A program made the position numbers and the translations under genes. A DNA stretch of 64,000 nt from Trichoplax adhaerens (Eukaryota; Animalia; Placozoa), in assembly GCF_000150275.1 (NCBI RefSeq), contig NW_002060962.1:248001-312000 (forward strand), read 5' to 3'. The notes below the pieces were generated by a model. It had not been told where the DNA came from and made no database searches. It saw nothing but the letters and a program-made list of their open reading frames with translations. Below, one piece after another: positions 1 to 64,000 of this stretch; the first letter of the stretch is position 1, and every line of letters starts with the position of its first letter.

Positions 1-47
1 TCTATACAGTCTTGATAATACGTTTTACTTCACAATTTACCCTTCAG

Positions 48-1243
48 AGTGGGCAGCAGAAACGGTTGCTCTTTGTAAAAAATATTATGGTAAGGGTGTT
101 GTTGGGATTGATGTTGCTGGAGATGAAACGCTTTACCCGATTGTGGCTAATGATGAATTTGTCAAAGCATTTCAAGTAAGCTACCAAGATCAGAATTTAT
201 TTTCACGTACGTGTATCGATACTAAGATTGTGTGAACCAGGATTATAACTATTTTACCCTCGATTATACAATTAAAGGAAGCCAAGAAATTCGGTATTCA
301 CAGAACTGCACATGCTGGGGAAGCGGGACCAGCTCAGAACATACGAGAGGTATAGAATGTATTATTACTATGCTGAAGACTTTGACAATATTGATTAGAT
401 AATAGATTACTTAGTTCAAACTAAAAAATCCTCCAGGTTTTGGCTAAACTAAACAACTTGTCACAGGATATTTATGTTCGTACTCGATAATTTGTTTCTC
501 TACCTATTCATTAACACTTATAGTCCTTGGATTGGTTAAGTGCTGAGAGAATAGGCCATGGTTATCACTTGGTACAAGATGAAGAACTGTATAATGTGAT
601 CAAAAAGGAGAAAATTCATCTTGAGGTTGTAATTTAATTCTTGAAAAACAGTCAAATTGTATGTTATCCTTATATTTGGAATTGTAATTTTACTCTGTAT
701 TCCACAGCTGTGTCCTACTTCAAGCATCCTTACCGGATCTGTGCCAAGTTTTAAGAATCATCCAGGGAAACGGTTCGACAGTGTTATTAGCTTATAAAAG
801 TTGAAGTTATTATAAGATTTTATAGAATATTGCAATCATTGTGTTCATTTAAATTTTTACGTCTTTCAGGTTTATTAATGATGGATTCAATTTCTCTATA
901 AATTCCGACGACTCTTTATGTATTAATTCAACAGTTGCTGACGAGTATAACTTAGTTTATAATGAATGGGGCTACGACTTCCCTGTACTAACAAGAGCGG
1001 TAATTAATTTTTCCACAATAATCGTTACATATAATAAGTATAATAAGACAGTAGGCGAAGATTTTGTCATTAATCTATTACTTACATATTAAAACAGTTC
1101 ATGCCTTGGCATTCTAGTTATTATCAATCTTACCTGTCTGCTATTTTTTACAGGCGTTCAATGCAGCCCGCTCATCGTTCCTACCAGAGGAAGAGAAGAG
1201 GCAATTAATTGAAGACTTAGAGACAGTATACGGAATGCGATAG
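48..1243 (+). CDS. ADA: Adenosine deaminase, 3' part (5' end outside window). Exons 48-175, 278-349, 524-625, 708-772, 870-999, 1154-1243
   Basis: Manual splicing at GT-AG sites gives ...GVVGIDVAGDE...GIHRTAHAGE...AERIGHGY...IHLELCPTSS...FSINSDD...AFNAARSSFLPEEEKRQLIEDLETVYGMR*. This contains the HAGE, RIGHG, CPxS and N(S/T)DD motifs of ADA1-type deaminases. Confidence 0.95.
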
Positions 1244-2351
1244 TGTGATGGCTACTGCTGCCCTTCTATTTCTAGAGAAAATCTCTGTTGCTAAATTTTA
1301 GTGATAAAAGTTTATTTCAGCAAGATTTAAACGTCTAGAACCACGTATTTGCTTTTTAATTCTAGTCTGCACAATATCGCTGATACAGATTTATTACTAA
1401 AATAAAAATGTACCAATCTTAAAAATAACATAATGGGAATTATGATTACATTCACAGTTATGCCTACTATGTACGGTATATACTGTATGCCTATATAACA
1501 ATCTTTACATTGTGCGTAATTACTCTCTAAGTTACATGTACGTTTGTAATTTGGTCTTAGTTGCTTTGTGAACTTCACATTACGATATTATAAAGATCCT
1601 AATACGATACTGTATCTAGCCTTTACTATGGTCACCGTCCCAGATAGCCCATCTTCCGTCTTCATCAAAATTTAGAACGTGCCTATACGCACGTCAAGTA
1701 CGTAAAGTGTTATTGCGGAATTCGGAGCAGCATTGCTACATAACTGCTGTAAAGCTATTACTGTAAGCAATACTGAGTACTGTAATTGCTAAGGAAGTTA
1801 TAACTACTATACCGTACATAGAAAACGCCCGTAAAGCTTGATTACTTGCATTAATGTAAGCTAGTAGCGAAACTCTCATCTATCGTAATTGCATTTTATA
1901 TTTATTACAATTGAGCGTATTTTTATACGCCCTTCAATAACATTTTATACAGCATAAAGCAATCGTCCCAAAGACTGTATGTTTCCAAAATTTGTTCAAT
2001 CATTAACACATTTTGGTATCAATAGCCACGAAAATATGTTATATGACATCATATACTCATACTGTATAATCAAAGAATATTAAATTTTAAAGACACAGGC
2101 ACAGTATTATGTCAGAATGCTGCATAAAGCTGTAACAAATTCATAACAAGCAAGGAAGTTATATCAGACATTAGGTATCAATATTTGCAAAGTACATCTT
2201 ACGTCAACATCTAATCATAATAATTAGAAGACTTTAATACGAGTAGATAAATAATATCCAGCGTAGGAGTGGATATAGGGATATAACATAAATAATTTTC
2301 AACCTATTAATAGAAATAGCTTTCTCATTGCATATTTCCAGTAAATACTTT

Positions 2352-5300
2352 CTAATCTTTCGGGCTTAATTCCATTTCTTCTTCACTATTATATACTCGT
2401 TTGTTTAGACGAAAGTAAGCTTCTATCTCTTCTAAAGATTTCCCCTTCGTTTCTGGAAGTGCATAATAGACATAAATAACTGCAATGATTGAAAATACGG
2501 CATAGAGCCAGAAGGTACCGTATATTTCCATCGTTTTTGTCATTTTATCATAAAAATAAGTTACTATAAATGCTGTCAACCAATTTGCTATCATAGCTAA
2601 GCCACTGCCAACTGATCTTATGCGAATGGGTAAAAGTTCAGACATGCTTAAAAATGGCACAGCTCCCCAACCTAAACCGAATGATACTAAGATAATTGCA
2701 ACGGTAGCAACAGCAAGCCAGCGGAGATCTCCTGCTGCCTCAGAAATAACCATTAAATGATAAATACCAAAACAAAAATGACCTACGGCCATACCAAGAC
2801 CAGATGTAATTAGCATTTTCCTGCGACCAAAGTAATCAACTGTGTATAGGGTTGATATCGTCGATAGAAGTAGTCCACCGACCAGGATAACGCTAATCTA
2901 GATAGATAAACCGATAATGTAAAACGATGAGTATTTCACAAGCATATCGAAAGAACATCGTACAGCCTTAAAAGGGCTCTTTGCTGGTTAAAATTAAGAT
3001 TTAGCCAATACATAAGCTAGGTAGCACACCCTCGGATACAGTCAATATCATTACCTCATTTTATCCGTATACTAACGAATTTCTATATCTATTGCAAATT
3101 TTTTTAACATCTTTAACTATGTACTCTATTCGTGATACGGTATATAGACCGAAAGAAGAGCTCTACCTGGTTTAAAGATAAAGGGATAGTACTATAGTAC
3201 CTCCGTTGGACATATTCTGTTACTAATGGAAATGCTTATTCGCTATCAAGAATTCGCCATTTACACTTAAATGACGAATTGACCTGACTACTCATTCGCT
3301 ATTCTGCATTTCTAGTCGATATCGAAATATATACCATCAGATTTCAATATACTGTAATCAAAGCAATTGAGAGAGAAGCATATTATATATGATAAATATT
3401 ATAAAATATGCTACGGCAAGCAAAATAATATCAGTTACTTGAACCTTGGTATCAATACTAATAATAGAATAAATGCCATAAAATCTACTGCAGCTATGAG
3501 ATATGTAGCTATTTGTGCTAAATTAATGAGCTGATAAGAGAAATAGATACGGTATAAATTTCCTTTGGTCTATGATATACATTAAAAGTAATCATTTATG
3601 CTCAGAATCACATAATTAAAGAGTTAATACGTATAGCTATAAGAGACTTTCAATACCTGCATTATAAATTATACTAATAAAAGAAACAGATATCACAAGA
3701 TCTACCTCTACGCTTACGATATCTAATAAAAGAAATAAACTTTATGAAATTTTTTGTAATCGTAAGACCCTTTAAGATATATATGTTAACAAAAGCTATT
3801 AATATACTAAGAATGTTAGGAGGCTTTAACTCGTAAATCCTTTGAAAAATAAGCTGCATTGATTTTTATTCGATATATCTACTTGCAGCGTATAGTAATT
3901 ATTCTATATACTACTACTATAAGGCAAATCTACGAAATCTACTGAATATTGCGGAATCTTGCTTATTAATAGCAAATAAATCTTACGCAAAGGAATCAAA
4001 AATGAGATATTCACTCTTAAAATAGAGTAGTAGTGGCATAGCAATAGCAATTGGATCTTACAAATGGCAATCAGAAATTAAATTTCCAATCTTAAAGTAT
4101 TAACGAGATATAAAATAGGGCATAGCTAATATGAATCATTTGTGATGGTAACTGATTGTGAATATAAAAAGAGCAGGGAAATTTAATTGTTGCATAAATG
4201 ACTGTAAACACTACCTCATAGCCTGCGGAAATTCCAGTTCTTTGAATAATCGAGACACCATAAAAAATGAAAATATTGATTCCCGACGTTTGCTGTAGTA
4301 TCATTAACATAATGGATATCATAAGAGGCTTTAATACTGCTGGCTGACGTAACTCAGAACATTTTAATTTTTGATTATCGTTAAGACTCTGATCGATTGC
4401 TTGTAATTCAGGTCGAATATCTTGATCATCTCCGCGTAGCCATCTAGTAATATTCCAAATAGAAAATGGCAATGTATCGTTAGTAAAGGGAGATACAGTA
4501 TTCATCAAGAAGATCAAATTTTAACCAAGAGCTGGGGTATACAGCTACAAATAACCATTATTCGTTGTTGATAGTTCTATATTAATAAACTAGCTCGAGA
4601 GTTTCGATATTTGCAATGAGCATTACGGAATTGATATTAGATTGCTTATTATACATTATTTTGAAGTACAAGTCAAATATAATGGCTTATAAACGATTTG
4701 AACTTGAGTAACATAGGAACTCAGCCGTTTGTGAAGAAGTTATAAGCTATATCCCAGATAGGTAATTTAATCACAAAATTCTATAATATAATTATATCAT
4801 GGAACTGTCTTACTTAAGCGCATAAAATGCTTGGTAGGTTCGACCCTGTGATAATAACCATCTTGGTGTTTCAGGCAAAAACGCCATAGCGATGGATAAG
4901 ATAGTTAATAGTACGACACTCACTAACGCCAAGTAATTCCAGTTAAGAATTAGTGAGAAAAGAACGCATAAAAAGTTACCACAAATAGCGGCTAAAAATG
5001 TTGCTGAAACTAGTCGCCCACGAATAGATGGAGAACAGGTTTCTGCCACATAAATCTTAAAATAAAATAGGATTATAAACATCAGTAATATGACGCTAAT
5101 CAATTTTATAAAGTCTTCAACTTCTTTTTCTAATTGAATTATAGTCGTTTATACATTAAAATCTACATTTAAAAATTATCGCAAAAATCAAAACGTACAG
5201 CACTGAAAGTTAAACCAAATATAACGACAAAAACAATGTAATTACCATAAATCTCTAGTACATGAATCTTAAAAAATGAATAAAATGATTCGAAATTTCC

Positions 5301-6668
5301 AATCAAGTTAGAAAAATCAAATTTATACACTCTTTCACTTCTTACTAACTCAATTTATATTCACTTATAGTATGGATATAAAGAAATCATTACAATTTCA
5401 AAGTTAGACTTAAACCCAGAGTGCTTGAGTTAAGTATCATAATCACAAACAGGAATCGATTAATGCCAACATCTGTATTACTTACTGGTGCAGCCATCGC
5501 TGCTAGAATAGCTCCAATGCCGGTAAATGTACGACCAATGATTAAATAAATTTTGTTTGGTCCATACATAATAAAACACCAACCTAAAACAAACGGAGCT
5601 GAGCAAACAACTAAAGTTGATCTTCTGCCCAAGTAACGAAGGAATAAACTGCCGATAATACCACCAATGATGCCACCAACAGAAAATAATGACTAAATGA
5701 TGTAGATTTAATGTTTGATAAGTGCTAAATTATCAAGAACGGCACAAGCAGAATTTACTTTACATAGATTTAATTGAGCAGATATCAAGTAGATGCTTTA
5801 ATTAAAAAGTGAATTACTTTTGTCCACTATCCAGTTGTCAGGTAAAAATAGTAAACGTGTAATGAACTTTAGACCGATTTTAAATCTATAGACTGTAATT
5901 AACCTTGGATAGCTTTATTTCTATGAATATTAAGTCAATTACTGTTACATGAAATAATGCAAGCTCGAATAATATCCTGTATTGAATTGTGAGGTAAAAA
6001 GGGCACAAGTATACTTTGCCTTGGATAGATTTAAAGGCATTGGACGTCAAGAGAATATTATTAACAGCAAATAAGATGATTCATATTCTTATACTATTCC
6101 GAATTGAATCGGCCATCTTAATGTGTATACGTAGATTTAGTTAAATAAATGTCAATTAGGCTATCTCGAAATAAAAATAATTTGCTAAATTCTATCCAGT
6201 ATCTACCTACAAGGTAGAATGGGCAAAAGTATAGATACTTTGACAGATTTATTTCATCGAGTAATTCATGATCGTATACTACGGTCCTTGCGCTATTTGT
6301 GGCATTGCCTATGGTCTACTAGACGAAGATCTATATACACATATATAAATCGGTGCAAAGTGTGTTATACTTGCACCATTTTCGCCATGCTATCGCATAC
6401 AGAATATCGGTATAATATACTTTCGACAAATTATGGAGAAATGAAAACAAGGATTGTAAAGCAATAAGACTACAGATTCTTCACTTACCCCAAATAAGCT
6501 AACATCCAAATTGGTCAAGTATCGATCGCCTAAGAGTTTATTTTGCAATTGTGGAGTGGCTTGCGATGAATATTGCGTAGCAAATCCGAAATTAACGTTG
6601 GCAATGCAAGCAATTAATGTGACTAGAATTTGTTGAGCTATTCCACGTGATAATTTCTCTTTACTCAT
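2352..6668 (-). CDS. Class III GLUT / Tret1-like sugar porter, copy A (~467 aa). Exons 6489-6668, 5486-5692, 4814-5055, 4215-4443, 2352-2897
   Basis: MFS sugar-porter motifs GRR, PETPRWL, QQTSGIN, GWGAVP..MSE, PETKGKSLEEIE. Exons bounded by GT/AG, total 1404 nt in frame. Confidence 0.92.
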
Positions 6669-6959
6669 AATTGATCTTCTGTAGGATGATATCTCTTCAA
6701 TAAAATGATAATGGATTGCTAGAAATAAATTACTAGTGTTGGCTTTTATTCTTGATTTCTTTCGTAATCAGGATAGTGCCAGCAGAATCTGAAATGAAGC
6801 AAAAGAAAATGATAGGAAATTTTTAATATCCTATCCCATTTTCGGTGGTAATTTTTATCTATTTTCTCTACCCTATTCATTCACTATCACTTAAAATCAA
6901 ATGATTTAGACGAGCAAAGGAGAACTACAAGTATCTTCATCACCCGTAGTTCCACATTT

Positions 6960-7300
6960 ACAATATCAAGAAGAAAGTGTCGACAATAGATTGAATACTT
7001 TAAGGATTATATTCTTAAGTTACTAGACATCATTACACAGTTAAAAGCAAGAGCAATTCATCCTTCTATTAGATATACCCAACTGCTAGAGGATAATCCC
7101 ATTTACTGCACCTTTATCATGTCTTATTTCATGCTACTACCACATAGATAATTTGATTGAATACTTTAACGATTACATTCTTCAATCACGAATAAAAGTC
7201 AAAAGCAAAAGTAATTTGCTCTTTTCTATCAAATCTACCCGACTGCTAGAGGGGTATTTCTATTTGCATCTTACCTTATTGGGGCTACTACCAAATCAAT
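6960..7300. repeat. Two diverged ~165-bp direct repeats
   Basis: 'ttgaatactttaa(g/c)gatta(t/c)attct...aaaagcaa...accc(a/g)actgctagagg...gctacta' occurs near 6991 and near 7157. Confidence 0.6.
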
Positions 7301-7689
7301 GATTTGATAGATTAAAGCAGAGAAAGCTGAATGTATTTTGTTCAAAGTTTTGTTCTAAAATATCATACCAGACACTTATCTGAAGATATCGATTGAATAT
7401 TTCTACAACGTTATTTTTAGCTACTTTAAATCTAGCCATCAATAGCTTAAGTTTACTCTAGGTATTATCATTGCTTTACATTTAAACCACTCATCAAGAT
7501 CGTTATTGTATAACGAGAGAAAAGAATGCTGCAGTTGAACTAGTAAACACTGATTTAGGTATGAGAAGCTTGATTTAGCCTCAAGGTAAAGCACCTTATT
7601 CTAGAGTCTCTTACTAAATAATAGGAATAAAGAGTATGATAACGAAATAACCATGACTAAGCTAAATTGGCTTGTTAACTAAAAAGGCC

Positions 7690-8265
7690 ATCTCCTAAAC
7701 ATGGTCATAGCGAGGTGATGTTGAGAATACTAAATAAGCTGAAGTCTTTCAAAACTTGGTCATGAAAATGATCATGTTCTACAATAATAATCAATTATTT
7801 ACGATCTTTTAGAACATAGTCAGGAAGCGATCAAGTTGAAGAGTTATTTAATAGACCAAATGTTTTATGTAATGGATGGAAAAATTCTTTCAGAACATCA
7901 TCATAAAACGATCATGATAAAAAATGACTTAACAAGCCAAAAATATCCCGAGTAATAAATAAGAAAACTCTTTCATAACAATTGAAGAACCATTTAATAA
8001 GCCAAAATATCCTGCGTAATAAGTTAAAAAAAGTCTTTTTAACAGGACCATAAAATAATCATACTGAATAAATAGCTAGAATTCTTTGAACATGGTCACA
8101 AAACGACCATATTGAAAAATTATTTCAGCAAATATTCTGAAGAAAAATCTTTCAGAATAGGGTGCCCTATGTAATAAATAGGAAATTTTTCAGAATAGGG
8201 TCATGATAAAGGATCATCTAAATAGACAAAATGCTCTATGTAATAAATAGGAAAATTTTTCAGAA
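7690..8265. repeat. Highly degenerate tandem repeat (~50-85 bp units)
   Basis: Recurrent 'ttt(c)agaacat(g)gtcat...aaacgatcat' and 'taataaataggaaa' elements. Confidence 0.55.
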
Positions 8266-8439
8266 TTGCGATCCTATCCCCCATTAGTCATAACCGAGAA
8301 AGAAACATCTTTCGTACATGTAGTAAAATATCTATTGATATCTTTACCTAGAACCTATTGATGATTGCTGTATTATGATGCCTGCCCAAGTAACTAAAGC
8401 AACAAGGGAATATGATTACTTACATAATCAATTTTAATT

Positions 8440-9280
8440 ACAATTAATGCGAAAGGAAAAAAAAATTCTAAACCTTGCAAAGTACAGCATACTATTACGT
8501 TAATTTTAATTGAAAGCAATGCAGCAAGGACAAAAAACTTCTAAACCTTTTAAAATTATAGCAAAATATTACAGGATCATTCTTACTCACGTAGTAGACT
8601 AGTAGATTACACAATAAAGAGAGTAAAGAAGGACAAAAAACTGCTCTTATATCTTGCAAAGTGCAATATTACAACATTATTCTCACTCATGTAATAGACT
8701 AGAAGATTATCAGCGAAAGAAATAAAAAGGACAGAAACTACTTCTAAACCTTGCAAAGTATAGCCTAATATTACAGTACCATTCTCACTCATGTAATAGA
8801 TTAGAAGATTATACAATAAAAGGAATAAAGAATGACAGTAACCACTTCCAAACCTGTCAAAGACAGCATAATATCACGCCATCATTCTCACTTATGTAAT
8901 AGACTAGCAGATTATAAAATAAAAGGAGTAAAGAAGGCCAGAAACTACTTCTAAACCCTGCAAAGTACAGCATAGTATTACACCATCAATCTCACTCATA
9001 TAATAGAGTAGAAGATTATACAATGAAAGGAATGAAGAAGAACAGAAGCTACTTCTACACTTTGCAAAATCAGCATAATGTTAAATGATCATTCTCATCC
9101 TGTAATAGATTAGAAGATTATACAATAAAAGGAATAAAAGAAAGGGTAGAAAAATAGTAAACTACTTCTAAATCTTGCAAAGTACAACATATTATTACAG
9201 CATCATTCTCACCTACATAATTGACTAGAAGATTATACAATATAAGGATTAACCAAAGGATAGGAAGATAGTAAACTAGC
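8440..9280. repeat. Minisatellite, ~103-bp unit, about 7-8 diverged copies
   Basis: 'actacttctaaaccttgcaaagtacagcat...attctcactcatgtaatagactagaagattatacaataaa' recurs. The 'tag(a/c/t)agatta' anchor appears near 8600, 8700, 8802, 8905, 9009, 9112 and 9225. Confidence 0.88.
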
Positions 9281-10139
9281 AAGCCTTAAGATTTCTATTC
9301 TATCCGGGGTTATGGTATGACAAAAAAGAGAAAAGAAAGAAGGTATGAGATTGTATCATAAAAGTCAATGTAGATACATTTATCTAGTTTATGCCCACCT
9401 ATTGATTTTTAAAAGAACAGAAAGCAAACAACTATTACGTTAAACAGCTGTATTTCTTCTTTATTGACTTAATGTCAATAACTTTTAGTCCAATTTCTGA
9501 ATTGTATAATAACTCTCTCATGTCAAATTCATCCCTTAGTCTTCTTAAATCATCAACAAATACGCGTAAGAACGTATATTCAAATAGTCGAGTCTATCCA
9601 TCGTCTAACTACAATTTAATCCGCCCAACGACAAGTTTACTACTTACGTTAGTAAATTAACCTACAATAGATAGTGTAAAACCAAGAAAATGATGAAAGT
9701 GATGTCATAGCGTTTCTTATTTACTCATCATTTAATTAATGTAGTGCCACTATTCGAGATAAGATCAAGACAAGAGATTGAGTCAATGACAATCGAAGGA
9801 GAGGATGATGTCGATATATATGTATTAAGAAAACCTTAATATGATCAAAGTAGATTGTCAATACGAAGTAAAACAGGTCAAAGAGACTCCAACTTTGATT
9901 TGAGAACGTCTTTGTTCAACACGAAATAAAAATATACACATCAGTTCTGCGGGTTGTTATTATTTGAATGATAAAATTAATTCCTAATTAAAGCCAGTTA
10001 AAATATTATTTTATCCATTAGCAATACTAGACAGCGATCACATTAATCATGAGATAGAGTCTATCTTTAAGGATTCCAGGAAAGCTGCAGGACAGATGTC
10101 AAATGGAAGTAGTACTACTCAAGTATAGTTTATGGCCAT

Positions 10140-10830
10140 CATGAATTTGCATGAATCGTACTAAAGCTACAGGATGAGCAGGATATCCGTCAAAATGTCA
10201 GCTTGACAAGTATGCCAATGCAATTAGAGAAGATGAATGGGGCTAAATGATCAAGATGGAGCATAACAAGGTTATACGATGAGAGCTAGCGATGGATTCA
10301 CGCTAAGAAGCTAGCTATGGAGTAAAGAAAACGCATTCGATATTCTATAGAGTTGAAATGACAGTCTTTGAGACATTCAGAATAGGAAAGCTAGCTTCCA
10401 GATGAGCAAGACCTTGTAAAATTATGAAATTCGGTGTAGCAATGGATTCAGTATGAGAAGCTAGCCTCCAGACGAGCAAGATGTTATAAAATTATGAAAT
10501 TCAATACAGCGATGCATTTAGTGAGAGAATTTAGTTATAAATGAGTAAGATGAAATAAATTAATGCAAGGACGACGAAAATTAAGTTAGAGCTAGCAACA
10601 AGATCAACATGATTACAATTCAGTGAAATTCAGTGCAGCGATGCATTCAATATGAAAAGTTACTTATAAGTAAGCAAGATGAAATATATTGATGCTAGGA
10701 TGATGAAATTAGACTTGGTAATACATTCAAGATAGGAAGTTAGGTATGGCAGTAAGTTGATTCTCATGCCAAGGCTATAAATTGGACTATGAATTTAGAA
10801 TAGGAAAGCTAGTAACATGAACAGCATGGC
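10140..10830. repeat. Degenerate minisatellite, ~70-bp unit
   Basis: 'gctagc(t/c)tccaga(t/c)gagcaaga...taaaattatgaaattc...gc(a/g)atg(g/c)att' at 10390 and 10460, with decayed copies on both sides. Confidence 0.7.
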
Positions 10831-13599
10831 TATAATAGTATCATAGAGTGCTAAAACTAGAGCTCATGATCGATCCAAGATCGAAAATGACAAGGTGAGC
10901 CAAATGCACTATATACAGTATATCAAACGGATATCTTGATCGGCCGATAGCGAAAGTGAATCATTTTTTTAATGATGGGAAACTACATTCACAACTAGAC
11001 TGCAATAGAATTTTTTCAAAGTTATACCTTTAAACTTGACGATGCATTAAATAATATAGTAAAATGTAGTCATTGATGGTAATCTATACGTTTCAGAGCT
11101 ACAATTGCTCTATGTAACGGATTAGTAACGAGAAAGTGCGACAAAATATTCAAGGTCAATGAAAAGGCATTTAAAATTACTCCTATAAAATTGACAACAC
11201 TTGCTATTTCTACATGTGTTAAGAATGAGATGATTACTAATAACGTCTAGGTGTTATGCATGTAAGAATACAGTAACTTGTTGTGCTGCACATAATGTGT
11301 TGTCATAAGATCAGGCAATGAATTGCTAATATAAGGCTCGTATAATATGTTATTACGGCTATACTATTTAAATGCAGTAAATCCTAAATAAAAAGAGATT
11401 TTTAGTAAGCTTACTAGGCGGAGTGTATTGAAGCCCTTCGTGACAACGTCAACGACTAAGAGTGGAAACACAACGTAGGTAATAATTCTACTCTCTATTG
11501 CTCCAAGTAAGTCAGATAACATAGACACTTTCAGTATGAAATAAAGGCTAAAATAAAAAACGTGTACAAAAATGTATTTATATTAGGATCAAGATTGATA
11601 AGGATGGCTATAACGTTATAAAACGCTATAAACATTAGTACGAGAGATGGCGACAGTTTTCTTGATATATTAAAAATTAAATGGATCGATATTGAATAAA
11701 AATCCATCAAGATGACCATTTCTATCTCCTACTGAAGCGATCTTCTGCATCACTTCTGTAAAAGTGGCTAATAACTATAACATTAAATGAGATATTCCTG
11801 AAATAACAATCCTTGAGGTAGAGCAAGGATAAGGGTCAGGAAATGAGAAAGGATTATGTTGTAGAATGTTGTTGTTTCCAATACAATATTAAATCGAACA
11901 TGACGGAAATGACAGCCTCTACTATACGCTATATCAGTAAGAAGTTGCTTGGGCTTAGAAGTATGAAATCAATGTCGTTAATACGCATTCGAAACGAGAT
12001 TAAAAGACAACAAGATATCCCAGTAAAGAAGTCATTTGATGAGAAATACGAGGCATAAAGTGTGTAATTTAATACGTAGTTAATAGGTACTACTAAAGGA
12101 TACAATATGAATATCTTGAATTGATATCATAATATACTAATCTATATGAATAAAGTAGCAGGAGCAAGCGGAACAAGTAAAAAAGTACTCAGTTATAACG
12201 ATAGAAGTAAAAAATTAGGATGGTCGTAACGAAAATAACACTAGGTTACTTTGTTGGAAACTGAAAGAGATTGATAGCCAAGTTTGGGGCCATCTAACAT
12301 CCATCTAAGATGCTCTAATGTCGTCAATTATGGCTATCACAAATACGTGTATGAATGCTACTCAATGACTAAATCACTGATATAGGATAAGATTTACAAC
12401 AAAATCAAGAACGGAACTTCGATGTACTGTATCCGAAACTGTTTAAAACATAGCTGACGAAACATAATTGCAAATTCTATAACAGATGAGTGACTACTGT
12501 CATGACGGAGGAATTCTATTTCATTTTCTTGTCTAATAACAGCAAAATACGTCAATAAACTGTAGTTCAGCTCTCGTTCGAAAAATCAATTAGTCATTTA
12601 CGTTATCCTTCAGTTATAACGGACATAATTGATTGATTCTCAATTAATTAGTGTTACTAACCCTGACATGGACCAAGCAAGATTTTGATTTACGATGGCG
12701 AAAATGCCGTCAAGCCATCATCAACCCTATTTATGCAGCCAATATTCATCACTTGGCCAATAATTGATATAGCTTTAAAAATTTAAAAGCACTGTCTGGA
12801 TACTTTAATTAGACAAAAAGATAGACAAAAGCTATATACAAAATAGCCAACCCTGGATAGTGCTCCTAATCGACTCCTAGCCAATTAATCATTTCTACTT
12901 TACAATGTAACGATCACTCTATTTAAGAACTAGTTAATGACTGTTGCTTCCATCACTTTTATTCTGAACTAGTTACCTAACATTGACACAAATAGAAGAA
13001 AAGGCCTTATAACACAAAAAGAAATAATGACTGTATTATCTATGGTAACTATTGTTTATTAACAATCACCGTCGGTAGATAATAAAGTTCTTATCACCAT
13101 ATCTATCGATCGATGAAAGATAATGTAGAGAATACATGATGCTGTTATCTTAACAATAAACTGTTCATGCAAACGGAGCTACTATTTCAATGAATTAATA
13201 AACTGATTTTCCAAGGCTTTAGCTATCCTTCTACTGGGATGCAAACTCTGAGAAAACAGTGTTGTTTAATATGGAAATGATTGATCTAAAGTTTGAAAAA
13301 ATATCTTACAGCATCGTATTCTTGTCATTAAAAGATTACCCTTTTAAATCAATGAGTATGAAATATTTATGATGATTGCGGGAAATAAGAGGGAGTAAGT
13401 AATTATCATGTGTCAAGATTGAATTTCATCGTAGCTATTGAAAGAATGAACGTCGTATTTTACTCGTATGAGTATGTAAAGTTGAAGCTGCAATAATGCT
13501 CTTTCGTCCATACTCCTTTCTAATCTTTTTTAATATAATCTTTCATTAAATCTTGCATTTATAACATCAAGCAATTAATTGTGAACAACGCTGATTGCA

Positions 13600-13912
13600 A
13601 CGATACCATCTGATCAGACAAAGGATTAATTATTCCTTGCTGTCCTGTAAATCATGTGCGAAGCGCGTTAAATGTTTACATAATTATATCGGAGAAAATA
13701 TGAAAATCAATCACAACACATGCTCCCATACCCTCTGATCAGATAACGGATTAATTATTCCGCGTTGTGATGTAAATCGTGTGCAAAGTGAGTAAATTTT
13801 CACACTATTACATCGGGAAAATATTGAAATCAATCACAACTTATTGCACCGTTACCTTCTGATCAGACAGCGGATTAACTATTCCACGCTGTGCGGTAAA
13901 TCATGTACAAAG
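13600..13912. repeat. Tandem repeat, ~124-bp unit, ~2.5 copies
   Basis: 'ctgatcaga...ggattaa(t/c)tattcc...gtaaatc(a/g)tgt' at 13610, 13735 and 13859. Confidence 0.85.
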
Positions 13913-14796
13913 GTTAATTTAGAAAGAAAAAATAGAAGAACTTGGCATTAATTGTACGAGCCATGAGCCATATGAAAAGGAATATCCATCACCGAGTCAT
14001 ATTAACACAGCAGTTGACAATTTTCATTACTATTCTAGCATTATTGTTCAATCTACCTATCCAATATACTGTAAATAGAAGACATGTGAATCAGAAATAA
14101 TACACTAAGAATGAGCTAGGATTATTTACTATCATGGGTACATTCCTGCAACTTTTACTAAATAAATGTAGGATGTCTAGGAATTATTTATGAAGATTAG
14201 ATAGAGCAATCTAATTTTTTGGGAGTCTAGTTTAGTTAACAGAATAATTATCTGAGAAAGACAGATGCAGCACTTATTTATAAAGGTGATCTATATTAAA
14301 ATTAAATATTAAAGATTAGTAGGATGATATACACTGATTAAAAGTTGTACCAGGTATGCACATCATTGAGAATTTTTTAATCATTTATAGAATAATAATA
14401 AAACGAAAATATCAATAATCTCAGCGTGTTGTGCATCATGCACAGCAGATTCACCTCGTTGATAATAAAACGATATTAGCCTTACGATGTCAACTTTATA
14501 CTAGTTAATGAAATAATTATAACCAATAACTTCCAATTCCAGAAAAAATGAATACATCATACGTATCTGATATTTTCTGTAGTCGCATAAAAAACTAGAC
14601 AAAAAATGCGCCAAATTTGCAATAATTCGAGTTATAAAGGGTCCAGCAACTTGCTTCATTCAGAGTTATTAATACTTATCTTATAAAAATAATAGCTTTG
14701 TAATAAATTATTGTAGAAACAAATTTCATATTTTCATACATTTACAAACATTGTAAAGGACGCTATATTGTTCATTAATGTAATTCATATGCAAAA

Positions 14797-17700
14797 TTAT
14801 TTATTAATTGACCAAGATTGAGATTTATCAAAAGCTCTCTGGCCACCAGTAAGATCGCTTCCATATGATAGATGAGGTTCTTCAATGGGTAAATCTGGAT
14901 CGAATGATTGCTGTATTTGCTCTAGTGTTTTTCCTTTAGTCTCTGGCAAATAGTAATAGATGAAGAACTCGCTAGCGAGTGTACATCCTGCAAATAGCCA
15001 AAATCCACCTTGTTTAGTAAGACCCTTTTCAATATCTATAAAAAAGAAGACAACTAAAAAGCCACTTGTCCAGTTTAAGCAAGCAATTAAACTACTAGCA
15101 ATTCCTCGAGCTTTAGTTGGTAGCAATTCCGACATAAGCAACCAAGGTATAGCTGACCAGCCCAAAGCAAAAAACATCAAAAATAAAACAACGCTGACAA
15201 TAGCTAGCCAATCCAATTTTAATGGCGTACTTTCCTTTAATTGGAAGAAAAGACCGAAAAGACCACAGCTTATAACAATTCCAGCCCCTGATATCATGAG
15301 TAGTATTTTCCTACCAGCTCTATCAATAAATGGGACGGCTAGTATAGTAGCAAATAATTGTACGGCATTGGCTATAAGGTTAACCTACACACGCATGAAT
15401 AAATAGAATCAATCAAGAAACTACCGTATTTATTTAACTTCTATATTGTTTTATCAATCCTACCATTTGCAAATAGTATTCTATATTATAGTTAATTTAG
15501 CTACTTTACTGTAACCATTGGATATGAAATAATTACTTACAATTAAGCTATCTTTGAATCCTGCTTGATTAAATATTGATGTACAGTAGTAGTAAATAGC
15601 ATTAAATCCAGTAAATTGCTGGAGCAACATACAAGCTATAGCTATCATAAATGGTTTAACTAATGGAGGTCTAAACAATTCACAGAGATCCATCGTTGGC
15701 GTATTCTTATGCATTTCTTCAATTTCTGTTAGTTCAACATAGATATTGGCCTCATCACCATGTAGCCATCTGGTAAGATTTTAAAATTAAAGAGATAAAT
15801 TTAATATCTATTTTAATATTAACCGTACCTAACGATAGTGATTTCTCAGGTAGCTGTATTATAATAATGATATACTACTACTCTATGGTTATTATTATAG
15901 TTGTATTAATATATTTTTATAAAGTTTTAAGTATGATGCCGCTTGATTGAGTGCGACAGATGTGCGAAAGTATATGGGCTAGAAGAGCATAGGGTGATAA
16001 TTTTGTGACTTTCTGACAGTATTGTAACCCCAAAAAATAGACTTTTGCAATATATCTCGTAAAACAATTCAAATTGACTCATCTATAAAAGTTCTAGCGT
16101 ATAACATTAGTAAAATAGGATATGAGAAGATTGGATAATTTTCTTAGTTTTATTTATCTGGAATATAGCGTATTCGTTACCAATCCTAATTGATATTATC
16201 ACATAACTTTTCAAGAATATCTGATTTATGTCATTGATAACACTGTTAAAACACAATCCGAGTCACAGTTATTGCTGATATTAAGATTATAAGCCCATAG
16301 TTGTAATCAATTTATATTTGAAGCTAACTCATTAAATTGCAGCTATTGTACAATTGAAGTCTGTACCATATTTCTATCGCATATTAGTAAATATAACATA
16401 TGTAGGTTGAGTAAATTTATTTAGGAGATCTTTCGATCCTCATTGCTACTGTTTCAATCTTATCGGATTGATTTTTTTAATATAATACAAACAGTGCGAC
16501 CAATGTTATTAGAAAGGTAAATTCTCAATTGTATTCGGTTCATGTTCTAGTCTAACCGATACAAATCAAGTATACGCGTAAAACAGGTTATCTCTATTCT
16601 CCGATAGTAAAATAGGGTATTCAATATAATATCTTGTTCTATTGCTAGGAATGTGAGAGTCTCCAAACTTACCTTAAACAGTCAATAGCTTCTTTTAGAC
16701 GGCCTTGGCTGACTAGAAAACGTGGACTTTCTGGTAGTAGGATCATACCGATAGCAAGTACTAATATTGGAATTCCTGCTATTACAGCTAAATATCTCCA
16801 CTTGACCAATACGGATAGAGCGGCACAAGATAATGATCCAATGGCAATTAACAGAGAAGTTAGAAAAAGAAGACTTCCACGGATATCTGGGGTAGATATT
16901 TCTGCAAGGTAAATCTAAAAGTATTGATATGTATATCAGAGCAAATCTCGCAATATATGCTAATACAATACGAATTGTGATATAGAAAGTGTATGCGATA
17001 GTCAATATTAAAATGAAGACAATTGATAGTTAATAACTAAATAACGAACGCCTTTATGATTAGAGATATCAAATCCATACTATATCTTACTGGAACTGCC
17101 AGAGACGATATTCCAACCCCTATTCCACATAGTGTTCGTCCAACCAGTAAATGCCATACTGCTGTCGCGTATGCAATTAACAGCCAGCCAGCCATTGAAG
17201 GTATTGAAGACAAAATCAAGGTCGAACGTCGACCAAGTTGATCACTAATTTTGCCGCCAATTAAGGCACCACCTGCTGCACCAATAGCTAATAAAGACTT
17301 TGCAAGAAACGAATAAGTAATGTCAATTATAATTCGTATCTCTAATTGTTGCAGAAACGAATTAAGAGAGTTCTACTGTTTCGTCAGTAATAGACTATTT
17401 TAGATTTATCTATGATTTGAACCGTTTAATATTGTCGTTATTACATTATTAGTAGAAATTATAAATTAGAAAATAACGATCACGAAGATGCAATAAATGA
17501 GTTAAAATCCTAGCTTTCAGTAAATCTCAAAATTTCTCATGTTCGATTAATTCTATCGTAGTTTAAGTTGCGATTCAAAATTATCCTTAAATAACTACTT
17601 AATAGTTACGGAACAGGTTAGAATATATAGTAGCAGATTCAGTTGAAGCAATTCAACAAGGTTAAAATAACGACTCTAGTTGTAAGCATTTATGTCGAGT

Positions 17701-17996
17701 TGAAATTGTTATAGCATAAACATAGATTTAGATCGATTTCATCTATACGCGTATATTGGGGTTATCAACTCACTAACCGCGAATAAAGAAGTATTTCCAG
17801 ATGATAGATAGAGATTTCCAGCGCTCGGTATAGTCAACTGTGGTATGGTAGGAGAGGAATATTGCAAGCTATAACCTACTACAAAGGAGGCTATACAGGC
17901 GATAAAAGAAGCAAAATACAATTTGATCGATCTACATAAATGTTTACCATTATTACTAGAGGATTTATAACTATATTCGTCCTCTAAAAGCGACAT
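14797..17996 (-). CDS. Class III GLUT / Tret1-like sugar porter, copy B (~494 aa). Exons 17778-17996, 17091-17297, 16673-16914, 15541-15769, 14797-15384
   Basis: GRR, PESPRFL, QQFTGFN, GWSAIPWLLMSE and PETKGKTLE motifs. Internal exon sizes (207/242/229) match the paralogs; in frame. Confidence 0.92.
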
Positions 17997-20287
17997 TACT
18001 GACAAAAGAAGAACAGTATTAATTCAGTTGTTAATGTTTGTTTCAATTTTCAAAACAGTATAGAGAATAGATGGTATTATTTTATGGTCATTTAAAACAA
18101 GATTTGAACTTAAACTAAATCAGTGGTAAGAGTACGGTCTGTTATAGATTTTAATATGCTTTTACTATAGTATTGAATATTGAATAGGTCATATAGCATC
18201 GATTCAGTAACTCTGTATGAAGATATTACTTAACTTATCAATTATGATGTAAGCTATTCTGTCCTATTCGATATTATATTTGGTTTATTTATTTTGATTG
18301 TTTTATTTATTGAATTTTGTTGTATATAGTATATCATCATTAAAGGTAAGTTGCTATTTTTATGCTCTTGCACCGATATTTACGTAACTATTGATGCAAT
18401 CTACTATAGTATTTAGATATTTAGGTATAATTAATGTAAATACAATTTATAAAAAAGAGGCTTGTCCCTAATCTTCCCCCCTTGTAATCTTCATCTATAC
18501 AGTCCTTTTTATGTCACGAAGATTGAGAGCATAATGACGCATAAGTAGTTTATTTAATCAATTGGAAAATAAATTATTAAATAGTTGTTTTTATGGATTA
18601 TAGTAAAGTTAGTACCCATTCACGATACAGTTCTTAAATAAGTGAATTTAAAATAGATTAGGCCTGAAAATTAGTAATTATTGGGGTCTTTAATTTCTCG
18701 TAACAATTCATAATAAAGTAGAGTCGTGTCTTACTTGCGTTTAGCCTTTTCTTTTACTTTATTTAAATTACTGTCAGTACGATCACTAAAAACTAACAAC
18801 GTGTCCGCAGAAGAGAAATCGGTATCCGAACCGGGTGTAAAAGAGACTTCCTCTGTTATTGAGAACCATGCTGTACTGTTTCGCAGTCCATTCCATTATA
18901 CCAATACTAAGATTGATGATTACAATTATAATTAATTATCATAGGCTACATTAAACTGTGGCATGAACGGTATGTGAACAGCGATACAACATTATAGTGA
19001 GATAATACATATTACTATTTCATTCGCGATAGTAATCATGTTACTCCAATTAGATATACGTTGAGATGATTTTTTTCATTCTATAGCAGCGTTCCGATAT
19101 ATATTTTACTCATTCATTAATTGCCTTAGTTCTATTAAACTATTATATCCGTATGTAAGTTACAGGGTTGTTGTCATCATGTTATCGCTATTACTTTTAT
19201 GCACACTTGATTAAAACTCTTTCAAGATGATGCAACCGAGTATAAAGTTAATTAATATAGCATTATTCTGTATGAATCGAGTACTGTATCGTAATTTATT
19301 GCCCAATCCTATATTAGACATGTTATTGATTTTACTAGTCATTCCTTTTTTAGCTACAACTAAAAGTGTATTCAAAAAGGAGGGGGGAAAGGGCCAGTAA
19401 CATCTAGGACCATTTCTGCGGTGGTGATGCATGTGTAAAAGTTCAGAATCGCTGTTCTACTTGATTCCTCCTACCGATATCAGGGGTCAGTAAAATACCC
19501 TATGGCATGGTTATCACATTCTCTAATATCGAAGCTCGAGTATTTATCATACTAACTATACAGAATGGACATGACTGCAATAGCATAGCAATGATAGTGT
19601 GCAATGTATATTAGTTAGATGACTAGCAACTGCTCCGCTCGCTTAGCTTAGATCAGTAATCTTCTAAAATTGAAATTGCTTAATTGTTATAAAGTTACAT
19701 TACATAATTGTACGCACAGTATAAATATAGCCGACCCAAAGTTGAACGGTATTATTTTATTTTAGACATACTGTATAGATTAATATCCCACTACAGTACA
19801 CCCGATCGAAAATTCTAGTATTACAGTACTGAAATATTCATTTTACGTCGATTTATACTTACGCATATAGTATGCTGTATACTGTATATCTTCTTTATAC
19901 CTTACAAGTATTTGTAAATTGAATACTACTGTATTATTTTACTTTACAAGAATTAATTCAAACTACTATGGTTAAGCTTGAATTACTACAATCTTACACT
20001 GGGATATTTATGAACAGTTGATAGCTATTTCACTATGATAGGATGTAATGGCCTGTCTGTGTTCTGTACGTATATGTACGTCAGGGACTACTAAAAAAAT
20101 ACTGGAGAGGAACGGGACAACGAACGATCGCTGACGACTATACTAATAATTGAGAGGCTGATTCTTTTACTGGTCATTTCAACTGTATCGCATGTCTGTA
20201 AGACGGCAACTTCCAAATTGTCCTGATTGCCCGTTTGCTGTCTCCGTTTCCTTCTTTTTTCGTAGTCTGTAATGTCCGTATACGAGT

Positions 20288-20510
20288 GTTACGGCCAACA
20301 TCGGTAATCCCAGCGTTACCGGTAATGACGCCCGCGTTACTACGCCATTACCGGTAATGCTACCTTCTATTTCTTGGCCAATATCGGTAATGCTACTTTT
20401 GGTCTGGCCAGTATCGGTATTGGCCGCTGAATCTAACTGGCCATTACCGGTATTGGCCAGTTATTACTTGATCAATGTTGGTAATGCTACCTTTGGGCTG
20501 GCCATAAGCA
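20288..20510. repeat. GC-richer short tandem/palindromic repeat cluster (ggcca..atcggtaatgctac / attaccggtaat), present only in duplication unit 1
   Basis: About 8 variants of '(c)ggta(a/t)t' with 'ggcca' spacers, including the palindromes TTACCGGTAA and ATTACCGGTAAT. Confidence 0.7.
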
Positions 20511-21296
20511 AAGTCATTAGTCAATATCAGAACTATTCAGTAAACCTGAAGATGATCAGATCAATTTACTGTATTGCAGACTAGAGATTCTAGAAAGAGA
20601 GAGACTATTCAATAGTGTACACTGCTAGTCGACAGTGTACTAGTCCATTTTTGTTGCTGTTACTGCAAAATACTGCTGTCGATTTCCTATATTTTGCATC
20701 GATTCAACTTGCTCCATGACAGTGAAAATGAAATTGCTCAACTTCTACAATACAATATCATCCAGCTTGTTGATAGGCTGAACATCACCTGATCGATTTA
20801 CTATACATCACGCCATCTTTCTCTATCTGGCGTGAGCATTACCTACAGAGACGACTGTTTTAATGGTCAAAGGGTAAGCAAAAAAATCGCTTCGTAATGG
20901 TCTTATATTAGTCTGTGGTAGTAAAACCATGCTAAATAGACGCATGTAGTCAAAAATTGCATCGTAATGGTCCTTAATTAAATTAAATTAATCATTGGAG
21001 CTGGCGAGTGCGTACTACTGTAAGTATTGATTTGTGCACACTGCTCAGTAAAATAATCATTTTTGCAACTTGTACAGTAGATAGTATGTGTGTCCATTTT
21101 TAAGTTCATTGGGTCACAAAATTTGTAGGGATTGCAATCCCTTAATTTTCAAATTGCCCTTCAAACTCAATCAGCTGCCATGTCCTCCATTTTGCACTTT
21201 TTTTACAGTACTGTACTGTACTGTAATGCGGTGTGCACTGTACAGTACACTGTACAGTACAGTATTCAAGTCTATTCTAGTCCAGTACGGTCCGTA

Positions 21297-21351
21297 CCGG
21301 AACGGAACGTGACGCAACTTTCGTCATCGTGATGCAAATTATGTAAACAAA
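21297..21351 (+). promoter_or_regulatory. Candidate promoter motif cluster upstream of PhzF copy 1 (near-identical copy at 24994-25048)
   Basis: CCGGAA (ETS-like), TGACGCAA and TGATGCAA (ATF/C-EBP-like), ATGCAAAT (octamer), TTATGTAA (PAR-bZIP-like) and GTAAACAA (Forkhead) within 55 bp, just downstream of an ACAGT tract. Motif matches only. Confidence 0.35.
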
Positions 21352-21681
21352 GTGCATTTACTGTTCATACGAATTTCTTCTCTTCATGCAGTATACTGTG
21401 TACAGTATAGAGTCGGTAGTACCTTTCTGAACTGTACACTCAGTGTGGTGGCAACCCACGAATCATGTTGGCTGAAGACTCTGAAGAGCCTATTTAATTT
21501 GCAACCCCAACGCCGATTGATTCATTAGTCTCCAGTTCTCCACGACATTCATTGCAGGTAGATTATATATATCATTTACCTGATTACTTCGATTAAGGAG
21601 GAATCACAGCAAGAAATTAATCCGTGTTCCACCTTACCAAAGTTATACAACAACACTTGATTAACACTGACCTCAATCAAC

Positions 21682-22575
21682 ATGAAAAATATTCGCATTC
21701 ATCAACTTGATGCATTCTCAGCTCAATTATTTGGTGGCAATCCAGGAGCGGTTGTATTCGATGCCGATAATCTAACGGACAAAGATATGAAAAATATTGC
21801 TCGAGAAATGAATACTTCCACGACTGGTTATGTTTTAACAAGTCAGCGTGCCGATTTTCGCTTGCGTTATTTTACTCCTAGCGATGCAGAAATCACATTT
21901 TGTGGTCACGTAACTTTAGCAACATTGGCGATGATTGCTAGAGAGAAACGATTTGGTGCTGATCAGGGCATCGTTAAACAATACAACATTGAAATTAACG
22001 CTGGTTTATTCAAAGGTGAAATCGATTGGAGTGGTAATGAACCGATTATTTCTTTCTTTCCTCCCCCTATTAATCTTGATCCTGTACCTTTCAATCATGC
22101 ACAACTTGCTGAAGCACTAGCAATTAATTTAGATATTATCGATCAATCCAAACCAATCTTGATCGAAAGAACGAATCGCTATGTTTATTTTGCTATTAAA
22201 TCATTACAAGAACTAAAAGAGTTAAATGTCAATCAGGAGACTGCTAAAGCTTATGCCGAACAACATAATATTATACTTTATTGTGCATCAACACCTCATG
22301 GTGTAGATGAAAACAACCATGCACATAGTAGGGTGTTTGCTCCAGTAGGAATTGCAGAAGACCCAGTGACTGGATCATCTCAAGGTCCATTGACTGCTTA
22401 TATGGTTCAAAATGGAATGGTTCCACAATCATTAAGCAAAGTTAACACAGAACAAGGGGATTTTGTAGGTAGACCTGGACGTGCAACTGTTTATATACTT
22501 GGAAGAGACCCTATAGAGGTCAAAGTTTCCGGCCCTGCATTCCATGTATTTTCTGCTGATATGCAGATCCCTTAA
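21682..22575 (+). CDS. PhzF-family (phenazine biosynthesis-like, DAP-epimerase fold) protein, copy 1, 297 aa, intronless, catalytic Glu replaced by Thr
   Basis: Motifs DAF...GGNPGAV, RYFTP..EITFCGH, RVFAP.GIAEDPVTGS and EQG..VGRPG. The family NxSET motif reads NTSTT here. Confidence 0.92.
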   Translation: MKNIRIHQLDAFSAQLFGGNPGAVVFDADNLTDKDMKNIAREMNTSTTGYVLTSQRADFRLRYFTPSDAEITFCGHVTLATLAMIAREKRFGADQGIVKQYNIEINAGLFKGEIDWSGNEPIISFFPPPINLDPVPFNHAQLAEALAINLDIIDQSKPILIERTNRYVYFAIKSLQELKELNVNQETAKAYAEQHNIILYCASTPHGVDENNHAHSRVFAPVGIAEDPVTGSSQGPLTAYMVQNGMVPQSLSKVNTEQGDFVGRPGRATVYILGRDPIEVKVSGPAFHVFSADMQIP

Positions 22576-23799
22576 GCTGTACAGTATAGCTAGTACAGGC
22601 GAGCATCTATCAAGAATACCTTGTAATAGTAATCATATTACTTCAAATCTTTGGATAAACGTTGAGATAATTTTTTTCATTCTATAACGGCACTCCAATG
22701 TACTGTATATATATACATTCATATAATTGCCACGGCTCTATTAAACTATTACGAGTACTGTATATCCTTACATAAGTTATAGGATTGCCACCATGATGTT
22801 GTAGCTGTTACTTTATACACTTTTTATCGAAACTCTTTAAAGGTGATACAGCGGAGCTGAGCGTAAAGTTAATTTACATAGCATTTTACGCATCGATGTA
22901 CAGTAATTTAAATTAAACATAAGTGCTGCAACGATAGGCCCAAGTCTGTATTAGGCCTATTATTAATTCTAGTGGTCTTTCCTTTTAGCCACTACTGCCT
23001 CTAGGCAGTCTATCAGTAGTGATTACAAATAACTCGGTACACTCGATCGAAATTTTAGTATTACATTACAGAAATATTCATTTAACGTTGATTGATTTAT
23101 ACTTACTCATATATCTTCTTTATACCTAGCAAGTATCTATAATGAATATTACTGTATTATTTTACTTTACAAAATTACTATGGCTAAAGTTGAATGACTA
23201 CAATCACGACGTACATACAGTACAGTAGTTACACTGGGATATTTATAAACAGTTGATAGCCATTTCAACATGATAGTTGGATAATCCACCAAGAAGATCA
23301 ATCCGGACCGTATAAGAAATCAGAGAGACTCATAGAGTCAATGTAGCGATGTGTTAGCCTGTTGCGATTAACGTAGAACCTTAGAGTGTTGTACTGTTAA
23401 CTATAATTATATTATATCATACGCTGAAAGCGTTGCCTTATGTCGAGAAGAGGGATATGATATATACAGTAACACTGACCATATAAAATAGATCAGGACT
23501 ATTATAATTATACAGTATATGAAGCAATACAAAGCTATCGCGATACGGTACAAATCAATCTGGGGGTATCCCATATATTTCACCCGGTGCTATAAGACTG
23601 TTAAATAGTATTGCTTTTGCTATAATACATGCAGACGTTGCATAGCTATCTCGGAAATTCGATCTCGATCCTGTAGTGTATTTTTGCAATAAATCTTATC
23701 CTGAATCATCTATATATCGTGTTGATCGTTATCCTAGCGAGTTTGGACCTCGCGCATTACGCAATGTAGTAGTAAAAGATGAAAACGATATCAATATAG

Positions 23800-23967
23800 A
23801 TTTGATATGAAGAGGGTGAATTGAATACTTTGTAGTATTCAATCCTATACAGCTTACCGCGTAAAATTAATCTAATGCAGTAAAAAGTCTGTTTTGATAT
23901 TGCGAGGGTGGATTGAATATTTTGCAGTGTTTAATCCTATACAGCGTAAAATTAATTTAATGCGGTG
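23800..23967. repeat. Two ~90-bp direct repeats in the unit-2-specific spacer
   Basis: 'tttgatat...gagggtg(a/g)attgaata...aatcctatacagc...gtaaaattaat(c/t)taatgc' occurs twice. Confidence 0.7.
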
Positions 23968-25378
23968 CATTATCCGGTTTCGATTTGTTCGAGAGGGAGT
24001 AGTGCTCTTACTGATGCTGGTGCAGTGGTTCAACTTGATGTACTCTTCTACTATGCAAATTAGTTTTTATTTACTGAACTAGGAGTACAGTATAGTGACG
24101 GAATTATTATTGCAACTGTATTACTGGTAAAGTAGCAGGACCGTCGGTCTAGGGTACATCCTTCCAAAAAAGCTAGATGTGTTTATATGATTTCCTTCAT
24201 GATATTGAAATCGTCGCATAGTATCATCCTATTCAGTAAACCTGAAGATGATCAGATCAATTTACTGTATTGCAGACTAGAGATTCTAGAAAGAGAGAGA
24301 CTATTCAATAGTGTACACTGCTAGTCGACAGTGTACTAGTCCATTTTTGTTGCTGTTACTGCAAAATACTGCTGTCGATTTCCTATATTTTGCATCGATT
24401 CAACTTGCTCCATGACAGTGAAAATGAAATTGCTCAACTTATACAATGCAATATCATCCAGTTTGTTAATAGACTGAACATCACCTGATCGATTTACTAT
24501 ACATCACGCCATCTTTCTCTATCTGGCGTGAGCATTACCTACAGAGACGACTGTTTTAATGGTCAAAGGGTAAGCAAAAAATCGCTTCGTAATGGTCTAA
24601 TATTAGTCTGTGGTAGTAAAACCATGCTAAATAGACGCATGTAGTCAAAAATTGCATCGTAATGGTCCTTAATTAAATTAAATTAATCATTGGAGCTGGC
24701 TAGTGCGTACTACAGTAAGTATTGACTTGTGCACACTGCTCAGTAAAATAATCATTTTTGCAACTTGTACAGTAGATAGTATGTATGTCCATTTTTAAGT
24801 TCATTGGGTCACAAAATTTGTAGGGATTGCAATCCCTTAATTTTCAAATTGCCCTTCAAACTCAATCAGCTGCCATGTCCTCCATTTTGCACTTTTTTTA
24901 CAGTACTGTACTGTACTGTAATGCGGTATGCACTGTACACTGTACACTGTACAGTACAGTATTCAAGTCTATTCTAGTCCAGTACGGTCCGTACCGGAAC
25001 GGAACGTGACGCAACTTTTATCATCGTGATGCAAATTATGTAAACAAAGTGCATTTACTGTTCATACGAATTTCTTCTCTTCATGCAGTATACTGTGTAC
25101 AGTATAGAGTCGGTAGTACCTTTCTGAACTGTACACTCAGTGTGGTGGCAACCCACGAATCATGTTGGCTGAAGACTCTGAAGAGCCTATTTAATTTGCA
25201 ACCCCAACGCCGATTGATTCATTAGTCTCCAGTTCTCCACGACATTCATTGCAGGTAGATTATATATATCATTTACCTGATTACTTCGATTAAGGAGGAA
25301 TCAGAGCAAGAAATTAATCCGTGTTCCACCTTACCAAAGTTATACAACAACACTTGATTAACACTGACCTCAATCAAC

Positions 25379-26275
25379 ATGAAAAATATTCGCATTCATC
25401 AACTTGATGCATTCTCAGCTCAATTATTTGGTGGCAATCCAGGAGCGGTTGTATTCGATGCCGATAATCTAACGGACAAAGATATGAAGAACATTGCTCG
25501 AGAAATGAATATTTCTGAGACTGGTTATGTTTTAACAAGTCAACGTGCCGATTTTCGCTTGCGTTATTTTACTCCTAGCGATGCAGAAATCACATTTTGT
25601 GGTCACGTAACTTTAGCAACATTGGCTATGATTGCTAGAGAGAAACGATTTGGTGCTGATCAGGGCATCGTTAAACAATACAACATTGAAATTAACGCTG
25701 GTTTATTCAAAGGTGAAATCGATTGGAGTGGTAATGAACCGATTATTTCTTTCTTTCCTCCCCCTATTAATCTTGATCCTGTACCTTTCAATCATGCACA
25801 ACTTGCTGAAGCACTAGCAATTAATTTAGATATTATCGATCAATCCAAACCAATCTTGATCGAAAGAACGAATCGCTATGTTTATTTTGCTATTAAATCA
25901 TTACAAGAACTAAAAGAGTTAAATGTCAATCAAGAGACTGCTAAAGCTTATGCCGAACAACATAATATTATACTTTATTGTGCATCAACACCTCATGGTG
26001 TAGATGAAAACAACCATGCACATAGTAGGGTGTTTGCACCTTTAGTAGGAATTGCAGAAGACCCAGTGACTGGATCATCTCAAGGTCCATTGACTGCTTA
26101 TATGGTTCAAAATGGAATGGTTCCACAATCATTAAGCAAAGTTAACACAGAACAAGGGGATTTTGTAGGTAGACCTGGACGTGCAACTGTTTATATACTT
26201 GGAAGAGACCCTATAGAGGTCAAAGTTTCCGGCCCTGCATTCCATGTATTTTCTGCTGATATGCAGATACCTTAA
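25379..26275 (+). CDS. PhzF-family isomerase, copy 2, 298 aa, intronless, canonical active site
   Basis: DAF, GNP, EMNISETGY (Glu47), FCGH (Cys74/His76) and FAPLVGIAEDPVTGS (Asp228) all intact. Confidence 0.94.
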   Translation: MKNIRIHQLDAFSAQLFGGNPGAVVFDADNLTDKDMKNIAREMNISETGYVLTSQRADFRLRYFTPSDAEITFCGHVTLATLAMIAREKRFGADQGIVKQYNIEINAGLFKGEIDWSGNEPIISFFPPPINLDPVPFNHAQLAEALAINLDIIDQSKPILIERTNRYVYFAIKSLQELKELNVNQETAKAYAEQHNIILYCASTPHGVDENNHAHSRVFAPLVGIAEDPVTGSSQGPLTAYMVQNGMVPQSLSKVNTEQGDFVGRPGRATVYILGRDPIEVKVSGPAFHVFSADMQIP

Positions 26276-28393
26276 ACTATTGTAGAACATACGACTATCT
26301 ATCGAGAATGCATTTTGTAATTGGTAAGTCATTATTGAACGAGAAGAACTTATAACGTAATCTTTCTATATTTATTTATAAAAATAGCCGATAACGTCTT
26401 TACAATGCTATGTTTTATGTTAGGTGATAATCTGTCTTATTAATCTCTTCTTACTGTTATCTGAGATGAGTAGCAAGCATTTCTTCTCCTTCTTATGGTG
26501 TTCGTACTAACAAAAATGATACGATGTAAATCATAATCTAATTTCAACTTTAATTACCAACGCATAAATTTCGATCTCACTAATCCATTAATCATGCTTC
26601 CAATCGGATGAAATTAAATCTACCGAATGTATTATCTAAACTGTTATGGATGTGAAATAACAATAATGTTAATAAAAAAAGTAAATCCGTAAAAATGTGA
26701 GTATTATTATCGAAATTCGATACATTGATTGGCGACAATAGGCAAATTTTAAAATATTCAGAATGATAAGAAAAATGCCCTTGATGATATATTTAGACGA
26801 TATACTGTATAGAGTATGGCATCGGAGGGCTCAAGGTGGCCACAGGTCACTCAAATTCTAAATATTACTGGAGATATACATACAGTAAATAAAATGAAAT
26901 ACTAAGCGACATCTTTATAATCTTCGTTCAATAATGTAAAACAGAAGTGCTTTCAGTAGTTATCACTTAAAGAATCTAGCACTGTAGTTAACTTAGTATG
27001 CTGTTTGGCGATACATTACAAGAGTTGGCTCTTTAAACGCATCTGAAGACGCTACAAGTACGTCTTAAATGTTGTTAGTTATATACTCGTTATGATACAT
27101 TTTACTGTACCGGCTTTCTATTGCTTTAGTATGGCACACTCATCGTGTCTGATTGCAGCACTGAAACTCCCGATTTCTTTTTTACAATTATAAGATACTG
27201 ATAAGAAGTTATAGCAAGATTATAGTATATACGTAATGTCACAAAATACGTTGCTCTACGTCAATTCGATATGAATCAAATGTGATGATAACTTTTCGCT
27301 ATAAGTTTAAAATTTCCCTGTAAATTTTAGTATAGGATGTCGGCAGTTTACGTAATGAATTGAATGTCAAATTGACAGGTTGTGCTGAGTTTTAGTTGTC
27401 TCATCACTAAAACATGCAGATTAAAGTTTAGAATTTTCTTTAATGTGAACTATCACTGTTTGATAGTGTCCGAAAGAGTATTCTTAAGCTATCTGTCGAT
27501 AGCTTAAGAATTAAATATTTATACTTTTTATTTAATAGATAAAATCAAGATATAGTACACGTACCTTTTGAGCATTTATTATACTGATTACCATCCTTAA
27601 CTTATGACATAAAACGAAACCAGAAAATTCCATTATATTTTTGTAGTAAATTTAGTGAGTTATGATTAGACGATTGATAACCGTATCAAAATCAGCATAT
27701 GATAAAATAGCTTAATTTTACATTAGTAGAACGAAGAAATTATATGAATAGCTATCAATTCTGCTGAACTCTTGCATGGTTTTACCCGATGCTGCAAGTG
27801 CAGGTAGCCAAACTATAACTTTAAAGTCTTAAATAGCTAGCTATTCGATATCAGCTGTTTCTAACCCAATAGTCAAAAACTGACTACTATCTAAAACAGT
27901 TAATTTTGCCGAAATAATAATACGGTACTTCACCAGACATAGTATAGTGGAGTCATATATAGATACGTAAATATCGTGACACAGCAACCATATACTGTGT
28001 AATATAGAAAGAGAAAGCAGATAATCGAAATAATTTAATTAACCCGACATAAATAACGTAGTAAATATGAATAATAAATTGTTTCTATTTTTCAAAACTC
28101 AACTTACTATATTAATATACAATTTTAATCTTTTGTTGAAACATCATTTCTTAAATATTGCATAAGATTTCAAATTTCGACTACTAGCAATAATACTTGC
28201 CTTCAAATTATGGACGACTGTTGCAGTTGATATTGACAATTAGATAGCATGAAAATACCGAACTGAACATCGTACAGTATATAGAATTAAATCAGAATCG
28301 CTCTTATTTGACATCGGATATACTATCACGTAAGTAGAGACTACTGTCCTAAAAAATTTGTCATCTCTAATATAAGCCAATGAATAAGAAGTA

Positions 28394-31300
28394 TCATACC
28401 TCAGTTGCTCGACTGACAGATTTGTTACTGTCAAAGAAAATCTCAATTTCTTCTAATGTCTTACCTTTGGTCTCAGGTACAAAATAATATACAAATATTG
28501 CGGCGAGAAAGTTAAATCCAGAAAATATCCAAAGTACACCTTGTATAGAAATTATTTCACCTATAGGTAGAAATCCATAGCTGACTAGAAATCCCCCAGT
28601 CCAACCAATTCCGGCGCAGATACCGCCTACTTTACCGCGTACTCGTGATGGTAGGACTTCCGACATAACAAGATACGGTATTGAGCCCCATACACAATTA
28701 AAAGCCATAAAAAATGTAAATACACTAACCAACGCCAGCCAACTAGGGTTCAGAGATGCAGTATCAAGTAGGTGAAAGTAAAGCCCAAACGTAAAACTGC
28801 TCAACGACATCACTACGCTTCCACATGACAATAAAACCACCCTACCGAATCGGGCAGCTAGAAAATACCCGATAATGCTAGAAACTAGCTGAGATGTAGC
28901 AGCAATAAGATTTACCTAGGTAATTAGAGCAAGTCCATTATATGGAGTGATTAGTAAATATTACAGCATAAGGAAGGTAAATTTAACAAAGGTTAAGAAA
29001 GGTAAGACGCTAAACGCATAATGGTTACAATTGAAACAACACAAAATTTAGATAAAATGGTACATGAAAGTATAGTTTTAGATGTTTTCGGTACTTTATG
29101 AAGCAGTAGATTACGAGGGCACTTAAACGTATATCTATCGATAGCTACCTATAATCAGCTATATACACACTCTACATGTACATCATTTCTATAATATTAA
29201 AAGTCGTTAAATGGTACACTAACCACATCACTATCTTTAAATCCAGCTCTTTCGAAAATATAAGTGCAAAAGAACATGACAGGATTTATACCAGTAGCCT
29301 GTTGGAAAATAGTTAATGCTATACTGATTAAAAAAGGCTTTCGAATACTAGGGGAAAAAAGTTCTGAGTAGCCAACATTTTTCGTATTTTTGACGAGTTT
29401 TATTTCCTCTAGTTCATAATTAATATTAGCATCCGGTCCTCGTAACCATCTAAGGGTATAAAGTATAAATAATGATATAATAAATAGGAAATAATAAGCT
29501 TATTCATTCAAAATTTAGAGGCGCAGCACTAAAAAATTGTAATAAATGAGTTCCATTTGATAGTGATGTCAATCCATCGGAAAAAGAAGTGCTATTTATT
29601 TACCAAAATTGTTTACTCTATCAGAGCAATAATTAGCTGTAACTATAGGTTTGCCATTAAATCATGATTTAATTGTTATTCTATCTTATCAGAGCGGCAT
29701 CATAGGTATACTAGTAATGATGGCGCTAAGTCAATTGCAAGAAACCTAACCTTCGAAATGGAATATCAATTTCATCTTACGTGGTGAAGGTCTGATTTTA
29801 TATAGATGATACCGTAGTGGTATCTTTCATCTACAAGCCGAAATGTATAGTATAGTACCTTAATGTGTCAGAAGCTAACTCTTCATAGCCGTTGGATATC
29901 AGCCAACGAGGAGTTTCTGGCATAAACATCATGCTGAACGCCAGGATAGTAGCAATAACTTGACCTGCAACGGCTAAGAAATTCCAACTAACCAACATGC
30001 CTATAGCAGCACCAATGGTAGCACCAGCAGTCACTCCAACTTGAAGGAAAGCACCAAACATGCCACGTTTGGAAGCTGGTGCGATTTCAGAAAGATAAAC
30101 CTAAGTTAATTGCCCCAAAAATCGATTACCATCATTTATTACTAATAGTAGATAAAATTTACTTATTTTTTATCAATTCTTGTCAATGATTCCAATGTTT
30201 CGAAACGATATTTAATTTTAGATATCTAATAAAATTTATCTTAAGTGACAGAAACTAACAGAGCATGCAATGGATGCTATGCCAACGGAAATGCCGGTGA
30301 GGATTCGACCAATGTACAACGATGTGACACTCTGAGCGTACATGATTGCTACCCAACCAATCGATGAAGGTATGGATAAGAAAATTATAGCACTTTGTCG
30401 ACCATAAATATCTACAAGATAGCCACCAAAGAAACTTCCTATTAGAGCTCCCAGTAGCGGTAAAGCCTAAATTCATTATAATTATAATAATAATACAGAA
30501 ATTGAAATATTTTCATGGTGTAGTAGTACAGCATGTTGGACGTCGTTATTGATAGGTTTCACTGTGTAAGCCGAGTGGCCAACTAAGAGTACTATGAAAT
30601 GTAATTTTATTAAAAATAACTGTGATCCATAGCGCCTAAAAAACGCCAAAGTATTCTAACTTGTATTGCATTTTAGCATTCGCCACGACAATACATAGTG
30701 AATTAACAACAGTATCGTAGTGTGCAACTTTGTTTAGTTAACACCCTTCGACATTTACTCTATAATCAGCTGGAATACTTTACAATGAGTATTTTGTAAA
30801 ATTTGTTTTCACTTTTATAGGTATTGTTGTAATTTGTGATGCCATTTATTCTCCCGTTGTAATCCTATTACTTTCGCTAAGGCTTTGATTTAATAAATAG
30901 TAATAGATTGGTGTAAGCTGCAGTAAAGTAAAGATAACTATGATTGCAATGATAATGATTCTACTTTACTGGCCCGTACCCGTACGTAAATTATTATTTG
31001 CAGCATCGTCGTGTCGATAACTGTAGCAAAAATTTTAGCGTGCTTTACTCTATTTTTTTAAATAAGAAGATGAAAATATCACCCATCCAAAGATCACTCT
31101 TGTATTTCATCATTAAGTACAGTACAATCAGCACAATGGAGTATATGATATACCATCGTATAGACAATCATGCTCTATCATCATCAGGAGAACAATTTTA
31201 AAATACTGTACAGTCGATTTAGAGTGATTGATAAATCATTTTTGGAAGGCATTCTCAAACATGGAATAGTAAATAAGACATAAGCAATCTCAGATCAACA

Positions 31301-32548
31301 TGAATATTGATCCGTAATTTCAATATTGTTAAACTTGATTATGGATTTATCTTTCTGATGGTAGATAACGATAGGAGAATTGTTACAAAGATGTACGCGT
31401 ATAAAGAAGACGTAAGTGGTACAAAAGAACTTTTAATCTGACAGTGAATGATAAAACGATTTAATCATCAAAACTACAACTGCCAGGATATTCTGTCAGT
31501 ATTGCAAGTGATATTTTGAAGTCCACGATAGTAGTGCGATCCAGTAGTTTTCAATTACCATACACAAGTATGTCGATGAATCAAAATACTCATTGTTAAT
31601 AAGCAATTCAAGAAATAAACGACTATACAAACTATCAATAATGGAATAAGACATGTGTACAGTAGCCCTAACCATTTTGCATAAATTAACTTTGTACACT
31701 TGGTTTAATTAAGTTGTCCTACTGATACATTCATTACACATGGATTGATATTTCTGCCCCCCCCAAAAAATGAAGAAATCATTCAATCTCACGCGGCGCA
31801 AATCCAATTTAGGGGGATGATGCAGGACACCAATTTGATTTACGCCGCGTGAGATTGGACAAATCCAATTTACGGGGATGATGCATATTACTGTACATAT
31901 GATCGCAGGACACAAATTTGATTTGCACCGCGTGAGATTGGGCGAATTTCTTGATTTTTTTTTCAGATGTGTCAATACATGTCTAATTTCAAAAATGATG
32001 TATCAGCAGGACAGTTTAATTAACAGTAAATCAAGTTTACAAAGTAATTTATGCAAAACGGTTGGGGATAGCGTACAGTACTGGAGTACTACTGTACAAG
32101 TACTCTGTACTTTTAGGGTTTTTCATTCAGCATGTAGCCATCTGAATTCTTACGATTAAAACAGGACGTATATTACTAGTACACGCTAGTCATTCAAAGT
32201 ACAGCAAGCACAGAAAGTGAAATGTGTGAATATGTTACTTACACCAAATAATGAGGATGAATTCTCATCTAATCGCAGTGCACCCATGTGATTCGCCATC
32301 AATTGAGGAATAGCAGGAGCGGAATACTCAAACACAAATCCAAAATTGATCGTCCCTATCATTGCTATCAACGCTGCTAGAAATGTGTTCTTATTGGGCA
32401 TCGTTACTTGTTGCTTTTCTAAACCGGCATGATCGTAGCCAATGACGGTAATATTTCTCGATCGTGAAGTGGTAGAAGAATTGTGGCGAGCGCCTTCGCC
32501 ATTTGCTTTCATTTTTTCAGTATAGAAGTGGTTGCTTTCTTGACCCAT
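28394..32548 (-). CDS. Class III GLUT / Tret1-like sugar porter, copy C (~500 aa). Exons 32243-32548, 30260-30466, 29859-30100, 29224-29449, 28394-28915
   Basis: PETPRWL, QQATGIN, WGSIPYLVMSE and PETKGKTLEEIE motifs; conserved exon sizes; in frame. Start taken as the first true ATG (MGQESN). Confidence 0.9.
31656..32077. mobile_element. MITE-like foldback element (~420 bp, ~75-80 bp imperfect terminal inverted repeats) in intron 1 of transporter C
   Basis: Left arm 'tagccctaaccattttgcataaattaactttgtacacttgg...gtcctactgatacat' is the reverse complement of right arm 'atgtatcagcaggac...caagtttacaaagtaatttatgcaaaacggttggggata'. Internal inverted repeat aatctcacgcggcg / cgccgcgtgagatt. No coding capacity. 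Confidence 0.75.
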
Positions 32549-32914
32549 TGTCCTCCAAATGAGTACTGTATCAAGACTATCGTTGAGTATCTTGCCCAAT
32601 TCGATTACAGTAATGTAGTATTCACTGTAGATCTGCAATGCAAGTTGCGATGATGTTTTATCCAGGCTCTGGCTAAATTAGCCTATCGTAAAAGTTGAAA
32701 TCATTTTGATGATGTGGTGGAGTGAAATGGAATTCAATATTAAATATCGACAACATGCCACAGCAGCTAATACCTGGGTGTACCATACTGTACAGTGTAC
32801 AGTGTACAGTACAGTACTCAACGACTTCGTACTGTACACTGTACGGCCCAGATTGACGGCAGAGGTTCGTTTCGATTTTGTCCTAATCCGGCAGTAGACA
32901 GCAAAAATATGGAC

Positions 32915-33515
32915 ATGGATATTAACGAAGAGAAACTTTTCTCAGGATCTACGCTTAACTGATCATGTATGAGTAACATCTGGAAAAATCCGGACTCTAG
33001 GATATAAGTAATAATATTTGTACGTTCGGATTTTTCCGGACTATAGCAAGCCTAATAAGGGTTAACTTGAGTAGTCCACATACATTTAGTATAGCAGTGG
33101 AGAGCAAATAGATTGACTTGGATATTAACGAAGAGAAACTTTTCTCAGGATCTAGCTAGGTGGCATGATAAGATTTTAACTTGAGTAGTCCACATACATT
33201 GGTGTAGTGGTCCTTGTAGCTGTATAATAAGAACAGGAGTTGAGGTCCAACGTGGTAATAATGAATTAATTGATGAATTCAATTAATCCAAGGGTTGAAA
33301 TAATATTATCATGTGTACAATACTGTATACTGCACCGGGACTGTACTCTTGAGAAAAGTTTCTCAGGATCTAGCTAGGTGGCATGATAAGATTTTAACTT
33401 GAGTAGTCCACATACATTGGTGTAGTGGTCCTTGTAGCTGTATAATAAGAACAGGAGTTGAGGTCCAACGTGGTAATAATGAATTAATCAATGAATTCAA
33501 CTAAAATAATATTAT
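32915..33515. repeat. Nested recent direct repeats upstream of transporter C
   Basis: About 128 bp 'tctcaggatctagctaggtggc...gtaataatgaattaat' is identical at 33143 and 33361. 'tggatattaacgaagagaaacttttctcaggatcta' occurs at ~32917 and ~33119. Confidence 0.85.
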
Positions 33516-34059
33516 CATACGGGCTAATGTACACATTGTACAAGTGTGCGCCATATTCTAAATTCTTCAGATTTTTCAATGGCAAAGTAGAAAGAAATTA
33601 AATATTGCTGTGTGCCTTAACACTATTCTTGCATAGATGATAGCAGTAGCTACTAGCTACTGACATGTTGGTGTAAAGTACGGTATTTTGGACCTTAGTT
33701 TTAGTCCTATTTTTTTCGCCATTTTCTCTATCTAAAGAAAAAATAAGCATGCTTGTATATTGTACTTATATACTTGCACCTTCTTACTTTTGGCCACTTT
33801 CGCAATTCTCTCTCTGCTCTGCTTATAACACAGTCCTGTAGCGGTCCATAATTAACTTGTAAACACAGATGATTACACACATCACCAACCCTCCCTCCCT
33901 CCACTAATTATAATTAATCAAAACTTTACGGCCTGCTGGTATTTTTATATAGCCTGAAGGCTCAACAGCGGATTATACAATCGTAATAGAATTACTTTCA
34001 AATCTTTCAGTCGACTGTGGAAAGACCAGTCTTGCAAGGTACATAAAGTTGTCGTGTAC

Positions 34060-34287
34060 ACTGTACGCTAGGCCGAACCATTTTGCAAACAGTATATTAC
34101 TTGGTACACTTCGTTCAAGCTGTCTCGCTGGTATATTAGACATGTATTGACATAGTTAAAAAAAAAACCAAGAAATCGCGCGGCACAAATCAAATTTGTG
34201 TCCTGCATCATCCCGTGACTACTAATGTATCAGCAGGAGAGGTTCAGCCAAGTATACAAAGTAATTTATGCAACATAGTTACGGCTA
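34060..34287. mobile_element. Second, internally deleted copy of the same MITE-like element, in opposite orientation
   Basis: Same arms ('aaccattttgca...tacactt' and 'atgtatcagcagga...caaagtaatttatgcaa..gttacggcta'). Internal 'caaatcaaatttgtgtcctgc' is the reverse complement of sequence near 31906-31926. Confidence 0.72.
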
Positions 34288-35183
34288 GAATAGAGTAGAG
34301 CCAGAGTAAGAGCAGCAATGGATGAATGAATGAATTAAGGCAGAAGAGCTATGCACGGCACAGTTGAGAAAAATACTTTACACTGCAAATAAAAGTATGG
34401 TGCGGCGTTGAAGAAAATCTCAATGACTAAATCAAAATGGATTTTATCGTTGGCTAAACCAAGATCTTCTTTTAATAGTCCACGGCTAAATTAATGCACG
34501 CTTAGAAACGTCCAAATTGAAAATCATTTCAAACTGATTCCAAAAACTGTTCACTAATAGAACATGCAAAATAATCAGAATTAGACGACAGATCAATTCT
34601 CTCTAGCCTCCATTTTACTCCACAATCACGTCATCCACAGCATCGAAATATCGGAAATGAAGACGCAATATTGAATTCAATTTTAAACATCGAAACATGT
34701 AACATGCGTATAACATTTTCAATCATGGATCCGCATATACTCTTTTACGTAGATAAAAGGTAGATTTACATCTGTTGAAAAATAAACCTTACAGTAAATT
34801 TAATTTTTAATTAGAAATTGGATATGATTAATCTAATTATCCGATGGAAATATCCTCATTTAGTCTTTTTGTTATTAGTCGAAAATTCAAGTACTTATTT
34901 GGCAGCACTTACCAATATATCAACTATAAATTACATCTTCATCCATTACAAATATAAAGATATAGAATGAGTACAAAGTTTCCTAACACCGTCAACATTT
35001 TCCCTTTTTAGTGATACAACATGAACGTTAGTAGTTGTAAATAAGATTTGATCCATAATAAAAATATATATATATAGTCAAATTCTATACACGTATAAAT
35101 TCAAGGTATTTAATAAGACTCTAATGTAATCCATTCTCTCTATAAGTACGAGTATAATGTAATAGAGAGATATCTGTAATGTG

Positions 35184-37942
35184 CTAGACCATCGTTGTTT
35201 TATCCATCCTCTTCTTTTTATCGAAAATTTTTTCAATATCCGAAAACTTTTTACCTTTGGTTTCTGGTACACAGTAAAAGACAATAATTGCAATTAATAC
35301 GTTGAGGCCTGTATAAAACCATAAACTCCCTTGAACTGATATTGCCTGTGCCAGCGGTAAAAAAGCGTAACTAGCAGCAAATGCTGCTAAAAAACCAACG
35401 CTGGCAGATAGTCCAGATGCCACACCACGTACCCTGAGAGGCAGTATTTCGCTCATTATAGCGTATGCTAATCCTCCCCATGAAATATTAAATCCCAACA
35501 CATATCCACATGTACTAATGAAGCTTAACCAAAGTAGATTTAATGACATTGCTTCTAATAAATAAAAGTAAACTCCCAATAGAGCTCCAGAAACAGTCAT
35601 CAGCGCGCTACAACTTAATAGCAGTTTCACTCTACTAAATCGACCAGCCAAAGCATAGCCGACGCCACTACCAACAAATTGTGATATCGCCATAATCAAA
35701 ATAATCTAAGGGTAGAAAAATATTCATTCAGAAAATATAAGTTATGCTGAAAGAGAGCAATAAGACAACTAGATGATACGTTAGCAATGTATGCGTAGGC
35801 TGCCATGGTAATAAGCGTTTTTAGTTAGAAAACACTTACAGCATTAGTATCATGGACTAAAGCTACTATATCTGGTACAACTTTAATTATTAAAGCTCAA
35901 TCAATAATTATCCTTACCAGGCGAAAATCTTGAAAACCTGCCATTCGAAGTATGTACGGACAAAAGAATAAAACGGAATGAAAACCTGTCCATTTTTGAG
36001 CTATAAGTAAGAATAGACTGATCAAGAATGGTTTTCGAACTGAAGGAGACCATAACTCCGAATATTTAATTTGTTGGCGGTGTTTCAAACTCTCAATTTC
36101 TGTTAGTTCAAAGTTGATGTTTGCTTCAGGTCCTCGAAGTCGTCTGTAATAGATCAACAAGATCACTGTTTAATATTACAAGTAGAAATCAACAGTAACA
36201 ACTGTAATAGCTATCCAGCTGTAAAATCGTTTGCTACCTTAACGTATCAATAGCTGTTTTACGATAGCCATTAGCAATTAACCAATGTGGTGATTCAGGC
36301 ATAAATACCATTCCTATCGCTAATATGGTTGCGATTGCTTGCCCCGCTATTGCTGAGTATCTCCAAGTAGTAATCATGCCAATGGAAGCATTAAGAATAT
36401 ATCCAGTTGAAATAGCAAATTGAATAGACCCTCCGAGTAAACCACGCATTGAGGCAGTGGATATTTCCGACATGTAGACCTAAATTAGGGATGAGCTATA
36501 GTTTATAACTCTTTCAATAACTATCTACAATAATATGTTATACTACAATGTCTGTATAACATAGTGTTAATCTTACCGAGTAAGATACAGATGACATCCC
36601 AAGAGAAATGCCTGTTAATATTCGGCCAGCAAGTAATGCTGTAACTGTCTGAGCAGACACAATTATAAACCATCCAATAGTAGCTGGTATGGAGAGTGTG
36701 ATGAGAGTACATTGCCTGCCGAAATGATCTATCATCCTGCCAGCTATGATACTTCCGATAAAGGCACCCAACATAATTAGAGACTATATAACAGAAAGGA
36801 TTGACTCAATTTCCTTAAACATTCAATTAATTGACTACTAATGGATAGAAAATAACATTCTATCTGAAAGATGGGATTTTTAGTAACTGAAATTTAGTCC
36901 GTCGTATGAATTAATCACTGCAGTCGATTATGATTAGATGAGCAATTAAGTATTGCAATAGAATCGCTCGTTAATATACGGGTTTTAAGATACTAAAGGG
37001 ATAAAATGAATTTAATCCTGTCTTGAAAGATGCAATTTTCGGTGATTGGAATTGAGTCAGTCAAATGAATTAGTCATTGTAGCTGATTAAGAAAATAGTT
37101 AAATAGTACAATCGACTCATTCATCAATATACTTGTACTGATATAAAATAGACAATTTCTAGATAAAATGATATATTATGGATACATGTACACATTTCAA
37201 TTTTGACTGATTAAACGGATAAAGTGAAATTGATCCGTTTTAAATGAACACAAATGGGAAGATCGCAAAAAATTGACTAGCAAAAACGTTACCAAAATCA
37301 AATTGTTAATGGTTAATTTAATCGTTAACTGCGGTAATAATTAACGAAAAGGTAATTAGAACAGAAAACAAAAGCTTGGATGTATCGTTGCACTAAATCA
37401 CTTTTAGGCTTGGTGAATAAGTATATGAACTTGGATTAACAAGCTGAGATGGATATACAGTTAAATACTGTACAAGTATATTTGCAACATCTTTGTATTC
37501 GCTTAAGTGCTGTATTGCCTTGGTGTGACAGTTGCTGATTAAATATCTTTAGCTAATAATGAATTGGCAATGTACTGAAAGCTATGGCTCAATATAATAA
37601 CAGTAGAATATACTGTAGTTTGGCACTACGTATACTTACACCAAACCAAGCCACAGAATTTTCACTTAATTCTATTTGAGCTTCATCGGTCGTCAACTGG
37701 GGTATAGCCAGCGCGGTATATCCTAGCATATATCCAAAACTAATTAAACTAAGGGAAGCTATAGCAGTGGCAATAAATGGTATCTTATTTGAGGTAATAT
37801 GATGTTGCTTTTCCAAGGATCTTTTGTCATAGCCAATAAACGTTTCAGTGTTAGACGATGATTCAGGAGTTTTTATGGGAAATTTACTTTGCAATTTAAT
37901 TTCTTTCATTGTGAATTTATGTTCTGTAGTTTGAACTGACAT
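35184..37942 (-). CDS. Class III GLUT / Tret1-like sugar porter, copy D (~499 aa), most divergent pocket. Exons 37640-37942, 36577-36783, 36238-36479, 35918-36143, 35184-35705
   Basis: GRQ, PESPHWL, MSEILP and PETKGK motifs; conserved exon structure; in frame. TM7 reads QKWTGFH. Confidence 0.9.
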
Positions 37943-40608
37943 TGACGGTACCAACTCGATTTGATGTAGTCGAGATTTAATCTACTATTGATGAATTTAT
38001 TGTATAAGACTGCAATGATTGCCATTGAATTAAATTAACATTTTTACTCTACTTATTAAAGCTTACTAGAAATTGTAAACTATTACTGAAGTAATGCCTT
38101 TACTTAATGTCAACATAAAAGTCTCTGATATTATTTAAACCTGAAAATAGTTACATATGAGAGAGCAAGGAACTACTAAAAGTTGTATCGTTCGCTAAGC
38201 CAGTAAGAACAATGATATAATTATATTCGTAATTCTTTTGACACAGATCTATTAATACTAAACAGTAGTACTATACAGTGTACAGTAGAGTACAACACTA
38301 TAGCAGGTTAAAGTTTCCTTTAAGACTAAAACTATTACACTGTAGTCAACAAATTCTAAACAAAATAGAAAGATAGATAAATAAATCTCATTCTTGGAGT
38401 CTGTTAGTTCTATTTTAGGGGCCTATCTTGCGAGTTAGTGGATACTGGCCAAGTGCAATCTCAATCAACACGTTTGTACACTATGACTAGAACTGAAATT
38501 GAAGGCCAAAGTTCATATATTGTATATAAATGTCGTAACTTCTACGGTATTAAATTGTTTGTTTTATGCTAAGATTATTGCATAAAAAGACCTACAATGC
38601 TAGGATGGCCGCTGATACTATCTCATTAGGCATTCCAAATTCTGTATGTATGCATATACACTATACAGTGTTATACTGTATAATACATAATAGTTGATGG
38701 AGCGTATAGGTAAAAATTTCTCACAAGAAAACTCTACTTACTACTGTATTAAATGAAGACTTAATGATTACAACTTCATCATCAAGGCTGTAGAACTAAT
38801 CTATCATGGTGCATTATTTCTATGAAAATAGATACAAAATAGACGACTATTTTTGATATATTTACTATAGATAGAATTAACATGGGTGGAATTCCGTGGT
38901 AGCTGATGGAATAATTAGTGGCTTAAACTAATGATTGAGGCCCATACAATGCATAGTATACTTAGCGTATAGTAGCCAGCGTTGTTCACAATTAAATGTT
39001 TAATGTTATAATGACTCTTTACCGAGACTTTTGCATACAAAGATACATATATACTATATTATGCAGTCATCAGCAACTCTTTAATTTAGTTTTTTTCAAA
39101 TAACTGAACAGCAATCGATCGTCTAGCGTTTTTGATATCCATGCTTTGATATGTAGTAGGAATGACTTAATTTGCCATGCAATGCAATTATCCGATAGGA
39201 TGAAATAATACCATTTCTCTCTATTAGATTAAAATGATACTGTTAAAATTTAATTTAAACAATTCAGTGACAGTACTTATAATGATATGGACACACAAAT
39301 TGCTTAACTTATTATACAATGCAATTCTTTGATAATATAAGTTAATACCGTCACTCCTTAACTGATTTAGATTACAATACTTAGTTTCTAATAGTTCAAC
39401 GATAACACCAATAATGATGTGGACAATGAATTATGTTATTACATGGAAGTAGAGGTCAGTATTATATTATAGTCATTGGCTATATAGATGTATTCGGTGG
39501 GATCATTGTAGTACTGCACGATATTGATAACCATTTATCCAGGGTTAGTAATTTTACTGATAACTCTTTGTGGTTACTAACTCAAATTTGATCGTATATG
39601 GTATCCGACATTCTTGTCCATTTTATTATTGTAATATTATACATTGCAAAGACTTAATCCTTCAGAAAAAAAACTAAGATAGTTGATATTAAATAATGAC
39701 ATAATAAGATTAAATACAATGTTTATCATAGTAGAATGATATCGTAAAATACATCCATTTATCACATAACGTTTTATGTTAACAAAATATTCCCTTATCA
39801 AGTTTTTTTGCCATATATATAGTTCAACATACGTGGTATATTGTTATATATGCGAATATATGCATAATATCAGTATACTAACGGTAAATAAATCATTCAA
39901 GTACTCAACATAAGCATTCGATATGTTGTATCTCAATAATTCAATAATATAGTAATATAATATGATATGGTGGTTAAGTCGAGGAGCAATATTAAAAACG
40001 TAGTGAAAAATAACTAACTAGATATAAAGAATGGTTATTAGAAATAAATGATCCCACTAGATTAATATATCACATCTCTCTGTATATATGCAAATATATA
40101 AATATATATTAAATTAATGAATTATAGTGATTAAATATCTGATACACCAACAAATTCAATATTATAATATTGAATGGAACAGAGAACAAAGTTGATGTAG
40201 AGAGCAGCCACTAGTGATGAAACATTTCCACTGTACTGTATGTATGTATATATATGAGTATTTATAATATTCAATTTTAGAAAATAGGCCAATTAAAATT
40301 TTGGATACCAGATGTATAGTAGTACTGTGTATTTCGCATTGCTAAAAGATTAGTAAAAGACCACAATGTAGAATTGTACCATTACCTTAAATTCTGGCAT
40401 TATATTGCTACACTAGGCTATGTTACATCGTTTGGAACGCCATGAAGTGATGAAGTTGTATCGTATAGCATGGGACCAACAATGATCAACTAATTATGCC
40501 ATGCACAATGTTATATTATTTGGTCATGAACTTCTACAGTTAGCGAAATTCAAAGTATTACGCTAATCAGAAATTTAACCAGCAGTTATTAAATTATTTA
40601 GGTATAAA

Positions 40609-43600
40609 TTATACCTCAGTAACTCGCTTTCCCATAGTTTTTTTAGAGTTAAAAAAATATTCAATCTCTTCTAAAGTTTTACCCTTTGTTTCAGGCACAA
40701 AAAAGTAAACGAAAAGTGCTCCTAATAGATTTAATGCACTAAAAACCCAAAAAGCTCCTTGACTACTAATTGCATTACTTAACGGAATGAATACATAACT
40801 AACGCCAAATCCTACAGACCAACCAAAGCAGGTACATAGCCCTCCAGCAGCGCCACGGGCTCTCGATGGTAGTATCTCAGATATCACAAGCAATGGAAGG
40901 CTACCCCAGGCAGAATTAAAAGCCACAAAGTAGACAAAAATACTTATTAGAGCTAACCAATTAAGATTTATATCGTATAAAGATGTCAGTTGGAAGTAGA
41001 GGCCAAATGCAAAACAAGTAATAGACATGGCTGCAGCTGCAAAGGTTAATAGTAAAACTCTACCAAGGCGATCGACAAAGAAGCTCACGGCGATACTAGT
41101 TACCAATTGTGATAAACTGGCTATAAGATTAACCTATCAAAAGGGGAAAAGATTTATAAATATAGTGTTTCAATTATAACGTTCACTAAATATCTCTACT
41201 TCGTAAAGTTTAGCTAATGAGCCTATCAGTCTGATATGTGATAAAAGGCTGTACCTAGAAGTGGAAAATACGTACTAATTTATAATTTAGCTTTATTTTT
41301 ATATGTTTGCAAACATATCCTGAATTATATAATATTTTTTAGAATGTTCACCTTTCGATGAGAAGGTCATAACATTAGTTTGCTGCGTTAATATTGCACT
41401 GATTAACGCAAGACAGATATAGGTTAAGGTATACGTTTAGTAGGGGAATATAAAATATGGATTTGATATAATTAAAATATACAGATGTTGTGAAACCTAT
41501 ATGATTGCGCTATTCTACGTATACTTGAATTTTATTAAAAATTTCGCTTGACTGTTTCTAATATCCAGTTCTATAATTTTTTTAATAGGTATTGTTAACA
41601 TACGCGTATTTACCATATTGCTATTGTCGAAGCCAGCTTGGTTAAAGATGTAAATACAAAAAGGTAAAACTGCATTGATCCCACAAAGTTGTTGAAATGA
41701 TATTAAGCCTATACTAAGAAGAAACGGTTTCTTTAAACCTGTAGAAAATAATTCCAAATAGCTAAATGGTTCAATATTATCCAAGTGATCTTGGATTTCT
41801 GATAATTCGTAGTTAATAGGGACATCTGTTCCTCGCAAACGCCTTGAAACATGAAATACAGTAATTGTCATTATTATCTTTTATAGATACAAGCACGATA
41901 GCTGATACGATCTACAATTTAGTTATAGGTGTAGTTATTAAAGCGAAGATTGGCTTTGTAAATGTAGCTATTGAAAATTTCTGAAGAAAAATTATTAGTT
42001 TAATACAAGAATGTAAATAGCCTGGCCGTTAAATTATACAAGAATAATAGTACTTCTTAAGAAATAGCATATAAATTCGCTTACTGCAAAGAGTCAAGAC
42101 CAGATCGCTTATAACCTTGCGATAGCAGCCATCGAGGTGTCTCCGGCATAAACATCATACAAATTCCTAATAAGGTAGCAATTATCTGGCCTACCAAAGC
42201 CAAGTAATTCCAGTTTATACCTAAAGCTAATCCAGCACCGAGTACATATCCAATGGTGACTCCAATTTGAAAAAAGGAACCAAAAAATCCCCGTACTTGG
42301 GCAGTAGAAATTTCAGCGATATAAACCTAGGCATAATGTATGCCAATAAAGGTTTGAATTTACATTAATTATCATTAACTACAAAGTTGGAAAGATTGCT
42401 ATATTAAGAATTTTGTATCACATAATTATTTAATAATCTGTACGAAAATATACCGGATATGCCATTGTGGCCATACCAACAGAAAGACCGGTTAAAACCC
42501 GACCGATGTAAAGACTTTGTATCGATTGAGCGTACATAATACACAACCAACCAACAGAAGATGGCACAGATATCAGAATAATGGCAGATTGCCTGCCATA
42601 ATTTTCCATGATATGACCACTAATTAAACCGCCAGCCAATGCGCCGATTAGTGCTAGAGACTTGGAATTGTGATAGGAGAAAGTACTATTAGAAGAGTAA
42701 ATCTGATTATGATGATATTATGTCTTTACAAGATGAAAATATAATTAAGATCAAGATCATCTAAGGCTTATGAAACAAACTCGATTGGACTTTGATAACA
42801 TCCTTATAATTTTCACTTATTAAACAATATGGCTAAACTTCATAGAGTATATACATAGTTCTGTAAGGCCTTTTAAGACATGAGTGTTTTATCCTTAGAG
42901 TTATGTCTTCCTTTCTGACGATGTTAAACGGTAATAAGGATCAACGCTTGCAATTTTAGGCTTGTCATATTAGACAAATGTAACTACTGTAAAATCAAAT
43001 TTAATTTATTACTATGTGAGTACGTTCGGTAATTCTATTTGATGGTTCTGTCCTCTTTACATGATTGGGATAAGCAACATCACTGATCCAGTTATCAGAG
43101 ATGGTAGTAAGAATCTTAAGATGCTCATATACAGTAATATACTAAGCTATGAATCAAGTGTCTAACTTAGACTAACTTAGATAGTATTAGCGCTATAGAA
43201 GACAAATACAGCTTTTATTTCTTTCATAGCACACTATATAATTATATGACAGTAGTCGTACATCCATTTTAAGTTAATGTAGCTTTCTAAAGCCAATAAT
43301 GGTTATCATGTGCCGTATCTAAAGCGAAATAAAGTAACAATAGTTTTCTTGTTACTGATGATCTAATAAGATTACAAGGGTATTCAATTGCATAGAAGTA
43401 GTAATTTAGAACGTAGACTATATCTTCTAATTTTAAGTTTTATTTGATGCTATTAAAATAAATTCTTGCAATATTACAATTACTGAATAGCTTTGTTTTG
43501 TATTTCTGTATCACCACATGACTTCTAGTGAAAAATTAAAAACTCATGAGAGAAGCTATACAATTGCATGGTCGATTGCAAAATATGGACATGGCAGGGG

Positions 43601-45236
43601 GTAGTGGATGAAAAATAACGCTGGTACATACAGTTATATATTGTAAAACAACGATGGAAGAAGCAGGTAAATCATATAAGACGAAGCATTACGCTAATTA
43701 AACTGCGAAAATAGCAATTGTTATAAAATTAACGGTACTGCATTAAAATTCTGATTTCGTGACAGCTAATATTGTTGAGTAAATTTATCCCTTTTTATGT
43801 TAATACTAATGTCGGGTTAGAGACTTTGTTTCTCTCTTCAAACTTATGAATGAACGAGTTTGACGACGATATGCTTATCAAGTAACATACTATTGACGAT
43901 AGCAAAGGAATAGTTCTAAACTAAATTAGCTTTGAAAGAGCAGTAAATGCCTATAAACATGAAAATTTGTCTTGACACTTAAGTATCAGGATGGAATATC
44001 TTTTCTCGAATATTAAATCATGGTTAGCAACAATACATCTGTATGAATCTATTATTAAAAATGTTCTGAACTAAGCCATAATTAACGCAAAAGTGTATGT
44101 TTGACAAATTGAGCCTAAGAGAACGATTGAAAAAAATAACGGTAATTCTGCTCTATTCACTATAGTGAAGAAAACTCTCAGATGATACGTTGGTGAATAT
44201 TCCTTGCTGTATTTGCAAACTTTTTACAACTAATTGGTGCTTATACAATCGAATCCGATCGGGCGGTCTTACTATAGCGATAGTAATTATTGAATTATTG
44301 TTTTTACTGTGGTGTACTCGCCAAAATAAGTTTCTTTTACTGTTTTATCTTTTTGGAGCACTATGTTACAACAAGAATATGTCAGGATAGATACACGATA
44401 AAACCATTAATTGTCGGGAAAAAGCCCCAAAATACTCAGTAAATAAATTCTAAAATTTGCTTGAAAGCCATTTAAGGAGTTATATTGCTGTAAATTGTCT
44501 TAGATATAACGCTGTCTACATGAATGGATTGTGTTAATAAACTGAAAGTTTAAGAGAAGAAGCGAAGCTATAACACTTATGTAATCTGAAAATCTCATTG
44601 GCATATAGCAATTCTTACTACAGTGATAACTTTAACACTTTATGTATAGGCGACTTTTAAAATCTTGAGTAGAACAGTTTCCGATATAATAGAAAGGTGG
44701 ACAGAGATACGAAATTGTTAGTGGACAGAAAAGTAGATATACTTTAAGTAAATATATACCATAGCATAATATTTCTGTAAATGAAGGAAAACGTTTACTA
44801 AAAAATTCTTATCTGGTACGGCATTAGATTAATGATAGACTTTCTAATTCAATTTTTTTAGAATGGGAGTATTTTAAAGGCTTGCCAACATTTTGTGCTT
44901 CAATATTCCCTATAATATAAAAAGTTTCCTTACCCCGAACCATGCTGATGAATCTTCATCCAAGCGCAAAATGCCCGCTGATGGGAGCATCAGTTGAGGT
45001 ATAGCTGGAGCAGCATATTCCAAGACAAATCCAAAATTGATTACGCTTAAACCCCCTATGACAGCAGATATAAACATCAATTTATGCGATACTATGCCAG
45101 ATTTTGGCTTTTTGTCTTCGTCTATTCCGATGGTAGTGACATGTTTGGATGCTGTTTTATTGTAATAAATCGTTTTACTTTTTTTCTTTTTAACGTTCTT
45201 CTCTTCGATACTAGAATTATCGTTAATTCGAGTCAT
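40609..45236 (-). CDS. Class III GLUT / Tret1-like sugar porter, copy E (~501 aa). Exons 44934-45236, 42454-42660, 42085-42326, 41614-41842, 40609-41133
   Basis: PETPRWL, QQLCGIN, VDRLGR, WGSLPLLVISE and PETKGKTLEEIE motifs; conserved exon sizes; in frame. Confidence 0.92.
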
Positions 45237-47738
45237 CGTTGCCAGGCATTTAAATTAAATCTCTAATTTTATGTGTGCGATTTTCTACAAAGGGATCGGA
45301 CGAATCCAATGTCTTAGACGATGCTATTATAGACGTAGATTTAGATACTGCTTGACAACTATTTTATCCAATTTTCTTGAGGTTGTTATTTCTCTTCTTA
45401 ATACTATAATTTCATAGCCAATCAGATAAAGATGGATCTTTCACTACTTATTTTGGCTTTAGACTGAAAGGACTATTACATTCATTCGTTTATAATATAA
45501 GAACAAAGCTGTATAGTGTGAATTAAATTACTAGAATAGCAAGTACAATGATGCAATATTCAATCTGAGAAAAGACATTGATGTTCAAGTTGGGTCAAGA
45601 TTTTAAATAGAATAGGTTACAATTTACTATGTTAACTTGTATATAGTCTTATACATTAAAGCAATTTAATAATATTAGCTTTATATGGAGTACTTAAAGC
45701 TTGCTTGTATTTATTGTTAGGATTATTAAAGAATATAGCGTAGGTCTTTATGGCAGTAATATGCAATCATTGTCTGGCATACTGTTATGAATTGTATTAG
45801 CATAAATTATACTATAAATTAATTAGATGGATAACAATTCAATTGAAGTAGTGTAGCAAGCACAAGTTATGAAATTATAACTGGTATAGCAACGGCTATA
45901 GTAAATCACATACAGTAGCTACAGGATAGCATGCAGTAATATGTTCGTTAATCATATTCTTGTGTATCTGATGTGAACAGTATAGATCAATATTGTTAGA
46001 TTGAAATTACATAAGCATGATGATGATATTCCTGGGATTATATTATTGCCATTACTAATGTTTTATGGAAGTTACAAATCAGCCCATGATACATGATTTG
46101 CATAAAATGATGATAAGCTAGCGCTTAATATTTATTTACAAACGTCTTTGAGAATTTACTACTATACGAAAGGCTATACAATAAGTCATTTTAAAATGGC
46201 TTCTAGCCTAAAAAGAGATCTACACATGAGTAGCTTTTATGGTATAGAAATTTACAGCAATAAATCGTGCTACTGAGCTATATTTCTTTCCTTTGCAGGG
46301 TTAATCGTTTATATGAAGTTTAACTATTAATTTATGTTAATGTATGAGGTTACTTGGCTACTAATATTATGGTAATATGAGTTGTAGGCACTTTTACGTG
46401 ATGCAATTGTTAGTATTACTTGACGCTTTACGCTGTTTTATGGTCTTTAGAATTTCTGGCAGATACTATTAAAAAGTTACTGCCAATGTTTAGTATCTCA
46501 TATACTTAGTACAATAAAAAAATGTATGGAAGGTCCTAGGCCGTGATTGCGATACAATCTGAAGTTACGATAAGTTTTCTACGATATTATACTAGTTGCT
46601 TTGCTTTATCGACTAAGAATTATTGCTAAATATAGTCGAAATTTTCTTTGTAATAGGTACCAGGTTTATAAAAAGTTTAAATAGAATGAGATGAAGTTCT
46701 AGCTAATATTTGCTAACATTTATATTAATTAATTGAATGATAATATAGAATTAAGATGTGTATTCTTAAAATTTTCATAGCTTAATAAGGTATACATTTT
46801 TACCAGCTTATAAAAAACCTGGCAGCTTGAAAGGCATTAACTTTAATATTCTTCATTTGATATTTGCGTAAGTAATTCTATGAAGTATTAATATATCAAT
46901 TACAGTACATTTATCAATACTGACATGTTATCTGTAGTCTAGCTGTTAATCCTGTCAGTTGTTTACCGAAAGTGACAATCTTCGAGGCGTAGAATAATGT
47001 GTATGACGTTGTGCTATATGTCTGTGTGTTTGGTAACGATTCTGAAAGTAGATCGGAATCATTTAAATTTGTTCCAGTATGTAAAAGTTTGATTTAAAAT
47101 CATTGCTTATGGAAGTGCTATACAGAAATGTAAGGAGCTCTCATATGACTAGAAGCATTGGAAGTTGAAATTTTATCAGATGACGAAATTTCAAATATTA
47201 GACATTACTGATGAAATAACTGTTGACAGAGGACATGAATACCCTTTCAAGATAAATTTTATTTATGAAAGAAAATAAAGTGTACAGTACAGTATACATA
47301 TATAAGTGAGCTGAGCACAGCTCCACAAATCTACCATTGCTTAATATAGAAAACAATATAACAAGATTCGTTCAGCCTATGAATAAAATTATTGAAGTCT
47401 GTAGCAGATTGGCGTTTAGATTATTAAGTGGTAAAAATGTCTTTATTTTGTATACATTTGTAGATGAATTCCACAGTGTCCATATTATTCTTGATTACAT
47501 TACTGAGAGGAATTACTATTGTGGTAAACAACATCAACTATTGAAATTGTGGTGACTATGATGATATTATCGATTAAAATTGCGCCTTATTCCTAATTGA
47601 TGATTATATGCTGTTCTGTATAACGGAGAGATACGAAGCTTTCATCAAAGTGGATTCAATTTAGAAAAATTTAAACTTTTTACGTTTTATGCTCATTGAT
47701 AGTGAAATTAATCAAGGCATTTAACAAATGGCTAGTGG

Positions 47739-50115
47739 TTAGGATTCCTCCGTATTCATTTTCCTGTCAACGAACAATCGTTCTATTTCTTCAAGAGTTT
47801 TCCCTTTAGTTTCCGGTACACAAAAGAATACAAAAATTGCCGCTAATAGATTCCACGCAGCAAAAAACCAAAAAGTGCCATAATCTTTCATGGATTTTCT
47901 CATGTAAATAAAAGAATAGGTGATCGTAAAAGCAGCAGTCCAATTGATGAGCGTAGCTATACCACTAGCTATTCCTCGAGCGCGAGCAGGAAAGAGTTCT
48001 GACATCATTAACCAAGGAATAGCACCCCATCCCATGGAGAAAGCAACAAGGTACACGAAAAGACTAAGCATTGCTAGCCAATTTAAATTCGTTGTTGTCT
48101 TGGGTTGAATATAGTAATAGACACCAAATGTAGTACAAGAAATTGCCATAATCACAGCGGGCGTGATAAGTAAGACTCTTCTTCCAAGACGATCAACCAA
48201 CATGACGCTTATTAGTGTAGCTCCAACTTGTACTGAAGTAGCTATTAAATTGACCTGATAACGTAAGAAAAGATTTGTAGTGAATATAGTATATTGAATA
48301 ATAGTAGAATCAATGGTACAACAACATACCAGCTTGGGGTCTCCAAAGCCAGCTTCTTTAAAGATATATGTGCAAAAGAAGAGCACAGCATTTATTCCAC
48401 TGAATTGTTGAAATATCATTAAACCAATTGAAATTAATAAGGGTTTAAATAGGACTGGATTTTTAAATTCGGAGAAATGCATTTTTTGTCCGTTATCTAA
48501 GTTATTTTCTATGTCGTATAGTTCTGTATTAATATCCGCATGTGATCCGCGTAACCATCTATCAAAATACCCATAAGTGTATCAGTTATAGAAGCATTGC
48601 TTTCAATAATCAATTGAAGCGATTAGATATATTACGCTATCGTACTTTAACTGTTTTATAGCCATAGGGCGTTTTCCTTTAGCGAGAAGGTATCGTGGGG
48701 TCTCAGGCATGAACATTATTCCTAAAGCCATCAAAATTGGAAGAACCATACCAACGAGTGCTAAATAATTCCAGTTAATTCCAAGAGCCAGTACAGCTCC
48801 CAAAAGAAATCCTATAGTGACGGATAATTGATTCATCGAGCCAAGCATACCACGACTTTCAGCAGTTGAAATCTCTGCTATGTATATCTATTATGGAGAT
48901 AAAATATTATATTTATAGTACCAGTAACTCTTTATTATTTCATTTATAAAACTAATATTTAGACTGTTAATCCTACAAGGCTACATATACATATACAGTA
49001 TAGTTTGTAGTAAGATTATGTAAAAGTAATAGTATAGTAAATAAACTGCCATCATCGAGTTACCGGGACTACCAGCGATGCCATACCAACACCTAACCCA
49101 CATATTAAGCGTCCAATCAGTAGTGATACAACAGCTTCTGCGTATATGATTAAAAGCCAACCAGCGACAAAAGGCAATGAAATGACGATTAATGTAGACT
49201 GTCTACCAATAAAATCGATTAAAAAACCAGCCACGGGAGCGCCGATCAGTCCTCCAATTGCAATTAAAGACTGTTAGGAAAGTTAGATAAATGGAATAAC
49301 CATTACAATCGGTCATAGCTTAATCATAAGAATCAGTCATAAGATCATGGCATGACGAGGAGTCTATGACTTTGCTATTTATATGTGTCTATTTAGACGA
49401 AGAGTTTGTGACTAGCGGTAGGTATCTTGGTATGCAGATATTTTACTTTACAAGTCCATACTTACGTCTAGTAAAAAGCAATTACACTGTAATAACATAT
49501 GTTTAAGGCAACTCGCTTGCTACAACTACAACGTATTACAGTATTCATTGATTCAAGCTAGGAGGAATTAACTTTAGACTTGGAACGAGTAATATTGAGT
49601 GACGAATCATTTTAGTTGATGATTATTGAAACTCCTGGACGGTTACTTATAGTAATAGGGGGGGGGGGGGTTATCTGGTAATAAAATATAGTAAATCAGT
49701 ATTTTTTTGTGTAACTAACTACACTAATGAAGTTCTATCCAGTTCGCATTTACTGTATCCTCATTCAATTAAGTTTATTCGGCTACTAGGAAATTTCATG
49801 TTGGATAATCGTTCAATCAATCCGTTTATAACTTACAGTAAACCAGGCAGATTGTGATCGGTTGAGTTGTAACTTTCCTGCCGAAGGTTCTTGCAGTTCC
49901 GGTAACGAAGGCGAAGCATACTCCAATGAGTATCCAAAGCTAACTGCACCTAGACAAGCTATTAATGCTGCCATATAAACTGAAAAGGATGTACCCATAC
50001 TCTTAGTATGATTGTTCCCATTGGTGATACTTTTTATATTATCGGCAGAATTGAGTTCTTCTGCGGATTGAGAAATCAACTTGTGATTGCTACTATCTTG
50101 TAAGTGAGATTCCAT
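47739..50115 (-). CDS. Class III GLUT (SLC2A8/GLUT8-like) sugar porter, copy F (~490 aa), most canonical copy. Exons 49837-50115, 49064-49270, 48646-48887, 48330-48558, 47739-48254
   Basis: RGMLGSMNQL, PETPRYL, FQQFSGINAV, VDRLGRR, GWGAIPWLMMSELFP, NW and PETKGKTLEEIE are all consensus GLUT8-class motifs. Confidence 0.94.
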
Positions 50116-50579
50116 TATAATTGATTACAACGCGTATAATAAAAAGGACGCTAATTTGGCTGAAGGTATGGAAAATAGAGAGCAATTTAAAGTTGGCCGC
50201 TAATCAACATCATCAGGCACCGTTTTCTGCCGACTGTACAGTATATTAAGTAATTTTTTAAAATCAATCAATAATCTATCTTGATTCTCGTATCTGGTAC
50301 TAATAGGATCGAATTTGGTAATATAGTACAGGAACTTTTGACGACCAACACAGTTTAGTTCTAATGACTGTACTGATGATAAATGTTACTGAAAAACAAG
50401 AATAATTTTGCTATAGTAATCGTTACAGTTTTTGAGCCTAATCGACCGGATTGCGTCGTTATAACATAAGCATAAACACAGCATGTTGTACACTACATTA
50501 CTATGCAGTCGAGCTCAGTCTAAGCCTACTGTATTCCTTTTCCACAGTGATGGGAGTCATGTGACTGGAAATCCTTGAT

Positions 50580-50935
50580 GAGTACAACTCAGTACAGTAC
50601 AGTAGTCGATGACAATACAGTGTACAGTGTACAGTACTGTACGAGTACTGTACAGTATGTACTGTACAAGTTTTTCTACCGCGTTACCAGCGGTCTCCTT
50701 TAATGTACTGTACAGTATAGTACAGTACTGTACAATAAAAGGAGACTGGAGACAGTACGGGAGTGAGTACGTTACTGTATGCAGAAATTCTTTTTTCACA
50801 ACTGTACAGATTCTGCGCTGTAAAGTTGTCCCTTTTGGGCCACAGTACAGTACTGTATACAGTACAGTATGTCATACAGTACTGTACAGTACTGTACTGT
50901 ACTGTATAACTCCTCTCAGGCTCTCACGTACAGTA
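50580..50935. repeat. ACAGT/ACTGT pentamer-rich low-complexity tract in the divergent intergenic region between transporter F and LIN37
   Basis: Dense interleaved tacagt/actgta units. Confidence 0.85.
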
Positions 50936-51492
50936 TAAGAAAAAGAGGTAGTGGACTCGGTGGAGAGTACAGTACTGTACTCTACTTTTCTTGTACTGTA
51001 GTAGTCCCCAGAGGAAGATCACACCTGAGGTCTGTCTGTATACTGTAAAATGTGCGTAAGAAAAAGAGACAGTGGACTCGGTGGAGAGTACAGTACTCTA
51101 CTTTTCTTGTAGTAGTCCCCAGAGGAAGATCATACCTGAGGTCTGTCTGTAGGTCCCTACTGTACTGTACTGTACAGTGTACAGTACTGTAAAATGTGCG
51201 GGTACAGTACAGTATACTGTAGCTCTGTACTGTACAGTACTCTACTTTTCTTGTTGCAGTCCCCAGAGGAAGATCACACCTGAGGTCTGTCTGTACAGTA
51301 CTGTAAAATGTGCGGGTACAGTACAGTATACTGTAGCTCTGTACAGTATAAAAAGAAAGAAAAAGAGACAGTGGACTCGGTGGAGAGTACTCTACTTTTC
51401 TTGTAGTACTGTAGTCCCCAGACGAAGATCATACCTGAGGTCTGTCTGTAGGTCCCTACTGTACTGTAAAATGTGCGGGTATAGCTCTGTAG
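50936..51492. repeat. Minisatellite, ~120-170 bp variable unit, about 4 copies, interrupted by ACAGT expansions
   Basis: 'gtccccaga(g/c)gaagatca(c/t)acctgaggtctgtctgta...ctgtaaaatgtgcg' near 51004, 51115, 51259 and 51414. 'gtggactcggtggagagtac' occurs three times. Confidence 0.88.
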
Positions 51493-52104
51493 TAGTGGTT
51501 CATCAAATGCAGTACAACTAGCTGTGACTAGGACTACATCGCCGCGGTTCCTAATCGTTACAAATCATCCAATTTTTTTAGCATAATCCTATGACTGCAC
51601 TTTTATTTCAATCTTTCATTTGAATCGTCCTGGTGTTGAATCATCTTTAACATTGTGGTGTAATACCATCCTCTTTTGGCGATTGTATCACTCGACGATA
51701 CAGCAAACCTACTGTGTCATCGCCTTTAGTCGTAGCTGGTTGATTGGATACGATAAACGCGCACATATAGGACAGTACAATAGGAGTAAAGCCATTTTCT
51801 GTAGACTTTGTCTGCAGTTTAATAACTTGCTCATCAGAAAGACGTTACCGACATTGTGGTACCTTTATTTGGATCAAAAAGTTGTAGAATGTTCACTTGG
51901 ATAGTATAGCGTTGAAATCGGGCCGCGACAAAACAACGGATGGTAGCGATTAGTTGCACCTTTTACAATACAGCAATCCTTTCTTTAGCCAGTCAGCTGT
52001 GGATACAATTATTACAGTAGTAATTATTGTAAATTATTCAAGCAATCCAGTACAACAACTCTCAACAGATTACATCAACGCTCTACGGTAAATCGATTTA
52101 GAAT

Positions 52105-52917
52105 ATGTCTGAAAATAATAGAAGCAGATCGTCCTTACATACGAATACCAGCAGCGCAGCCCACAATAGTTGTAATGAAGAATTGAACAATGCAAGAACA
52201 AAGTTCAACGATTTGTTACAAGATTTGGTTCGTCATAATAAAGAAAGTGCATCGGAACAAGATTGCATAAATAGTTTACTAGAATTGCCTAATCAGCCTT
52301 TACTTCCTTCGAATTCCACTGGACCTGAGAAGCGTAGCCTAGCTCAAAGTAGATCGCCACGAAAGCGAAAAAAGAAAGATAGTGGAAACAACAGTAATGT
52401 CCATGATAACTCTAACACGATACCGAGCACACCTGAAGGTAATAAACCCCCTATACATGTTATCAAGCTATTCGATCGTAGCGTGGACTTAGCACAGTTT
52501 GACGAACGTACCTCGTTATATACACTTTGTCGGTCATGGATGCATAATAATCCCAATGACGGTAGTGATAATGATGGATTTGCCAAATTAGATTTAGATG
52601 CAAATGAAAAAGCAAATAACGATGACACTAATGGTAGTAATCCAGCCATCGACGAATCAGGTAATGTTCATAGTTTACCAAAGCCATCTATTTTACAAAA
52701 GGAACGTTATACTGCTCTGACGCAAGCACCCAAACCGAAGCTGTGGGACACTAACCTAATCGGCAGTAATCAACAATCGATTGTAGAATTAAAGCGAGTT
52801 CATATCGCCCGATGGAAACTTATAAGAGCTAAATCACGCGAAAGATTGAGTAGAATGCAAGAGCAATATAGCGAATCTAATCGAATTATTAATAAACTGT
52901 ATCGACCAAGACATTAA
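52105..52917 (+). CDS. LIN37: LIN37, DREAM/MuvB core subunit, 270 aa, single coding exon
   Basis: VIKLFDRSVDLAQFDERTSLYTLCRSWM matches the LIN37 signature (human VIKLFDRSVDLAQF...LY..CRAWM). Also has the N-terminal AR..F..LLQ.L helix, basic NLS RKRKKK and C-terminal H..RWK.IR. Confidence 0.92.
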   Translation: MSENNRSRSSLHTNTSSAAHNSCNEELNNARTKFNDLLQDLVRHNKESASEQDCINSLLELPNQPLLPSNSTGPEKRSLAQSRSPRKRKKKDSGNNSNVHDNSNTIPSTPEGNKPPIHVIKLFDRSVDLAQFDERTSLYTLCRSWMHNNPNDGSDNDGFAKLDLDANEKANNDDTNGSNPAIDESGNVHSLPKPSILQKERYTALTQAPKPKLWDTNLIGSNQQSIVELKRVHIARWKLIRAKSRERLSRMQEQYSESNRIINKLYRPRH

Positions 52918-55249
52918 CATTGTATTTATAATTCTTCGGAAGTCAACGTATACGGTACTGTACGAGTGTACGGTATACAGTAGCATATTAATGTGAATAT
53001 AATTTTAATAAACCATATTTGACTCCTATTTTAAATGAATTTGTATCATAACTCATAAAGCGTATCGGTGAATTGGTTTATTTCACCACTGTAGTGTATT
53101 AATAGTGTTTGCATTTTTTTATCGAATAATGATAAATAGCACCCAAGAAGTTCATAATATGCTTTCGGTATTTCTGAAGGTATTAAATATAATATTTCAT
53201 AGGTTCAGCATAAGGATAACACGCTGTGCTATTACAATTATATATCGTTTTTATCAATGCATTATGTATGAGCTGTATCGATATGTTTTATCTGTGTATC
53301 TTTTTTTATACTTCACAATTTATTACTGGATTTGCCCATACAGATATGGGCCATACGGCAATAATATACATTATATAATGTTCTCTACATATTTCATTAT
53401 CATAAGTTTTTAGTATGTAAAAAAGTGGGCAGAGCTATAGCCACTTACAGTATATTGCACTCGGTGATTCCACTGTATTCTACAAAATCTGGAAGACATT
53501 AGCTATTATGCGTTTGGTTCTTTAAATTCTTTACTAATTTCGTTACTTCTAGGACGTTAATGCAGTTACACGAATTGTATTTTGCCATATGACCACTTTT
53601 ACATGTACTGAGTGGACAAACTTGCTGCTATATGACATCTATTCCGTTGATATCGTTATATTTGAGAAAAGAATTCGTATAGCTTGGTAACATTTTTATA
53701 TAAATGAATGCAATAGCGATGCTCTTCTAAAATTCTTAAATATATTAATCAATCCATTTTGTCTATAATTTTCCTTGTAGAGTTATGCAGCATAAACATG
53801 TCAATGCATAGAATGATACTGTATTGTATATCTTAATGCTAATAAGCGAATGTATCTAAGATTTGTTATCCTGGTAATAAAAATATCAGTTTATCGTAAA
53901 ATTTGAACCAGTTCTATTGGTATTTGTTTATAGATGTAGTGTGGCTTATATTAATTGTTCCGATGTACAAACTCGGTGCGATCTACAATTACTCTGCCGT
54001 AAACTGATCACACTCAATGTAGATACTATGTAGCGATTAATGGATTATTTGCAGGTTGGATATTTTAGGAGTTTCGATTACTGTATAAAATGTTGGTTTT
54101 TGACCTTTTCTAAAAACGTGCTTTGGGAAATCACGGTTATCTTTACCATTTTTTAGAATTGATATTAATTTATAACTTTATCGTCATTCATAAATGGAAT
54201 TGAATGCGTTTTATATGTCAATGCTACTTGATTGTAGCAGTAATCGGTAAAGGAAATTACTATTTTGATAACAACTATCAGAACGTTCAGCATAAATCAT
54301 TCTTTCTGCCGTTTTATGGTTTACCATAACGTATGCACGCATGCAGTCTAGAATCAAATTCGTTGGATGACATGGACTTAATTTCATCCTGATCTATAGT
54401 ATTAAAAGTCTTAATGCTATCCTATAGCGAATCTAAATTGCATCATTGTAATCACTCTACTGTATGAATACTAACAAATGTAATGCTTTTGCAGAATTCG
54501 TGGCCTGTCGCCAATGTAACTACGCGTATAATGATTATAGTAAGATTTTTGGTCTATTCCCATTATAATACTACATCGCGCCGAAGAATTGATTGATTGA
54601 TATCCATCTTCAAAGGTGTAGATATTTTATTACAGATTTATGATAATTCATATCAGAAAATCATCAGGACATGGACTACTAGATGTAATTTAGTAGTCTA
54701 CGGTCAGGAGCATCACAGCTCGGTAAATTCCTGTCGAATACTGATGAATTACGCGTATAATAATAAGCTAATTATGCTCAGTATTTAAATTATGCACTAC
54801 GCAGCCTGACGGTGCCATTAAATCATTTTATATCTACCGTGTATAGATTTAGCAATCTTAAGTTAGAAAATAGTGCTAGCTTCCCGTTCATCGTGAACCA
54901 GTCTAGACAGCCAGCCAACTATATACTAGGAAATAGGAGAATTGAACCAGTATACGGTACAGCCTTTACGATTGCAAAAGCACCAATGTCTCCTCATCAA
55001 ATTATCAACATAGATAATTGTGAAATAGATATACTAGTATCGGATAAATATCATTCTTGATGATACTTTGCACTTCATGCGCCATGCTACTACATACAGT
55101 AGGCCACATAGCTATAGCAATTATATAATTATTGCTAGCAAACCTGTTACTTAGTTAATAGAGACCCTGTCTGTAATTGAATCTTAATCCTACCATGCTA
55201 CTATGACTGGCTCGAGAAATGCTATTTTATGGTGGGCGTACCGTATCAC

Positions 55250-55525
55250 AATACAGTACAGTACTGTACTACAGTAGTAAGCACTGCATCTCGTTACAGA
55301 CTGTACGGTACTGTAAGAGTGTCAGTACACTCTACACGTTAGTCAGTAGATTTTTATTTTAAATTTTTGCGCGTAAAAATCATTACGGTATCTGTATCGT
55401 ACTGTACTGTATACTGTACGTACTGCACACTGTACTGTACACTGTACACTGTACAGTACGACACTGTACAGTACTGTAAGTTATTGTAATAAGTACAGTA
55501 AGTTACACTCATACTGTACTGTACG
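55250..55525. repeat. ACAGT/ACTGT tract upstream of the HNH-like gene
   Basis: Runs such as 'actgtactgtacactgtacactgtacagtac'. Confidence 0.8.
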
Positions 55526-55872
55526 TTTGGCCAGCTGGTAAGAAGGTGGATGGCTGTTACTTAGCTTTAAAGCAACGAAAAGTTTGTCAAACTTTGCGTA
55601 CCTGCAACCGCTACAAGTACATGTATTTTAAACTGAATACAGTGTAGAGCTCTAAAATCCCAGATAAAACATACTGTAGATGACATTCTGACAATGATAT
55701 AGTTACTTATATACTGCACATCAATTATATTATTCCTTTCTTCAATGGGATCCAATTTGCAAATTGTAAATTACACCCAGAGTACTGTATAATAATAAAA
55801 ATACAATACTCGTACACTCTTTTATCGATACTGTCAAACTAAAACTGGGTTAGCAATTCTAGTTCACTGTCA

Positions 55873-56664
55873 ATGAAGCTACCTTCGCTGAATACACGTT
55901 CCGTGGATTCTAAGGACAACCAAGGCACTCCGGTAAAATTGATCAGCTTACGATCGGTAGGAGTTGGCTCATTAGTAGGCTTTTGTACATTTCCTGCAAC
56001 ACTAGGAACTTTGCAAATAGTTCTGTTCAGCCCATTAAGATTATCATGCTCAATTCCAGTGGTATCATCTGTTTCTGGCACACTAGCTGTTGCCACTTCG
56101 GTTACAGTTGCGTCAATCGCCTCTATATCTGCTTCATTATTTTATCAACGACTGGAAAACTCCCTAGCAACAAAGAAAGATACCAGAAAAGAAATTAGTT
56201 TACGCTACTCATTTTCTCCCGTTGATTTAGGGTTCTATACTGTAGCTGCTGGCATTACTTTTAAAATTGCTGGGGGTCGGTTCAAATCTGTATTACCAAG
56301 TAGCTTTTTCAAAGCAGGAGCTTTTGCACATTCTTGTATACCTGCCAAGGGACAGATGTATGCCACAAAGAAAGAAAAATGGTTACTTACCTCGCTCGGG
56401 CGAAAATACGGATGCCATACCTGTGGAAGTAGAAGAAGTAAATTCTATTTTGGAGATCATATTCCTCCGAATACACTACTAAGGAAGGGAGAGCAACAAG
56501 TATTTTATCCTCAATGTAATCAATGTTCCAGTTTACAAGGTGGATTACTTTCAGGAAATAAAAGTAACTTCAAATTAAAAACGCATGCCTTATCGTTAAG
56601 GCTATATCACTTGTATTTACCATTTCCATTTATTTTAATGGCTATTCGTCAATTTGCTATATAG
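55873..56664 (+). CDS. Uncharacterised 263-aa protein: hydrophobic N-terminal segments plus C-terminal HNH/His-Me-finger-like zinc-binding domain, single exon
   Basis: Long uninterrupted ORF in AT-rich DNA. Contains GCHTCG...GDHIPP...FYPQCNQCSSLQG, apolar stretches at ~aa 29-52, 62-91 and 119-133, and a hydrophobic C-terminal tail. Confidence 0.8.
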   Translation: MKLPSLNTRSVDSKDNQGTPVKLISLRSVGVGSLVGFCTFPATLGTLQIVLFSPLRLSCSIPVVSSVSGTLAVATSVTVASIASISASLFYQRLENSLATKKDTRKEISLRYSFSPVDLGFYTVAAGITFKIAGGRFKSVLPSSFFKAGAFAHSCIPAKGQMYATKKEKWLLTSLGRKYGCHTCGSRRSKFYFGDHIPPNTLLRKGEQQVFYPQCNQCSSLQGGLLSGNKSNFKLKTHALSLRLYHLYLPFPFILMAIRQFAI

Positions 56665-59584
56665 ACAGCATTGATATGTACCAATGTACGCGCATGTATA
56701 ATATATTATACTGTATATATATAATAACTTAACGCAATCATTGTATATTATTATTATAAATATAATTTGATCGGAATACTATAGAAATGTGTCTTAAAGT
56801 TTATCATTTTTACTACAGATACTGGACAATAGTCAGATAAAGCGTGTACAGTATAATTTGACTGTTTACTTCAATTAAATTGTCCAGTATCACAGTACAG
56901 TACAGTATTTCAGAAATAGGATTGGCGATGGCATACTGTATGTAATCAGGAATGTCACAGTTCACCTCGATGCTCCAAAACTGTCGATATAAGATTTAAT
57001 ATACTGTAAATGTTTCTCCATTAACAGACATAGTATATGTCGAAGTTTACTTGATATGAAACTAACGTTGGTACAAATATAACGAATTTATAGAAATGAC
57101 CAACCTCAATTACTGCTATTGGAGGGTGATATTGAATAGAGTATCTATGAAAAGGAAAGCAAATTCAATAAATCGTTGTACATTTAGAACATCGATCAAA
57201 AAGTAGTTGTTAATTTGCGACGAGACTTTGAATCGTTGTGGTAAATGTATCATGACTGAACTTTAAGTTAGCAGGTAGTGATTCAGGAAAATGATAAATT
57301 TGGATTAAGGTTCAGAATACAAGAATAAATTAATTTTTAAAATTATAACCGTGCTGTTCGTCTCAGACTGTTAACTTTGTAATAAATTTATTGCATTATT
57401 ATGGATGATAATTCTATCTAATGGTACAACTTCGATTGGACTTTAGAATGTAACATCTACATAATAATTCAGCAAAGATTTCAACCCTGATTACGGTGTA
57501 GTGCATTATAAAACGCATATGATGTTCATATGCTTTACGCTGGTATTGTACAGATGTGAAATTTTTAAAGTAGCGAGCGTCGCATACTGCAAAAAATTTT
57601 GTTTCATGTTGTTATTATAACTAGGGTTTGTAGGGTGTGTCTCTTTACTTACAGGTTGATGTTTTGATGAAATACGCGTACATTATTTTTTCAACGCATA
57701 TTCATGATATCTATCGTAACTACACAATTTATGATGCCATTATCCATTAAAATTACCTCATTTTACCATTATATGATGCTATTCTATAACCGCATTTTAT
57801 CATCGCAATTGGAAACGCTTATACTCCTTTACATTATGCATATTCATACATGGGCGTTATTGAATGTAAAATAATTTTACAAATTGCTAGAATGCACCAA
57901 AAGATGTTTTATTTTATTGATAAAGTTCTTCACAAGAATTCTAGCTTAATTAATAGAACATACAGTATATACGCGTATACAGTACTTAAAATTTTTAAAT
58001 CTTGGCATGATATCAACGCGCATTCAATATTTCTTAAATTAGGCAATGGCAAGGCGTTAAAAAAGTGAAATTTTAGTCGAAATTATTTGGTTTAACTGTA
58101 TTTTTCTAATTTTACAATTTATATAATATAATAAATCTTAATACTATCATTTTTATGAGGGCAACGCTTCTGAAGCTCTAGCCAATTACTGTTGTAAATC
58201 CCATTTCATCACGTAAAATTTTTCTACAGTATTATAAAAATCATATATCTACAGAGCATCATAAAAGAAGATATCACGTAATTTTATGTTAGTTACGATA
58301 GCTACGATAGTAACTAACATCGCAAAAAGTTTGAAGTCATTTTTTAATCTTACGATAGGAAAAAAAAGTTTCGGTCGAAATTTGATAAGAAGGGCATCGT
58401 GGTAGAATCACTTTATCAGGGACTACTCGCTGGAGCTATCATTACCAAAATATTCCGTGATTGGAATATACTAATTGATTTATTTATTTTTACTTTATTT
58501 TATTATTCTATGCGGGAATACCACCGGCGTTGTTGGTAGTATCCGTTCACTAACCATCACAAACCCTAATGAAGGTAAAAAGATAAAAAATATCAATATG
58601 TTTTAATATGCTCGTACTTAAAAATAGCAATACAAGCTCGGACAAGATACCCAATTTTGAATATAGACATTGATAATAATAAAATTGATAGGATTTAATA
58701 ACCAAGTATTGAAAGTAAGCTCTATCGATTGAATGACAATTCTGCTGTCTAATGTTACTGTATACGCGTACCGACGTACGCGTATATACAGTACAGTAGT
58801 ATATGACTAGAGTCCCAATGCAACAAGTGAAGTCAAGGCACAGTCACTGCAGCACGATTCAATCACGCACTGACGCATTGACGTCGTGGTGATTCTTTTG
58901 TTGGAGCGGCATGACAAAGAGGTTAAGTAGTGCATCAATTAAAGCGATGACAGAATAGTATGTAACCGCAGTATGGTATGGTAGAACTATGCTGTACCGG
59001 TGTATTTGAACAGTAGACTACACTTATTGTAGTGTTTGAACAACAGCCCACACATTGTAATGTACATTATACAGATGAAGAGATAATTAGGTTTACACAC
59101 CAAAAAACAAAATTTTCTTACGTAATTTTTCCTCACCAATTCTACTGTATAAATGATGCAAGGCTTTTTAAGCTCATGCTTTGCGAGATTGATTAACTTT
59201 CTATTGCAATTTACAGTCCAATTTATTAGAATGCGTTTATCTGTATACTATATTCGTAAAACCTTATCAAGGAGGACGCACTTGAGCTGCTATCCGTACA
59301 GTATACAGTACTCTACTGTACAGTGTACAGTGTACAGTAGATTGCTTAGAAAATAAATGGAACTTTTATGATTCCGAAATCGGCTTGAACCAATTCTTGT
59401 TTGTACTTTTTAAAATATTAGATCCGCTCTAAATTGATCTAGGTAAAGTCAAATTCGTCATTTTTGTTCTTATTGTACTACGTAAACTGCTGCGGCAGTA
59501 ACTTGTACTGTATGAGTGACATAGGTGCTGTACACAGACTAAACAGTATGTACTAGGCAACGTGTGCAGATGGATTTTGAAACT

Positions 59585-60802
59585 TCACTTTACGTGAAAG
59601 TCAAGTGTTGTGGACTTGATGGGCACTTCAGCTGAAGTTCGCTAAGTGGACAGTATAGTGCTACTAGCAGAAACTTCTAAATTTACAGCAGGATCCAATT
59701 AAAAAAATAGTATCAAAACGCCAGATGAATCAACAAATAATTACAGTACGTAAATATGTTACTACAATGTGATAAAATGGAAAAGAAATAAATATCGATC
59801 ATGACCTTGGCATTGGTTACGACAGATTCAAGAAAAATTGTCATGGTTTATACTTACTGTACTGTACACTATACAGCACAGTAATCAGTAATCTGCAACT
59901 GATTATTATTATTATTACTACGGAGCTCAAAGAAGGCTGAGAAGACGTAATAATGTTGTGACTAGATGACTACATACAGTATAGTTATCTACCTGTTCAA
60001 TGTTTAAATTTATAGCACCATATACACTTGTACAATATATGGTAGATATGTTACATAAATAATAAATATTACAATTGCAGAAATCTGCACGTACACGATT
60101 ATCGTACTAGAGGTTTTGGATCAAGTCGATTTTATAGGATCCGAAGTTTTAATGTCTATGTGTACATCACTGTTTAGTTGCAAGGCTTGTTCTCACGGTC
60201 GAATTTTGAAAGTAGTTATTGCAGAGCCTTACCTTGCTTGAACGAGTGACGGCCGAGCCAGATCTCGGTCTTCGAGATCCCAATTCGTTGAAAGAATTCC
60301 ATAAACCATCTTTTGGTGTAACAGACAGTTTGGAGATGGAACTTTGTGAAAGCGACAAGCTGCCAAAATGACCCAATGGCTGCTTACTTGGTAAATTTTC
60401 TATAATTAATAAAATAAGAATCCGATAAATCGACTGATAATGGTTGTGTTGTCTGCACAGTACATATAGTATATGAACATAATTGCAGCTTTCAACATAC
60501 AGTACTAACAAAAGTACAAATTGATTTGACAAAAATCATTAGGTAATAAAATAATGCAAACAGGATCATAATCAACGGTAATTAATCCTGCAAATTTTTT
60601 TGATTGCTGTGAGTCATTTTGATATGGCTGCGATCACTTTTAAAACATGAAAATACAAGCATCTACAGAAACATCAAACTGAAAAAGACGTACGTCCTTG
60701 ATTAATAGGAAAGTTTTGGTCTAATAAACTTTCGGATCGGACCCTATTCTCAACATGCTTCAGAGAGTGAACCGAGACGTAAGATGGAGCTAAATTGGCC
60801 AT
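59585..60802 (-). CDS. Putative small Ser-rich protein (~110 aa). Exons 60694-60802, 60233-60399 and, tentatively, 59585-59641
   Basis: ATG exon MANLAPSYVS...NQG ends phase 1 at a GTACGT donor and joins in frame to an AG-bounded exon (Q)NLPSKQPLGHFGSL...RRPRSGSAVTRSSK with a GTAAGG donor. The last exon RTSAEVPIKSTTLDFHVK* is a guess. No family recognised. Confidence 0.45.
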
Positions 60803-61079
60803 GGTTTCTCTTGATGCGATCTCAAGATGAATCAAAATTGTGATCCTTTATAAAGCACTGCGCTTGCCGGTACATCAACGTTTCAGAAAGAAGTAACAAT
60901 GTGCACTTTGATAGCAGAAAAACAATCAAAAATGATTTGTCTTGCTTTTACCGCATTGCCAAGTAAGATATAGACACACTGTACAGTAGCAGAGTATGCT
61001 TGAACCCTAAGGGCTTGTCATGGGCTGTACCCATTCAAAGCTGATGAAACTGCTAACGCAATGCATTGTAAAATTGCGT

Positions 61080-61215
61080 AGTCTACAGTCTACTGTACTG
61101 TACTGTACAGTATTATGACGCGGTAAAATGCAAAGGGTACAGTACAGTACTGTAGATTGTAGCATTGTACTGTACAGTACAGTACAGTATTCAGTACTGT
61201 ACTGTACTGCACAGT
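61080..61215. repeat. ACAGT/ACTGT tract, probable bidirectional promoter region
   Basis: Pentamer runs lying between the - strand ATG at 60802 and the + strand candidate exon at 61915. Confidence 0.7.
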
Positions 61216-61914
61216 AGTTCTGACTACTACTCGGCCAACCGGCTTAACCAGTTATTATCATGCTGAGATATATAATGTAATCATATAAATAAGAAGATAA
61301 CCACTTTTAGACCCGAAGTGAACCGATTCACAGAGAAATCAGAGGATTAATAATATAATTATTATAATTGTTTACATTATCGTCTCTATGGACGGAATTG
61401 AATATTTGGGCAGTTATTTTTTTTTTTTTATTCTTGCCCTCATGAGATATGCAATGCAATACTGTATTTAGATGCATACTGTACTATAGAAAGTACTATA
61501 GTCGAGTAAATTGAAAACAATTTCTAATTTCAAAATACTGTATGCTTGTTGCTTATTACTCTCCATTTGGATTACATCAATCGATAATTGTAATGATAAG
61601 TTATGTGGATCTACAAGGCTGTAACTCAGATTTACCATTACTTCAAGTATAACCCTGATATTTCCTTTTGAAGATTGATATAATTAGTCGAATTTCCAAG
61701 ATTCCCATCGGACGTAAACTCTGTATGTTTCCCATTTCTTTTATAGGGCTTGATCCGCCCCGTAATAAATACAAATACGGTATAATATATATCGACAGCA
61801 ATGATTCCGGGTAATATATACTAAAGTGGTAATATCGACATATTCATGGGTGATTTATCAGTCCTTGGCAGTCGCATAACCTCATTTGAGTTGTAACATT
61901 TTTCAAACGGCATA

Positions 61915-62033
61915 ATGTCAGAAGCGGCTTGCTTAAACGTTCAAACCTTCATCATAGGGGGCTTGTATCTCTTTCTCAATCTTATGTTGGCGGAACTTAT
62001 TCACTGTCAATACTTCTCTGCGGTAGTCAAGAG
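61915..62033 (+). CDS. Possible first coding exon of a secreted or membrane protein continuing to the right
   Basis: ATG in 'ataATGt' context encodes MSEAACLNVQTFIIGGLYLFLNLMLAELIHCQYFSAVVK with a signal-peptide-like hydrophobic core, followed by AG|GTACGG. No downstream exon identified. Confidence 0.3.
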
Positions 62034-64000
62034 GTACGGTACTTTTTCAAAGAAATCGTTATATCGACGTAATTGCGGTCTAAGCCGCATTTAGATTCTA
62101 GTGCTACTCTACTATTCAATGTAAAATTGGCGTACTAGCCTACTTTTTACATGTACCTACATTGTATTCACTTTTGATGATATATAATACAAGCGTGAAT
62201 CAATGATGGTCATTATCATACCATTTAATTAGTTGTTTATGAATAATAAGAGAGCATGCATCATCGCTATGACGTAAATAACATTTCTAATTAAATGAAA
62301 TTGGTGTAGATCAAATAAATATCGCAAGTTGAATCAGTAATGATGGCTAAATGTTTATTCCTAGTTGTAGTCAACAAAGGAAGAATATACATATACGTGA
62401 TACCATGATAGTACAGTATACCATACATTAAACGTTGTACAATGGTAAAGTAGACTGTGTGGATCAGGTCAAATCCAAAATTGATAACAACTACAGTATC
62501 AGTATATTGGCCATTTGGCGTCCACTAAAATGATTCAGTACTATACTAAAAGTTATAATGAAAACATTACACAAACAAAACAGACAATAGTATTAATTGT
62601 TTTCCTATTCTACTTGAAGCCGGATCTATTAAAGTTTGCAGTAATTACCTTAGTTTTCTCAGAAATTATCTTATATACTGTAACCAGTAGATAATAAACG
62701 TTTGAGTATACCAAAACTACATCAGTTATTATTTAGAGATTTTTTCATGTATTACGGCATGATTTTATAAACTGGGTAGTACTATAGATATAAATTGACC
62801 GTTAAAATTTAGTGTGTCTATAAGCTTGGAAGAAGGTATTCTAGCATTAGATCGATTGACTTACATATGAGAAAATATCGAATTCATGCTATTTACTGTA
62901 TACTACTGTATACGCGTATACGCGAGTAAATATTACGAAAGCCAATGGACTTGTAGCAAAGTACAGTAGTGATTTCTAGTGATGATCCAATTTATACGTT
63001 GAACTTTGACATAGGCAGTAAAGTTGGCCATTCAGATAATACCCCTAAAGGCACTACGCTATCATTAATCACCTTACAGATAATACTAATAATATAATTG
63101 AACGTTTATAGAGCAATTGTTCGTATACAAGCAACTCTTTCGAAATGATAAATTAACGAAGAATCGATTAAAGAACCGTTAAACCAAATCCGGTTTGTGA
63201 CCGGCATCCATTATACATGTCCGAAAGTTAATTAGCATCTGGGTAAATGTAATCGTCATATCAATTATTGTTCTTTTAATGTCCAATGTTACTGGCTACC
63301 ATCAATCCCTTTAGTGGCGTAAGTTTAATGTGGTTTTTAATCGAAGAAAACGATATTAGTAGGCAAGGAAAGTGAGCTCTACATAAAAAATTTTGAATTA
63401 AAGATGTTTATATGATAACATTCACTATAAGTATGCTAGTATAAAGGCATTTGTATCGTTAATGAATGAAGAAGTTCATCTATTATTGATTATCATGATT
63501 ATTGTAGTCTTTCTGCTGTACTGTATTCTACAGTAACTGAATAATGAATGGCCCAATATTTATTTAACTTGAATTCAAAAGCATCGTATTACGACAAATT
63601 TTTAGACGGCGCCAATAACTGATGTTCCGCCTTCGGAGTAACAAAATATTATATTAGTATCGTATCCTTAATATTCCTTATGTAAGTAAAATGTACTTAC
63701 ATTATAACGCTATTCATTTTAGCCATATGCTAATCAATAATAAAAAATAAATAGGAAGTTTAGTTCACTGCTTGGCTTCACGAGAGTTTTGTTTTCAATC
63801 ATTTTACTTCTTAGAAAATCTAATTAAGAACAGGCCTATTCAAAGGCATTAAGCTAAGAATGATAGCTTATTTTATAGCGGAAAACATTCTATTAATTAA
63901 AAAATCGTATCATGCTTTATATTGAAGTTATGGGATAGTTATTTAAATTACAGTAAGAGTTGATATGTGTACGTCTGTGTCGCTGGATATAAATCATAGA

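Follow-up and report, generated by a model that had tools for sequence, protein, structure and literature searches.

Tandem PhzF/YddE-like genes and the blocks that carry them

Two PhzF/YddE-like genes lie on the plus strand of the window (the whole stretch of 64,000 nucleotides that was analyzed). Copy 1 (21682-22575) is an intact intronless open reading frame of 297 amino acids, and copy 2 (25379-26275) is an intact frame of 298 amino acids in which Glu47, His76, and Asp228 are all present. Base-by-base comparison of the two revealed 11 substitutions and one 3-bp deletion. Eight of the substitutions are synonymous; the three non-synonymous changes fall in codon 45 (ACT in copy 1, ATT in copy 2) and, twice, in codon 47 (ACG in copy 1, GAG in copy 2). 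The deletion, together with a neighboring synonymous change, lies at 22338-22346 on the plus strand (counterpart 26035-26046). It is derived and confined to copy 1, and the segment from Arg217 to Asp228 that it shortens comprises 12 residues in 196 of 205 homologs. The pocket of copy 1 is thus built with Thr45 and without Leu222, and Thr47 stands where the catalytic Glu would be. These results agree with the initial annotation, according to which the proteins are identical apart from I45T, E47T, and the missing Leu222, and copy 1 keeps its frame throughout.

Copy 1 and 1.15 kb of DNA upstream of it make up block A (20533-22584), which is 98.5% identical to block B (24229-26284), the equivalent unit with copy 2; both are on the plus strand. 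The near-identity spans ~2.05 kb (2048 nt), includes the 1.15 kb of non-coding upstream DNA, and ends sharply. To judge from this alignment, the block, promoter region and coding sequence together, has recently been copied or gene-converted between two positions, which is why the twins are nearly identical. The flanks of block B (23781-24228 and 26276-27643) share homology with the DNA flanking the locus of a paralog, L003, whereas the flanks of copy 1 do not, indicating that block B occupies the older setting. The spacer between the copies (22585-24228) consists of a short junction and a segment termed U2. Its old, diverged counterpart, U1 (19035-20532), precedes block A; the spacer and the DNA at 19035-20041 are 75-79% similar in collinear pieces. 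The L003 locus lacks a segment of about 750 bp that both blocks have in common (20845-21592, counterpart 24541-25289) and that includes, at 21204-21265, a short palindromic repeat of high copy number.

Family membership, active-site residues, and predicted fold

Both proteins matched the PhzF family profiles, Pfam PF02567 (copy 1, E 8e-49 and 167 bits; copy 2, E 3e-52 and 179 bits; cut-off 27) and NCBIfam TIGR00654 (173 and 184 bits; cut-off 76), and the L003 protein and a related protein with Asn at position 47 likewise scored above the cut-offs. On the YddE equivalog model NF007625 the scores, 151-170 bits, fell short of the cut-off (386). The twins do not qualify as phenazine PhzF proper (DHHA isomerase) either: no phz operon is present, and the neighbors are MFS sugar-transporter genes.

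Alignment to Pseudomonas PhzF (1T6K), to which identity is ~27%, assigned positions 47, 76, and 228 to Glu45, His74, and Asp208, as first annotated; it placed position 45 at Leu43 and Leu222 next to Tyr203. The entrance to the PhzF active site is flanked by the segments Met41-Glu45 and Tyr203-Asp208 (PMC4586147). All three protein differences map onto these segments, and the earlier statement that they fall in active-site loops therefore holds. The catalytic Glu of the N-x-S-E-T motif, kept in 189 of ~205 homologs, is Glu47 in copy 2 and is replaced by Thr47 in copy 1. The other pocket residues (Cys74, Gly75, His76, Glu227, Asp228, Thr231, Gly232, and Ser233) are all kept, and His76, Asp228, and the Thr231-Gly232-Ser233 helix cap are found in every placozoan copy.

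Structures of both proteins were modeled with AlphaFold2, as the initial annotation had proposed. The two-domain diaminopimelate-epimerase-like fold was intact in both models (pLDDT 97.5 for copy 2 and 97.0 for copy 1), with confidence falling to 87 in residues 221-230 of copy 1. A Foldseek search with the copy 2 model gave TM scores of 0.82-0.89 to YddE, 3EDN, and PhzF, the top matches being YddE and the Bacillus anthracis PhzF family protein (0.86-0.89). Fold neighbors include Cys/Cys epimerases and a Cys/Thr trans-3-hydroxy-L-proline dehydratase.

The tandem pair in two strains and the Thr type in RNA

All read evidence consists of Logan contigs, which show presence, not abundance. The read sets X1 and X3 (H1) and X7 (H2-like) come from three independent studies and cover two strains. 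A 1082-nt contig corresponding to 22539-23620, which runs from the last part of copy 1 into the spacer, was recovered with zero differences from X1, X3, and X7, and a contig at 23937-24258 joins the spacer to block B. Among the findings that the initial annotation had named as overturning it was a single locus, assembled twice; as far as contigs can show, none of these findings was encountered, and contigs from three studies bridge the end of copy 1 to the spacer and the spacer to copy 2. The tandem pair is genuine in Trichoplax adhaerens, in H1-like as well as H2-like animals.

The Thr-type active site also occurs beyond the reference strain, since the H2-like set X7 agrees with the reference at 21815, 21820, and 21846, at approximately single-copy depth. 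In the H1 runs X1 and X3 the Thr-type site was not seen, being covered there only by a paralog contig and by a mixed contig that is probably bubble-popped. Contigs of the RNA library X19 agree with the reference at both 21815 and 21820; the depth of the silent spacer is near zero in this library, and a 619-nt contig of this run connects A-type upstream DNA to the coding sequence. The spacer is missing in the Trichoplax sp. H2 assembly, yet it is present in H2-like read sets. At the locus this assembly has one gene, a chimera with an A-like 5' part and a B-like 3' part. In the published assembly the two copies thus seem to have been collapsed into a single chimeric gene, which is of practical use as a correction to a public resource.

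A divergent patch at the active site

Seven of the 11 substitutions are crowded into 55 bp of copy 1 (21792-21846, plus strand; copy 2 counterpart 25489-25543), a clustering that had a P of about 6.5e-5 in simulations. Together with a dN/dS of 0.09 between copies 1 and 2, it sustains the earlier view that the differences are not random decay. A second argument of the initial annotation, that E-to-T needs two base changes, provides no evidence of special selection on copy 1. Codon 47 is GCG (Ala) in the unlinked paralogs, ACG (Thr) in copy 1, and GAG (Glu) in copy 2, and GCG to ACG is one step. In addition, copy 1 and the unlinked paralogs use the same synonymous codons nearby, AAA for Lys37 and TCC for Ser46. 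The patch therefore has a genealogy different from that of its surroundings and does not stem from two fresh point mutations.

Within the patch, copy 1 differs at three sites from the Glu-less paralogs L003 and L005 and at seven from copy 2. The pair is a mosaic, in which the patch is either a short tract imported by gene conversion or an island left unconverted. Because simple import from present-day L003 or L005 needs three extra changes within 55 bp, its donor and history are not pinned down. The twins are in either case a homogenized ~2-kb block holding an older or imported active-site patch; one or two further changes followed, as did the derived one-codon deletion on the opposite lip of the pocket.

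Glu-less forms in the placozoan family

The genome contains two further paralogs, L003 and L005, on other scaffolds, one of them named TRIADDRAFT_60898; both have Ala in place of Glu. Relatives from metagenomes have Asn at position 47. Three of the four genomic loci and the metagenome relatives are thus without Glu. Most members of the placozoan family have lost the Glu (to Ala, Thr, or Asn), and the exception is copy 2 rather than copy 1.

The dN/dS ratio was 0.38 between copy 2 and L003, and it was 0.12 at a dS of ~0.9 against the Asn-type contigs, which are taken to be placozoan solely because they are AT-rich and 81-83% identical. Copy 1 has few changes of its own (~4 synonymous, 2-3 non-synonymous, and one indel), so the support for constraint on this copy by itself is only marginal (P about 0.05). 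We infer that the Glu-less forms (Thr, Ala, and Asn), which make up most of the family, are intact, transcribed, and under purifying selection, and hence that copy 1 is being maintained within a functional class that lacks the Glu, rather than decaying as a duplicate. Maintained dead-site paralogs are common in enzyme families. Copy 1 combines Thr47 for Glu and an intact predicted fold with dN/dS values of 0.09-0.38 and Thr-type contigs in an RNA library, as expected of a pseudoenzyme. Its catalytic inactivity is suggested by analogy to the E45A, E45Q, and E45D mutants of PhzF (PMC5524880).

Origin of the genes

The nearest relatives outside the placozoan family are at most 46% identical. In the phylogenetic tree the placozoan clade is monophyletic (100/100) and sits on a long stem inside a metagenomic/prokaryotic clade (97/98) that includes Waddliaceae- and Parachlamydiaceae-labeled sequences; the sampled relatives have bacterial-type gene contexts. 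This nesting among prokaryotic sequences makes an old horizontal acquisition from prokaryotes likely. The genes are integrated among host genes and are not contaminants: in two assemblies they reside between intron-bearing sugar-transporter genes, on a 1.2-Mb scaffold, and the independent H2 assembly shows the locus in collinear order at 99% identity. They are intronless with a host-like GC3 of 0.23, the GC content of the window being 33.5%. PhzF-like proteins are not among the 12 candidates for horizontal acquisition in Placozoa of PMC3641634, and no paper linking Trichoplax with PhzF was found in the set of papers searched. An apparently undescribed family of bacterial type is thereby added to the short list of likely placozoan horizontal acquisitions.

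Proposed roles of the two copies

The reading that we favor, as moderately probable, is that of a genuine mosaic tandem pair in which copy 1 is a maintained, ligand-binding protomer with a silent or altered active site and copy 2 is a canonical isomerase/epimerase. The PhzF variants E45A, E45Q, and E45D are inactive, and E45Q was crystallized in the open form with an inert enantiomer of a substrate analog bound (PMC5524880). For this reason copy 1, without the Glu, would be unable to run a Glu-dependent proton shuttle. It would act as a ligand-binding protomer, catalytically silent or much altered; the silent protomer is a best guess drawn from mutants of a protein only ~27% identical. Copy 2 would perform canonical isomerase/epimerase chemistry on a small carboxylate/amine substrate. 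Copy 1 would form homodimers, and also heterodimers with copy 2, through the conserved N- and C-terminal interface, in which position 45 is predicted to lie.

A model of the copy 1-copy 2 complex scored 0.85, a value that may reflect recall of solved PhzF and YddE homodimers, compared with 0.00 for the best control. Of 78 solved complexes 51 attained this mark, as did 2 of 108 mismatched pairs, and the test cannot tell a heterodimer from homodimers. Contacts were 100% alike from run to run and partner pLDDT was at least 92, which supports binding without demonstrating it.

A further step, which we put forward tentatively, is that a bacterial PhzF/YddE-like gene domesticated by placozoans has split into two classes and that selection keeps the pocket difference against ongoing gene conversion for the sake of an enzyme/pseudoenzyme heterodimer. 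The Glu locus would then be the catalyst and the Thr, Ala, and Asn forms non-catalytic and selected, with position 45 in the interface near the pocket.

It is unlikely that copy 1 and the other Glu-less paralogs are instead neofunctionalized enzymes that use another acid/base, e.g. Cys74/Thr231 or Asp228/His76, for a different reaction, dehydratase- or racemase-like as in other members of the diaminopimelate-epimerase fold. Purifying selection on the Glu-less forms over a dS of ~0.9 and retention of every other pocket residue are consistent with this view, as are the Cys/Cys and Cys/Thr enzymes among the fold neighbors, the lineage-specific replacement residues (Thr, Ala, or Asn), and the remodeling of the pocket lip by the Leu222 deletion. 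However, Ala, Thr, and Asn have no general-base chemistry in common, which fits a loss of role better. Cys74 and Thr231 are equally conserved in Glu-keeping homologs; conserved throughout the subfamily, they do not set copy 1 apart and provide no signature of a new mechanism. Moreover, no member of the subfamily has a known activity.

It is less probable still that copy 1 is a recent, redundant duplicate whose constraint has relaxed and which is turning into a pseudogene, with the patch a neutral by-product of ectopic conversion from a Glu-less paralog. The block is indeed young (~1.2% divergence), a sister paralog on scaffold C1283 already contains a frameshift, the one-codon deletion lowers the local model confidence, and the changes specific to copy 1 are too few to prove constraint. 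Against this stand the intact frame of copy 1, the low dN/dS between the copies, the occurrence of the Thr type in both H1-like and H2-like strains and in RNA contigs, and the conservation of Glu-less relatives over long times. Homogenization, furthermore, ends on either side of exactly the functional patch.

An assembly artefact, in which two haplotypes or alleles of one locus were set in tandem, is highly improbable and already largely refuted: the block identity is near the H1-H2 divergence (~1%) and the H2 assembly has a single gene, but read contigs of three studies lead, with zero differences, from the end of copy 1 across a unique junction into the spacer and from the spacer into block B, H2-like runs contain ~0.77 of the words in a 6-kb query (too many if 3.7 kb were missing), only copy 2 has L003-like flanks, and the H2 chimera is as expected of a collapsed repeat.

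The loci constitute a compact natural experiment, since the one residue that is indispensable in PhzF is Glu, Thr, or Ala at four loci of a single small genome. Two of them are 99% identical neighbors and offer a cheap test of the role of a Glu-less PhzF-fold protein and of whether gene conversion is resisted at functional codons.

Comparison with known systems

The best solved relatives are Escherichia coli YddE (1QY9, 1QYA, and 1SDJ) and the B. anthracis protein 3EDN (E ~5e-33, TM 0.86-0.89). They resemble copy 2 in length, in the two-domain DapF-like fold, and in the SET, CGH, and EDPVTG motifs. They differ from it in that identity is only ~30% and the score is 170 against the YddE equivalog cut-off of 386, and in that the placozoan genes reside in an animal nuclear genome and are mostly Glu-less. 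To our knowledge, no reaction has been assigned to YddE.

Pseudomonas PhzF (trans-2,3-dihydro-3-hydroxyanthranilate isomerase) belongs to the same family and fold, and its Glu45, His74, and Asp208 align with positions 47, 76, and 228. By sequence, copy 1 corresponds in nature to the inactive E45A, E45Q, and E45D mutants (PMC5524880; PDB 5IWE). PhzF differs in having Ala where the placozoan proteins have Cys74, in overall sequence (~27% identity), and in its phenazine operon, which is absent here; the placozoan substrate almost certainly differs from that of PhzF. Yeast YHI9 (1YM5) and vertebrate PBLD are eukaryotic members of the same superfamily. YHI9 is a far weaker match (E 3e-13), and descent of the placozoan genes from this ancestral eukaryotic PhzF lineage was rejected, as the tree groups them with bacterial YddE-like sequences.

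Pseudoenzyme paralogs beside an active twin are a known pattern, as are gene pairs homogenized by conversion except at selected sites. By analogy, the Trichoplax pair may combine the two. It resembles the former in the missing catalytic residue, the intact predicted fold, purifying selection, tandem linkage, and predicted dimerization with the active twin. It resembles the latter in that a converted block encloses a sharply bounded island of divergence.

Results

The twin PhzF/YddE-like genes, copy 1 (21682-22575, + strand, 297 amino acids) and copy 2 (25379-26275, + strand, 298 amino acids), were compared base by base. Between their coding sequences there are 11 substitutions and a single 3-bp deletion, which removes Leu222 from copy 1. 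Eight substitutions are synonymous, and the three non-synonymous ones fall in codons 45 (ACT in copy 1 versus ATT in copy 2) and 47 (ACG versus GAG). The protein differences listed in the initial annotation were thus exact, and the intact reading frame that it ascribed to copy 1 was confirmed. Both proteins score far above the cut-offs of PF02567 (Pfam) and TIGR00654 (NCBIfam), and neither reaches the cut-off of the YddE equivalog model. The closest solved structures are Escherichia coli YddE and a PhzF-family protein from Bacillus anthracis (E about 5e-33). In an HMMER alignment with Pseudomonas PhzF (1T6K numbering), position 45 corresponds to Leu43, 47 to Glu45, 76 to His74, and 228 to Asp208, as had been proposed for the last three, and Leu222 adjoins Tyr203. 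All three differences between the twins therefore sit on the lips of the pocket. AlphaFold2 modeled both proteins with high confidence (pLDDT 97.5 for copy 2 and 97.0 for copy 1), the copy 1 model showing a single dip (pLDDT 87) around the Leu222 deletion. A Foldseek search with the copy 2 model returned YddE, 3EDN, and PhzF at TM 0.82-0.89, with DapF and proline-racemase-type enzymes ranking next; PDB 5IWE was also among the matches. Of about 205 close homologues, 189 keep the catalytic Glu, and the non-placozoan sequences without it number only about ten; the length of the segment R217-D228 is constant across 196 of 205.

The genome (105.6 Mb; window on scaffold C1395) contains four loci of this family, two of them in the window. 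L003 on scaffold C1397 is an intact paralogue with 88% identity, and L004/L005 on the 9.2-kb scaffold C1283 is a near-duplicate of it with a 1-nt deletion. Both L003 and L005 have Asn-Ser-Ala-Thr where copy 2 has Ile-Ser-Glu-Thr. One paralogue carries the name TRIADDRAFT_60898 (Trichoplax adhaerens), and Trichoplax sp. H2 supplies a 99% identical protein. Four more proteins (81-83% identity), encoded on short AT-rich metagenome contigs, show Ser-Asn-Thr and a one-residue deletion. These Asn-type proteins are assumed to come from another placozoan lineage; their placozoan origin remains an assumption because the contig flanks gave no alignment with Trichoplax, the coding sequence alone aligning. 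In the placozoan family, absence of the catalytic Glu is the usual state. The C1283 copy (L005/L090) and the C1397 copy (L003/L091) are 99% identical over 1.6 kb, with the 1-nt deletion in the coding sequence and repeats rearranged downstream of the gene; the former could be a haplotig, could have arisen by very recent duplication, or could reflect a sequencing error.

Near-identity of the twins extends over 2,048 nt (98.5%; 20533-22575 versus 24229-26275), including 1.15 kb of non-coding DNA. Upstream of this block only short collinear pieces with 75-79% identity were found, and downstream the similarity ends at most about 9 nt past the stop codon. At this locus, the assembly of strain H2 has a single gene, A-like (block A, 20533-22584) in its 5' part and B-like (block B, 24229-26284) from 21792 onward, and 3.7 kb are missing. 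When NOWV01000131.1 (8857-10897) was aligned with 20533-26275 of the window, one chimeric PhzF gene with A-like upstream DNA and a B-like coding sequence was seen. Logan contigs were inspected for the public read sets X1 and X3 (H1-like) and X7. In all three, a 1082-nt contig (22539-23620) without any difference from the window leads from the end of copy 1, with its private C at 22569, across a unique junction into the spacer (22585-24228), and another (23937-24258) joins the spacer to block B. X7 carries the H2-private letter at 21921 and is thus H2-like; the RNA run X19, which has the same organism label, carries H2-private letters at 26136 and 26142. H2-like runs contain 0.76-0.77 of the words sampled from the 6-kb query, a share too high for 3.7 kb to be truly missing. 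Junction contigs and word shares together show that the tandem pair exists in H1-like and H2-like animals. The H2 assembly most likely collapsed it; alternatively, the H2 line that was sequenced may carry a deletion that is polymorphic. Unequal crossing-over as the source of a single H2 copy was dropped because X7 has the spacer, the copy 1 junction, and the Thr-type site. Two haplotypes of a single locus laid in tandem, a caveat of the initial annotation, were rejected on three grounds: the bridging contigs, the proportion of query words present, and the dissimilar flanks of the two copies.

The L003 locus is homologous to the surroundings of copy 2 (23781-27643), whereas its homology to block A is limited to the block itself. 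Of the two settings, that of copy 2 is therefore the older; block A is either a secondary copy or an older copy that was converted. A palindromic short repeat of TACTGTACAGTA-like units occurs at 21204-21265 and 24899-24955. Its k-mer depth in the thousands and its many joints, seen in every run, identify it as a dispersed high-copy element. It lies within an insertion of roughly 750 bp (20845-21592 and 24541-25289) that the L003 locus does not have.

Seven of the 11 substitutions fall within 21792-21846, a cluster with a chance of about 6.5e-5 in simulation. Here copy 1 shares with L003/L005 the synonymous codons AAA (Lys37, also AAA in the Asn-type contigs) and TCC (Ser46) as well as a C as the middle base of codon 47; copy 2 and the H2 gene have AAG, TCT, and GAG. 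At codon 47, copy 2 has GAG (Glu), the paralogues GCG (Ala), and copy 1 ACG (Thr), a series of single-base steps. Copy 1 has 3 differences from L003 and 7 from copy 2 within these 55 bp, as against roughly 60 and 4, respectively, in the rest of the coding sequence. With the patch nearest to L003 and the remainder nearest to copy 2, the twins are a mosaic, and the alignments indicate that their near-identity is due to recent homogenisation around an older active-site patch. Either a short tract from a Glu-less paralogue would have been imported into copy 1, with codons 45 and 47 changing afterwards, or copy 1 would be an older Glu-less paralogue overwritten by copy 2 on both sides of the patch; the two routes are indistinguishable here. 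By either route, the earlier argument that Glu to Thr needs two base changes is inapplicable, the middle base of codon 47 being shared with Glu-less paralogues and GCG to ACG being one step. The accompanying claim that the pattern does not look like neutral decay was upheld. Copy 1 alone carries the Leu222 deletion and an adjoining synonymous change, both of them derived states.

Retention of Glu47 in copy 2 is favored over reversion from Ala, amino-acid parsimony giving 3 changes versus 4; nucleotide parsimony gives a tie (5 steps each), and the outgroup root of the placozoan clade is on a long branch and unreliable for the polarity of Glu47. A further Glu-type variant was found in X7 and X19 contigs (25489-25519) with AAA for Lys37 (25489A), AGC (Asn38Ser; 25491G), and GAA for Glu47 (25519A). 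It differs from the window and from the H2 assembly in an unusually variable 30-bp stretch and may represent either an allele or a third copy.

Thr-type letters were present in the H2-like DNA of X7 at depth 17 (spacer, 15-19), so that the site occurs in another strain. They were also present in the RNA library X19 at a depth of about 20, with the Glu types at about 40 and the silent spacer almost uncovered, contigs being evidence of presence and not of expression level. A 619-nt X19 contig runs from A-type upstream DNA into the coding sequence. Absence of copy 1 transcripts, raised initially as a counter-argument, is at odds with these RNA contigs. The H1 runs X1 and X3 are uninformative on the Thr type, as the only contigs at the site are one from a paralogue and a mixed one that is probably bubble-popped. 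The X3 contig is the L003 paralogue itself (8 differences). The X1 contig (21707-22116, 410 nt) has the copy 1/2 backbone with AAT/GCG/CAA in codons 45, 47, and 55, its depth being about four-fold that of a single copy; it is probably a bubble-popped path via k-mers common with L003/L005 and less likely a real Asn/Ala allele of copy 1. Pairwise dN/dS came to 0.09 for the twins, 0.38 for copy 2 against L003, 0.12 for Trichoplax copies against the Asn type (dS about 0.9), and 0.27 for a pair of Asn-type sequences. These ratios indicate that Glu-less members of the family have long been held under constraint.

Beyond the placozoan group and the Asn type, the best matches among 1.8 billion representatives searched were at most 46% identical. 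In a maximum-likelihood tree, the placozoan sequences form a single clade (100/100) with a long stem, nested in a prokaryotic and metagenomic clade in which some proteins bear the labels Waddliaceae and Parachlamydiaceae. The genomic surroundings of sampled relatives are bacterial and gene-dense. The window genes are intronless with host-like GC3 (0.23) and, in two independent assemblies, are embedded in an array of intron-bearing sugar-transporter genes. The placozoan family is likely to originate from an old horizontal acquisition, probably from bacteria. Chlamydiae-labelled proteins are among the closest named matches, and a search of genome contigs gave at best 40% identity among the matches listed, to a Methanofastidiosum MAG; no donor lineage is put forward. 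The 12 Trichoplax transfer candidates of PMC3641634 do not include the PhzF family, and a literature search for links of Trichoplax to PhzF or phenazine biosynthesis, or of PhzF to pseudoenzymes, found nothing relevant.

The MFS sugar-transporter tandem array, with introns, occupies about 14800-18000, 28390-32550, and 35200 onward, all on the - strand; one exon at 28394-28840 (- strand) matches PF00083. Many of the closest prokaryotic homologues, one labelled Parachlamydiaceae, are fused to N-terminal HTH_22/HTH_11 domains, and others adjoin an aminotransferase and a 2OG-Fe oxygenase, or an FAD/BBE oxidase. These fusions and neighbors hint at a subfamily tied to small-molecule sensing or amino-acid-derived metabolite chemistry.

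A complex of copy 2 with copy 1 was modeled with a score of 0.85 (best control 0.00; 100% agreement of contacts between runs; partner pLDDT at least 92). This score may reflect the model's familiarity with the solved PhzF and YddE homodimers, and the test does not separate homodimer from heterodimer. Among solved complexes, 51 of 78 attain the mark for this test, and among mismatched pairs, 2 of 108 do. The modeled interface comprises residues 6-21, 38, 41-45, and the C-terminal strand, so that position 45 would contact the partner. The model supports, but does not demonstrate, binding between the twins.

Discussion

In PhzF, the variants E45A, E45Q, and E45D are inactive, and the E45Q crystal shows an open form with an inert substrate-analogue enantiomer bound (PMC5524880). 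A Glu-dependent proton shuttle would be impossible in copy 1. Because Ala, Thr, and Asn have no catalytic chemistry in common and all ligand-binding residues are kept, we favor copy 1 as a putative ligand-binding protomer, catalytically silent or strongly altered. That copy 2 and copy 1 are a selected enzyme/pseudoenzyme pair is a tentative proposal. A new catalytic mechanism in copy 1 appears rather unlikely. Copy 1 as a drifting duplicate is improbable; its frame is intact, and constraint seems to extend to the Glu-less relatives. There is hardly any chance that the pair is an assembly artefact.

The pair in the window represents one locus in a placozoan family that probably derives from bacteria and has generally lost the Glu. 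Copy 2, with its full catalytic set, is the candidate enzyme.
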